Positions 1 to 64,000 of a stretch of 64,000 nt of DNA are shown here, piece after piece. Source of the DNA: Camelus ferus (taxonomy: Eukaryota); assembly GCF_009834535.1 (NCBI RefSeq), contig NC_045696.1, positions 77,068,001 through 77,132,000 on the forward strand, read 5' to 3'. The position numbers and the translations under genes were made by a program. Under the pieces are notes generated by a model. It had not been told where the DNA came from, did not search any database, and saw only the letters and a list, made by a program, of their open reading frames with translations. Each line of letters begins with the position of its first letter. Positions within the stretch are counted from its first letter, which is position 1.

Positions 1-1489
1 TCACAGGATGGCAGAGCTGAAAGCAACCTGAACAGTTCTGTTCTGAGAGCCTCACTTTACAAAAGGAAACTCTCAGGGACATTGCCTGGTCCCCCCTGTA
101 AAGCAGCAGCAGCACTGCCACTGGTAGAACTCAGCTCCCTCAACCAGCCCCTGACAAAAAAAGAAGGGCATACAGTTCCCTTATAGCAGCAGTTTTCTAT
201 CTGTTCCCTTCTACCCCGTTAATATTTGAAAAGCAATCTTGTTTAAGAGGAATGCATGAACCTTTAGAGCAGCTTCGTGAGTTGGTATTTCTGGAGATTC
301 CTGGAGGCTCTCCTCATAGGAACGGCTGGTTCTAATAATGTTGTTGCTACTGTTGATCACCATGTGCTTGACACTATGCTAAGTGCTTTGTGAATCTAAT
401 TTCATTTAACCTTCGCAGCCATATTACAGGAATCTCATGAAGGTTAAGTTTTTCAGGAGATGCAATGTCAGATCTCATCAAATTCATTTCCAGCCTTTAC
501 CTTAGTATGCTAGAGAGGACCACGAAGGGATCATCATTACTTTTAAAGCATTGACCCCCGACTAATCATAACTGAGTCCAATAGACAGTGTCACAGGGAG
601 TGCTGCTTACTCCGTGGGGGCCAAGTGAGATTTCTAATGAGTTGTTCATGGGGGCTAGGCAGAAGGAGGGTTATTGTCTTAAACACAGCTACCACAGAAG
701 TTGCCTTGAAAGCAGCAGGTCCAGGCTACGGTGAACTGCGAACTGAGTCTTCAACCCTGTGCTAGGCACTTAATAAGGAGTGAGGCCATGGGTTTTTGTT
801 GAGGCCATGATACAGGTGGCTTACTTTCTGGGCCAGCGCATTGGAAACCTCATGAAATAGGTCTGTAGGCAAACCTTCAAATACCACCTCATCTTATTGA
901 GTTTCCATACACAGTGCTCATCACCCAAGTGCCACACAGTGCCCTGTATTAGGTGTTCTAGAAACTTAAATTTTCATGACAACTGCATTATTGCTATTTT
1001 ATACAGAAAAATGTTGAGGCTTAAAGAAGGCCCAATGCCAGGATGCTAGTAAATGACAGAGGTGGGACTTGCCGCTGGTGGGACGGGCTCCAGAGTGTGT
1101 TCTCTTTAGATCACACCAGAGCCAGCACAGCCTCCACCTCTTTTGAGCTCTGCCCCTGAACTGCCCTGTCCATACAGTTTGTTTGGAGTCTCCTGGACAT
1201 GACTTCAAGATTGAAAGAAAAACATTTAGGAATTCCACAACTGCTGGTGAAACTGACTTCCTGAGATTTCCCACCTGACTGATCTGTGACTGACATCCCT
1301 AGCCATACGAGTTATTTGGGTACTTCGTGGCCAGAGCGCTTATCAGCAGCTGCTGTCTGTAAAATGTATCAGGTAAGTGTTATCGCTGCGACAACACAGG
1401 AGTTCCACGCTGCTTTTAGAAACCCAGGCTTTGACAGAGCAAAAGATGGATGTTACCAGTTCAAATTGTTTTTCAACAATAATTCCTGC

Positions 1490-1521
1490 TAGTGACTAAT
1501 ATTGTAGTGACTAATATTGTA
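1490..1521. repeat. 15-bp tandem duplication (TAGTGACTAATATTG)x2
   Basis: Two perfect adjacent copies at 1490-1504 and 1505-1519. Confidence 0.9.
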
Positions 1522-1644
1522 ACTTGGATGCACCAATAGACTACTACTGTAGCTTAGAGTCATCTAATGGGTGCAAACAAGGATGTACAAAGCAAATACA
1601 GTGCAGATGGATCATTTTATATTTTTACAGAAACTGGTTTGGTT

Positions 1645-1790
1645 TCAGTCACTTATTTATTGTTTATTTAGAGCCTGCTATGTGCTGAGTGATGTGCTAG
1701 GTGCTAAATGGAAGGCAAACAATTATCAGGCATTGCTCTGTCTCTTAAGTTTATATCCTCGGTAGGGTAGGAACACCCAAACACACAAAC
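1645..1790 (-). mobile_element. L2 3' fragment
   Basis: TTTATTTAGAGCCTGCTATGTGCTGAGTGATGTGCTAGGTGCT resembles the reverse L2 3' end. Confidence 0.65.
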
Positions 1791-1834
1791 AACCATAGCT
1801 GTATGTGTGTCATCATTCAGCAAAATTTCCAAGG

Positions 1835-2020
1835 CACATATACATATATAATCCCATTCAATCTTCATAACAGCCCTACAAAGAAGGTATCACCTTCCCT
1901 AAGTTACAATGAAAACATAGAGACCAAGAGAGGTTGGGCAATACAGCTAAGATGTTTGAGAGCCAGAATTTGAACCTAAGTTTTCTGACTATAGGTCTGT
2001 GTACTTTCCACTATTCTGCT
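1835..2020 (-). mobile_element. MIR
   Basis: AATCTTCATAACAGCCCTACAAAG...GAGCCAGAATTTGAACCTAAG is the reverse MIR. Confidence 0.75.
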
Positions 2021-2819
2021 TTTAAAAATAATATGACTGTCAAGTGAGTGGTATAGAACTAAGTACTATAGAAGTTCAGAAAAGGGAGACATCCCTATAG
2101 GCCAGAAGAGTGGGTCTTGGGTGATGGGCAACACTAAAAACAGATGGAGAGGAAGAAGAAAGGTAACTTCCAAGGAGGAAACGTGAGGAGGATGTCAAAG
2201 AGGAACATGAATAAGGTGCATTCAGGGCAACAGACGAGCCAGACTGAAAGCGCAGACAGTTGTTGTCAAGCAGGAGTCCAGCACCGATGTTCACCCTCAA
2301 CAGGGATGTGGCCTTGGACCTATTTCTTGAGTTTGTTGGGCTGAGTTTGTTTGTTTGTTTGTTTTATGCAAAATGGGAGAATGAAGTTGTGCTTCTGTGA
2401 AATATAGTCTAGCTCTTGGATTCACGGTTCCTTAACTTGTCTATCAGTTATAACCCCTGCTCTAGGACTGAAAGTAGTTCTTAGTTTAGTTGATCTTAAG
2501 TGAGTACAACCCATAGTATCTGCTGCTTGTCAGTGACTTTGAAATGACACCATGTACTGTGTCCTTTAGTCACATCGTCCAGGTAGCAAAACTAGGATTG
2601 TCTCTGCTCTTACCATACTCACTGATCCAAACCAACCACTGTGAGCCTCTTTCTGGGCCATGTATAAACACAGTTCTGCCTACATGACTTTATTTCTACT
2701 TCTTAAAGTTGGATTAAGCAATGGACTGTTGAAAACGTTATACCAGATGACATGGTGGTTCATTTCCTTCATGGAAGATAGTGGCATAACAATGTTACAT
2801 AATCAAGAATTTCCAAAAA

Positions 2820-3485
2820 TATTCTTACCTCATCTGTTTGTATATTTGACAAATTCTTTTTGAATGCCTATGTCTCAAGCAATTTTCTAGGTTCTGGGGG
2901 AAAATATAGTGAGCAAAAATGGACAGTCATGGAACTTACCATTATTAGCAAAAGTAAATAACATCAAATATCACATGAAGGAGTCTGTTTGCAACAGTAA
3001 AAAGTGATAGGAGTTGTTGCATGAGGGTATTAACCTAAAAGAAAAGATTCCACTTAAGGAGGTCAGGGAAGGCTTCACTGAGATGTTCCTTGAACTGAAA
3101 CCTGAAAGGTGAGTGGGAGTTAATGAGGCAGCAGAGGAGGGAACAGTCCTCCATCCAGCGGAAACAGTATGTAAAGACCTAATGGCAGGAGACAGCCCAG
3201 CAGGTATATGGGGCACAGAGACCTGTGTAACTGGGGAGCAGGGAGCAAGGGGAAGGGTTATATAAGATGGGGTGGAGGGGTGGGTTTTACAGGACCTCAT
3301 AGCCTCTTGAGTGTTGTGTTTATCCCAAGGGGATGGAGGGCCACTGAAAATTTTTAGGCTGAAGGGTGAACTCTGTCATGCATTGCTGAGATTCACACCT
3401 TGGAGACAATCTCTCAGACAGCCTTGGAGAGAATGTAATGGAAGAGGGCAGAGTGGATGCAAGTAGGCCAGTTAGGAGGCTGTTA
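2820..3485 (-). mobile_element. L2 (L2a/b-like)
   Basis: GGTCAGGGAAGGCTTCACTGAG...GAACTGAAACCTGAAAGGTGAGTGGGAGTT...GCCAGTTAGGAGGCTGTT are typical reverse L2 motifs. Confidence 0.85.
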
Positions 3486-4859
3486 AGATAGAAATATTTT
3501 CACTGTTAAGTATTTTGCCTCAATTTTAACTGGAGACTGTTGGATCTTTAAAGGAAGTAATTATTTCCCAAACTGAACTTTTGTTTCAAGTCTCTGCCCT
3601 TGTCATCTCCCAAATATTTGTCCTCCTTTATTGGCTGGGTCTGCTGCCAGCTCCTGGACCATCTTGCTGTAAACAGCTAAAGTACTGTGCTACAGGGTAG
3701 TAATTGCAATGTAAGACCCAAATCCTTCCCTCCAGTCATAAACCAGACACGCATTTCTAACAGTCAGGCAACTGCAAAAAGTGTACTGAGGCACAGTTGA
3801 ACCAGGATTTTATATCTCCTTGAGGAACACATTGGCTTACCACACAGGCAATCTGCTGGTTAGCCTCGCAGCCAATTACTAAGACAACAGAAAATTGCAA
3901 ACCCGCTTAGCCAGTGAATTTGGCCGTGACATGTATACTTGGTAGTAAACTCTATTTCCAATTGTCTTCATACAAAGTAAACATATAACATTTGAAAATC
4001 ACCCTGTAGGGTGTATCTGGCATTTGTCAGATTTGTTCTGATGATACTGATGTTGCTGTATTAAAAACTTTAATTCTGTTGCTTAAATTAAACTTGATTA
4101 TCTTGAGTTGCCTTTTGCCTTGCCAGAAGAAACTGGGATTGGTCTATTTTTCCTCCAGTTTTTTCAGTGGTGTATTTAATGACAAGGAGAATGATCTATT
4201 CACTAGTTAAGTTAAAAACAAATATGTTCTTTCTACTTAGGTCACTGTAAAGGCTCACTTTAAAATTTCAAACTTGCATTGATATATAAGCCTTGATAGG
4301 AACCAGTGCCTGAGGCATGCTTGCTATGTAGGCAAACAAGGGTTTTCACAGTAGTAAAAACATGAAAATCAGCTGCTGTGTGCACTGCTTCATTCTAACT
4401 GGAAAACTCAACTAGAAAGAAAATGTTTTATGTTTGGTGAATACACAGGTTCTTTTTATCTGAACGTGGATTATCACACAAAAAATCCCGAAAACGAATT
4501 CACAAGAATAATTTGGCCACTCTCCTGAAGATGCCTCATCTCAGATGTTTATTAGTAAAGAGATTTACTAAACAGCGCTCTCTTTAACATGTTAAGAATC
4601 CAAACCACAGGTGTGCACATTTTAAGTTCCAGGAATCGTGGGACTTGGGGACATTGCGATTGAGAAAGTGCTATGTAGAAAAAGCTCTACATGTTTTCTC
4701 TCCTGTGGCTCACCCACAGCTGAAAGCTCTGGATGTTTCCTTATCACTTACTACTTACAGAATTGAAAGTTCTTAATGTGCTAAGATATTTCTTAAGCTC
4801 TTACTGCACTAGATCATAATCTTTTGTATAATGTACCTATTAACATATCATTATATTTT

Positions 4860-5435
4860 AATTTTTTGTTTCTGTAGCAAATTACTACTTAGTGGCTTAA
4901 AAGAGCATAAATTTATTATCTTATAATTGTGTAGATAACAACTCTTACTGCACTAAAAATCAAGGTGTAGACAGACAGGCTGCATCTCTTACCAGAGGTT
5001 CTTCCGGGGGTGAATCCTTACCCAGGCTTATTCAGGTCATTGGCAGAATTCAGGTCTTGTAGTTGTCAGACCACTTTTCCCGTTTTCTTGCGGGGTATAA
5101 GCTATGGACTCTTCCCTCCCATCTTCTAGAGACCACCACATATTGTGGTTCCTCGTCCTCTTCCTCCATCTTTGAAGCCAGCTATGGCAAGTCCAGTCCT
5201 TCTCATGTCTTATCTCTCTGACACACCCTTCTGCCTCTTTCCATCTTTAAGGATGATTAGACTGGACCCATTTAAATAATCCATGACCATCTCCCCATCT
5301 CTCCAAGTCAGCTGATTAGCACCTTAATTCCATCTGCAGTCTTAATTTCCTTTTGCCAGGCAGGGCAACACATACACAGGATTCAGATACGGTCGTCTTG
5401 GGAGTTGGGGACATTTTTCTACCTAATACACACTA
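4860..5435 (-). mobile_element. MaLR solo LTR (MLT1E-like)
   Basis: CTTAGTGGCTTAAAAGAGCATAAATTTATTATCT...GGCAGAATTCAGGTCTTGTAGTTG...AAGTCAGCTGATTAGCACCTTAATTCCATCTGCA are typical MLT1 motifs. Confidence 0.8.
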
Positions 5436-5759
5436 CAACTGCCTTTTTTTTTTAATGCCTTTGTTCATCCCTGAGGGAGAAAACTACGAACAGTTTATCT
5501 ATGCCTCTGTAGCACCTACAGTATAGTGTCTAGCTGTAAGCTATCATGCAAAACATGTTTAAATAATGAGTAAAGAATTAAGTCTTTAAGTCACTAGTTA
5601 CCATCCAGCAAAGAGTCTTACTTCTACTAATTAATGTGGTAGGTATGAAGATGCTTTGAAACAGAAATATTAGAGAAACATAATCATTATGTGGTGTTAT
5701 TTTTAATGTGTACTTGCTTATATTTGTTGTGTTGTTATATTTGGTGGCAAATATAACAT

Positions 5760-6030
5760 TTGTTCCCATTCCCTTCATCCTTGCTTGCTTCCACTGTAGA
5801 TTTTTAGATGGGTACTCACTTCCTCTGCCTGTCAGCTATGAAAAAAAAAGTGACTCAATTCTGGCCCATAAGTTTAGGCAGGCAACTGCTAGGGAAGATT
5901 CTGTGAAGGTTTTTGGTTTTTCTAAGAGGGACAGAGGGAATCAGCAACCCCAAATCTGAAGGGCAACAGAACAGAAGCTGAGTCCTTTGGCATCATGAAT
6001 TAATTACATCAGCACTTGTGACTGGCCATG
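5760..6030 (+). mobile_element. Degraded ERVL LTR (LTR16/LTR33-like)
   Basis: GTGACTCAATTCTGGCCCATAAG...CTGCTAGGGAAGATTCTGTGAAGGTTTT resembles the LTR16/33 core. Confidence 0.5.
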
Positions 6031-6158
6031 TCTAAACTTGGCATGTAAAAAAAGAAATCTGATTCATCTCTGTTGCCTGAAGCCAGTAGTATCTCTCTGA
6101 CATCAAACCTCATAATCTTGTGTATATATGTACTTCTACAGTGTACATCTTCTCTCTT

Positions 6159-6159
<1 letters not shown>

Positions 6160-6201
<42 letters not shown>
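6160..6201. repeat. (TG)n microsatellite
   Basis: About 20 TG units. Confidence 0.98.
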
Positions 6202-6204
<3 letters not shown>

Positions 6205-6561
6205 GTTGGCCCTTGGAATCCACAGGGGATTGTTTCCAGGACCGTCTCAGATACCAAAACTCATGGGTGCTCAAGACTTCGAGTCCCTTACATAAAATAG
6301 TACAGTGTTTAGAAATAACCCACAAACATCTTCCCTACATACTTTAACTCATCTCTAGATAACTTTTAATACCGAATACAATATAAGTACTGTGAAAATG
6401 GTGGTAAATACAATAGAAATGCTATGTAAATAGTTGCTGGTGTTTTGGAAATTCAAGTTTTGCTCTTGGGAACTTTCTGGGATTTTTTTTCCCAAATATT
6501 TTGAACGGCAGTTGGTTGAAATTGCAGATGTGGAAACTGTGGATACGGAGGGCCACCTGTA
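6201..6561 (+). mobile_element. MER2/MER2B Tigger-family MITE
   Basis: Terminal inverted repeats AGTTGGCCCT...AGGGCCACCTG flanked by TA; internal ATACTTTAACTCATCTCTAGATAACTT and GCTATGTAAATAGTTG. Confidence 0.85.
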
Positions 6562-7499
6562 GTGTCTGTATGAATACAGATACAGACTTACTGTGCATGC
6601 TTAGGCTGATTCTTCATCAGTTTCTCAGATACAAATTGACTCAAATTGAATAAAATACGGATTAACATACTTAAATTTGTGAATGAAAAAGAACTTGAAA
6701 CTTAGTGGAACTAGCCAAGTGAAAAAAAGAAATCTATCAAAACCCTATGGCCTTTGAAGAAAATCTTTGGAAGGGAATTTTAAAGGAGAGAATATTGTTC
6801 GATTATTTCTCTTCCAGTATTAAAAGTCAGGCAAGCCTTTTGTTACAAGGACTTCGTCCTTATTCTCTGGAACTAAAAGTGGAAAAACATTTATCTATTT
6901 ATCTTTGATCAAAAAGTCAGGACAATTCAGTAACTTTCTTCTTTTCTACACTGATTTAATTTCCTTGAGAAATCAATCCACTTGGGAAATTCTACTCTCA
7001 ATCTATAAAGAATGTTTTGGAGACTTAGGTCAGCTGGATTTAAAGAAGGGCCAAATGAATGAATAATTAAAATTTTTTTGTTTTACTTTTATTGATCAAA
7101 GTATCTAGAGATCAAAGCTTGAATCTGATATTTATTAATTTCGATAATAATAAAAATCTAAGGCTTCTGTGACATATACAGCTATCTGTACAATTTTGTA
7201 ACTTTTTTTCAGATAGAATGAAAGGATATAATTAACAATTCACTACATCTCTTCTGAAGTTTAAGCCTGGAATCTACTAATAGGATAAACTCTACATAGA
7301 ATTTTAGTCATGTTATGCTCAGTCATATGTACATGACTATAATATACATTAGTCATATGTATATATCATGTACACACATACCAGCAGCATCTAGCAAAGA
7401 AGACTCTGTAGAAGTCATCAAGCATGATTCATAGGAATAATCATGTTGTCATTGTACTTAAAGTCCACCAATACACTTGTTTTTTAGTGAGGATCAACA

Positions 7500-7730
7500 T
7501 CTGTTTGGTAGGTGTTAAGACACTGTGTCAGACATTTCATGTGCTTTAAGTCATGCTTTAATCTAACAGTTCTATGAAATAGGTGTTCTTATTGTGGTTA
7601 TTCCCATTTTGTGGATGAGGAAGCAGCCTGAGGAGTGGTTGATAATTTGCTCCTGATCACACAAGCAGGGGGAGAGCAAAGATTCAGATCCCCTCAGTCT
7701 GCCTGTAAAGATGGCTCTTAGTTGCTACTT
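7500..7730 (-). mobile_element. MIR
   Basis: TTATTCCCATTTTGTGGATGAGGAAGCAGCCTGAGG...TTTGCTCCTGATCACACA. Confidence 0.8.
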
Positions 7731-7909
7731 CTCAGTAGAAGACTGGAGACAGCTACACACACTGGGTTGAACTAGTCTAGCTCAGCCAGCCAGCAGACAC
7801 AGCATCTCATATCTCCAAAGGGCGCGCCGTCTCGGAGCACTGAGCCAGCCTTGGTATGGCGAGCCTTTAATGCCAAGCATATTGGAATATGCATTGTAAG
7901 TTTCGGTTG

Positions 7910-8076
7910 GAGGGGCTCACCATGAAGCTGGGGTGCTCATACTTCAGGTTCTCTCACTTGACCTGCACCTTTCAAGTTGCTGAACTTGATTTTGTGTTAG
8001 TCCTTTTGTGTTCTTTAACCGAAAGGAACTCCAAATTGTACAAGCTTCAGATCCCTAAAGACTGAGTGCACCTCTG
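7910..8076 (-). mobile_element. MER53-like hAT MITE
   Basis: CCAAATTGTACAAGCTTCAGATCCCTAAAGACTGAGTGCACCTCTG resembles the reverse MER53 terminus. Confidence 0.6.
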
Positions 8077-10949
8077 GATAAGGTGAACATATTGTTTGAT
8101 TTCAGGGAATCATTGAATAGTTTGAACTTTCTTTGGAAAACTTCAGGCCACTAAATACATTTGTCACAATCTCATCTAGTAATTATCAAATATTTTGTGT
8201 TTTCTCCTTAATCATAGGAGGCAAAGTAATTGGAATCCACATTATTAAACTGAAAAAGATGTCTGTTTTAGTACTAATCAGGCTTGACAACATTTTGTGT
8301 ATCCAATATGAGATGTAAATTGATATCAGTCATTTTTATACAAAAATGGCAGTGGTGCTAGATTCTGGTATTATTCTTACCTCTCCATGTTTATCTAAAT
8401 CCTTTAATCTTTCAACTTGAGAGGTAACAGGTGCATTTTAGTAGATGTTATGTCATACGTAATTCTTCCCCTTAAAAATTTAACTTTACAAAATGCTGGT
8501 GATACTTAGAAAAATAAATTGTTCTGTGTCCTTCAAACATAACATAGAGATCAAAACTTAAAAAGCACGATGAAAAGCTATACCAAGTAATTGATCTGGC
8601 TCTAAGTGCTACAAACTGTTTCAACTTTGAGAATAAGAGGTCTTTAGATGCTATCACCTATAATTAAGGACTCAAATGACTACCAATACAAACAGCATGG
8701 GTTTCAGGTGCACTCTTGAGAAGTAGTCACTACTGCATTGGATTTACCAAGACCACGTCTAACGTTTGGATATCAGTGGTGGCTTAAATCCAAATTGTTC
8801 CATTGGGAATCTTGGTAGGTGGGCAGGTAAATACAAATTTAAGGGCTTGCAATTTCAGGCAAAGACACTTGTTTGGATTCTTGGATTTGGGTATGAATAT
8901 TTAATTATATACTTACGTATTATAATTAAATAGTAGAGATTTGTGAATAAAATGTGGATCATCTATTTAGCATTAAAGTCAATGGAAACTTTTGCTCACA
9001 AAGAACAGATGACATAGGCACTGAAATTGGCTAGAATTTCTTAGGCATTTTCTCTGAGTCTTTATGCAAATCCAGTTAAGGGTAATTATAGCTGATATAG
9101 TTACTTCTCATAATACATTACCTGTACTTTTTCTGTAGCATTTATTACCAGTCTGTTTATTAGGTGTCTCCATATCAGGTTTTTCTCTCCCATGCCATTT
9201 TAAGATCTTCCAGACAGAGCTTGAATCTGAATGCTCCTTTTAGGTCCTTCATTGCACCTTGAATTGTTGGTTTTCAGTGGATTGCTCTTAAATAAATCAA
9301 CCTTCTGTTCAGCTTCGTGGGAGTAAAATTGAACAGACTTGCATTTGTGTATAGAGAACATGGAGCTGAATTCTTTCAGCAGGTAAAACAGTCACTGATA
9401 ATGAGATATGTACTTAGCACTGGTAAAATCTCCTGGTCACTAAACGTATTTAAGACCAAAGCATGGGAATGGTAAAGACTTAGACAGTGTACATATCTGT
9501 TCAATGAAACAAAGTAAACTGAGAGAAAAAGCATCCGTTTACCTGTACTGGTTCGTTCCTACGTTCATTTATTCATCATTCACTTGTTGCAAATTTGTGA
9601 GGCACCTGCTGTGTGCAAATGCTCTGAAAGGCACCAGAATCGGCATGTTGAATGACAAGTGCTCAAGGCTCTTAAGGAGACCGCAGCATGGGAGTCAGAT
9701 TTTCTACTAACACCCACAGTTTAGGAAAAAAGAAAAAGTTCTATCCAGGTGTTTGCTTACATTATGATAAAAATAAGTTTAAACATAGTTGAACGGCCTT
9801 CTGACTGAATGGACTAATTTGTCCGATTGTTAGTCTCTATATTGATAGACAAACATACACCCCCTCCCCAGGCTGAGACTAATCAGATTGTGATGGAGAT
9901 GATATTGGGCCACTTGACCCCTTGTAGTTCCCAGAAACAGCCATGAAAAACAGAGAGGCGCTTGGAATGCCACTCTAACACTTCAGATACAGGTAGGCTT
10001 GTTGTTATAGGCACAAGCCAGTTGGAACAACGAGTATGGCCAGAGTTGAATTTAAATTAACCTGACCGAGTTAATTTCACAGTTCTATTTACCCCTGTCC
10101 TAAAGGCCTCTTCTTACAGCAGAGTGGTTTGCATCTTGAGAAAGTCGTTCCATTCTCAGCCAGCTTTTAACATGTTGAAAGAAGAAATAAGAAGGAAATC
10201 GGGTTACATACTAAAATTTTTAATTAAAAATTAATATTTGTCAATATTTAATTAGTAACTTAATTAATTTACCAATATATTTCCTATTAATAATCCCAGT
10301 CTTAGCATCTCAGTAAGTTGGAATAAAGGGATCCTTAAAGAGCATCTAGTCCTGTGGTTTCCGTGCTGCAGCCTGTGGCTCTCAGGGGACTCTCAGGGTT
10401 GTGGTGTGACGTCTGCAGTTCCATGTAGACACCAGTCGCTTTCTTAATGTCTCACGTTCACTATTTCTCACTAGTTTTCAAACCAATTTAGATGCTATTT
10501 TGAATAGCGTCAAATGGAGTTATTTTAAAGTGTTCCTGAAATCTTAAGAGTGATTTGACAATACTTTCCTAATCATTAGAATGTGAAGGCTATTGGCAAT
10601 CCTGTGGAGAAGATAGTTTGTGAAAGTTTTAAAATATGAAAGGAGTAAATATCTGCACTATAGATCTGGCCAAATCTTCTCATTTTAGGAAGGTAGCAGG
10701 TAAGTGCCTTTTTCAAGGTCCCGGTGAAAGGTAGTGGCAGGTCCTGTATAGAGGGACCTGCGTTATTCTAGGTCTGTCTCATATAAATGCAATTGAGTAC
10801 CATTCTGAAAGGATTGTTATGCTCAGTTAAGCCTTTGAAACCTCAAGACTATGCTGAGACTTGGGGGATAAGGTCTGACCTTCCCTGGAGGTCATTCCTA
10901 GAGACAACAACCAGAAAGTATCTGGAAAAGTCATAGTAAAGTCTCTAGT

Positions 10950-11122
10950 ATAGAGTTTATCAATGTGTGACCCAAAGAACTGGCATTAAGGTCTCCTAGG
11001 ATATCTGTTAAATACAAATTTATAAGCACCACTCAGTCCTACTGAGTCAAACTTTCTGTAGATTCTCATTTTTACTTATCTCTCTAACAGTCCTTGTGAT
11101 CACTGAAGTTTGAGGACTGCTG
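10950..11122 (+). mobile_element. MER5A-like hAT-Charlie MITE
   Basis: CCTACTGAGTCAAACTTT...CACTGAAGTTTGAGGACTGCTG resembles the MER5A body and 3' TIR. Confidence 0.7.
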
Positions 11123-11173
11123 TGCTATTGGGTGAAAGAGAAGAGTTAAACTCACTCCCTCAGCTTCGACTTT
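11102..11173 (+). repeat. Left copy of a 72-bp direct repeat (putative long target-site duplication)
   Basis: ACTGAAGTTTGAGGACTGCTGTGCTATTGGGTGAAAGAGAAGAGTTAAACTCACTCCCTCAGCTTCGACTTT; 67/72 identical, ungapped, to 13865-13936. Confidence 0.95.
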
Positions 11174-13241
11174 TTAAAAGATTTTATTTTTTATTGAAGT
11201 GTGGTTGATTTATAATGTTAGTTTCAGGTATACAGCAAGGCGATTCACTTATACATACATATATATTTCATATTATTTTTCCATAGCTTATTACCAGATA
11301 TTGAATATATTTCCCTGTGCTATACAGTAGGTAGGTCCTTATTGTTTATCTATTTTATATATAGAAATATGTATCTGTTAATCCCCAACTCCTGATTTAT
11401 CCCTCCCCCACACATTCCCCTTTGGTAAACCACAGTTTGTTTTCTATGTGAGTATACTTCTGGTTTATCAATAAAATTTGTATCTTTTAAAAAAAATTTC
11501 ACATATAAGTGATATTATATGATATTAGTCTTTCTCTGATTTACCTCACTTAATGTGATAATCTCTAGGTCCATTCATGTTGCTGCAAGTGGTATTATTT
11601 CATTCTTTTTATGGCTGAGTAATATTCCATTATGTATGTGTTTACATATGTATATATACACATATGTATATACACACATGCACACACATACATACCACAT
11701 CTTCTTACCCAGTCATCTACTGATGGTCATTTAGGTTGTTTCCATGTCTTGGCTACTGCAGATAGTGCTGCTATGAACATTGGGGTGCATGTATCTTTTT
11801 GAGTTAGAGTTTTCTCTGGATATATGTCCAGGAGTGGGATTGTTGGATCATATGGCAACTCTGTTTTTAGTTTTTTAAGCAGCCTTCATACTGTCTTCTG
11901 TAGTGACTGCAACAATTTACATTCCCACCAACAGTGTAGGAGGGTTCCTTTTTCTGCACACCCTCTCTCGCATTTATTATTTGTAGACTTTTTAATCACG
12001 GCCATTCTGACTGGTATAAGATGATACCTCATTGTAGTTTTGATTTGCATTTCTCTAATAATCAGCGATATTGAGCATCTTTTCATGTGCCTGTTGGCCA
12101 TGTGGATATCTTCTTTGGAGAAATTTCTGTTTAGGTCTTCTGCCATTTGATTGGGTTGCTTGTTTTTTGTTTTTGTTTTTTTAATATTAAACTGTTTGAG
12201 CTGTTTGTATATTTTGGATATTAGTCCCTTGTGAGTTACATCATTTGCAAATATTTTTCCCATTCTGTAGGTTGTCTTTTTGTTTTGTTTATGGTTTCCT
12301 TTGCTGTGCAAAAGCTTTTAAGTTTAATTAGGTCCCATTTATTTGTTTTTGCTTTTGTTTCCTTTGGTTTAGGAGACATGCAAAAAATAAGGCTGCAATT
12401 TATGTCAAAGAGTATTCTATCTATGTTTTCTTCTTAGAGTTTTATAGTATCTTGTCTTCCATTTAGGTCTTTTAACTCAGTTTGAGTTTATTTTCGTATA
12501 TGGTGTTACAGAGTAGCTGTCCAGTTTTCCCAGCACCACTTTTTGAAGAAGCTGCCTTTTGTCCATTGTATATCCTTGCCCCCTTTGTTGTAGCTTAATT
12601 GATCATAAGTGTGTGGATTTATTTCTGGACTTTCTATCCTGTTCCATTGATCTGTGTGACTCTTTTTTTTGTGCCAGTACCGTACTGTTTTGATTACTGT
12701 AGCTTTATTGTATAGTCTGAAGTCAGGGAGTGTGATTCCCCCAGCATTGTTCTTCTCTCAAGATTGTTTTGCTATTTGGGGTCTTTTGTGTTTCCATACA
12801 AATTTTAACATTTTTTTGTTCCAGTTCTTTGAAAAATGTCATTGGTAATTTGATGGGGATTACATTGATTCTGCATATTACCTTGGATAGTATGGCCATT
12901 TTAACAATATTGATTCTTCCAATCCAAGAACACAGTACATCTTTCCATCTGTTTGTGTTGTCTTCAGTTTCTTTTATCAGTGTCTTAGTTTTTGGAGTAT
13001 GGGTCCTATGCCTCCTTAGGTAGGTTTATTCCTGAGTATTTTATTTTTTTGATGCGATGGTAAATGGGATTTTCCCCTTAATTTCTTTATCTGCTATTTC
13101 ATTATTAGTGTATAGAAATGCAGTTGATTTCTGTACATTAATTTTGTATCCTGAAACTTTACCACATTCATTGATGAGCTCTGGTAGTTTTCCGGTAGCA
13201 TCTTTAGGATTTTCTATATATAGTATCATGTCATCTGCAAA
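11174..13241 (-). mobile_element. LINE-1, 5'-truncated (ORF2 from the RT FADD motif to the C-terminus, 3'UTR, decayed poly(A)); frameshifted and dead
   Basis: ORF 13041..13289 contains [14 protein letters not shown]...GYKINVQKS (L1 RT). ORF 11886..12311 contains [17 protein letters not shown]...[11 protein letters not shown]...HCWWECKL (L1 ORF2 C-terminal Cys-rich region). T-rich tail at 11174-11192. Confidence 0.97.
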
Positions 13242-13325
13242 GTCAGTCTGTGAAGAGGATAATAAGACAGTAGACATTTTTCTCACCAAGCTTGGAGAAA
13301 AATTGATCTAGCCTTATCTTATTTT

Positions 13326-13491
13326 ATAGCTAATAACAATAAGCTATGAAACATTTTGGAGCACTTAGTGTATGCCTAGCACTGTCCTAAATACTTCATG
13401 TATATTTTAACTTTCACAACAACCCTATGAGGCAGATGCGGTTACTAGCTCCACTTTACAGATAAGGAAATCAAGACATATGGAGATTATG
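13326..13491 (-). mobile_element. MIR fragment inside the composite insertion
   Basis: CACAACAACCCTATGAGGCAGATGCGGTTACTAGCTCCACTTTACAGATAAGGAAATCAAG matches the reverse MIR core. Confidence 0.85.
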
Positions 13492-13500
13492 CTATATGCA

Positions 13501-13856
13501 TTTTTTTAACTTATAGGAGAGATTTATTTGAAGAAATACTACAACATATAAAAACTACATAAAGTTTAATTTCCACTCATGCAGTGGTAAATTTGATATA
13601 ATGCATAATAAAAAAATTTTGAAGTCCAAAGTGCGAAAAGTACTGCCCAGTTTGATCACTAAGTCAAATTAGTTGATAAGCAAACCTCACAGAACAGCTT
13701 CGTGTCAGCCAAGGCCACAAACATCGTGTACAACACATTTGAACTGACAGATCGACACATTAAAAATACAACAATATCAGTGCACGTTGAGGATCCCTGG
13801 TACCAGAAACAAGGGCAGTGGGAGGGCAAAACTCATTCTTGGTAGTCTCCTCCTTG
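13501..13856 (-). pseudogene. DNMT1: 5'-truncated processed (retro)copy of the DNMT1 mRNA 3' end: last ~8 codons, entire 3'UTR, short poly(A)
   Basis: The minus strand reads AAG GAG GAG ACT ACC AAG AAT GAG (KEETTKNE; cf. DNMT1 C-terminus KEEEAAKD*). It continues TTTTGCCCTCCC...GTTTCTGGTACCAGG...TGCACTGA...TTTGTGGCCTTGGCTGACACGAAGCTGTT...GCTTATCAACTAAT...TATGCATTATATCAAATTTACCACTGCATGAGTGGAAATTAA...TTTCTTCAAATAAATCTCTCCTATAA, collinear with the mammalian DNMT1 3'UTR as I recall it. AATAAA is at 13523-13528 (minus) and the A7 tail at 13501-13507. Confidence 0.88.
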
Positions 13857-13864
13857 CTGAAGTG

Positions 13865-13936
13865 ACTGAAGCTTGAGGACTGCTGTGCTGGTGGGTGAAA
13901 GAGAAGGGTTAAACTCACTCCCTCAGCTTCCACTTT
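13865..13936 (+). repeat. Right copy of the 72-bp direct repeat (putative long target-site duplication)
   Basis: ACTGAAGCTTGAGGACTGCTGTGCTGGTGGGTGAAAGAGAAGGGTTAAACTCACTCCCTCAGCTTCCACTTT, followed by AA (TTT/AA). Confidence 0.95.
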
Positions 13937-14500
13937 AAGGCATCTGTTGACTGTACTTCCTGCTGATCAGTGAAAGATGGAGTCTTTCTGTATTTTCACC
14001 CTTCTACTGGGAAGAGAGGGATTTAGACAGAATCCCCCTTTCCTTGAGGTCGTGCAAGGACACACGTGGCCTGAGAACATGAGAGTAAGCTATGCCTTGC
14101 AAGCCAGGTGATCTAAAGCCAACATTCTCCACACTGTTTCCTTTTGTTATTCCCCGACCTCCCATAAGTCTCATTTAAGTGTTCCAGATGCCTTAGCAGT
14201 GCAGGAGGAGCAAGGTATGGGCATCGTGATGGGGAATCCTCATTCCCTCTGAGGATAACTGCAGTGGAAATGAATGAGTCCCCAGGGGAGAAGGGGATCC
14301 AGGGGACAGCAGACCCATGTAGTCCAGGTGTCTGTCCAATAATTTTCCTTCCCTGTACTGACCATGAAGGATCTGTATTTATTAATTCTTTCTTTTTAGG
14401 CAAAATAGAGTTTCTTTTAAGAGGCAAGTCTGGGACAACGTATTCCCTGGTGCTCAGTCCGTGGAATCTCTTACCAGCCCATGGGAAACCATTATCTTTT

Positions 14501-14674
14501 TTTTTTTTAATTGAGGTACAGTCAGTTACAATGTGTCAATTTCTGGTGTACAGCACAATGTCCCAGTCATGCATATACATACATATATTCATTTTCATAT
14601 TCTTTTTCATTAAAGATTATTACAAGACTTTGAACATAGTTCCCTGTGCTATACAGAAGAAATCTGTGTTTTTT
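14501..14674 (-). mobile_element. Short young L1 3'-end insertion (camelid type) with an 11-bp TSD
   Basis: Poly(T), then AATTGAGGTACAGTCAGTTACAATGTGTCAATTTCTGGTGTACAGCAC...TGCTATACAGAAGAAA. TSD CATTATCTTTT at 14490-14500 and 14675-14685. Confidence 0.9.
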
Positions 14675-15589
14675 CATTATCTTTTATTATATGATGTGAG
14701 AGAAGTCATTTTTCATGTGTTCATATGTGTAAACATCTTATCACAAGAAATGGGAGGCCATTTTTTGGTGAGTTATTACTACTGTTTATCTTTCAGACAC
14801 CAATGGGAAATTTGATTCACATGAACTATAAAAGGAAGCAAAAGCCTCAAAATGGAATCCCAAAGACCTAGTGGTTTGCATTCAGTTGACTGAAATTGCT
14901 TTTAAAGAAACAACTCCTAATTGCCATTCTTCATCAAATTGTTCATTTTTATAAACTAAAGCTTTTAGACAGTGCATTAATGAAATCCAAATCAACCTAA
15001 CTGGGAACACAGGAAGCAATTAAAGTTTAGTAGGGAAGAAATGCAAGGAAATTACTGATGGTATAAGTTTGCTCTGACTTAAGGAGAAGTGCTTTCAAAT
15101 AATTGTAAGGCCTCCCAAGATAATAAACACCATCTTGCACAAATACAGTTGCTATGAAATTAACTTTCAAACCATTTAGATCCATCGTTGTCCTTTTATT
15201 CACATCCTCAAGGTGTTGGTCTAACAGAACACCAGAAAAAAATCACTCTGTTCCCCTTTTTAATGTTTATACGGTGTGAGCTAAGATTATGATAAAAAAA
15301 ATTGCAGTGGATACAGTAGGATCCTTGAACCATTTGCCGTTATTATTTTATGCAGTCAGTAAAGACCAGAGTGTGAGCAATTATCAATGAGTTCAGGTTT
15401 CGCCTGGCATGGAGTGAGTACAGGAGAACACAAACAGAAACATCCAGTAGTGTCACAGCCCCCTTCCTGCTACCTCTGCATTAACCTTTCTGCCTGATCA
15501 GAAATCATAAACGTGCCTTAAAACTTACTTTAAATGTAGCTTCTTTCTCAAATATTTTTATTCTCTTTTTATCAGGTCGATCTGTTTAT

Positions 15590-15693
15590 TCTTTTTTTTT
15601 TTTTTTCCTTTTTTTAAATCTTTTTTTGGGGGGAGAGGTAATTAGGTTTATTTATTTATTTTTAATGGCGATACTGGGGATTGAACTCAGAAC
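15590..15693 (-). mobile_element. Partial Vic-1-like tRNA-derived SINE (3' half)
   Basis: Poly(T)-GGGGGGAGAGGTAATTAGGTTTATTTATTTATT...ATACTGGGGATTGAAC is the reverse complement of the 3' half of the SINE at 20591. Confidence 0.8.
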
Positions 15694-16317
15694 ACATCTG
15701 TCTCCTATAAACATTTTATACTTGTCTCATTACACTTACTGGAATAAATGTAATACTGTACGCATTTGTATGCATATCTTATCCGAAACTATTTTCCTAG
15801 TCCCTCATGGTGAATGCCATGCCCTACCCACTTCTGTACCCCATCATGCTACTTAGCACTTACCGCTTAATAAATGGTGAACCCATGAATAAGAACACTG
15901 AGAATGAATCAAGCTTGAGTTCCAGTCTGCTTACAGGTTTGTGTCCCAAGTGGGATGACATATCTGGTGATCTGATGAGACGGACTTGTCAGAGGTCCAT
16001 TTACAGGAAGATCAAGGAGCCTCTTGGCAGAGACCTGATCATAAGGAAGGAAAGAAGCTGGCATGAGAAGCTCATTGAGAAGAAGACTTTAGTGATTGAG
16101 GGAGTGAGCTGGTGGTGAGGAGAGCATGGGGTTCGACACTATCCCAGTGCCACCTCTTACTGGACTCAAGTGTGACTCTCACTTGAATAAATATAAAAGG
16201 GCTCTTTCCCTGAAAACTCTTGAAGCACTGGGGCATCAGGCTTACTACCTGATACCCTGTAAAATGTTGAAGATCACAGGCGGGAGAGGCATTGTTCTTC
16301 CTCCCTGCACAATAGAG

Positions 16318-16569
16318 CAGCGATGGGCAAAGTGCAGTCCGTGGACTGGAGCCAGTTTATAAATCGGTCTGTGATGAGATCAGGAGCTTGAATCATAACC
16401 TAAATCGACCATGTCAATGAGCACACTGTTTAGTTTAGCTGACATTTTTCTTTTGATGATAGTTACATGTTCTTGATGAAGGAGCAAGGATGTTCATTTG
16501 CATTCTGGCAGGACCTCCTTATTCTTCATAACCAACAGTTTGTGGACTGGCTCTTTTGAGAAACACTGT
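16318..16569. mobile_element. Palindromic hAT-Charlie non-autonomous element
   Basis: CAG...CAAAGTGCAGTCCGTGGACTGG...GCACACTGTTTAGTTTAGCTGAC...GTGGACTGG...TTTGAGAAACACTG; Charlie-type termini. Confidence 0.6.
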
Positions 16570-17424
16570 AATAGAAAGCCATGTTGCTTTGATATCTCCT
16601 GGGTCCCAGAGCACCACTTATGGTGGGAGAAGATACTAGTAGCTGTACTCATGAGGGGATTTACATGGGAGGAAAGGGCATGGTGGTTCCCAGCAAGAAC
16701 TGTGGTACCCAGTGGAGCAGCAGAGGCATCAGGTGAGTTTGGACTGGTTTGTGAGCACATGTGAAACATCTCCTGGGGCCCCTCTAATGTATTTGAGGAG
16801 TCATTTGTAGCAATATGAAGTTATATATGAGGAGATGGGAGCAAGAACCAATGGAATGTGTGTTAGCACTTTGGCTTCTTACGATCTTTTGTGACAGAGC
16901 TTCTAAGGTTGACTTTTTCTCCAGGGGTTCCTCATCTTCCCCTGGTAGCATAGCACCAAGGAATGCCCAGAGGGTGCACTTGCAGAGATTGAGGAAGGTT
17001 TTTAGAATAGGGTGATGACAAAAAATATGAGTGAAGATAGGAGCAGTAAGTAAGAGTAGCTAATAGAGTAAATGAATGGAAGTGGAAATGTGAGAGAAAT
17101 CTTGTACATTAGCATGAAAAATAAAAATTGAATTAAATCTATAATTACCAGCCATTAGTTTTTGTGTGTACTTTTGCAACTCAAGAGTATTTGGCACATA
17201 GTAAGTACTTAGTAATACTTAATAAATGTAATGAAATGACCACACAAATGGATTTGGATAGTTGAGTTTGGATAGACAAAAGGGATTAAGTAATCCTTGC
17301 AGATAATCATGGTTATTTATCTAGACTGTTAAGTTAGAGCTTGGCATTTATTGCATCTGAATAAGAGTACTTGATTGCTGTTTTTGTAGTGACCCCAGAA
17401 ATAGTCAAATACTGGAAACCCAAG

Positions 17425-17535
17425 AGTTGAATCATGGTGGGACCTCAGAGACCCATTTAGTTTAATCCTTTCATCTACAGAGGAAGAAAGTGAAGTCCAG
17501 AGTGGCAAAACGGACTCACTCCAAATCATGCTATT
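17425..17535 (-). mobile_element. MIR3/MIRc fragment
   Basis: GGGACCTCAGAGACCCATTTAG...CATCTACAGAGGAAGAAAGTGAAGTCCAGAG. Confidence 0.65.
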
Positions 17536-18949
17536 GATTCTTTCCCTGTTAGGCTACTCATTTTCTGTAAACAGTTGCTGATAAAAGATAATCCAGTATC
17601 CCTCACAGGCACTTTGCTGAAAAGCTATGTACAAAGTGATTATCCATGCACCATTCAAAATGTCTGGCTCCAGTAAAATTGCCACGTTCCTTTATTTAGT
17701 TCCAAATCCACTCTTAATTTACTTGGTGTATCCCTAAAGAACTGACAACAGGCTCAGTACAGTTTTACAGTTGGACGATTTACCAATTGACTCCTTCCAT
17801 CCTCTTTTTACAAATTGAATTAGCAAATGTTTTCTGACTGACTCACCATTAGGCTCTAGGAGTCTTTTTGCAAACTCTTTACCATCTGGGAAACAACTAC
17901 GGCGTCACAAACACACCTCACTATCTGATTTCCATGCTGGTATAGGTTCCAGAGTTGAGACACATTCAGCCCTAAGACGGAATCCATCCTCTGCTTCTGT
18001 CAGGATGCCGTTAACTCATCTTTCTTTTGTATCTCCTCTCAATAGCGCTTCAAGTACCTGGCTTCAGGGTGGGTTTATGAGGAAAGCACTGAGAGCAATT
18101 AACATTTGAATGAAAGCTACCTGTGGATTCTCCTATTTAACAGCTGTTAAATGGAATTACTTGTCTGCTTCCGATGGGCTGTGTGTACCCAGATGGGAAT
18201 TATAGTGCATGCATACAAGTGGGGATTAAGTAAATTGGATAGCATAAATCAAACTGCAATTTTGGAATCCAGGCAGTAATCCCAATGACTCCTGAGGAAA
18301 AACAAAACCCGTGGTAATGGATCAATGTATAATATATCAGGAATATTCCAGGATATTTCAGCTCTACACCTTAAACCAAGAATTGACTGAGATTGGCTGG
18401 ATCATCTAAAAACCAAAAGCACAGAAGCAACAATATCTTTCCTTGTGAGCTAATGTTAATTTCCAGGTTTCAAATTTGCCTTTCAATTAAATACTCTCTC
18501 AGATGGCTTACCTCACGTTGACGATTTTGGCCAAACCAGGGGTTTTGCCAGACATGCAAGATTTTGTGCTTTCCTGTTATTCTTTACAGCTCTTGTGCTG
18601 AATGGACCCTAACGCTGGGTTGTAAATGGCCAGAGTGAAGAACAAATTAATACATCAGAGAGACTGTGCTGACTGAACCAATAAGAAAAGTTGTGGCAAT
18701 TACTCATTGAACATAAGTGATTTAGAAACCAAATTACCCATATCTCAGAGTGAAAATCTGTGCTTCTAAAATCCTGCCTATATTAATCCAAACCATACAG
18801 ATGATGTCAAAACATACGTTTCACCAGTGATTTGTATGGGCCCACAAAACACTTAGAATTTGAATTGTCTGGAGATAATGATGCTCAAAATAAATCAAAT
18901 GCTAAAACTGAAATCTTTAGGATCATATTTTAGCCCTTTACGAAAAAGT

Positions 18950-19140
18950 GCTTCAGTGTCTTGTCTTTTAATCCTTGCAGCAACCCACAGGATGCTGCTA
19001 GTGACAAACACTTGTCTACTTGCAGAGGCTGAAACAGAGAAGGTGTGTAGCTTGCACAAGGCCACAGAGCTAATAGGTGGGTGGAGCTAGTATTTACAGC
19101 AGGTGATGGAACTCTCCAGCCCTAGTTCTCAATCTTTCTA
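18950..19140 (-). mobile_element. MIR
   Basis: TAATCCTTGCAGCAACCCAC...GCTTGCACAAGGCCACAGAGCTAATAGGTGGGTGGAGCTAG. Confidence 0.7.
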
Positions 19141-20590
19141 TCCTGCATTGCAGTTACATTTTCTCGCTGTGGTTTTTCTTTTCTTGCAGAGAAAACATTT
19201 GCGAAACTGACAACCGGAAGGGAAACAGAAATGTACATATATACACCTCATTCGTTGCTTAGTGGTTACATTCTGTGGCTTCATGTCAGTGGCCTATGGT
19301 AATCGTGGTAAGAGTTGTGAAAAGCCTGTCTCCATCTGAGCCCTCGGTGGTCCACTGGGCTCACCCTCCTCCTTTTAGGTCTTTTGTTCTGCCTTGGTTT
19401 ACATTTCTGCTGATCCCTTTAATTGTGGTGTTTGGGTTATGGAGGGTTATTTTCAAGACTTCACTAACTGAGAATTAATACCCTTTGGGGGGAAAAAATC
19501 TTTTTCTTCCTTTTTTTCTCTGAAAATATCAAACAGAACGCCTACCCCCATCTGCAGCTCTCATATGTGAATGGCACGAGTTCTATTTAGCAAGATGTAC
19601 ATTATGCAGATCATCCAGTCTTACATTTGCCATTAAGAGTTTTATTTACTTTTTCATTTTACAGTTAAAAAAAAAATCAAGTAGCTATTCATCATTATCT
19701 GGGCATTGAAAAATACTAATGCATTCTTATTACAGTTACCAATATATAAATTATAGATGAAAGAAGTGTAGTTTTTATATTTTATTAGTACTGAAACTTA
19801 TTTTTGTTTTATTCTGGCATAAAAAAAATCCATAAATAAAGCATAAGTAGCAGCTCCTTTGATTTAATTAAAACTACAATTTGTACACAAAACCAATCCA
19901 AAGCCAAGCCACATAACTAGACTGTAACAAACATCCACTTGTGGAGTTAATGCAATGATATTAATGGGATGTTTTGCCCATACTATTATTTAGAAAATTT
20001 CATTCCTGTCACATCTAACCTTCAGTTTAACTAATACTAAGTGAATAATGAATAGTGAGAGTGAAGACATTTCTTTATTTAAAATGCAAAATACCTATTA
20101 ATAAATAAAAGTAGAACATTAGGTGTGAAGCAGTAAAACATTAAATTAAGTTATTAGCCGTATGCTTCTGTTTATTAATTTCCACAGCAACTAACCAGAA
20201 GCTGAATAATTTACCCCAAGAATAATGTCACAGGCTTCCTGTGGGCAAAGCCGGAAAACTTGTTCCTACTGGATGTCTGCCAATGGCATTAGCTGTCAGA
20301 AAAGGCAAAAGAAATTGATGAGACTGAATTCTGCAGTTCATTATGTTTAACAGGAGAAGAAAAGAAAACCTACCTCTCTCTAACCCTTTGGTCAGATCAT
20401 CAAGTTTTTATAATAATTCTTGGAACATATAAACTGACTCAGATTAATTTTTAATTAAATTAGAACAAATCGTAGTTGTAAAGCAATTTAGAGATTCTAA
20501 AATGTTTACAGGTAAATTAATGTATCCATTTTCAAAACAATCATTTGAGGGAGGAAGGGCCTGTGTTATTCCATTTTACAGAATGGGAAG

Positions 20591-20724
20591 GGAGAGGATA
20601 TAGCTCTGGGGTAAAGTGTGTGCTTGGCATGTACAAGGTCACGGGTTCAATCCCAAGTACCTCCATCTAAATAAATAAATAAAAAAGCTGATTACCTCCC
20701 CTCTCAAAAAAAACCAAAAATCAA
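20591..20724 (+). mobile_element. Full-length Vic-1-like tRNA-derived SINE inserted in a MIR, with a 16-bp TSD
   Basis: A-box-like TAGCTCTGGGG, B box GGTTCAATCCC, (TAAA)n, ATTACCTCCCC and an A-rich tail. TSD TTTACAGAATGGGAAG at 20575-20590 and 20725-20740. Confidence 0.9.
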
Positions 20725-21269
20725 TTTACAGAATGGGAAGTAGAAGCTTAGAGATACTCACTGATGTTCCCACAGTGGTGTGGTTGGGAAGTAACTGAGG
20801 TCGGCTTTGATTCATTAACTACCATTCAGAGAGTATAGTTATCAGCTTGAGATGAAAATCCTCACCAAATGCTTTTGGAAAGTGAAAAGAAGGGTTATGT
20901 TTGGGAAAACAAGGGAAAGAAGTGATCAGGGCCTATGTGGAGAGAGCCACAGCTATTTAGCAACTTAAAAATGCTTGTTGATGGGAAGATTCGAGGTGGA
21001 GCTCTACCACTTGTTAAGCTCTGTTGTAACAGCAGAGGGAGGAAGAATCTGAACACTCATCACCACTCCCAGAGGAAGAAAGTGGGTGGACCTGCTCGGG
21101 GAGTGGGCTAATGCTTCTAGGGGTGCTGACCACCCAGGTTCCTACTCTTGATCCCATGTAAGGGACAGAGTCAATTGTTTGATGCCTGTTTGGTCTAAAA
21201 ACCCAGGTAGGGGGTGACTTTGTTCTTCTCTCACTAAGTGACATCACTAAGATAGATTGAGTCACCGCA

Positions 21270-21706
21270 GTTCGGCTTTTCCGTATTATAATTATGCCCC
21301 CATGTTCTTTTCCATGTGACTTTGTGGTGCGACCTACGACAGTGGGTGGAATATATTTCCCTGCCCGATCAGTGCTGAGCTTGGCCACGTGATTGGTGAA
21401 GGCCAGTGGGAGGTTGGTGAAGTGAAAGTGGCCGGTTTGGGGCCGTGGCTTTGAGGGGTAACCTCTGCTTCTTCTCATCCTCTTGAGGTCTTGACCAGTT
21501 GCCATAAGAAAAGCTAATAGGTAGATACTGGTCCAAGGAGAACGAGAGACACAGGGAGTGTACCTGAACTTAACCTGCTGCCTGGAGCTCAGCCCACCCG
21601 GTTAGAGTCAACTGATGAAACCTCGGAAAAATAAATGCTCACTGTAGGCCGCTGAGTTTAGGGTGGTTAGTTTTGTTGTATGACTGCAATAATGCTAACC
21701 ATTGTA
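21270..21706 (+). mobile_element. MaLR solo LTR (MLT1H/I-like)
   Basis: CCATGTGACTTTGTGG...GCTTGGCCACGTGATTGG...AAATAAATGCT...GCTGAGTTTAGGGTGGTT...GCAATAATGCTAAC. Confidence 0.75.
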
Positions 21707-21957
21707 ACGTCTAGAATTCCAAGCCAGAAACCTGGGCGTCGTAACTGTTGAGTTTTGTTTTAAGGAAAACTAGATTATGGCTTTGAAAAAAATATATGAT
21801 TATTATAAAGAATTTATACAATAAGATAATAAATGAAAGTAAAAAATATTTTAAAAAAGAGATAGAAAAAAAAGCATAAGATGCGAATCTCCTACCCCGT
21901 GAGAAATAACCATCTTCAACAAGGTGAACATCATAGCAGACATTCATCTTTTTTCCC

Positions 21958-22360
21958 ATAAACGTTTTATTTTAGAAGTTTTAGAGTCACAGGAAGAAAA
22001 TTTCAGACAGTACAGAGAGGTCCTGTATCCTCCTCACCCAGATTCCTCTGTTGTTAAAATCTTACATTACAATGGTACATTTGTCACAACTAAAGAACCA
22101 ACATTAGTATATGACTAATAACTACACTCTACAGCTTATCCAGAATTCACTATTCTTTTCTTCATGTCCGTTGTCAGTTGAAGGGTCCCATCCTGGATAT
22201 CACATTACATTTGGTTATCCTTAGCCTCCTCTGGTCTGTGACAGTTTCTCACTTTCCTGGTTTTTTTTAACCTTAACAGTTCTGAGGTTTATTGATCAGA
22301 TATTTTGTAGAATATTCTTCAATTGGGATTGCCTGATCTTTTCTCAAAATTATGGGTTTT
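21958..22360 (-). mobile_element. Old L1 3' end (L1MC-like)
   Basis: TTTTATTTTAGAAGTTTTAGA...CTTACATTACAATGGTACATTTGTCACAACTAAAGAACCAACATT...GATATTTTGTAGAAT. Confidence 0.8.
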
Positions 22361-23019
22361 GTCTGTCCTGTATCATTACTATATGGTGGTGAGTTATGTG
22401 GGTTCATAATAATTTTGAAATCGGAAAACATTCCTGTTTTGTGAATCATATTTCCCTTATGATAGTAATAGTAGGTTTTGAACATTTTCTTCTTTGTATA
22501 ATCTGGCTCGTCCGGGTTTTGTTTATTTTCCTGCTATTTTTCTCTCACAAAAGCAGCTTTCTTCAGTTCTCTATTAATCCTCAGTTGTCTGCTCAGGTTT
22601 AAACGTGAAGATTACTAATCTGCTCAGAAGCTCTAAATAGGTAGCTGAGGTTTGTGGACTTTGAGCTTCACTGGAGGGTGATGTTTCATCCATAGTCACT
22701 GTTGGGGGTGGTTAGGGAATAATTTATAAAATCCCAGACATCCTTCAAAAATGTCTCCTTTTCATATTGGGAAATCTGCCTCTGATCTTCTAAGTGAAAA
22801 AGCAGAGAGGGCGGGGCGGTGTGGGGGGGATGGTGTGCTGTCGTGACTCATTTGAGATCTCAGATTATAGAAAAAAATGCATTCCTATTTAAAGAATCAT
22901 TAGGAATAATTCAGACAACAGGGAAAATTTAAAATTTTCTTTCTTTTGCCTCAAGCATTCAAATGATGGTTCACTTGTTGTTTCCGATCTTTCTGGAACA
23001 GTGTGTTCTTTTACTCTCT

Positions 23020-23200
23020 AACATTGGACTACCAATGTTTAAATTCTGGCCCTGCCCCTTCCTTTGTGACCCGGGACAAATTATTTCTCACTCTGTGCTT
23101 CAGTTTTGACATCTGAAAACGGGGGTAATAACAGCATTTATTTCATACCGAGGTAGTATATTTAGAATACCTAGATATTACCTGAGGGAGCTGGTTCTAC
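23020..23200 (+). mobile_element. MIR
   Basis: GTGACCCGGGACAAATTATTTCTCACTCTGTGCTTCAGTTTTGACATCTGAAAACGGGGGTAATAACAG. Confidence 0.8.
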
Positions 23201-24539
23201 GTATTTTTGTTTATTTTTTCGTTTCTTCTCCTTCTCTTCTCTTCTTCCTTTCTGCAAAACTGTCTTGTGTTACATTTTAAGATGTCTTCTCTGTGCCACT
23301 TGTGGCGTTTCCTGTTTAGAGTTACCAACAATACCCATGCTGGAGAATCTTTGTTCTTCAAGTTTATTAGTTTCACTTTGATCGCTTTAAATGCCGTCTT
23401 TCACATCTGTGTTTGCCATGTGTTTACATCAAGACGTGTCTCTAAGTCAGTTAATTGACTTTTCTCTTCCTTGCTGTTTCAAATGTAGTTAGTTATTTGT
23501 TTTCCTGTAAACAAGTAATTTTATTTCTGAAGGACTGCAACTTCCCCGTGCATGTCCTTCTGTTTACAACTGTACCCTGAGTGGTGATCTGATAGAAATG
23601 TTTATTGTTGTGTGGCTCAAAGTCCTTTCAAGGAATCTCTTTTGTTCTGAGGGTTATATATATTTTTTTGAGTTCTGTGGTTTTGTTTTAGGCTTAAAAA
23701 ATTTTTTTTCCAAGTTCTGTCTTTTTGTTTCTTTGCTCCAGTCCATTTGCAAGTGTGCTGCTCCATATTTTGCATCCTCCACGGCTCTTTCCAGGTCTTT
23801 CCTTGGCTGTGTTACTGGTTAGGGAGGTTCTTGACTGACTATCTCACTATGTATAAAACGTGTACCCATCATCACATAACCAAGAAGCTCCAGTGAGTGC
23901 GGGGTGTTTGTGTTCTGTCCACACCTGAGGGCACGAGGACAGGCTCAGGGCCTTGGGGGCCTGCAAAGCTGTGCTTAGTTCAAATAACCCAGGTCTGGGA
24001 TGCTGCCTGCGGTTTCTTAAATGTGCTCTTCAGGGCTCTGTGGTACTTTGTCGAGAGGCATGTTCTATGTCTGTGGAGGCCCCTCAGCATTCACTTCAGA
24101 TTACTCACTGGGTGGCCTCCTTCCGGAGCTGGAGACAATGGTGAGAATTATCATTATTGATCCTACCTCTCTGACTGGCATGTGTCAGAGTCTGGGGTCA
24201 GGATAGGAGCCTTTCTGGGTTTGCCTCTTTGTTCTACTGCAGGCATTTTGGTTTTTCTCTCTGCTTTTGGAGTTTTATAGTATTGGACTATTCTCCTTCC
24301 CTTGCCTGCTATTTATGTATATGCATTTGTGTATTTCCACATATATTGAAATATACTTGGACACAACATATAATCATACTGTATGTACATATAGTGAGAG
24401 AGAGAGAAAGTGCAGGTGACAATATGAAATGAGTTTTACTCATCTGCTTCAATTTGTTAGGTATTTGGAAATGGAGATTCTGTGAAGTCATTTGACCCAA
24501 CCATTTAAGTCAGAAGTCTTTATGGGCAATATTTTTGAC

Positions 24540-25230
24540 TCTCTTTTTTTTTTCTCTCAGCACTAATATCAAAGTAATCACCATTCTTTTAAAACTCAGT
24601 TTTACCTCTTAAATATCTCCTATGCTCATCCACATTTCTCCAGCTTCAGTGCCATTACTTTACTTAGTTTAGCTGTCCTCATCTCTCTCCCAAGTTAGAA
24701 CAACAGCCTTTTAATAACACTGCCGTGCTTCAGAGTGGCTTCTGTCCAACCCATTCCCCACAAATACGTCTCTCCAATCCATTCCCCACAGTAAATACGT
24801 TTTATGGAAAAAAAAAGCTGCTTATACTTTACTTCTGTTCAAAGTTCTCAGTGGCTCTTGTTGCTCTCGAGAGAAACACCAAATGGCTTGATGTGGTTGA
24901 TAATGTCTCACATATGCTTTCTCCTGTTTACGTCACCAGCTTTACCACTTACAAAGTCCCAGCGCCAGCATCGCCATGCCCAGCCTCCCAGCCCCGCATT
25001 TCTGTGCACTGAACTTCTTAGGAGCTCATGCTCCTTCCTCTCTAGGCTTTTGTTCGTGCCAGGACCTTCCCCTGCCTGGTCTCCTCTTTCCAACATAGTC
25101 GTTCTTTTAATTAGCTAACTTCTTATCCCTCAGGGCTCCCTTCTTCCAGGAAGTCTTCATGATCAACCAAATGTGGACCAGAAACCTTCTGTGTGCTCAC
25201 ACGGCATTGTGCTATGTATCTCACAATACT
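24540..25230 (+). mobile_element. L2, with an internal ~28-bp tandem duplication at ~24745-24800
   Basis: Typical L2 pyrimidine-rich body (CTTCCTCTCTAGGCTTTTG...CCCTGCCTGG...CTTCCAGGAAGTCTTC); TCCAA(C/T)CCATTCCCCACA..AATACGT occurs twice. Confidence 0.7.
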
Positions 25231-26428
25231 GTCTGATTTGCCAATATGCATGCCTTGTATATTATTAGTGTATTCGTGGTGAGATGCCTCAGAAAAATTT
25301 TTAAGGTTTACATTTTATCCTCTTTGTTTATTAGTATTTTTAAAATCAGGTATCCTGAACATATGTTGCTTTTTAAAGAGGAAGAAAAATATTGTTTTAA
25401 AGGTGTTCCACAGAGTTTAATGACACATTAGTCTAAGGATGCCAGATCAGAACGACGATGAAAGAGGACTTTTCCCTCAAGACAAGACAGCTACAATAGT
25501 TTCCATCAAAAGATGGCTAAATAGGATTATAGGTGGGTTGTACTGAAGTGAGAAACTGAATAATTAGAGTCAGCTATAGGGATATGTTTATGTTAGTTGA
25601 CGAAATAGAAAAACTGAACTCATAGCCCAGGAAAGTGGCAAAGATAACAGGATCCTCAAATCCAGTTTCTTCATGTTCAGTTGGATTCTCAACTTTTAAT
25701 TTTAAGGGAATCAAATGACCTTATTTATGTGACCCAAATCAAATAAACTGTATACCACTGTATAGGATTTGCCATCAGTCCATGTTGGTTTGAACTCAAG
25801 ATACGAGGTAATATAACAGATGCTTGGTCCCCAATTCCCCACAGTAATGGTTGTGGGAAAAGGGATACTGGAAATGGTAGGTAAATGATTAGTGGAAAGT
25901 AATGGTAATATCTTCCATATACCAGGTGTTACACAGATAGTGTATTTAATTCTCAATGAACCACTGAAACTCACTGTTCAATGATTTATTCATCAACAAA
26001 TAGAGAGAAACTGAGTCTTGGAAGGTAAAGTGGCTTCTCCAGGATCACAGCCGGTGACGCAGTCGTGGTGACACAGCTCGCATTGGATCTGTCCTTTTTC
26101 TCAGAATTTCTCTGCTGTAGGAAACAGGAATTTAATAATCTGTCAGATCCATCTGTCCAAACCTGTGTTCTTTTGTGCAGGGGTGTACACAAGGGTTCTG
26201 TGTTGAGAAGGCCTGATTGTCCTTCCTGGGGTCAATTAATGTCAACGTGAGCAAGTGCAAGCCAGTGCCTGCCTGACACACAGAATGTAGTTAACCAACA
26301 CTTAAAAGAATTAATAAGGAAATAGCCCAGCTTTTCTTATGAAACCAGTATCTCTGTCAGTCAGAATTTTACTGCTAAAAGTTTTGAATCCATATTTATT
26401 TCTTTTCATATCTTCATCCTGACTCTAA

Positions 26429-26661
26429 AGATGGTTCTCAACAGGGGAAGATTCTGTCCCTTGAGGGACACCTGGCATTGCCTGGAGACACTTTTGGTTT
26501 TTACAACCATTGGAGTAAGAGTGGTGAGGGATGCTATGGTACCTAGTGGAGAGAGACCGGGGATGTGGCAAGACATCTGACAATGCACATGACAGCCCCC
26601 ACGACAAGGAATTCTCCAGCCCCAAATGTCAATAGCTCATGCTGAATTTGACAGACACTGC
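26429..26661 (+). mobile_element. MER20 hAT-Charlie MITE
   Basis: GGTTCTCAACAGGGG...TGGAGACACTTTTGGTT...CAATGCACATGACAGCCCCCACGACAAGGAATTCTCCAGCCCCAAATGTCAATAG. Confidence 0.9.
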
Positions 26662-27578
26662 TTTTAAACTAAAGCATCAAAATTCTTGAGAAGGACAGAA
26701 AAATACTTCTTAGCAGTGCACTGAAGACTCTATAACAGTTATTTGTGGTTTCTGTTTCTTTATTATACTTTACATCCTTTTCTGCTTTGATTGAGCTAAA
26801 TTGAGCTGCTGAAACTTAAAATAACCCAAGGCTTTATGTTTTGATCTTGCTACTTTTGTATCACCATGGTTTCATTTGATTTTTTTCTTTTTTTGCCAAC
26901 CCTATATGTCTTACCAAAATGCTTTTTCACATTTCAGTATAGAATCACTAAATTTGGCTGTAATGATTATATTTTGAGAATGGGCTTTGAAAAAGGGGTA
27001 AGTTGAAGGGACCATTAAAGTTGCGTGAGTTCTAGGCTGTGCCACAAATTGGGGTCTTCATTTATGAGCAGTCAAAACTGCTCTTTAGGTTATTATACTC
27101 AGTATTTTTGGCATCACAGTGTTTGTAAGGGAAATTAGAGAATGTGTTTGGAGGCAGTCATGATGGCAAGAAGCCCAGAATTTGTGGTGGTTAACTTAGG
27201 ATATGGAGATCACCAGAAGCTGGCCAGCACACATGATGACCCTTTGGCCAGCCGGGACAAGAGTTACTTTTATCTGTAGTTGCTCTCTGGCGACAGGTTA
27301 GGGAATGCCTCATAAAATCATACAAATCATTTAAATTTGTTTCTACTTTTCATATGAAAAAATCTTAGCATTTGCCACATTTGAGGCCAACATGTGCATT
27401 CTTAAATTTTCTTTATTGAGTCTTCTTGGCCAAGAGAAATATTTTCTTCTAAGAACTTCAGTTAAAATTATATAAATTTTAATTTCAAATGAATAATATA
27501 TAAAAACTCCTGAATAATGTGTAGCTTTTACCTACATTAGGGATTTTAAGTGTGTCAAAAGTACTGTACTCATAGGCT

Positions 27579-27703
27579 TGCTGCTGAATGCTTGTGTTCC
27601 CCCAAATTCATATGTTAGCATCCTGACCTTCCATATGATGGTATTAGGAGGTAGGACCTTTCAGAGATAATTAGGTCATGATAGTGGAGCTCTCATCAAT
27701 GGG
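27579..27703 (+). mobile_element. MaLR LTR 5' fragment (MLT1A/MST-like)
   Basis: CTGAATGCTTGTGTTCCCCCAAATTCATATGTT...GATGGTATTAGGAGGTAGGACCTTT...TTAGGTCATGA. Confidence 0.8.
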
Positions 27704-30700
27704 CCTGAGGTGGGCTGAGCCCCGACGTGTGCAAGCTACCAGGCGATGTAGCAGAGAAGATATGAAAATAAGACATATTCACAGTCCAGGAAGAATTTTA
27801 GATCAAATAAAGGAGCTATGTACACATGAAAATACACATTAACATGGGAAGTAATTGTAAATGGGGCAAGTTTTTTTTAACTTGAATTGCCTGTGGAAGC
27901 AATAAACTTCAAATGTAAGTTAAAATCACTATACGTCAATGGGCTTTACTTCTGGAGGGCGTAGGACTTCCCTGGCCTTAGTTTTTATGGTTTTGAAATT
28001 GAAATTAAAATGCCTTCTGCAAATAACTTACAGGATGTTTCAAAGAGTCCAGGAAAATAATGTGACCCAGTTTATAAACTTCTGAGGTCTGTGAATGCAA
28101 GTGATCTTTATGGTACTAAGAACTAAACTTGAGCACATTCTGCCTTTGTCTTTAAATGAGGCTCTTCTGGGTAAATTGAAAGTGCCGTATCTTTCCAAAA
28201 CCCTCGACTCTAATTTACATATCACATCTCTTGGTGCTCCTTAAAGGTGTAAAGATGTGACTTAGTAAATAGGGTTCAGCTTGTCCAGGTTCAGTGCATT
28301 GAGGTTCAAAATCTACCTTCTGAATAGTCGTCTTCAGTCAGTTTAATAAAGGTAACAAAAGAAATAGTCCTGCTTCAGGATGCGCATGTACCATGTCAGA
28401 GTTAGCCTTATTCCGAATCAGGCAAAGAGAATCAAATTACCACTTTACATATTTGTTAATTAACTCTCCCAAATGAACCCCTCGAGTTACATTAACTGAC
28501 CTGCGTGAAAACACAGTAACCTATAAAAGGTCTCATCTCAGTTGTCTCTTTGTGAGAAAAGCGGTGAGGTCAGACCGTGAGTGTCCCAACTTCAGCTCCC
28601 AAAGGGCAGAAGCCATGACAGTGAGAACCAGACAGCCTCCCGTGCCTTGGAGGAGTGGAAGTCATTTACTTTTTAGTCCCTTTTAGACCTGAGACACCCT
28701 CTTGCCCTGCAAGCATTCTCAAGACCAAGATGGTCCCATTCTCACTTAGGTGAGGGCATGGGTATCAGATCTGCACGGATCACACACCTCGGCTTGTTGC
28801 CACAAAACCTTTCCTCTTAAGCAGCTTAGCTTTCCTCTATATGCGATCCTGGTGCTTGAGATATTACTTCCTTGGTTAGTCAAACAGGACAAGAATTATT
28901 TGTTATAAAAGACAATGATCGTGTTTCATTTTTAGTCTTGAGAAAACCTGCCAAGACTGAAAGCCTGTGCATTACATAAAGAAAAAATTCTTAACCCAAG
29001 AGGAAAGCTATTCTTGGTTTTGAATGTCTTTATTCTCTCTGCTCACAGGAGAAACAACTGTGCTGTCGTATTTTTTACCACACTATTGAACTACTTGAAA
29101 TTTTGCTGCCTTATCCTATTTTTGACCCTTATTGAAATATAGATATAATGAACATATATGCTAGAATATATATATATCTATATATTCGCACACCTCTTTG
29201 AGGTAGGTTGTCTCAAAGATTAGCTAATGCATAAAGCTCATTAAGCTGAATAAATGTGGATTCAGACGAAGAATCATTTGTGTTCCTGGAAGCCTGTCCC
29301 TTAGAAGCAGGTGCACAGCACATGATGAAGAGGAAATGTAATTGTGAGGAGCAGCATTGGAGCAGCAGCGATCTAGTTTTTTGATTCACCTGAGGATACA
29401 CCTGTGTATTTGTAACTTTTATTTTGCTCTAGGAACTATTCCTTTTCATAGGCTCTGGGTGAGTTTTTAGGAAGGATTGGTTACAAAGGAAAAGGTTAAT
29501 ATGAGCCTGTGATAATAACAGAAGTGAAATTAAATGCACTTGAAGAGTTTTTAGGCTGTAACTTCCATGAAGTTTTCAACAACAACAACACAGAAAATGA
29601 CATAATTGTAATAGAAAGCAGTGGCTTGAGGGTTGGAGGGTATGAATCACCTGTGTTGTCTTGTAAGTCGCCTAATTTCTCAGAATCTCAGTTCTCTGAG
29701 GTTCATCGGATACCATTAAGGTCCCTTCTTATTTTAAAAGGCTGTGAGTTTGAGCTTATGGCCCCGTTCAGTAGTCGGTGAACTTCCTCACAAATTGAAA
29801 GCAACTGGGGGAAGCAGAGCTGCAGATGCTGGCCATTTTTCAGAAAGATTTTGTTTTGGTAAAAACTGAAATAATTATGGAATTGAAGGCCTAAGGAAAT
29901 TGGAGATGTATTTGGGATTCAAATGTACATTTTAGGGCAAATAGTAGTCTTTCAAAAGACAGCCATTGGAAGCAAGTTCTGAAAGAGCCAGACAAGACTC
30001 TCTGATCCAAAGGGTCTTCCGTACAACTTACCCTTAAACCTTCATTCTTTTGGATCTTGGAAAGTTATTATTTTTCCTTAATTTCCCTTAAAACTTTTAA
30101 GTGAAAGAAATACAGCTTGAGCGATTCAGCTAATATGTTGGTTATCATCTAACATTTGGGTGGATTAAGTCACGGCCAGCTGACGATAAAACCGGTTATA
30201 GTAGATGTTTGGAAGAGAGGATTCCTCTGGGAAGGAGAGGTTTCCATAAGAAGAAAAGGGTGCTAGCAGGGGGAGGCCTCAGGAGAAGCTGAATTTGCTT
30301 TGCATTGGGGTGGGGGGTAGTACTGATGGATCCTGCAAAACAAAGACACTGAAACTTGAAGGCTTCAAGGTGGACTATGTTACAAATGAAAAGCATAAAA
30401 AGACTGAAAGTAGTACAAATGGAAAGATGTCTGTAGAATTTTTTTTTTAAATTAGGAGGAAACCTGCAACAACTGAAAACTACAGGAAAGTAGAAATGTT
30501 GAGAAATTTCTGTTGGATACGCTTTTGATGTGATCAGATAAGGAGTGTCACCAAGCACTAACATGTACCTCTCCCTTCTGAGAGGTACCAAAACAGCAGG
30601 TGATGGGCAAAGGAGATTTGGGCAAAATCCTCCAATGAGGTCTAGTTGGGCCAAGTTAGGGCAGGCTGTGGAACACAGAATTTAGATTCTTTTTCTGTTG

Positions 30701-30759
30701 TAGGAAAGCAGCGTTTAAGAGAGCAGATTGAGAAAGATATAGAGAGAAACATAGTAAGA

Positions 30760-31385
30760 AGATTAATTTTGCCAGTGAAAATTCAAAATAACAATATCTG
30801 TATGCTTTTCAGATACCCTCCAGGGCATTTCTTCTGTGGACAGGGTACAATGAGACAGAACTTCTTATCCACATACACTGCTTATGAGAGAGAACCTATT
30901 TTCCAGAAGTCAGTATGGCAAATGCATCAGAATTTTATGCATATTCATTGGTCATTGTCATAGACATTATGATTCTAGATAAAAAATTAGGGCAGAAATC
31001 AAAGATGCAAACCAGTGTTATATGAGAAAAGACATTCTCTGAGATACTTCTATTTAAAAGTGGAAAAAAACCCTAAATGTACATCAGTTTAGAATTAATA
31101 ATAGCACTGCCTTATGATGGGTTAATATTTTAATTCACTATTACATGACATAGAAAATATATAGGGAGGAGCCAGTGTGCACAGGAGTACATAGATTATG
31201 ATGCTAAGTGTATGAAACAAGGAAGATAGAAAAGAAGACAAGGAAATACAGCAAAATGGTAACAGTGGTTATATCTGTGGGGGGTGATCATGAACCACTT
31301 TTACTTTTGTCCTGGTTCTTTATATTTTAAACTCTTTTTAATGAACACTGAATCATCTTGTAATCAGAAACATAAAATAGATACA
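30760..31385 (+). mobile_element. Old L1 3' region (L1ME-like)
   Basis: GGAAATACAGCAAAATGGTAACAGTGGTTATATCTGTGGGG...TTGTAATCAGAAAC resembles the L1ME 3' end. Confidence 0.65.
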
Positions 31386-32859
31386 AAATTTTCAGTGCAC
31401 ACTATACTTTGTGAAATTCCAGAAAAGACTGCAGCCTTCTGAAACGTCACATTCTGAGCTTTTAGGTTTCAGCCAGATGCCAGACACTCTGACTGACATT
31501 TGGTGAAATGGTTTCTTGGTTTAAAGTTCCCTTGGCCCAAGTCTCAGAAGTTCATGGAACAGATGGCTTCAGATTGAAGGACATATCTGGTAATAGACAA
31601 AAGCGAAGCTGTCCCTCTGCGCTGAGGAAATAGGGCATTGACATCGAATTCTGGCATTTTTTCTGACTCTTTCATGCGAAGGTTTTTGTTGTTGAACTCT
31701 GGCTCACAGAAAGGGTAAAATCAATGTCATAGGAATTTCTGTAGATAATTTCAACACCTCTGTGGTGGTTCCCCTTAGAGAGTCTGGACCACTAGACAAA
31801 CACAAAAGTGGCCTGGAAAGGCAGTCAGTGCCTATTTCTACAGTGTAGCAGTGGTGTTCAACTTGAGGTGTCCTTGCCAGCTGTCTCCTTTATAACCCCT
31901 TTTACCCTTTGAGTGCACTTGGGGGCAACAGATCCAGGGAGTTGCCTGCAGGTTACTGCTGTCACAACTGCTTATAACCCAGGGCAGACCCGTCAAGCTG
32001 TCCAAACTCCCAGTCCTGAGGTTCCTCCCACTGGCACTCCTGTAGAAGAGGTGGGAAGGACAATGTGGATGCCCCAAACCCTGAGTTTAATATATTAACT
32101 GATAAAGCCAGTAGGAGATCCAGCGGACCGGTGGTATCTAGGAATTTAACAAACATACTGGTGCAGAAAAGAAGAAATCTCTTTTACTTCATCTTGGATA
32201 TCTGTTGTCCTTGGCACAAATTTCTCCTTAATCCTTCCCCAAAGCGGAACTAGTGAGGCTTAGTGTTGCTCTGTTTCATTTACTATTTATTTTACATTTA
32301 AGTTTTATTATTATAATGTATTTGTCAGGAGGAGGGTAGTCTTTAATCACGACAACGCTGAGGGGAATCTGTATGGTCTGGGTTCTGGCCAAGACTTCAG
32401 TCGCTGAGCCAGGCTCCACCCATTTTGTTGGTTTACTTCACTCCTATAAAACTTTTATCGCCCCCTCTCCCTTGTCTTACTGACCAGGATAATTTCAGCT
32501 CAGCCTTAAACACCTCCAGTTACTTATGTCCAAATTGTTACCCTTTCATCTAAATAAGTCTTCTTACCACATGTAAAACATTTTCCTATTCTAATACAAT
32601 AAATAAATATTCTTCTTCAATTTATCATTGTCCAGTACTGCCCTATCTTTCTACCACTCTCAACGTGATTAGGAAAATTGAGACTAGAAAAAGGTAGAAT
32701 ATGGGAAATTGTGCGGTCTGTACATGGTTGTTTTCTCTATCCATCTAATTCTTAAATCTAACTATTCAATTCTTGGATCGAACGATTGATTTTAATCTAA
32801 AGTTGAACAAAATTTTCAAAGAATTGGTGCATATCAAAAAAGAGTGAGAATAACATTAG

Positions 32860-33050
32860 ACCAACAACCTGAAACAGTCAGAGTCCTGACTTTCACAGTC
32901 TAATTATGTGACCTTGAAGAAGTTACTTCATTTCTCTGGCTTGTCTCTCGAATGTGGATGACTGCTGCTTTAACTGCATCCCATGCCTGCTGGGAGGTCA
33001 AATGGGGCATTGTTTGTGGAAAAGAACTGTAAATCTCCACAGAAACATAA
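32860..33050 (+). mobile_element. MIR
   Basis: TATGTGACCTTGAAGAAGTTACTTCATTTCTCTGGC. Confidence 0.6.
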
Positions 33051-33657
33051 CATATCATCAATGCCGAAATATTAGCCTTGGTATCTGCATGATCCTGGAA
33101 AACTGAAAAACAGTTTTAGGAATTGAGCTAGTTCTAAAACACAAGACAAAACTAAATGAGAAAAATTCCCTTGGAAACATTATCATTCTATGTTTAAGAG
33201 CTTTTCATTTTTGGCCAGTAGATTTTGAACTTCTTGAGGATAAAAGCCATGTATCATTCATATTTATATTCTAATTACAAAATGGAGTATTTTAATCTCA
33301 ATGGATGTTCAGATACTAGAAAATACAAAGGGATACATGTGGAAATACACTATTTCCCCCTTACAGTCGTTTCTCACAACAGCAAGCTAAGGATGGGAGG
33401 GGCATATCAAACCACTTCCTCGAAAAACCTGTTTAATTTTCATTATGTGTTGCCTGACTACCATTAGGCCAATTCTTATTTCTGGAGACTGTGGGCAGTT
33501 GCTGGTTTTCATGGATTGACGACCCAAATGAAGAGTTCTCAGCAATTCACCTCATCCTCATTGGTGCAGGTGGTCATCCTCATGTCAACAATAGCCACCA
33601 AGGGCCACTTTGCAAACCATTCAAAGATGAGAGAAATCTCAAGGATTCCCATGTGTA

Positions 33658-33661
<4 letters not shown>

Positions 33662-33705
<44 letters not shown>
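33662..33705. repeat. (TG)n microsatellite with one interruption
   Basis: Direct inspection. Confidence 0.97.
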
Positions 33706-34761
33706 GCTTGTGCCCATGCACACTTTTAACTTTTACTGGGAAAAGGTAGCTTAAGACATATACATCATGTACATTCATAAATATCTTATTTAATAAAGGA
33801 ACCATAAATCAAAAATTGTCTCTAACATACCAACAAAGGAGAGGGAAACTCCTAGGATGGTAATAAGTGAATCAATGGCTGGAGAAAAACAAGTAACAAC
33901 AGGAGAAGAACAAGAGAGGGAAAGTGCTTAGAAGCCATGAAGACTGAGCTGCTCCTCAAAGCCACTTTTTGCTAATGGTGTCAAGACTCATACTTTCAGC
34001 AAGAGCTCAGGAGGTATTACTGTTTTGTTTTGTTTTGTTTTGGATTTTGTTCTTTTAGAGGAATCCATTTGAGGTGAAAAGGAAAGGTATTACTACTTCT
34101 TAACTTTAGAGAAACAGTCAGCTGGCTATGGGATCTGAAGGAAGACATTTGCAAGGGAGACCTGTGCCAACAAGCTGCATCATTTACTGTGGAAATGCCA
34201 TACCAGTTACTAACGCAACTATGGTGTTAGGATCAGTTTCAGTTGCCCTGGGCAGTGCTGTTTAAATCCACCAAATATATCTAAGAACACAGTAGAGCAT
34301 TATATATCTAAGGGAGTTGGGTTTCTTTATTTTGAAGTTTTCTGTTTAAGGAGTAAAAATTCATGAAAATGTTACATTTTATTTTATTTTACATTTGCAA
34401 TTGTCAAAATAACATTTCAACTCAATTTGAGTAGATTGGAATGCCAGGAAATAGGGCCTGCCACCCTGATTCAATTTTGTATCTATGTAACAGCCCCCGA
34501 CTCCCTGGTTGCCTGTGTATTTGGTTATACAATACTCCAGTCTGAACATCAGAGTTTTAGAATAACTTATATAGTATTACAATCATATAATCTAAAACAT
34601 GTGAAAAATATTATTTACTGTAATTCTTTTATTTTACAGATAAAAATCATACCAGAAAAGACGACGTTCTTAAGGTTTCACAGCTAGCAAATAACAAATC
34701 TAGAATTCAGTTTTCTATATTTCCAGTACAAAGTTGTTTTCATTATATCACACTGCCTCCT

Positions 34762-34968
34762 TTTTCTTCTTCTTCTTCTTTTTTAATTGAAGTACAGTCA
34801 GTTACAATGTGTCAACTTCTGGTGTACAGCACAATGTCCCAGTCATGCATATACATACATATATTTGTTTTCATATTCTTTTTCATTAAAGGTTATTATA
34901 AGATACTGAATATGGTTCCCTGTGCTATACAGAAGAAACCTATTTTTTAATCTATTTTGTATATAATA
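34762..34968 (-). mobile_element. Short young L1 3'-end insertion (same family as 14501-14674)
   Basis: About 11 mismatches over ~154 nt to the 14501 copy; (CTT)n/poly(T) tail. Confidence 0.9.
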
Positions 34969-35354
34969 TCTTTTTTAAAAAAAGAGTAATTGTACATGGA
35001 AATAACAGGAATATTCAATAATGGGGAACAGATTGAATTATGGTAACAAGATAACATTAGCCATGAAAATCATGTTTAGAAGCATGTTTAACAACGTGGA
35101 AAATGGTCATGATACATTGTTAAGTGCAAATACTGATTATAAAAGATACACACATTATGAACCTCAGTTTCTAAAATTTAAACATATGTGAACCACCCAG
35201 TACTATCAACTATTATCTCTAGGTGGCAGGATTACAGGTAATATTTATGTTCTTTGTGTAAACCAAGCAAACTATTCAGAGCAGGTTAAATTATACTTTA
35301 TTTCTAGTTAATTTATCACATGTATGTGAGAAGATAATGTGACAAAAATGAGTA

Positions 35355-35575
35355 TCAAGATCTCATACAGACTCATGCTTTAGCTCTGCTGATAGCTATT
35401 TCTGTGACCAGGGACAGATTTGTACTCTCAGAGGCCCCACTTTCTATCTGGAAAGGGGAGTTAATAACTATTTTACAGATTTTCAGTGGAGATTAGGTGA
35501 GATCAGGCATATACTGCATATAAAGTGTCTACCTGAGTGGAGACATAGTGGCCATTCAGTAAATGTTAGTTCACC
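35355..35575 (+). mobile_element. MIR (MIRb-like)
   Basis: TCTGTGACCAGGGACAGA...CTATCTGGAAAGGGGAGTTAATAAC...CATTCAGTAAATGTTAG. Confidence 0.7.
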
Positions 35576-37454
35576 TCACTTTTATGAGCTCATAAACTGT
35601 TACTAATGAAAATTGCTGTAAGATGCTATTTTCATTTAAATAGTTGCAAAAACCTGATTTAGAAAATCAATTAGATTGTTGCTGAAATGCCTTACTGCGG
35701 AGTAAAGGGGGGATACTGGGGAGGGAAGGGATGGGTGAGAGAGTGGGTTAGTGTTCTGATTCTCATGTAAGAATGTAGGACAGAGGGCAGGGTGTAATTC
35801 TGGGGTTAAAATATTTTAAACTACTCACTTCTTGGAACCAGAACTTCTTTAATATATTAGGTGCAAATGCATTTTCTGGTTTTGCTGAAGATACTAGAAA
35901 GTTAAACACTCCAAAGACACTCTCCAGATCTTTGGGGTAATTTGCCTAAATGTGTGAGCCCGTATTATATAAGGTGTCAGGCAACCTTAACTCATTAGGC
36001 TAATGGTTTTTCTATGTATGAGAAACAGCGTGATCCAGATGTTAGAGAATACCTTGGCGAGCCAGTGACTCACTTTACTTTAGCAGTCTAGCAGCTGGGT
36101 ACCATTATTGCCTTGGCGCTCAGTACCAATGTCCTGTTGCACTCAATCAGCTAGACTACACCATTAACCAGTATTTCCACACATCTGTCATGAATGTTAA
36201 GAGCCTTTTGGGTCATCAAAGAATATTACATCGTACACAGTCTAGATTGAGTGGCACACCCCTTTAAATGTATTATAATCACATAGATGAAGGTTTTAGA
36301 TTAGATACTCTAATCAGAGTATCTGGTTTTCCAGAAGAGTTCTCTCTCTCACAGCAGGAGAAAACAGAGAAATGTCTATATAGAAAATTCTGCTTCCTTG
36401 CACCTTTTACAAGTGTCAGGTGTCAAAACACCCACTCATGCATCTGGGGAAATGAGAAAGTCAGGATGATGTTAAAAGGAGAGAGCAGAAGTGAACTGGA
36501 CAGAATTCATAATGTGAAGTGAGTAAAAGCACCTTTCAACTCCCTTGTTTCACACCTACGTGATATTTTCTGTCACAAAACAGTTTAAAATACTCTGTAG
36601 TCCAAAGAATAGGTAATGCATCTGATGAAACGCCAGGTCTTCTAACCTGGGCTGCTGCCTCCAATCATGAGTCTGAGTGTTTAGAAGTCTGGATAAAACA
36701 GAACATATTTTTTTCTTATAAAAGTTGCATCTGGCTCTTGTCATTCATGGTGAAATATTTTCATGTTTCATTAACCTGGTGTCTGCTGGGTAAACTTGGT
36801 AGCATTTACTGCTTAAAACAAGTGCTTTTGTCAAGTCAGGACAAGTTATTGCAAATGTTTAAACTAAAACTAAATGGAAAATGAAATTGGCATTTTATTT
36901 TCTACAACCTCAAATACATGAAGGATGTTCTCTCCAGAACTGGCTAAATGACATTTTAATATATGGCATAATTTTTCTTATCAGTAAATAGGCCTGATAC
37001 CAAGAAAAGTGGCTCGGAAGCATGCGTTTCTCTGTTACATCGAGATAGGCAGGCAAGCCCAAGTGCTCGTGAAGAGAATGCATTGATACAGGAGTGTTCT
37101 TGGGAAGCAAAGTTTTGCAACATGGACTTAGTTCCAGTTAGAGGACTGAGTTCTGCCTGCCACAGTCATGTGGCCAGAAAATAATACTTGGAACAGTGGC
37201 TTGTTTATGCCCAAGGGGAAATGCTCTTGTTCTTATCCAATTCTATTTTCCCTCTTCATGCACAGACAGGCACCAATTTGTGGCTTGCTGATAGTGGAAA
37301 TAGAGACCAACCACTGTGAGGGACATTGGTTTCCCTCGCAGATGACCCCCGATTTATGCTTCTAACTGCAGCTTTGCCTTGATGTAGGAAAGGGCCTGAG
37401 ACTGGCTATAATGCAGCAGACTGTTGAAGTCTGGTCACTTTACTTGGCGTCTCT

Positions 37455-38237
37455 GTGTATCCTTGCTGCTCAGTGTATCCGTGGGTCAGCAGCATGGGTA
37501 TGGGCATCATCTGGGATCTTGTCAGAAATGCAGCGTCTCAGGCCCTACCTCAGTCCTGTGAATCAGACTCTGCATTATTTTTTACTTTGTATTTTTAGAA
37601 TAATTTTTTAATTGGAGTATAGTTGGTTTACAGGGTTGTGTTAATTTCTTGTGTACAGCATAATGTGTCAGTTATAACTTACATATTCCTTTTTGTATTC
37701 TTTTTCATTATAGGTTCTTACAAGATATTGAATAAAGCGCCCTGTACTATATACAGTAGGACCCTGTTGTTTATCCATCCAATATCTAGTAGTTTGTATC
37801 TGCAAATTTCAAACTCCCAATTTATGCCTCCATCCCCCCTTACCTCCCTGGTAACCATAAGTTTGTTTTTTTATGTCTGTGAATCTACTTCTGTTTTGTA
37901 AGTAAGTTCATTTGTATCTTTATTTTTTTTTTTTAGATTCCACATATGAGTGATGTAATATGGTATTTTTCTTTCTCTTACTGGCTTACTTCACTTAGTA
38001 TGACAATCTCCAGATCCATCCATGTTGCTGCAAATGGCATTACTTTATTCTTTTTATGGCTGAGTAGTATTCCACTGTATATATACACCGCATCTTTATC
38101 CATTTATCAGTCGATGGACATTTAGGTTGCTTCCATGTCTTGACTATTGTAGATAGTGCTTCTATGAACATTAGGGAATCTGCATTTTGACAAGATCCCC
38201 AGGAATGTATGTGCACAGTAATGTTTGAGAAGGACTG
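37455..38237 (+). mobile_element. MER5A1-like MITE split by an L1 insertion
   Basis: 5' half CATCTGGGATCTTGTCAGAAATGCAG...GAATCAGACTCTGCATT; 3' half GAATCTGCATTTTGACAAGATCCCCAGG...GTTTGAGAAGGACTG. Confidence 0.8.
37577..38175 (-). mobile_element. L1 3' end (~600 bp), 5'-truncated
   Basis: ORF 38040..38264 includes MFIEALSTIVKTWKQPKCPSTDKWIK...YTVEYYSAIK (L1 ORF2 C-terminus). TSD GA(C/A)TCTGCATT at 37566-37576 and 38176-38186. Confidence 0.92.
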
Positions 38238-38328
38238 GTCTAAACAATGGTGCATGGCTCTCACTTTGTTATTATGTTAGATAATTCAGCCACTGGAAAC
38301 ATGAACTAATTAGAAAACAATTGACAAC

Positions 38329-38874
38329 TGTGTTAGTCAGGGTTCTTTAGAGAAACAAAACCAATGGGATGCATGCATATAGAAAGAGATTTATTACAAG
38401 GAATTGGATCACATGGTGCTGGAGCTGAGAAATCTCAGTATCTGCAGTTGGCAGCCTGGAGACCCAGGAGAGCCAGTGGTGTGAGTCTGATCTGTGTCCA
38501 AAGGCCTGAGAATCAGGCAAGCCTATGGTGCAAGTTCCAGTCTTGAAAGTTGGCAGTCTGGAGACCCAGAAAGAGCCAGCATTTCAGCTCAAGTATGAAT
38601 ACACGAGAAGACCCATGTCTTAGTTCAAACAGGAAGGCAGGCGGAGTTGTCTCCTCCTTGTGGGGGGGGTGTCTGATTTTTGTTCTGTTCAGGCCTTCAG
38701 TTGATTATGTGGGAGCCCCCCACATTAGGGAGGGCAATCTGCTTTAGTAAAATCTACCAATCCACGTGTTCATCTCATCCCAAAATACCTTCACTGACAC
38801 AGCCAGAATAATGTTGAGCAAACATCTGGGTACCCCATGGGCTGGCCGAGTTGAACGTAAAATTAACCCTCACA
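38329..38874 (-). mobile_element. ERVL solo LTR (MLT2B-like) with a 5-bp TSD
   Basis: TG...CA termini: TGTGTTAGTCAGGGTTCTTTAGAGAAAC...AAAATTAACCCTCACA. TSD ACAAC at 38324-38328 and 38875-38879. Confidence 0.92.
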
Positions 38875-39559
38875 ACAACTGTCGTGGATAAAATGTCCCT
38901 TGAAAGTAACATATTCCTGGGCCAATTTTGTATATTTTCCCTACCCTCTTGGCCCAGGTTGCTGAGTTAGAACAGAACACTGGGCTCAGACACTTGGGAC
39001 ATAGTTTTCCTTTCTCTCTCACTATCACTTGCCCCAACAGCCTCCCACTGTGTGGATAGTAGCTGCACTTCCAGAGAAAGCCAAACCCTAAGGGAAGGGC
39101 ACACACGACGTCAGTGGCTGTCTTTTACCTGTGCTTGCTTTGGTCTTTAGGTGTCTCCTGATTCTACCATTTCAATTTTAGAAATTTTTGTTTGTGATAA
39201 TGTCCCCTGGGAGAAACCAAGAAAAAAAAGGAAGGTGTCTGCCTTTATATGGAGAGTAGCTACCAGAATCGCATTACAATTTTCTCCTTTTGATGAAAGT
39301 ATAAAAATTGCTCTGATTGTGTTTTAGGATAATATATGCTTTAGTTTAAAACTGACAGTAAATCAAACATAACTTTGTCCAGTTTAGCATGACTTGACTG
39401 CATGAATTTTTAGGGTTTTTTTTTTTTAACTTATGATAAGATAGCTGAGTTCATGATAACAGAACCCCACACCTGTATTTAGGGCTTAAGCAGAAATCAG
39501 TCTAGAACTTTGATTGTAGAAGATCTCTTTTCTAATACTTGATACTTGGTTCTGCTCTG

Positions 39560-39862
39560 GTATTTGGCACATGGGAGATTATACTTCTCTTTACCCTTGA
39601 AATCAGGCCTGCTGAGTTGACTTGCTCTGTTAAAGAAGTCATCACTTTTGTCGCATCTTGGTGGAAACACTTAACTATTTAGGTGCCACATTCCAGTCTG
39701 CTGCTACTGCTGTCGTGATTTTCTAGATGAGAAGGATGTCATTGGTCTGGCGCAGTGAGGGTGGCAGAGGTCAGAAACGCCCACCGATACCCAGAGGGTG
39801 TATACTGAGCAAGCTTCTTTAAAAGTTATCACAACATAGACTAATCTGTCCTGGCGACTACA
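39560..39862 (+). mobile_element. Degraded MaLR LTR (MLT1J-like)
   Basis: GATTATACTTCTCTTTACCCTTGAAATCAGG...GACTTGCTCTG...CAACATAGACTAATCTGTCCTG. Confidence 0.55.
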
Positions 39863-40554
39863 CTGATACGAAGTTAGAGAACACAGAACAGATTGACGCA
39901 GATCTGCCTGGAGTAGGTAGAAGACTGTAAGACTGTGGATCCTGGCCAGGGGTCAGGGTTATACCTCTGGGTTGCTAAGATGATGCCTCCAGACCCAACA
40001 TGAGTATAATTACTTCCCCTGTAAGAACAAGCAAAGCAGGTGGAAGTAAGCCCTTAGAGCTACCAGGTTGGGGTTCATGATGGCTAGTTGGCCAGCTCCT
40101 TCAAACTTGAGAGTGAACACCTGGATAATGAAAGTATCTTTCTTTGCGACCTGGGGAAGAAAACTAAATATGGACAATTTGTATCAATTTCTACTGTTTA
40201 TTTCTTTGTCCACAAAACCCCATCACTGGGTCCTACTTTCTTTTTTAAGTTCTTGGAATCATTTGTTAGTTTGAACTATCCATGAAGAGGGCTTATGTAC
40301 TTAGTCTTTAAATTCTTACATGTGTTTGGAAGCAATTCCAGACATACCCTAACTCTTTTTGGGGAGAGATCCTGGCTGTGATATTTATTAGCTTCATATA
40401 CCTGAATATGCTACTTACTCTCTGTAATCATCTGTGTCCTTTTTTCCCTTTCTTTGTTTCTCCCATTTGTTTAAATGCCTCATGCTATTGTTATAATTAG
40501 TATGCGGGAAACATACAAAGGGCTCATCGAAGTTTTGCCTGTTTCATCCTTGGG

Positions 40555-40719
40555 TTCCTTTCCTCCTCTTCCATCTCATTCCCCTTCTCTCTTCTCCCCT
40601 TATCCTTCTGCCCCTTGTCCCCTTTCTATCCCTCTTCCCCTCTTCCCTCCTCTTTCTTTTCCTTGTTCTAAACACAGGACCATTGGTCCAGGTCTTTTTT
40701 TTTTTTTTTTTTTTTTTTT
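40555..40719. repeat. Polypyrimidine low-complexity tract plus a T25 run
   Basis: CT-rich from 40555 to 40665; poly(T) at 40695-40719. Confidence 0.9.
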
Positions 40720-41499
40720 AATGAACGTATTTTGTACTTTCCCTGAATTTTTTACAGATCCTTTTCACTTTGATCAATCTTTGCCAATTCTTTCTTCAGA
40801 AATTGTTAGTATTTATCTCCAAGAAATATCTTCTGATGCAACCTTAACTCATTAAGTTCACTTTTTTTTCACATCATAATCCCTCTTTTCAAATTCTCTG
40901 AGATATAACTGTGTAAGTGCTAAAGTGTTTTTGAAAGCATTTGATTTAAAGTTCTTTAATTGCAGGGCTGTCTCTTGCATTTTGTTTTATGTTAAAAATA
41001 TACCAAAAATCACCTTTTTGGGGGTAAACAATGCAAAATCATTATGAGAATAAAGAGAAACAAAAAGTAGAAATCCTCATGATCTGAACACAATCTTTGT
41101 TTCATTTGTTCTACATTGTTCCAGAAATCTTTTAACACATACATACTATGAGAAGGACTAATATAAAGACACTTACTAAATAATACAACTATGCAATCTT
41201 AATGAGAACACAATTTAAATGTACTAGAATGTTTCAGAATAAAAACCCCAGTGTAATTAGAATCATTGCAAAAATTTATATATTTTTCTTCACAAGAGAT
41301 ATTGCCTAAAAGAGTCTTCTGATATGAAAAAATACTGTGCTATGAAAAAAAATACTGTTAAGGAAAATTCAGAGGTTAGAATCAAGTTTTTAAAACTGTT
41401 TCAACGTAACTCTGTATCAGTTGACTCCCTGTTATAAAAGATAGATCCTTACAATTCTATTCTCTTCTCTGTATCTGCAATTTTATTTGTTTTATTACA

Positions 41500-43190
41500 T
41501 GCTCCTGGTATACAAAAGTATATTCTGTAACCATATCCTCACAGTAGTTTCCTATTGTATCTATGTTTAATTGTATTTGGTACTCAGCTGCATTTATTAT
41601 TCTTGATTTTGGCTGTTTCATTTCCAGGTAGTTTTTCCAAGAAGGGCTCATGGGTACTGTGTTCTCTGGGTTCCTTCCTACTGCCTTTATATTTGCACAG
41701 TGGCTTTGCTCCCTATGATATCATTGGTTTCTTTTACTCCCTGTAGACTTAGTCTGTTATTCTTTGTTACAGTAGATGAGTCTGAGACCAAACTATATTT
41801 CTCCCTTTCCATGTGACTTGTTTTTTTCCCCTGGATACAGGGAGGACTCTTCATTTGTCCTTAAAATTATTAACCAGGATGTATCTCGATGTTGGACAAC
41901 CTATTCCAGATTTCCCCCAAACCTCGTATATTTCCGAATTCAGATTTCATTATCGTTGCTTCTTGCACGGAAATTTTTTTGATAATACATATTTTAATTT
42001 TTCCATTCTGTTTGTTGCATTCTTGACTTTGGAGATACCATTTATTATTAGGTTGGCTTGTACTTGTCTGTCCTTTGTGTCTATTAACTTTTAACTATCA
42101 ATTTAATCTCTGTATTTTTATCTGCTTTCACTGAAAGTTTCTCAGGCCCTTCCTTTGTGGTATCAGTTGATTTTCAGCCATGTCTATGTTTCAATATATT
42201 TATTACTTTTTACATAATTTGATCCTCAATATCATATATGTATGTAGGTTAGTAATCTCTCATCTCCTTTAGAAAAATCTCATGGTATAAGATTATTTTT
42301 GAATTCCTGTTGGTTCTGTTTATAGTCATAAAAAATTGTTCTGCAGCTTTTCTTCCCTGTGTTGAGGGGATATATTTTCTTCTAGCTTGAATTTTTATGA
42401 TACAAAAGAATTCCCTTTTCCTTTTACTGCAATACTTTCGTTTAGTTGCCATGTGAATTCTGTCATCTTGGTTTTGCTTGAGTGGTTCTGTGCAAGGCTT
42501 TTGTTCTGTCTGGTGTAGTGTCTCACTGTCTTTGAGAATTGCGTCTTTTCTCCTTCAACAATAGTTTGAAGACTGGGCCTTTCATATGCCTCCTCTTTTC
42601 CTGTAGCCTGGAGAATTGTCAGGGGAAGGAGGGGAACTCAAATGTGGAAGTACCCAGACTGATTCCGGCTACACTTTTTGGAAAGTCTACGAAATGTATC
42701 CGATGACGTTTCACTTCTTTTGGTTGGGAGGTTGAGAGTTTCGTTCCCATGGGGGAACAGGCAGATCTCAGCCGATTGTGCCAGGCCAGTGTGCTGTCCT
42801 AGGGGCTTTATTGCTGTCAGTCAGCCCTGTTGTCACTTTGCTGATTTATCTACTTTCCCGAACAAGTGTTCCATTACTTCTGAGTCAGAATTGGAACAAA
42901 GACACTGCTCATGCAGTTTGCCTTTTTTTGTATTTGAGAATTTAACTAAGAGTTCCCAGGAATTTTGCCCCATCGTGTTGAATGGTGCTTCTTTCCTCTG
43001 TGCAAAATCTTTGCTTCTTTGACTATGAGTTTTGAAGTTTGGGGGCATAGACAATGTTCCTTTCTTTGGTTGCTACCAGGTAATTTTTTTTTCCTTCTTT
43101 GAATGATTCTTTTGTTTGTTTGCTATTTTGTTAGTTACGAGAAATGGAGAATGCTTATTCAGCCCTATTCTGCTATTTTAACATAGACTT
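41500..43190 (-). mobile_element. Ancient HAL1/L1M-type element, degraded
   Basis: GTAGTTTTTCCAAGAAGGGCTCATGGGTACTGTGTTCTCTG and a T-rich body resemble the reverse HAL1. Confidence 0.6.
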
Positions 43191-43289
43191 CCCCTCATAT
43201 TTAAATTTTATAATCCTGCATGGTGAGACTCAGTGTCCTTGCGATGTGACACCTCAGTAACCCCAGCGATTTTGCTGCGAAAATAGCAC

Positions 43290-43495
43290 CGAGCAGATTT
43301 GAGTTGGAGTCTTCTCTGTCACTTACTAGCTGTGTGACTTTACCTAAGTTAGTCTTCCTCTTTGAATCTGATGCCTCATTACCACAACGTGGGCGATAGC
43401 GGTGATGGCAATAGCTCTGTCACCGCGTGTTTATGTGGCGCAGAATAGAGAACCTCTGTGCAAGTGACAGGTATGCAGAAACACTCAGTCTCTGT
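43290..43495 (+). mobile_element. MIR
   Basis: CTCTGTCACTTACTAGCTGTGTGACTTTACCTAAGTTAGTCTT. Confidence 0.8.
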
Positions 43496-44239
43496 AGTTT
43501 GAACGCCTTTTGGTATTTCACCAGAGCCATACTAAAATATCGACATGTGCTTTTAGAGGTGGTTAAAATTAAATTTTAAATATTTTTGCTACATTATGGT
43601 GTTTTTCATATATTTGTTATAAAAAGCAAAACTTATAGAATAATATGAAATACAGCAATTAAAATCTCAGGCTCTATTTTGATAGACAGTTGAAAGTTGC
43701 TTCAAATTCATCAGTAATGGTCTTTTTCTTTTCTTTCCCCTTCTGTAGCATGTAGGCCCTGTGAATTTAGTGGCTAGCTTTGTTCTCTGTGGGAAATTGC
43801 AATGTCTGTATTTGGCATCTTCCCCTTTGCCTCATCTTCCTCAGATAAGTAACGCAAAGCAGCGGGGTTTGTGCGAGTGTGGAAGTCTCTCCTGCCCTGG
43901 AAAGCAAGTCCGTCAGGTGTGTTTTCTGTGAGAAATAGCAAGTGTGCAGTGGAGGGAAGTGGAATTCAACAGGGCTTTATCCAGTGTCACCTCCCTGGAC
44001 TGACACGTTCAAAAAACGATTTTTAAAAAATGCTTCTGTATCTGCAGCTCTGAGTAGGAGTGCTAGGCGCTGTGCCTGGTGGGCAGGATGTGGATGGTGG
44101 CCCCAGGGCCAGCCTGCCAGCTCTGGCCTGAGCAGAGCTGCCTTGCTCTGGTTTATGGTTTTCACCCTCAGAACTGTGAAAGTTTCTCACGCTGCTCTGC
44201 ATTAACCTTCACATGCAAGAGTGCTGTTTGAAAAATAAT

Positions 44240-44470
44240 AATAAAGTTTAAATGAGAACTGTCATTTACTGAACAACTGTTGTGAACTGTGCTGGGATGT
44301 TTACATCTGTTTTCTCAGGCATTCCTGGCAACACCTCTGCCAGAAGAGTATGACCTCCTCCCCGACCCCCGCCCGCCCCATAGCGATGAGGAAAATGATC
44401 CCGGAATGGTCAAATAGCTTCCCACGATCTAGCCTCTAAGTGACAGCCAGCTCTGTTGCTCAGCTGTCAA
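44240..44470 (-). mobile_element. MIR
   Basis: CATTTACTGAACAACTG...GATGAGGAAAATGA...GGTCAAATAGCTTCCCACGATC. Confidence 0.65.
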
Positions 44471-44589
44471 TGGCCCTCAAGAATGTAGGTGTCGGTTTCT
44501 CAGATTATAAAGTTCTTGTTTTCCATTATTCTATATTGCTTCCCAGAAATCTCAATTACCAAGAAGTTATTTTCTTCATTCCATGTCTT

Positions 44590-44730
44590 ACCAGCATTAT
44601 TGAGATTTAATTTACATATCAAAGTTTCACCCATTTAAAATGTATCATTCAGTAGTTTTTAGTATATTTACAGAGTTGGCCAACCATCACCTAATTTTAG
44701 GGCATTTCCATCACATCAAAATGAAACTTT
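44590..44730 (-). mobile_element. L1MB-like 3' end fragment
   Basis: ATTGAGATTTAATTTACATA...TTCACCCATTTAAAATGTA...TTTTTAGTATATTTACAGAGTTG. Confidence 0.8.
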
Positions 44731-45124
44731 AGAGAATAAAGATGCAAACTGCAAAAGCCAGAAAAAAAAAAAATCAAAGACTGATTTTTATTGCGTACTC
44801 AATAGACATTCAGGTGTGGTTATATCTTCTTCTATCATGGGATCCCTGATATTTGAAATGACGACCCCACTGGTGTGTCATGCAATTAGGTTTATGGTTT
44901 GGCTCTTCACCTTCTCTTTCCAGACTTAACTCGTACTGGCTTTCCCTCTCTCAGCTCCAACCATGCACTCTGATGATACCAGCCATCTGCAGTTCTTCTA
45001 GTATATACGACCCGTCTCTGCTGCTCCCTTCCTGGAGATTTCAGCTAATTGATATCCTCTTCCCAGGAATCTTCTGTCTGTTGTCTATTCCCTTTCCACC
45101 AGACTTTCCCATTTTGCTGATGAT

Positions 45125-45325
45125 CATTATAATAATAAAGGATATTTATTTATTTATTTCCCAAGTATGTGATGCATACTTTACATTTATCTTTTTTATT
45201 CACTACAACATCCCTATATGGTGGAAACTGTTACTTTATTTTTTAATAAATGAACGAAAATGATCTTGAAGATCCCAAGATGACAGCTATTAAATGCAAA
45301 AGCATTGGGATTCCTGTATCTGACC
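45125..45325 (-). mobile_element. MIR
   Basis: CACTACAACATCCCTATATGGT...CCCAAGATGACAGCTA. Confidence 0.55.
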
Positions 45326-46729
45326 AGAAAATGGGTAGTCAACCCCAGAGCAATAAATCTCCTACCTGAATTGATTGGAATTATAATTATTTCTGTGCAA
45401 ATCTGAATTTCTGACTAAGATGTGGACCAAAGCAGAAAATTTAGAGCAGATGTTCTAAACTGGAATCATTTGCAAAGAAGCCACTAGGGCATTTGGTACT
45501 ACTGATGGCTTGTCTCTGTACTGATCCACACAATTGCTTCACCTTGGCTTTGAGACTGTCCTTCTCCAAGGCTTCTCCAGGTCTCTGCACAAGAGTTGCA
45601 TATGCCTTCTGCTGCTCTAAAACTCTTGGAAAGAAAAGGCTGTCCTATTTACATGCCAATCCTGCAGCAAGGCTCTGAGCAGGATGTCTGCTGTCAGCTC
45701 AGTCCTAAAGGATTGAGCTCTAGGCCTGGCCCTGTGAATGTGCTAAGCAATGCAAGTCTTTACTTTCTTTACTGTGTTAATGGAAGTAACACAGTACAGA
45801 CCTGTGACCTGGATAACTTGGCAAGGGAAGTGTGGCTGTCAAGTCCTTGTCACAAAGACAAGACTACCTGACATTTTACAGAATTAACTCATTCATTCCT
45901 CACAACAGCCCAATTAATTAGGTACTCTTGTTATATCTAATAGGTGAGAAAACAGACTTGGAAAGGACAGAACCAGGTGAATTCCTAGGTCTATCTGATA
46001 CCACAAGTGGTACTCTTAATCAGTTCAATATGGTGCAAAAACTGAGTCATCCATCTATGTATATACACACACGTATTATATATATATTTAGCATGTTTTG
46101 TTCCATTGTCTAATGTAGTGAAAATGGTCATATTGTGAGTATTACAATGTTGACACAAAGAATGAAGGCATTAATTTTAGAATACTTGACATTAATTTAA
46201 CAAAAATAAATGTTTTAATACACTCTTAAATAGAACTATTTTATGAGGTAGATACACAATTGACAACAAGGGGCCAGGTGAAGTTTTGTCTTTCCTTGAG
46301 TATTTAAATCTAATTTATTATCTAATTTTATTAGTCAAGCTAAAGCATCTGCATAATTAAATAAAAAGTACATGACTTTCTTTGTGGAGACTATAAAACC
46401 TTTTATAACTGCTTTCAAGCATTTAATTTTTATTTAATTGGAATTGCTGTGCAACTAAATGTCTTTTCTAGTGTTAAATGTCTTTCCCTGGTTATAGAAT
46501 GTGATGTGCTTTCCTATGAATTTTTAGAATTTCTAAGTCTGTCTGCAGAGACAAATCTGTATGTGCATTTATATATGTATATATATATATATGAATTTGA
46601 AGTTTGAAAAGTATATTAATGTCCAAGGTTGATAACCTCTTATCTTTCTTTCAGTTATGCTAATTTTCTTCTAAGAGTTTAAATAGAAGATTTTAGGTAT
46701 CCTACTTTTTTTCTTTTTTTGTTTCTTTT

Positions 46730-47000
46730 AAATAAACTTTATTTTTAGAGTAGGCTACGATTTATGAAAAAAATTAGTAGTTTCCGTATACCCCACACCC
46801 AGTTTCCTCTATTGGTAACATCTGACATTACTGTGGTGCACTGGTTGTAATTAATAGACCAATATTGATACATTACAACTGGGAGAATTGGGAGTCCATG
46901 CTTCAGTTAGATTTTCTTAGTTTTCACCTAATGTCCTGTTTTTGCTCCAGGATCCCATCCAGGAGCACGCATTACGTTTAGTCATCACGTCTTACTCAGC
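46730..47000 (-). mobile_element. Old L1 3' end (L1MC-like)
   Basis: AAACTTTATTTTTAGAGTAGG...CCCAGTTTCCTCTATTGGTAACATC...CCAGGATCCCATCCAGG. Confidence 0.8.
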
Positions 47001-47299
47001 TGCTCTTGTATCTGCTTCTCAAAGCAGAATCAAGGAGAAGCTCCTGCATGGTTCCTGTGGTAAATTAGCCTTGCCCACATCCATTCTTTGCCTCCTGGAT
47101 CCATGCACAACTAAACGTTTAATATTCAAGACCATTCTTCTTGATGCTGGTCTTTGTAAGATCAGAAAATAATGAGAAAGAACAGTACTCTAACACTTGA
47201 AAATCCATCCACACTTCACTGATCCAGTGAGGTAGTGTGTGTGGAGCCTTCCAAAGTCCCAGTCTCCTGTGTTTTTTCCCTGGTGATAGAAGTGGGGGT

Positions 47300-47731
47300 G
47301 CTCCCTTGGTGTCTGGATCCCCCAAGTTTCTTTTTCCAGTATGAGTGGCTATGTGACTCAAGTTTAGCCAACGATGTAAGAGAAAAATATTGGGTAGGGT
47401 TGCCAGGCAAGTTTATATAATGCACAGACTCACACCTGGCATCTCGTTTGGCCCTTTGTTCTTTGCTCTGCTGCATAATTCCTATGTGGAATGTCACAAA
47501 TGGTTCTGGTGAGTAAAAGTATAGAGGCTGTCTTAACATCCTGTAGATGAAAGCTGAAATCTAAATTGGAATAAGAAGACAGGAGGAGCATTGTCCCTTT
47601 TTGACATTTTTGCTGCTTGTACAATGGCAAACAGCCTACCTCCAGAATTTTTGTGTTAAACAAATAATTATTTATTTATTTTAGTACCAGTCTTTGACTG
47701 TTGCCAGTCATATACAGTCCTAGCTGATACT
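47300..47731 (+). mobile_element. Degraded ERVL LTR (LTR16/33-like)
   Basis: GTGGCTATGTGACTCAAGTTTAGCCAACGATGTAAG...GCCTACCTCCAGAATTTTTG...TCCTAGCTGATAC. Confidence 0.55.
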
Positions 47732-48029
47732 GTAGTTTCAGTCTTTGGCACAATGCCTGATACGGATACTCCTGCATTTTAGTAGATTGTAGTAGATATT
47801 ATTATGAAGCCATCTACCAGTTCAGAAAAATTAAAACTACCAAACAAAATATAAACACCCAGAATATATTAAAATTTAGTCTTTATTAATAACACATATT
47901 TACATGAAATATTTGTGCACAAAATGAACAAGGTGGATCATTAGCCCTTTCCTAGACATGTTACCAAATTGGTTCCCCCTAAGATGGGGAACTAGGTTAT
48001 GCCATCTGTCTCACTACTTCTATTTATTT

Positions 48030-49480
48030 AGCATTTTTTGAAGATTATAAATACTATCAATTAAAATATTTTCTGATTGTTACTAGTATATAGAAATAAA
48101 CTTGATTTTTAAGTATCAACCTTGTGTCTACTGACCTTGCTAAATTTACTGATCGATTCTAGTAGTTTATCTATAAATTTTGTTGAATTTTCTATCTATA
48201 TGATTGTTCTTGTTACCTATGTAAAATAACAATATTACTGTCTCTGTTTAAATCCCTATGCTTTTTTTTTTTTTTTTTTGCCTTAATGTCCTGGCTAGGA
48301 TCTCAAATACAATGTTGAATAGAAATAGTGATAGCCAAGATTTCCAAGTTTGATTCCAGAACTCAGATATTTTTCAACATTTCACATTACATATAATATT
48401 GCTATATATTTTGCTGGATACCCTTTAATAGGAAACACGTTTCTTTCTATTTTATTAACATGCTAAAAGTTTTTAATTTGGATAAGTATTAATATGTATT
48501 TTTTGCATTTATTAGGGTGATCATATATTTTACCCTCATTCTGTAAATGTGACATCATAGATTGATTTTTGAATTTTAAGCCAAATTTGCATTCCTGTAA
48601 TAAACTTAATTTGGCTTATATCCTTTACATAAATTGGAACTTAATTTGTTATATTCAGTTTAGTAATTTTGCATCAGTATTTGTGTCATTGTTTTGTGAT
48701 TTTCTTTTCTATTATATTCTCATCTTTATATATTAAAGTTAAGATGGCCTTCTGTAATAAATTGGAAATGTTTTCTCTTTTTAAATTTCTAGAATGTTTT
48801 GGATCAAATCTATTTTTCCCTTAAATGCTTGACAGAATTTACCAGTAATGCTGTATGGACCTGTAGTTATCCTTCTGGAAAATTGCTAAAATATAGATTA
48901 AATTTATTATAAGATATAAAACTAATCATATTTTCTATTTCTACTTGAAATCTGTCCATTTAATCCCAATATCATACTTTTGACAAAGTTACTCAAAATA
49001 TATTTTTTATTACCATTTTAATTTTTGTAGATCCTATAGTAATGTGTCCTCTTTCATTCTTGAGTTTGGTAATTTGTGTTTTTGTTCTTTATTTCTTCAT
49101 CAGTTTACTAGAAATTTATTTTATTCATTTTTAGCATCTAATTCTTGCACTTGTTAATTTTCTCCATTGTATGTCTAGTTTTTGCTTCATTGATTTAAAA
49201 AAAATTTTTTGGTTCTTGAGATAGAAGTTTGGATAATTGATTTTCAGCCTTACTCCTTTAAAAAATTTGTGTAGTTAAGGCTACATAAACATTGCATTTT
49301 ATAACTGGAAATATGTCATATTTTCAAAATATTCTCTAATCATCCATTTAAATTTTTCTTTGGCCCAAATGATATTGATACTTTATTCATTTAAAATGAT
49401 CCAATTATCTTTTGTTATGTGTTTCTTGACCAATTTTATTGTGGTAAGAAAACATACTTTATACATGCATTTTTCCTGCT
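48030..49480 (-). mobile_element. Ancient L1 ORF2-region fragment (L1M-type)
   Basis: CTAGTATATAGAAAT...GACCTTGCTAAATT...GGCTAGGATCTCAAATACAATGTTGAATAG...TAGAATGTTTTGG. Confidence 0.75.
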
Positions 49481-52009
49481 TATTCTATCAATTACATAGA
49501 GAGGATGCTCTTTATTCCTATGGCAGAATCTTTCAGGGATCTTAATGGACAGCCAGTTTCACTCTCCCCTTCGGTGAAACTTGAATGACAATATTTGTCT
49601 TCTAAGAACTGTGAAATTACAGAAACCTCTGCTTATTTTTATAGCCCTGTAGCAGCTGCTTTCTGCTTCGTCTTGGCATTTCATACTGTATATGCACAGC
49701 TGGGAACTGGCAAATACCTTGAGGGGAAGTTGCGTGCGGAACATTGAGCTCATTTCTCTGAGGTTCCTTTTTCCCCGGAACTTGGGATGTCAGCTCTCCA
49801 AATCCTGGGTGCCTTGATTGCTCTACAGTTTGTTCAAACCACAGTTTTTAATCAACCCAACTTTTAGAGTTGTTTTCAATCCCAGGGTAGGTCTGATACC
49901 AGTACTGTACGGTAGTTCCTGTACCTTACTAATTTTAACCAGATTGTAAGCCTTCTTGAGGGGTGAATGCTGTTTTAAAAGTCTCCTTAAGTCTAGTACT
50001 TTGGTAAACATATTACATATTTTATTGATGTATAAAAAAGAATAATTTTTTACTTTGCCTCTCAATCACGAAAACCCCAATGCCACCAAAGGATAGTGGA
50101 ATGGAATAAATTAATGTTTTGTAATTGGGAATCGCTGGATGCTTAATTGAAGTTTTACATTACAAAGCATGTGCCTTAGCCAAGTTATTTAACAGGGCTT
50201 TGCACAAAAAGATGATAACATTTTGCAATGTTTGCATGAAAATTGAGTGAGGTAATACACAGTTAATGCTCTTTGTTCTTTTGTTGATTTCTTTGACTCT
50301 CCACTCAGCTTAGGAACACACGTTTTGACTGCAGTGGCCGAGGCAGCATTTACATTTTCTAGGTAATAACAAGAACAACGATTTAGGTACTTGTACAAGT
50401 TTTAACTTTACAGATTTAGTGATAGCTGGGACCCAAATGACAGGGAAGCTGGTATGTCTATGGAATCTTCCAATACAGCTTTAATTTCACGGCGCACTCC
50501 AGGGACTCGGGAATAAACCTGAAAGCACAACCCAGCAGAAAAAGAAGTCTCTGTTTTGCCTCAGAGTTAGTGAAGAATTCAGTCCTGTGAAAAATGGAAC
50601 TAAAGTTCAAACACTCCCTTAAGCCTGTGCACGGTACCATTTTCTCTTCTTGAATCAAACGGCTCTATGTCAAAAAGGAGAAATGCTTCGGAGAGCTGCC
50701 CCCACATAGTTCAGCTTCTTTTGATCCAGCAAGGAGACATTGTAACCTCAGAAAGACTAAGACTGGATGGCAAGTCCCAAAGACCTGAGTGGAGGTCAAG
50801 CCTGTCATCGAAATAGACACAGTTCTTGCCCATCAGCTTATGCGGCAGATAAGTGTTACATCTGGGAGATGAAGGCTTGCTGTTTATCTTATCTCTGAAA
50901 TCAGTTTTATTCCCTTTATGTAATTTATCATTAACTTCTCCATATTGATGCTTTTGAAAATATGCTTCCCCTAGGCTGTGAAAGCAGAATCTTCAGGGCT
51001 TTAAAAAGGTTTTGTTCTTGTGAAAATAATCTTAGGAGTGATGTAAATATAGCACTTGAAAAAAGCTAAAATAATATATATGAGAAGTCAAGTATCACAG
51101 GGCATTCATCTCTCTTCCTTTGTGGATTGAAGTTAAATTTCAGACATGAATAGAAAAAAAAACGTAAATAAACTTTTTCCACACTAAGTAAGGGGATAAA
51201 ATGTTCTGTAGCATCGTCAAGATTCTCCCAATTTAGATTAGTGCAGGAAGTACTGACGTTTAATTGAAATGTTGATATTAAAATTTTCTCAAATAAAAAA
51301 GGAATAGTTTTAGAGAAAGTGAGGAGAAAAACAACCCTTGCCTGGGAAATATCGTTTAGTCTTCATGATCCTCTGTAGCAGATTAAAGTCTCCCTAAGAG
51401 GAGTTTAATTTTCCTCTAGTTACCAATTTAAGTGACTGAACAACCTGAGATAGACACAGTAGACTTTGAAAAACTAGTCAATCATGTGGTTAACTTTTCT
51501 GTGTTCTTCCGAAAGAAGCAATGGGAGGAGACTTACAGACTAGTTTTACTGCTTTCACATTTTCTAGCTTCTAAAATAGAAGTTTTTATTTTCCTGTATT
51601 CTTGGAACTACCTAACTTCCCAACAAGGGAAACCATGCGTGGAAAACCTCCATTTGTTTTTTGTCTCCATGCAAAGACCCCTAAATCTGACCCTGGAATA
51701 TTTTCCATTCATCAAAAGATTCAGCAAGCAGTCCATATTGGAAGTATGCATCTGATATTGATTAAAATGTAAAAAATAATTAAATGCACCATTATATAGA
51801 TAGGATTGTAGTGTGGACCATACTTTCTGAAGCAGAATCCATACAAGCTCTGAAAAAATAGGTACTTGACGCGATAGCTCTTGACCATTTCATTTGTTTT
51901 TTTGTTTCTGTGTACCCTTAGGTATTAGAAGTTTGCCAAATCTTCAACTTATGAAAAATATGCAGTGGCTTGTATTTTATGATTATGAATTTCTCCCTAA
52001 CTCTGACTC

Positions 52010-52232
52010 TTTTTTCACGCTCTTCCTCTTATAAGGACCCTTGTATTACATTGGGCCTACTGAGATCACCCAGGGCAATCTCACCAGCTAAAGGTCAGCT
52101 AACTGTTAACTTAATTTGATACACAGCCTTAATTCCCTTTTGCCACATAACCTAACGTATTCTCAGGTTCTGGAGATGAAGATGTGGACATTTTTGGGGT
52201 GAGCGGGGTGCTTGATTTTTTTGATCACACCA
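52010..52232 (-). mobile_element. MaLR LTR fragment (MLT1D-like)
   Basis: CTCTTATAAGGACCCTTGTATTACATTGGGCC...CTTAATTCCCTTTTGCCACATAACCTAAC...TTCTCAGGTTCTGG. Confidence 0.8.
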
Positions 52233-52234
52233 GT

Positions 52235-53150
52235 CAACAAAACAAAAATGAGTATTATTCCTCCATATCAACAGTAGTCATGTAATAATAATAGACTTTA
52301 TATGGGCGGCAAAGATTATTAAATATCTGGAAAGAAATACAGCAAAAATGTGTGGAGACAGTTATAAAACATTAGTGAAGAATGTGAAGTAAGTTCTGCA
52401 TAAAAGGACAGATATACCATATTTATGCTAGATAAGATAAAATACCATAAATACGTCAGCTTCCTCAAATGAATGTATAACTTCCATACAACTCTAAGTT
52501 AGAAAACTCATTCCAAAGATCATAGAAAAAAGATTCAAGAATGGCTAAGACCATTATGGAAAAGAAGGAGGTAGAGCTTTACCGCATATCATTTATTATA
52601 CCACAATTAAAGTCACATGGTTTTTGTGCAGAAAGAAGTACATCAACACACCAGAATAGGTAATCCAAAAAAAAAAAAAAAAGAACATATCTAAGAACAT
52701 ATAAGAATTTGACATATGATACAATTAGTGGTTCAGATAAAGGGGAATCTACGGGAATCAATGTGAATATATTTAAAAAATATAGCATTGAGTTAAAAAA
52801 CAAATTTCTGACTGATACATAAAATAAGAGGCCAACCATATAATTAAAAAAAAACTTTATTTGTTGGTACATATATGTAATATAAGTCCAGAAACATGAA
52901 ATGGAATGAAACCCACCAAATGTTTGCCTTTGGGAAATGGTGCAGGGGAGTGGGACTGGGGTTGTAAAGTCTATGGGAGAGAAAAAAAACAACAGAAATT
53001 TCAATTTCATATGTTAATATTATAATTGTTCAATAAACAGAATATTGGAAGCAAACATAAATGTGAAAAATTGTTTACTCTAGCTGGATGATAGTTAGGG
53101 TCTGTTAAACCCTGTAGTTTCCTATATTTGAAACTATTTAATGGGAAAAA
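52235..53150 (+). mobile_element. Ancient L1 fragments (ORF2 and 3' end)
   Basis: TATAAAACATTAGTGAAG...GATATACCATATTTATG...CATTCCAAAGATCATAG...AAGAATGGCTAAGAC. Confidence 0.6.
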
Positions 53151-54525
53151 AGAAAACACCAAAAATACTTTTTAAATCTCAGAAATACATAATTTACTCT
53201 GCCAAAGGCCTTGACAGTGTATGTCTTTGAAAGCACACTGTTCACTAAACTTAAAAATAAAATATATCCATGGTAACCATTGCACCATGCAGCAAAGGCT
53301 CTTTGAACCTATTGTATCTTTAAGAAAACATGGAGATTTGGAGTGTGGCTGGGATGTGGTGAAGTGAGTGTTTTTACAAGAAAATTTGTTTTCTCTTACT
53401 GTTAATTTTTTAATGTTTCCTGTTTCCAGTCTCTAAAAGCAGTGGATAGAAAGCAAAATGAAGTCTCTTTCAAAGGCAAAGAAATGTTAGCATTTAAACA
53501 GGTATCTGAAAACACTCCTGTGAGCTGTAGCCTATAAGCATTTTAAGTGTTAAAAAGCAACCAGACAGGATCTCTGGTTTTCCGATTCAGAGCTCTCTCA
53601 TAGAAACGACTGCTGAGTAATTTATGGAGAAGGTTGATGTGAGGTCTGCGTGTAAGAGCTGGAAAGATGAAAATAGAGCTGATACATTTTCTTACTTTTG
53701 ACGGTTTCTCTTAGTTTTCCTTTCTGCCTTGGAGAGTCTTTCTGCCCCTTTCATTTCTTTCTCTAAACATATAGACTCATTTATTCATTCATTTACTGCT
53801 CAATAAATATTTTTGAGTACCGACGTGTCACAAGTTCTGTGCCCAAGACAAAACCAAAAACCCATTAGAGGTTATTTACTGTTTTCTTACTCCCAGAGAC
53901 ATAGTGAAGTAGTTAACGTTTAATGTACATGTAGAGATTTTTAAATCACTGGGAAGTCTTCCTCTCAAGAATAATAAGCTAACGGAACAAACAAAACTCT
54001 GTGTCATGTTAAAATGTATTTTTCACATAGCGCCCAGCTGCTTTGGGGGCAGGTGTTATGTGGAACCTCGTGTTTCCTTAACACATGCTATTTCTGGCTC
54101 ATTGCTTGTAAAGACATACTCAAGGTCACCTTCCTCCAGACACTGAGATCACTAGATCATGGCCGAGATCTGATCATCCGTTTCCGTTGCCCCACCACCT
54201 TACATGATACTCCATATACCTTATGCCACAGTAAACACTTGAATGAATATAAATGTCTTGATGCATGTTTAATAAGTCTGCAGTTGTCTTTTTTGACAGT
54301 GCTAAGTAGCTTGTTTTTAGAGTAAGATTCAAGGCGAATCATTACGAAGTAACAATTGACAGTGTATCAGAAGATATGCTCACATTTTATATTTATTCTT
54401 CATTAATGCTTTTGGCCTTAACATTTTTGGAATACGTGATATTTTTACTTACTCGTTAAAGTAAAGGAAATGTTAGTCTTAAAAAGTAGCCATGATGTAT
54501 TCGGTAACTAAACATATGCAATTAT

Positions 54526-54683
54526 ACATGTGTGTGTATATATATATATATATATAGATAGATATAGATATAGATATAGATTAGATATAGATATAGATTA
54601 GATATAGATAATAGATATAGATAGATATAGATATAGATATAGATATAGATATAGATATAGATATAGATATAGATATAGATATC
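54526..54683. repeat. Compound microsatellite (TG)n(TA)n(ATATAG)n
   Basis: Direct inspection; a long TAGATA hexamer array with a few interruptions. Confidence 0.97.
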
Positions 54684-54819
54684 TAGCTGGTCCAGCACCC
54701 CTTGGCGAGGCTGCAGCAGTGGTTACTGTCAGACTGGTTTACTTTACCATCCTTCACTGCGTGAGCACTGTTGTTTTGCACCAGCTGTGGATTTTCTAAA
54801 ATCACTGCTGTATCCGTTT

Positions 54820-55580
54820 TTCTTTTTCATCCTAGTCCAGTCTTTCCAGTTTATCAGCACATTTTGTTGGCTTTGGATTCAGTTTTGAATATTTCAGCTT
54901 CTCCACAATTTCCGCCCTGGACAGAGCCACCTTCCTTCCTCCCAGGACTGGAACAGTAGCCTCACATTTGTTCTTCCTGTTTCTACTCTTGCTCTTATTG
55001 TCTATTTGTCATCGAAAGCCGCACTGAGCTCCTGACAGTGTCGCACATGGCAGCCCTTTGCTCCAAGCCCTCTACTAGCTTCCTGTCCCCTTAGACTAAA
55101 ATGCAAAGACCTCTCCCTGTTCTACAAGTCCCCAGTCATTCATCTGACCCTGGCTACGTTCTGACTTCCTTCTAGACTTTATTGCCTCAGATACTTTACT
55201 TTCCCTGTTCCCTTTGCCTGGAAATCATTAACCTGAAAAAAATTTAACTGGCTTGTTCCCACCTTAATATAAGTCCCACTGTAGGTGTCAGAACTTAAAA
55301 GAGGCCTTCCCTGACCTCCTTACTAAAATATCTTGTCATTCTTTAGACTTTTATTATTATTACATTGTACCATATCTTACTATCTAGCTATCTAGCTATC
55401 TGTCTACCCATCTACCTGTCTGTCTGTCTGTCTGTCATTCTATCTATCCATCCATCCATCCATCCGTCCATCTGTCTCTCTGACTAGAATTTAGCCAGGG
55501 GTCTTGTTTTCACCTCACTGTAATTTTAGGGCACAGGCAATGCCTGGTACATAGGAGATGCTTAGTAAAGCTTTTTAAAT
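54820..55580 (+). mobile_element. L2, containing a (TCTA/TCTG/TCCA)n tract at ~55380-55480
   Basis: L2 body ending CAATGCCTGGTACATAGGAGATGCTTAGTAAA. Confidence 0.8.
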
Positions 55581-56159
55581 ACATTACTTTTTTCCTCCTC
55601 TGTGAAGGCTCCCCTTATGGCCAGTGCCATTCATTTTGCTTCCTACTTGTGCTGCTAGCTAGCATTGTTAGTACCATTTTTTTTTTAAAAGCATATGCTT
55701 TATCTCCATAGCAGATTGTAGGTTAAGTAGACAGAAGGAACATGCCTTCTCCCCCTCTGATGCTCATATAATTTCTGCTCCTGGTGGTGATAATTGGGTT
55801 ATTAATGCCTGCTATTTATAGTAAAATAACAGGTAGGAAATAATAACAAGAAAGAACCCATTATGGTTTGGCATTTTAACCTGCTGTCATGTTATCCTGA
55901 AATGTCCAGGGTCATTTTAGAGTTTTGCCAGTGTTTAATGGTACTTGACTTGCATCTTAGCAAAGCAGTTGTTATGTGGGGCAGCTTCTTAGCTCGTGAG
56001 CCCTGAGATTTTCCCCTTCCACAGAATCTCTGTTGGTGTTTTTGCTAATTATTAGACATTTGCACGTTTTGCCTGTAATTTATTTGTCATTAGGAGAACA
56101 AAATCTTAGTGTAAAAGACTAGGAAATGCAACATGTACAAAGGGGTAGTTGCATAAAAG

Positions 56160-56400
56160 TCGTGATGAAGAATGGCGTCCCTGGAGCTAGACTTGCTCGG
56201 TTCTCATCTCAGTTTGTCATATTGTGACTTTTGTCAAATTGTTTAAATTCTCTGTGTCCAAGTTTCCTAATCTGGAATTTGGAGATAACAGTTCCTACCC
56301 TATGGGATCTTGTAAAGATGAAATGCATTATTAATCTGTGCAAAACACTTTTAACAGTTCCGGAAACATTGTATTACTGAATAATTATTCACTCCTATTA
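56160..56400 (+). mobile_element. MIR (MIRb-like)
   Basis: GTGACTTTTGTCAAATTGTTTAAATTCTCTGTGTCCAAGTTTCCTAATCTGGAATTTGGAGATAACAG. Confidence 0.8.
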
Positions 56401-58961
56401 TTAACATAATGGCATAGTTATTATTAAAGACCTGCATTTGTGAGAAAAATTTTTACTAGTATTTATACTTGGAATATAATATATTATTAAAAATCATGAC
56501 CATATTGGAAGGAAAAAAGTAACTTTAATTCTCTTAATTAAATTATATTTGACTAATGTTGGTCAACTCTTTTTCAAATAACCCTTGAACAGAAGGATAA
56601 CAGACCCTCAATAATTCATTTGAAGTAGTGATCACACTTTATCTCCCATGTTTGGACGATGATCATCCACTTCGCTCTTGTAAGAAATAAAAAAAAATAA
56701 TGATATTTGAAAACCACAAAATACTACCCGCTTTGCAAAGACTGTATTTATTTTTCCATCTTTTATTTTACATTTATTTTGTACAAGTCTCATGAAGCCT
56801 AACAAGAAAATCTTTCATAAAATTTCAGTGTGTTGGGAGTTATTTATTGCTTTTAGCCTATAGATTGCCAAATGTAATTTCAGAAAATTAAAAAAAAAAA
56901 GGTGTCAGAACCAGAAGATAAAACCAACTGTGAAAAGACAGGTGAAACGACAAGTAAATTTTCTAGTCTAATTCAAGAGAAAAGCATAAATGTATTGGAA
57001 AGAAATGATATTAAAAACTGAACATTTGCTTTAAATTACATTGTTTTGGCATTTCTGTGATGCCTCTTTAAAAGATTATTGGTGCCTATTTAAAATTTAT
57101 TTCAGTCTGACTTTCTGTACTTAACACTTACAGTGAAGAATTTCTGTTTTTTTTTTAAAAAGACACTTTGAAAACCTCAAGATAACTTTTGTTTTCCCTA
57201 TTTAATTTAAAAATTTTCCTTAAAGTTTAGTGAGCCTCTTCTACTGAATTATGGAAATATTTCATTTTTTAGCAAAGGCAACCTGCTTGCTGAGATGCAA
57301 CCCACAGCAACATTTGTGTAGGAATTTTAATTCCATAAATATATCAGTTTATGATGAAAATAACAATGCAATGTTAACAACAGCAGAAGTGTAGACATTG
57401 CAGATAATATTAATACCATTAAACACACCTTCTCTATATGAAGATCTTTCCATTTTCCATCTCCCTACTACTTGAAATAAAAATTGCTCACATTTCTTCC
57501 AAAAGAAACAGCATTCAACATATATCTGACTATAATTCCGAGTGCCAGTCAATCAGTGAAGGCTTGTTTTGTTCAGTCCCATCATCTCCAGGGAACAACA
57601 GAAACTACACTGTAAATAAAGATGCTTTCATCATGACATCACTTCAAACTGTATCACTACCTGAAACTTTTATTAAACATGCTAGTGATGCTAGATGCAC
57701 TTATTGAAACTGTTGTTACTGCTCAACTACGTAAACTTTATCAATGTTTTTCTCTTTTTTAAGTGTCTTCTAAATAAGTTACCTGAATAGTTTCCTTTTG
57801 AAAATATTGTTCAATATCCAGCCTATACAGGAGTATGGAGTACTGCATCAAGAAGTTATTCACTCTACATAAATCATAATTCTTGGTCACTGGAAAAAGA
57901 CATTATCCACAAATCACACTACCTCTTGGAACTGCATGCCCCGTATCCCAAGACGTCAGGCTGTTTAATGTCTTGTCTGTCTGATTAAGAGCTAGTGGAG
58001 ACTGAGGAGCGAGATAGGTAAGCTTAGATTCAAGCACAATATCCTAAATAAACTAAATTTAGATCCAGACCACATATATCTAACTTCCTTTTGTAATTTG
58101 GGCAGAGGAGGATAGAACTGAAGAAAGAGATATGGTTCATGCCTGAGTTGAACTTGCATGGTTTATTGTTTGTTACTTTTTGACTGCTTATACAGCAGGG
58201 GCAGCCCTCAAGCCTAATGTTCTCATAAGCAGTTGACATATTTGATGGTAGTTGGGCTAAAACACAGCATAAATAAAACCCTGTTGGCTTGTAGTATATC
58301 AAAACCAGAGAGAGAGGGAAAAAAAATCAATGTTTTTCCAAATAGAAAAGGATGAAACTCGTGAAGAAAAGATCTAATAGTATCCAACTTTGGGAAAAGG
58401 CAACAGAAGGGTGTTAAGGGTCTTAGACTACTTTTATATGGTTAAAGATGTAAGTAAATAGATGTTTGTATACGCAGTGTGCAGTTGGACTGCAGGTTCT
58501 GTAAACCATCTGGTTACTTTGATTTCAGAGGACAGCAGCTAGGTTACACGGTGCTAACCCTGACTTGATGAGTGCATGGTACGGTAGTGTAAAGAAACAA
58601 AGATGAATGTTCCAACGACTGTAAGAATCTCTGAGGAGTACACACAGATCAGTACTTGTGTAAGTCGTAGACGCTCATCCTCCTGTAGGAATCTTTCAGG
58701 AAAGTGAAGCCAATTCTACTGAGGTGTTTTCTCACTCTCCCAGTGAACTGTAAATTATCACAGTCAAACACAGTACTAAAATGTCCTTTCTTGGAACTCA
58801 AAGACCCTTGAAACATTAGCTGCCCTGAAAAATAATTAAATGAATGGAGTTTTCTTTGACTTTCTTACCAATCTTGAGTTAAGAATTTTTGCCTCAGGGC
58901 ATATCGACTCCGCTGATGACTGGATATACAAACTGGGCTAACCCAGAGCCGTCCAGTGTCA

Positions 58962-58980
58962 GTCACACCCCCTACTGGTG
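58962..58980 (-). promoter_or_regulatory. Candidate CTCF-binding motif
   Basis: The minus strand reads CACCAGTAGGGGGTGTGAC, versus the core CCAS(C/T)AG(A/G)(G/T)GGC; one C>T change, consistent with CpG decay. It lies in non-repeat sequence. Confidence 0.35.
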
Positions 58981-59844
58981 GGTGAGGACACAGGGCAAAT
59001 CTCTAGGCTCTTCTCCAGCCCTTGTGATCCCAGATGAAATGGTTCATGTGTAGAGTCTTCAGCAAGCCAAAGTGGTATTTCTAAATTAAAGCTCCTGCTT
59101 TCCTTAGATGTTGTCAGTAAATAGGTTTGTGAATGGACTCATAGAGGGGTTTGGCTTCGTTGACTGGGGTGCCCTCCCAGTGCTTGCCATGCCTCTTCTA
59201 GGCAATGACGGGTACGCGTGGGTATCTGAGGAGAGTCATCTTACACTCCAGGCACCTTCTGAGTACGAAATGGAGGTCTGTATATAAATAAGCAGGGGCA
59301 TTTCATTCTCTGCCTCATTCTCTGCTGTACTGTGGTTTTCCATGCCTGTTAACCGTCTGCTATGCCCACTCTTGAGCCCCTGTGCAAACATTAAACTAAG
59401 TTCATCTTCAAGGGGAAAAACGAATCTCAGGAGATTCATTTCAGATACAGTGTTTGAATAACATTAAGTGAACCAAGCAAAAATAAGATGCTAATGAAAT
59501 TAGTGTAGTCAGACTTTAAACTTGATGAACATAAGCAAGCCCTCTGCTGAAGTATAACCCACCACCTAATATGCTTCTCATTACAGTATCTGGGGGAAAA
59601 TACAATTGTGTCTCGAAATAATGCTACTTTTTAAATATATTTAAAATATTTTCTTGTTGCTGTTTCTAAAATAAATATGTCTATTGGGAGCAAATTTGAC
59701 TGACCTGTATAACTGAATCTTTAAGACTAAGCTTTATTCTCATTCACTGTAGCATTTCAAAGAAACCATAACACACAGCATCTTTTTATCAACCCCCTCC
59801 AGCTATCTACTTAATAATATGAATAGTTCACCCTAATAAATCTT

Positions 59845-60010
59845 AGAGAACTCGCCAATGTGCTCCATGAAAACACGTAACCTAATATTCACAGCAACCA
59901 GGAAATAAGGTGTTTTTTTCCTTTTTACAGTTGAGGAAACTGAAGTTCAGAAAGGTAAAGTGATTTCCCCAATGGTATACAGTTGTAAGAGGAAGAGTAA
60001 ATTCTAATTT
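59845..60010 (-). mobile_element. MIR
   Basis: TTTTACAGTTGAGGAAACTGAAGTTCAGAAAGGTAAAGTGATTTCCCCAATGGTATACAG. Confidence 0.85.
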
Positions 60011-60229
60011 GAAAATAATCGCCCTGTAATTTTATTCAAAAGCATTTTTTGAAGCCATTTTCTAGGCTTTGTGCAAAGTAAAGAGACTTCAGAACTGAAT
60101 ACAATGCAGTTTTGCCTTGGTGGAGCTCACAAATGTGTGTTTGCAAGCGAGCATGTGCATGTGAGGGAGAGATGGAAATATATAAGCAATTATAAAAATG
60201 TGATAAAAGCTAGCTGCAAAAATAAATTC

Positions 60230-60590
60230 AAAACGTGTATAGTTACAAAATAGGGAGCAAATGTTACTTTGAGGAACTGTCAAGGAAGACTCAGAAGGGA
60301 GGTCATTTGCTTTAAATTGGGAAGGAAAAGCGGATTAGGTATCAGTCAAGCAGAAAAAGCCAAGAAGGCATTTCAGGCATAAACAAAAGATGTGAAGGGA
60401 AAAAGAAGAAGAAGTATTCTTGAGTGGCTGGAGTGTTTGTGTGTGGTTCTGCAGCCCTGGTGTAATTGCAGAGTGAGTGAGACGATACAACTGAAAACCA
60501 TCAGGAGTCTCAGAGGCTTTGTAATGTCATGGTGAGGAGTTTGGACTTCACTTTTGGTGACTAGGGGGCCTTTAAAAGTGTTGAAATTCA
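60230..60590 (-). mobile_element. L2 fragment
   Basis: GTCAAGGAAGACTCAGAAGGGAGGTCATTTG...GGCATTTCAGGC...GGAGTTTGGACTT. Confidence 0.7.
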
Positions 60591-61700
60591 TTCTACACCT
60601 GAACTTCCTTCCCCTAAAGTAGGTCCAGTAAGCAATAGTCTTAATGCAAACATTGTATTTTGAGCCAGAAAAGGGCATTAAAAAAACAAACTATGCTGAG
60701 GGTGGAGAGATAGGCAACCGCTCTGCTGGAGATCCCACCCCAACTGGAAACAGAAATGACAACCTGTCATCCCATTTTACGATACGTAATCTGAAAAAGA
60801 TTGTTGCAAAGGGTGGTGATTTGATAACGTTTTTATTGGAGATGTATTACATCTCCACACCCTCCTACTTCATGCTATTGACTGAGAATCACTTGTATAC
60901 GAAAGAACAACAGCGTATGACATTTTGGAGAAAAAGAAGTGTGTTTTTCAGTCTTGGGATCTTCATCACACAAACTCATAGCCATAGGCCAGAAAACAGT
61001 GTTACAAACAGCTGCATTTATGACATGTTTTTAAATTTAGTACATCAATTCTTGAAATCCTGGCCCCTAAGGCCTTCTGCATAGGAATTCCTGCCTCTCC
61101 AGCCTCCTCCTGGTGACTGACAATACTTCTAGCCTGCTCCTAAGAGATTATTAGAAGAAACATCTATGCAGAAGAAGAAATAGCAATAAGGGAAGTGTCC
61201 TTCTTACTTTGATTTGCATAAACAAAAAAGAATTTCAAGGATAGCCTTGATTGAGAGAATTTTAAGAAGATAGCACTTAGGAGTCAATGGAAAACAAGAA
61301 AAATCAGCATGATAAAGACACTGACTTTTATTTAAAAAAATGTTGCATATGTATATGCAAACCATAGGTCACCAGTAGGAGGTACCCAAAGAGAAAAACA
61401 GTGGAAGCTTTTCATGATTTTGTAAAACTCCTATGTTTTAAAAAAAAAATTCAACTCTAATCATACGGGGCAGTGGGGGTGGGGTAGGGGGTAGTCCATG
61501 AAAGTAAGGTGAAAAGGTAAAGGAGAAAAGTTGAGAATATAGTTGATACGTAGTCTGAAAATCAAGATACATTCTGAACGGCTGACTCAGAGGAATGATT
61601 CTTAAAGAATTTTTAAGGGATTAAACAATGTCATAGAATCATGTTCATTATTTCTAAGAATGTTAGAAAAAAGAGATCAGAAAGGCTCAGAGTTCTAGAA

Positions 61701-61799
61701 TGTGTGTGTGTGTATGTGTGTGTGTGTGTATGCATGACTGGGACATTATGCTGTACACCAGAAATTGACACATTATAACTGACTATACTTCAATTAAAA
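61701..61799 (+). mobile_element. Very short young L1 3' end (same family as 14501 and 34762) with an expanded (TG)n
   Basis: TATGCATGACTGGGACATTATGCTGTACACCAGAAATTGACACATTATAACTGACTATACTTCAATTAAAA is the reverse complement of the other two copies. Confidence 0.9.
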
Positions 61800-62319
61800 G
61801 AATAGATGTTTTGTATTTCTAAATTAAAAAAAAGAGTAGATAGGATGCCTTTGGTGTGAAGAGATGAGAAATGGGTGGGGGTGGGGAGGATGACCATGAT
61901 AATTAAATGCTGGATTTTCAGTTTCACTTTGACAGTAAGACACCAGAAATAATTTTCAATAACGTATTTTGAATCACCTAAAAAGATGTAGATTCCTGAG
62001 CATTATACAACCAAAGTTACCTTGTGAAGTTTTTCTGCATCGTTTCGAAGCTGACTTAGCACTTTGCAACACCAAGCTTGCTATCAGAAAGGTAAATCCT
62101 CCCACCCCAATTTAACTCCATGTAGTGAATGCCCAGCAGTAGATGGGGCCTCTCTGAGACTTAGTTAAGCGTTCAGTGGTTTGCGATAACAGTAGAGCAT
62201 GCCAGTTCCTGTTTTTAACGATTTTGTGGCAATTGGTAATTACATTAGTAAAGACCTGAGTTGATAGCTTCCATTATGTTTATGCCTTTTGTTAGGTTTT
62301 CTCCCCCCACATACTGCTT

Positions 62320-62370
62320 TTTAAAATTAATAGACTTTATTTTTCAGAGCAGTCTTAGGTTTACTAAAAG
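62320..62370 (-). mobile_element. Old L1 extreme 3' end fragment (L1MC-like)
   Basis: AATTAATAGACTTTATTTTTCAGAGCAGTCTTAGGTTTAC. Confidence 0.6.
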
Positions 62371-64000
62371 CATTTTGTTAGTTTTTGAGCAATGAATTTT
62401 TATTCCTTTTGATTTAATTGATTTGGATTAAGAGTACAAATAAGTAAGCAACTATATTTATCCATCAAGATCTTCTGATTGAATAGGCAGTTAGTTACTT
62501 TATCAATTATACACACGTACACACGCACATACAAGTAGAGCGAGCCCTCACTTTAAAAAGCTGCATGTAAATAGAGCTTTCGTGCTCCCTCTGAGCATTG
62601 CTGATATGTATTTTTAAAAAGTGCTTCAGTTAAATTTCAGATTTTTTAATAGTAAATTTGATTATAGATTAAGTTTTTATTGAGCCATTGTTGACATTCT
62701 CATCTACTTTGTAGGTTTTGAATAAGACTTCCACACTCTAGAAGTGGCCAGTGGTTATTGATATCTGACTTTGGAAAAAGCTCTTTGTTTTTACTAATTC
62801 TGACGAAGTTTTTGAATCTTGTTGGCTAAAATCTTGACAAGTAGCAAAGCGCTGTCTGAGGGACTCTGGACATACCGGTGTGAAGCATGCATACTGCATC
62901 TTACCTCAGGGTACTGCTGATACTTCATCATATCTCAGCGCTACTAACTGACCATTCTGTACTCTATTGCCATTGCCGCTAGTGTCATTGAACAAGGATG
63001 AGATGGATTCCTGAGCAGTCTGACTTAGGCAGGGTAATTTTTTTCAACAAAATAAGATTTTGTTTATATCCTTGTGTTTGTATTTTTCTTCAGTACCACG
63101 TAATTAGGTTTTGCAATTACTTAGCCAATGATTTATTGTTGCCAAGTTCCCCGAAACAGAGTACAGATCTGTTAGAACGTTTTATTGCATGGCCACCAAG
63201 GCCCAGTTCGTCCTAGCACTGACCTGCGCTCCTACTATAACGATGGGGCCAGAGCTCTACGACACTTCAGTCAAATTTGTATCCTGTTCAGGTACAATTG
63301 TGTTGATGGATAAAGATGTCATATCAATGTGAAATGCCTTGTTCAATGGCCGTGATCAGTACTATTGAAGCTTAACTCGCCAGAGCCTCTTGCATCCCCT
63401 GACTCCCAATGAGGCGCAGCAGCCTAACGGCAGTCCTTCACAAGGCACATTTCTAGTATTGCCATTGCCCCTGTGTGCTGCACATCTGGGCACTGGGCAC
63501 TGACATTGCCGCTAGCGTCACAGGATCATGTAGTCCTGGAAGAAAATTCCAGATGAGCCCTTTGGCAAATAAGAGAAAAGATCATCGAAAAGAGAACAAG
63601 TTTTGAGAGATACAAGCAGGAATAGCTAAATGCCTCAGGTCATCATAAACCAAAGACTATCATGAGAAAAATATGTTACCAGTTATTATTTAAACCAGCT
63701 TATAGGATACTGAGACAGATAGTCAGAGGATGCTAACCCCCCCCCCTTTTTTTTTTCTTTGAGAAAGGATTTTAGTGCTCTTTGAAGTCTTATTATCATT
63801 TAAGGGCTGATAGAAATATGCAAAGCTCTCCTGGAGACTCCTGATCAATTCCATTTTGAGATAGTCTGGTTATTATTGGTTGTAAGCTCTTGTATGATAG
63901 CCTCTTGTTTATTTTATTTCCCAGAACCTCTAGCGTGTAAAGGAGAGGGGGAGGAAGATTACATAGGAGTGCTAAAACTCTTCTGAGAAAGTTACAACCA

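Follow-up and report, generated by a model that had tools for sequence, protein, structure and literature searches.

The closest described systems are the tripartite chimeric retrogenes that arise via double template switching in LINE reverse transcription, of which the available part of PMC2104539 describes WEIRD-MgSINE-MGL in Magnaporthe and B2-U6-L1 in mouse, together with two human tripartite cases without clear repeats; by 2007, according to the same part of that paper, clear flanking repeats were known for few tripartite cases. Bipartite chimeric insertions of the U6/L1 and mRNA/L1 types are known in mammals from Buzdin and colleagues (cited in the available part of PMC2104539), and Law and Burns found 17 human mRNA/L1 chimeras, mostly consisting of first exons fused to near full-length L1, as their work is available in part (10.1101/2025.02.02.635956; PMC13174262). 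It is noted that their pipeline, as outlined there, accepted duplications of 7–20 bp for chimeras, and therefore a case with a duplication of 72 nt would be missed by it. The insertion described here is such a case. It lies in a stretch of 64,000 nt of Camelus ferus DNA (contig NC_045696.1, positions 77,068,001 to 77,132,000), which is called the window below and to whose first letter all positions refer. The composite insert is 2691 bp in length and is located between two 72-nt direct repeats (11102–11173 and 13865–13936), with the order on the minus strand being 8 extra nucleotides, the 3' end of a DNMT1 mRNA with a run of seven A's, a copy of a locus on contig C4, and an L1. The three parts are directly fused and all lie on the minus strand, as the sequence-only reading of the window had claimed for DNMT1, the middle segment and L1, and its coordinates for the repeats and the parts prove correct to within a few bases. 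In our view this structure is best read as a single L1 insertion by target-primed reverse transcription (TPRT) in which the template was switched twice, with a probability of about 0.7.

We consider the repeats in the first place. The left copy, directly after which the antisense L1 3' end follows, is identical to the right copy at 67 of the 72 positions, and when gaps are allowed the similarity extends to 11091–11173 versus 13851–13936 (90%, BLAST). When the left flank plus the repeat was searched against the 2.09-Gb assembly, both of the two candidates returned were accounted for, being the locus itself and the right copy. As the 72-mer occurs at just these two places, it is neither a dispersed repeat nor a chance similarity, and its origin as a dispersed repeat is thus rejected; the two 72-bp direct repeats bracketing 2691 bp that had been noticed from the letters are a unique pair in the assembly. 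The consensus of the L1 endonuclease is TTTT/AA. It is also given as TT/AAAA in the available part of PMC13174262. At the 3' junction of the insert the plus strand, which is the primer strand, reads CACTTT/AAGG with the break at 13936/13937, that is, the right copy ends in TTT and is followed by AA, forming an L1 endonuclease-type nick site TTT/AA (13934–13938). This site, which had also been pointed out before, is on the expected strand and side, with the left copy adjoining the antisense L1 tail. On the other side of the balance, 72 nt is far longer than the usual duplication, whose length peaks at 14–16 bp according to the available part of PMC2912911, and this length counts against our reading. 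It is evident that one duplication encloses the whole insert and none encloses its inner parts. No direct repeats of at least 7 nt flank L1 alone, the middle piece alone, the DNMT1 part alone or the middle piece plus DNMT1, and the flanks of L1 plus the middle piece have the trivial TTTTTAA as the sole direct repeat of that length; the DNMT1 piece has no separate target-site duplication, as had been stated.

The DNMT1 part (13508–13856, minus strand) is 349 nt in length and comprises the final 10 codons with the stop codon and, up to the cleavage site, all of the 3' UTR. Read from 13856 to 13508, it aligns with the last exon of a gene of contig C22 at 89.6% identity over 347 columns. The upstream exons of this gene match solved DNMT1 structures (E 1.5e-57) and, above its cut-off, the Pfam family DNA_methylase; the identification of 13501–13856 as a DNMT1 3' end with A7 therefore holds. 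The run of seven A's (13501–13507, minus strand), a remnant of the poly(A) of the DNMT1 mRNA, is absent from the gene on C22, and at least three of its A's are templated by neither source locus. Because these untemplated A's stand at the mRNA cleavage site, the DNMT1 part is RNA-derived. The genome contains 16 other 3'-anchored DNMT1 retrocopies with the same cleavage site as the window copy. An automated search for duplications around these 16 copies gave none that beat 95% of shuffles, this search being of low power for repeats that are old and short, and taking a wrong 5' boundary for copies that extend beyond the last exon; by eye, about 4 of the 16 have A-rich candidate duplications. It had been suggested that here an L1 RT captured the transcript of a methyltransferase that helps to silence L1. 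We give no weight to this suggestion, because what was copied is 10 codons plus the 3' UTR and because the presence of 16 other DNMT1 3'-end retrocopies makes the DNMT1 mRNA a frequent bystander template. The composite has no bearing on DNMT1 function or on L1 silencing.

At the 5' junction, 8 extra nucleotides (13857–13864, minus strand) stand between the DNMT1 part and the target and have no match in either the mRNA or the target, while nearly repeating the last 7 nt of the duplication. The penultimate DNMT1 exon was tried as their source and rejected, giving no match. Near this junction of the cDNA end with the target there is a 6-nt match, CAAGGA.

The middle piece (13242–13500, minus strand; 257–259 nt) has been copied from a unique locus of contig C4 (33971889–33972249), and consists of the 3' two-thirds of an element that we take to be a MIR, to which about 110 nt of neighbouring unique sequence are joined. 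The two aligned blocks are 88% and 83% identical to the source, with 32 mismatches in 258 columns, and the source has about 109 extra nucleotides in the middle that are absent from the window copy. This locus is the single specific relative of the middle piece in the genome, and neither DNMT1 nor this L1 is present beside it. The MIR name accords with a pattern of 25 short, old and dispersed matches. Among seven MIR-bearing loci, one aligned 45 nt past the window junction, which is suggestive at best that the MIR at C4 may run further 5' than the window copy; when the 150 nt upstream was searched against the genome, it matched itself only. No host gene was found around the source, where 2 of the 119 open frames of at least 75 aa in 60 kb hit Pfam, both L1-type. 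The extent of the MIR-bearing segment, about 260 nt, is thus as had been described, whereas its description as an orphan MIR does not hold, since it is a copy of a unique locus of which the MIR is a part.

The L1 (11176–13241, minus strand) is 5'-truncated and decayed, beginning at the FADD codons of ORF2 and reaching the end of the 3' UTR. Its first residues read DFADDMILY, and its match to RVT_1 (E 2e-05) scores 24.8 bits, under the curated threshold of 29.6. The 39 non-self copies that were scored, out of 5199 candidates, are 85–89% identical to it, and in most of these 39 the homology starts at 13241, with a range of 13247–13228. With 25 stops in the best frame and a longest open stretch of 143 aa, the element has decayed, and the insert as a whole is a dead fragment with an age of tens of millions of years and without any sign of function. 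The poly(A) remnant (11174–11175, minus strand) consists of 2 A's, or of up to 5 with the initial AAA of the duplication included. A tail of just 2–5 A's, three of them common to the repeat, counts against our reading; related L1 copies end in a T-run and then A's. Thus the start at the FADD codons is as had been claimed for this L1, and the poly(A) claimed for its end amounts to these few A's.

Based on these observations, the events may be described as follows, in an order that we infer from the structure of the insert. The L1 endonuclease would have nicked the plus strand at 13936/13937, and the T-ended 3' OH would then have served as the primer at the poly(A) of an L1 RNA, with the RT copying about 2.07 kb to the FADD codons. 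At a CTG.C microhomology the RT would have switched to a putative RNA of the C4 locus and copied 257 nt, and at an AAAA(T) patch it would have switched again, to a DNMT1 mRNA at its poly(A) tail, and copied 349 nt of this mRNA. The cDNA end would have been joined to the target with the 8 extra nucleotides and the nearby CAAGGA match, and a break of the second strand 72 nt away would have given rise to the long duplication. Each junction has a microhomology of 4–6 nt. Neither inner junction, that between DNMT1 and the C4 copy or that between the C4 copy and L1, occurs elsewhere in the genome. An origin from a master locus or by segmental duplication is rejected, as none of the 17 other DNMT1 places in the genome continues into the middle piece and the C4 relative does not show the same adjacency either. 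The parts also have mutually compatible divergences, with 5 differences in 72 for the duplication, 32 in 258 for the middle piece and 32 in 343 for the DNMT1 part (Fisher p = 0.29, 0.65 and 0.23); the 6.9% of the duplication is nominally lower than the 12.4% of the middle piece, a difference that is not significant. In the DNMT1 part, 18 of the changes in 343 columns (5.2%) are specific to the window copy. Every test that was run, including this comparison of the divergences of the parts, which the sequence-only reading had proposed, supports a single TPRT event that began on an L1 RNA and ended on a DNMT1 mRNA. It had been left there whether the template was switched once or twice. The switching stands, and since the middle piece is a bounded copy with a source of its own at C4, the count is two.

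It is also conceivable, though distinctly improbable, that an excised intron RNA, trimmed to its branch point, served as the middle template, the L1 RT having jumped end-to-end to its 3' end. At C4 the copied piece stops and a 27-nt polypyrimidine tract with CAG follows at once downstream, succeeded by about 150 nt of non-coding sequence and then GTGAGT. The end of the window copy is a branch-point-like CTGAC, where the present C4 sequence reads CTGCC, and the last 6–9 nt of the middle piece overlap the L1 homology. If this is true, the locus would record a natural case in which an L1 RT, on its way from an L1 RNA to the tail of an mRNA, took a debranched or lariat-derived intron as its acceptor template.

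If two or three of the RNAs were joined before reverse transcription, whether by RNA ligation, by aberrant or trans-splicing or by read-through from a lost allele with a truncated L1 downstream of the C4 piece, one ordinary TPRT would give the same end product, with one duplication, co-orientation and an A-tail at the L1 end only. The ligation and splicing routes have been proposed for L1 chimeras in the available parts of PMC13174262 and the preprint 10.1101/2025.02.02.635956, and the stop of the C4 piece just before the polypyrimidine tract and AG would suit them. Against these routes, a splice donor or acceptor is found at neither window junction, a poly(A) remnant stands inside the chimera, the junction microhomologies of 4–5 nt suit switching more than ligation, and an L1 is absent from the present C4 locus at the point where read-through would need one; we thus hold prior joining of the RNAs to be unlikely. 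Alternatively, an L1 TPRT intermediate or a staggered break could have been healed by end joining or microhomology-mediated copying, the filler being a captured fragment of free DNMT1 cDNA together with sequence copied from C4 DNA. Such a patchwork would be in keeping with the extra nucleotides and microhomologies at the junctions and with the unusual length of the duplication; the RNA origin of the middle piece is putative, and Y-branched intermediates healed by MMEJ are discussed in the available part of PMC2912911. By contrast, random capture would give three co-oriented parts with a chance of 1 in 4, and the DNMT1 part meets the middle piece exactly at the poly(A) tail, as is expected for a jump onto the 3' end of an mRNA, which makes a repair patchwork distinctly unlikely.

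It may also be argued that the parts arrived one after another and independently: an L1 would have inserted, DNMT1 would have been retrocopied, and the MIR-bearing segment would either have been there already or have been transposed to the site. The 72-nt repeat would then stem from a single one of these events or have arisen in a duplication unrelated to them. Retro-insertions that are nested in or adjacent to others are very common, the small duplications around old ones decay, as the lack of a statistically clear duplication around any of the 16 other DNMT1 copies illustrates, and the one-event arrival is inferred. Independent arrival is evidently difficult to reconcile with the middle piece, which, having neither an A-tail nor a duplication of its own, could not retrotranspose alone, and which is not native sequence because inserted DNA flanks it on both sides. 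In addition, inner direct repeats are missing, the A7 of DNMT1 directly adjoins the C4 piece and the ages are compatible, and serial arrival is thus very improbable. The least credible explanation is an assembly artefact that joined unrelated repeats. In 20 of the 23 listed sequencing runs, which carry three species labels, the share of sampled words of the 3.7-kb stretch that is present is 0.69–0.76, and in one further run, with a fourth species label, it is 0.50, these 21 runs together coming from 9 studies. A diverged duplication, junction microhomologies and matching ages are also unlike a mis-join.

The composite is a rare but tidy case of a known process, the formation of bipartite and tripartite chimeric retrogenes. 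It is not a U6/L1 chimera, which was considered and rejected, as there is no U6 snRNA copy at its 5' side; neither U6 nor any other Rfam family matched in 8000–17000 at the gathering score. With an ordinary 5'-truncated DNMT1 processed pseudogene it shares the end at the mRNA cleavage site with an A-run. The difference is that here the A-run is followed by foreign copied sequence rather than by a target-site duplication, and that the DNMT1 part shares the duplication of the whole composite. Compared with the bipartite mammalian chimeras, as far as the available parts of the sources describe them, it has in common the sense non-L1 sequence 5' of a truncated L1, the one duplication and the endonuclease-type site, with template switching as the favoured mechanism. 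By contrast with the chimeras of Law and Burns, as described in those parts, here it is a last exon with its A-tail that is linked, via a third piece, to a half-length L1.

On our reading of a single TPRT insertion with two switches, the locus would be a clean mammalian double template switch by L1 RT, in which both donor loci can be identified and the duplication is unambiguous, though oversized. It would add one data point on junction microhomology, on a putative non-repeat RNA as the middle template and on long duplications. The likeness to the tripartite retrogenes, as the available part of PMC2104539 presents them, is close: three co-oriented copies, the middle one putatively of a transcript like the others, are arranged head to tail, a 5'-truncated LINE forms the 3' part, and a single pair of direct repeats flanks the whole. 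The differences from them, on the same footing, are that the 5' part derives here from the 3' end of a polyadenylated mRNA and not from a small RNA or SINE, that a unique, non-repeated locus contributed the fragment in the middle, and that the duplication is 72 nt in length versus 14–16 nt.

We read the composite retro-insertion at 11102..13936 best, with a probability of about 0.7, as a single event of target-primed reverse transcription (TPRT) primed on an L1 RNA, with two template switches. In this event, TPRT would start on the L1 RNA, switch in its FADD region to RNA from a locus on contig C4, switch a second time onto the A-tail of the DNMT1 mRNA, and then be resolved on the other strand, 72 nt away. 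We infer that the middle template was RNA, that the steps took place in this order and that they were simultaneous.

The 72-nt direct repeats that had been seen around 2691 bp are present: the repeat search within 10500-14500 gives one long direct repeat, 11102-11173 versus 13865-13936, with 67/72 nt identical, which far exceeds chance expectation. With 10900-11173 as the query of the 2.09-Gb assembly containing the window (contig C1, 77068001-77132000), two places are obtained from two candidates, the query itself and the right copy; since the left flank with the 72-mer matches only these, the 72-mer lies outside any dispersed family detectable in the genome. The right copy ends in TTT followed by AA, as had been noted, and the plus-strand nick site is CACTTT/AAGG; for a minus-oriented insertion, TPRT predicts a nick on this strand and at this side. 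After the left copy come TT and, directly, the antisense L1 tail. By BLAST, gapped similarity (90%) pairs 11091-11173 with 13851-13936, the extension to 83-86 nt arising because CAAGGA is common to the target just past the duplication (GATCA-CAAGGA) and to the opening of the DNMT1 part. Within it, 11091-11101 and 13851-13864 share TCCTTG (CAAGGA on the minus strand), the hexamer with which the DNMT1 part opens, and the duplication could thus alternatively be 83-86 nt long with a small rearranged patch. In cell-culture assays, L1 duplications much longer than the usual ones occur. The length normally peaks at 14-16 bp, according to the excerpted part of PMC2912911.

With 13501-13864 (minus strand) as the genome query, 18 places are found, self included (18/18 candidates scored), the top non-self one being C22:20616692-20617035 at 90% identity. 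The exons directly upstream of it match solved DNMT1 structures at E 1.5e-57, with all 26 distinct PDB sequences named DNA (cytosine-5)-methyltransferase 1, and reach 29.8 and 25 bits against Pfam DNA_methylase (cut-off 22). The C22 locus is therefore the real DNMT1 gene, and the identity proposed for 13501-13856 is correct. In the alignment with the gene, the window copy starts within the last exon at CAAGGAGGAG, with 10 codons left before the stop, and takes in the 3' UTR with the AATAAA signal as far as the cleavage site, followed by A7, where the gene has unrelated sequence. The 8 extra nt ahead of the DNMT1 start (13864-13857) have no counterpart in the penultimate exon or in the target and are a near-repeat of the 72-mer end; 5' extra nucleotides of this sort are reported for 14.6% of 5'-truncated human L1 insertions (PMC2912911). 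Genome-wide, 16 further retrocopies of the DNMT1 3' end (L014-L029) are 77-95% identical to the gene, with a common cleavage site, A-rich tails and varied 5' ends (for example, C30:6758538-6758896, C21:17298786-17299023 and C2:21335192-21335457). The C30 copy is longer, has an A16 tail and crosses the last exon junction, and is thus spliced. DNMT1 mRNA hence seems to be a recurrent L1 template in the lineage, and a bystander one, as the 3'-anchored copies with varied 5' ends indicate. The idea that an L1 had captured the transcript of its own silencer was overplayed, and the significance of DNMT1 is to be toned down, because the composite contains no more of the mRNA than 10 codons and the 3' UTR, and because the 16 other retrocopies exist.

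The follow-up newly assigns a donor locus to the middle piece, 13242-13500 (minus strand). As a genome query it gives 28 matches, one being self and two being adjacent blocks at C4:33971889-33972249, with identities of 88% (positions 2-103) and 83% (positions 96-257). The remaining 25, scattered genome-wide, are 55-150 nt long, 71-84% identical and confined to positions 12-170, a distribution typical of an ancient interspersed repeat, which we, like the sequence-only reading, take to be MIR. In the alignment the C4 locus and the middle piece are collinear end to end save for an additional stretch of about 109 nt in C4. This stretch is similar to an L1 3' tail (80% to 11184-11268) and probably marks a very short L1 insertion that the donor received later. 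It lies inside the C4 MIR, at 1659-1758 of the extracted stretch L004 (about 33972047-33972146), and is absent from the window copy. Past the 257 nt the C4 locus bears no relation to the sequence at the insertion, and the middle piece is therefore a bounded copy of a unique locus. It consists of a partial MIR and about 110 nt of unique DNA, with no A-tail of its own. Of the "orphan MIR segment" in the sequence-only reading, the MIR-like part stands and the orphan status does not. Directly downstream of the copied piece, L004:1324-1500 (minus strand) holds a 27-nt polypyrimidine tract and CAG, then about 150 nt in which stops interrupt every frame, then GTGAGT, which looks like a candidate intron end and non-coding exon.

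For the L1 part, the first 67 residues of the minus-strand translation from 13244 match RVT_1 over 152-193 of its 205 positions (E 2e-05, with 24.8 bits, below the curated 29.6); three further stop-free stretches have no Pfam match, and the frame has 25 stops in 690 positions. With 12950-13300 as the genome query (5199 candidates, the best 40 scored), 39 non-self copies are 85-89% identical, and in most of these best-scored copies the homology begins at query position 60, i.e. 13241 (range 54-73). Related copies end in a T-run and then A's; the window L1 ends in TCTTTT and 5 A, 3 of which are equally assignable to the duplication start. A TA/TG-rich, partly palindromic simple sequence at 11631-11694, with inverted repeats I1-I6, lies in the ORF2 remnant and resembles a microsatellite that expanded inside the L1.

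At the poly(A)/middle junction, C4 has CAAAATTTGGAGCA where the window has AAAAAAATGCA, the overlap being AAAA(T), and for at least 3 of the A's neither locus supplies a template; these untemplated A's, like the anatomy and the donor loci, are direct observations. At the middle/L1 junction, the overlap between C4, the window and the L1 copies is a CTG.C / ACT.AC patch 3-6 nt long. Such short microhomologies are the expected residue of template switching or of microhomology-mediated joining. A repair patchwork with DNA-templated filler would thus leave them as well, and we regard it as unlikely. A chimeric RNA formed beforehand, by ligation, by splicing or by read-through from a lost allele, is slightly less unlikely than that patchwork, ligation being the route that would need no microhomology.

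Serial insertions are improbable. One duplication encloses all three parts, and no direct repeats of at least 7 nt are found around the L1 alone, the middle piece alone, the DNMT1 part alone (where no separate duplication had been seen) or the middle and DNMT1 parts together; around the L1 with the middle piece there is only the trivial TTTTTAA. Moreover, the middle piece is incapable of retrotransposing by itself, and it is not native DNA because inserted sequence flanks it on both sides. In none of the 17 other DNMT1 places does the match go on beyond the A-tail to the middle piece; each ends at 13501-13521. At the matching borders of the C4 locus, a DNMT1 copy and this L1 are both absent; a master copy thus does not exist, and neither junction occurs a second time. 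Mis-assembly is the least probable alternative of all. With one duplication, the nick site, no inner direct repeats and unique junctions, the tripartite chimera is borne out, and one L1 insertion is its most likely origin.

The divergences of the parts are compatible: 5/72 between the duplication copies (6.9%, 95% interval 2.3-15.5%), 32/258 between the middle piece and C4 (12.4%) and 32/343 between the DNMT1 part and the gene (9.3%), with pairwise Fisher p = 0.29, 0.65 and 0.23. Polarised by the 16 other retrocopies, 18 of the DNMT1 differences are window-specific, 13 gene-specific and 1 ambiguous. The window-specific change after insertion, 5.2% (3.1-8.2%), agrees with half of the other parts' pairwise values and with half of the 11-15% separating the L1 from its closest relatives among the best scored. 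At usual mammalian neutral rates, the insertion would be tens of millions of years old. Consistent with this age, the share of the words sampled from 10700-14400 that is present reaches at least 0.69 in 20 of the 23 public runs listed, from three species labels, and 0.50 in one run of a fourth label, these 21 runs coming from 9 studies.

The composite is a real feature with no sign of function, and is best read as a further case of the established LINE template-switch chimeras. The excerpted part of PMC2104539 describes chimeric retrogenes made by such switching. Its examples are 33 bipartite chimeras, a fungal tripartite one whose repeats measure 14 bp, a pair of mouse B2-U6-L1 triples with repeats of 15-16 bp and a pair of human triples in which no repeats are recognisable. 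The human L1 chimera catalogue by Law and Burns (preprint 10.1101/2025.02.02.635956; PMC13174262), as excerpted, contains 17 in which mRNA or lncRNA, in most cases as first exons, is joined to L1 that is mostly near full-length, and discusses template switching, RNA ligation and trans-splicing; its filter accepted duplications of 7-20 bp (PMC13174262). Compared with the LINE chimeras described in these excerpts, the unusual traits of the present composite are the 72-nt duplication and the middle template from a unique locus.
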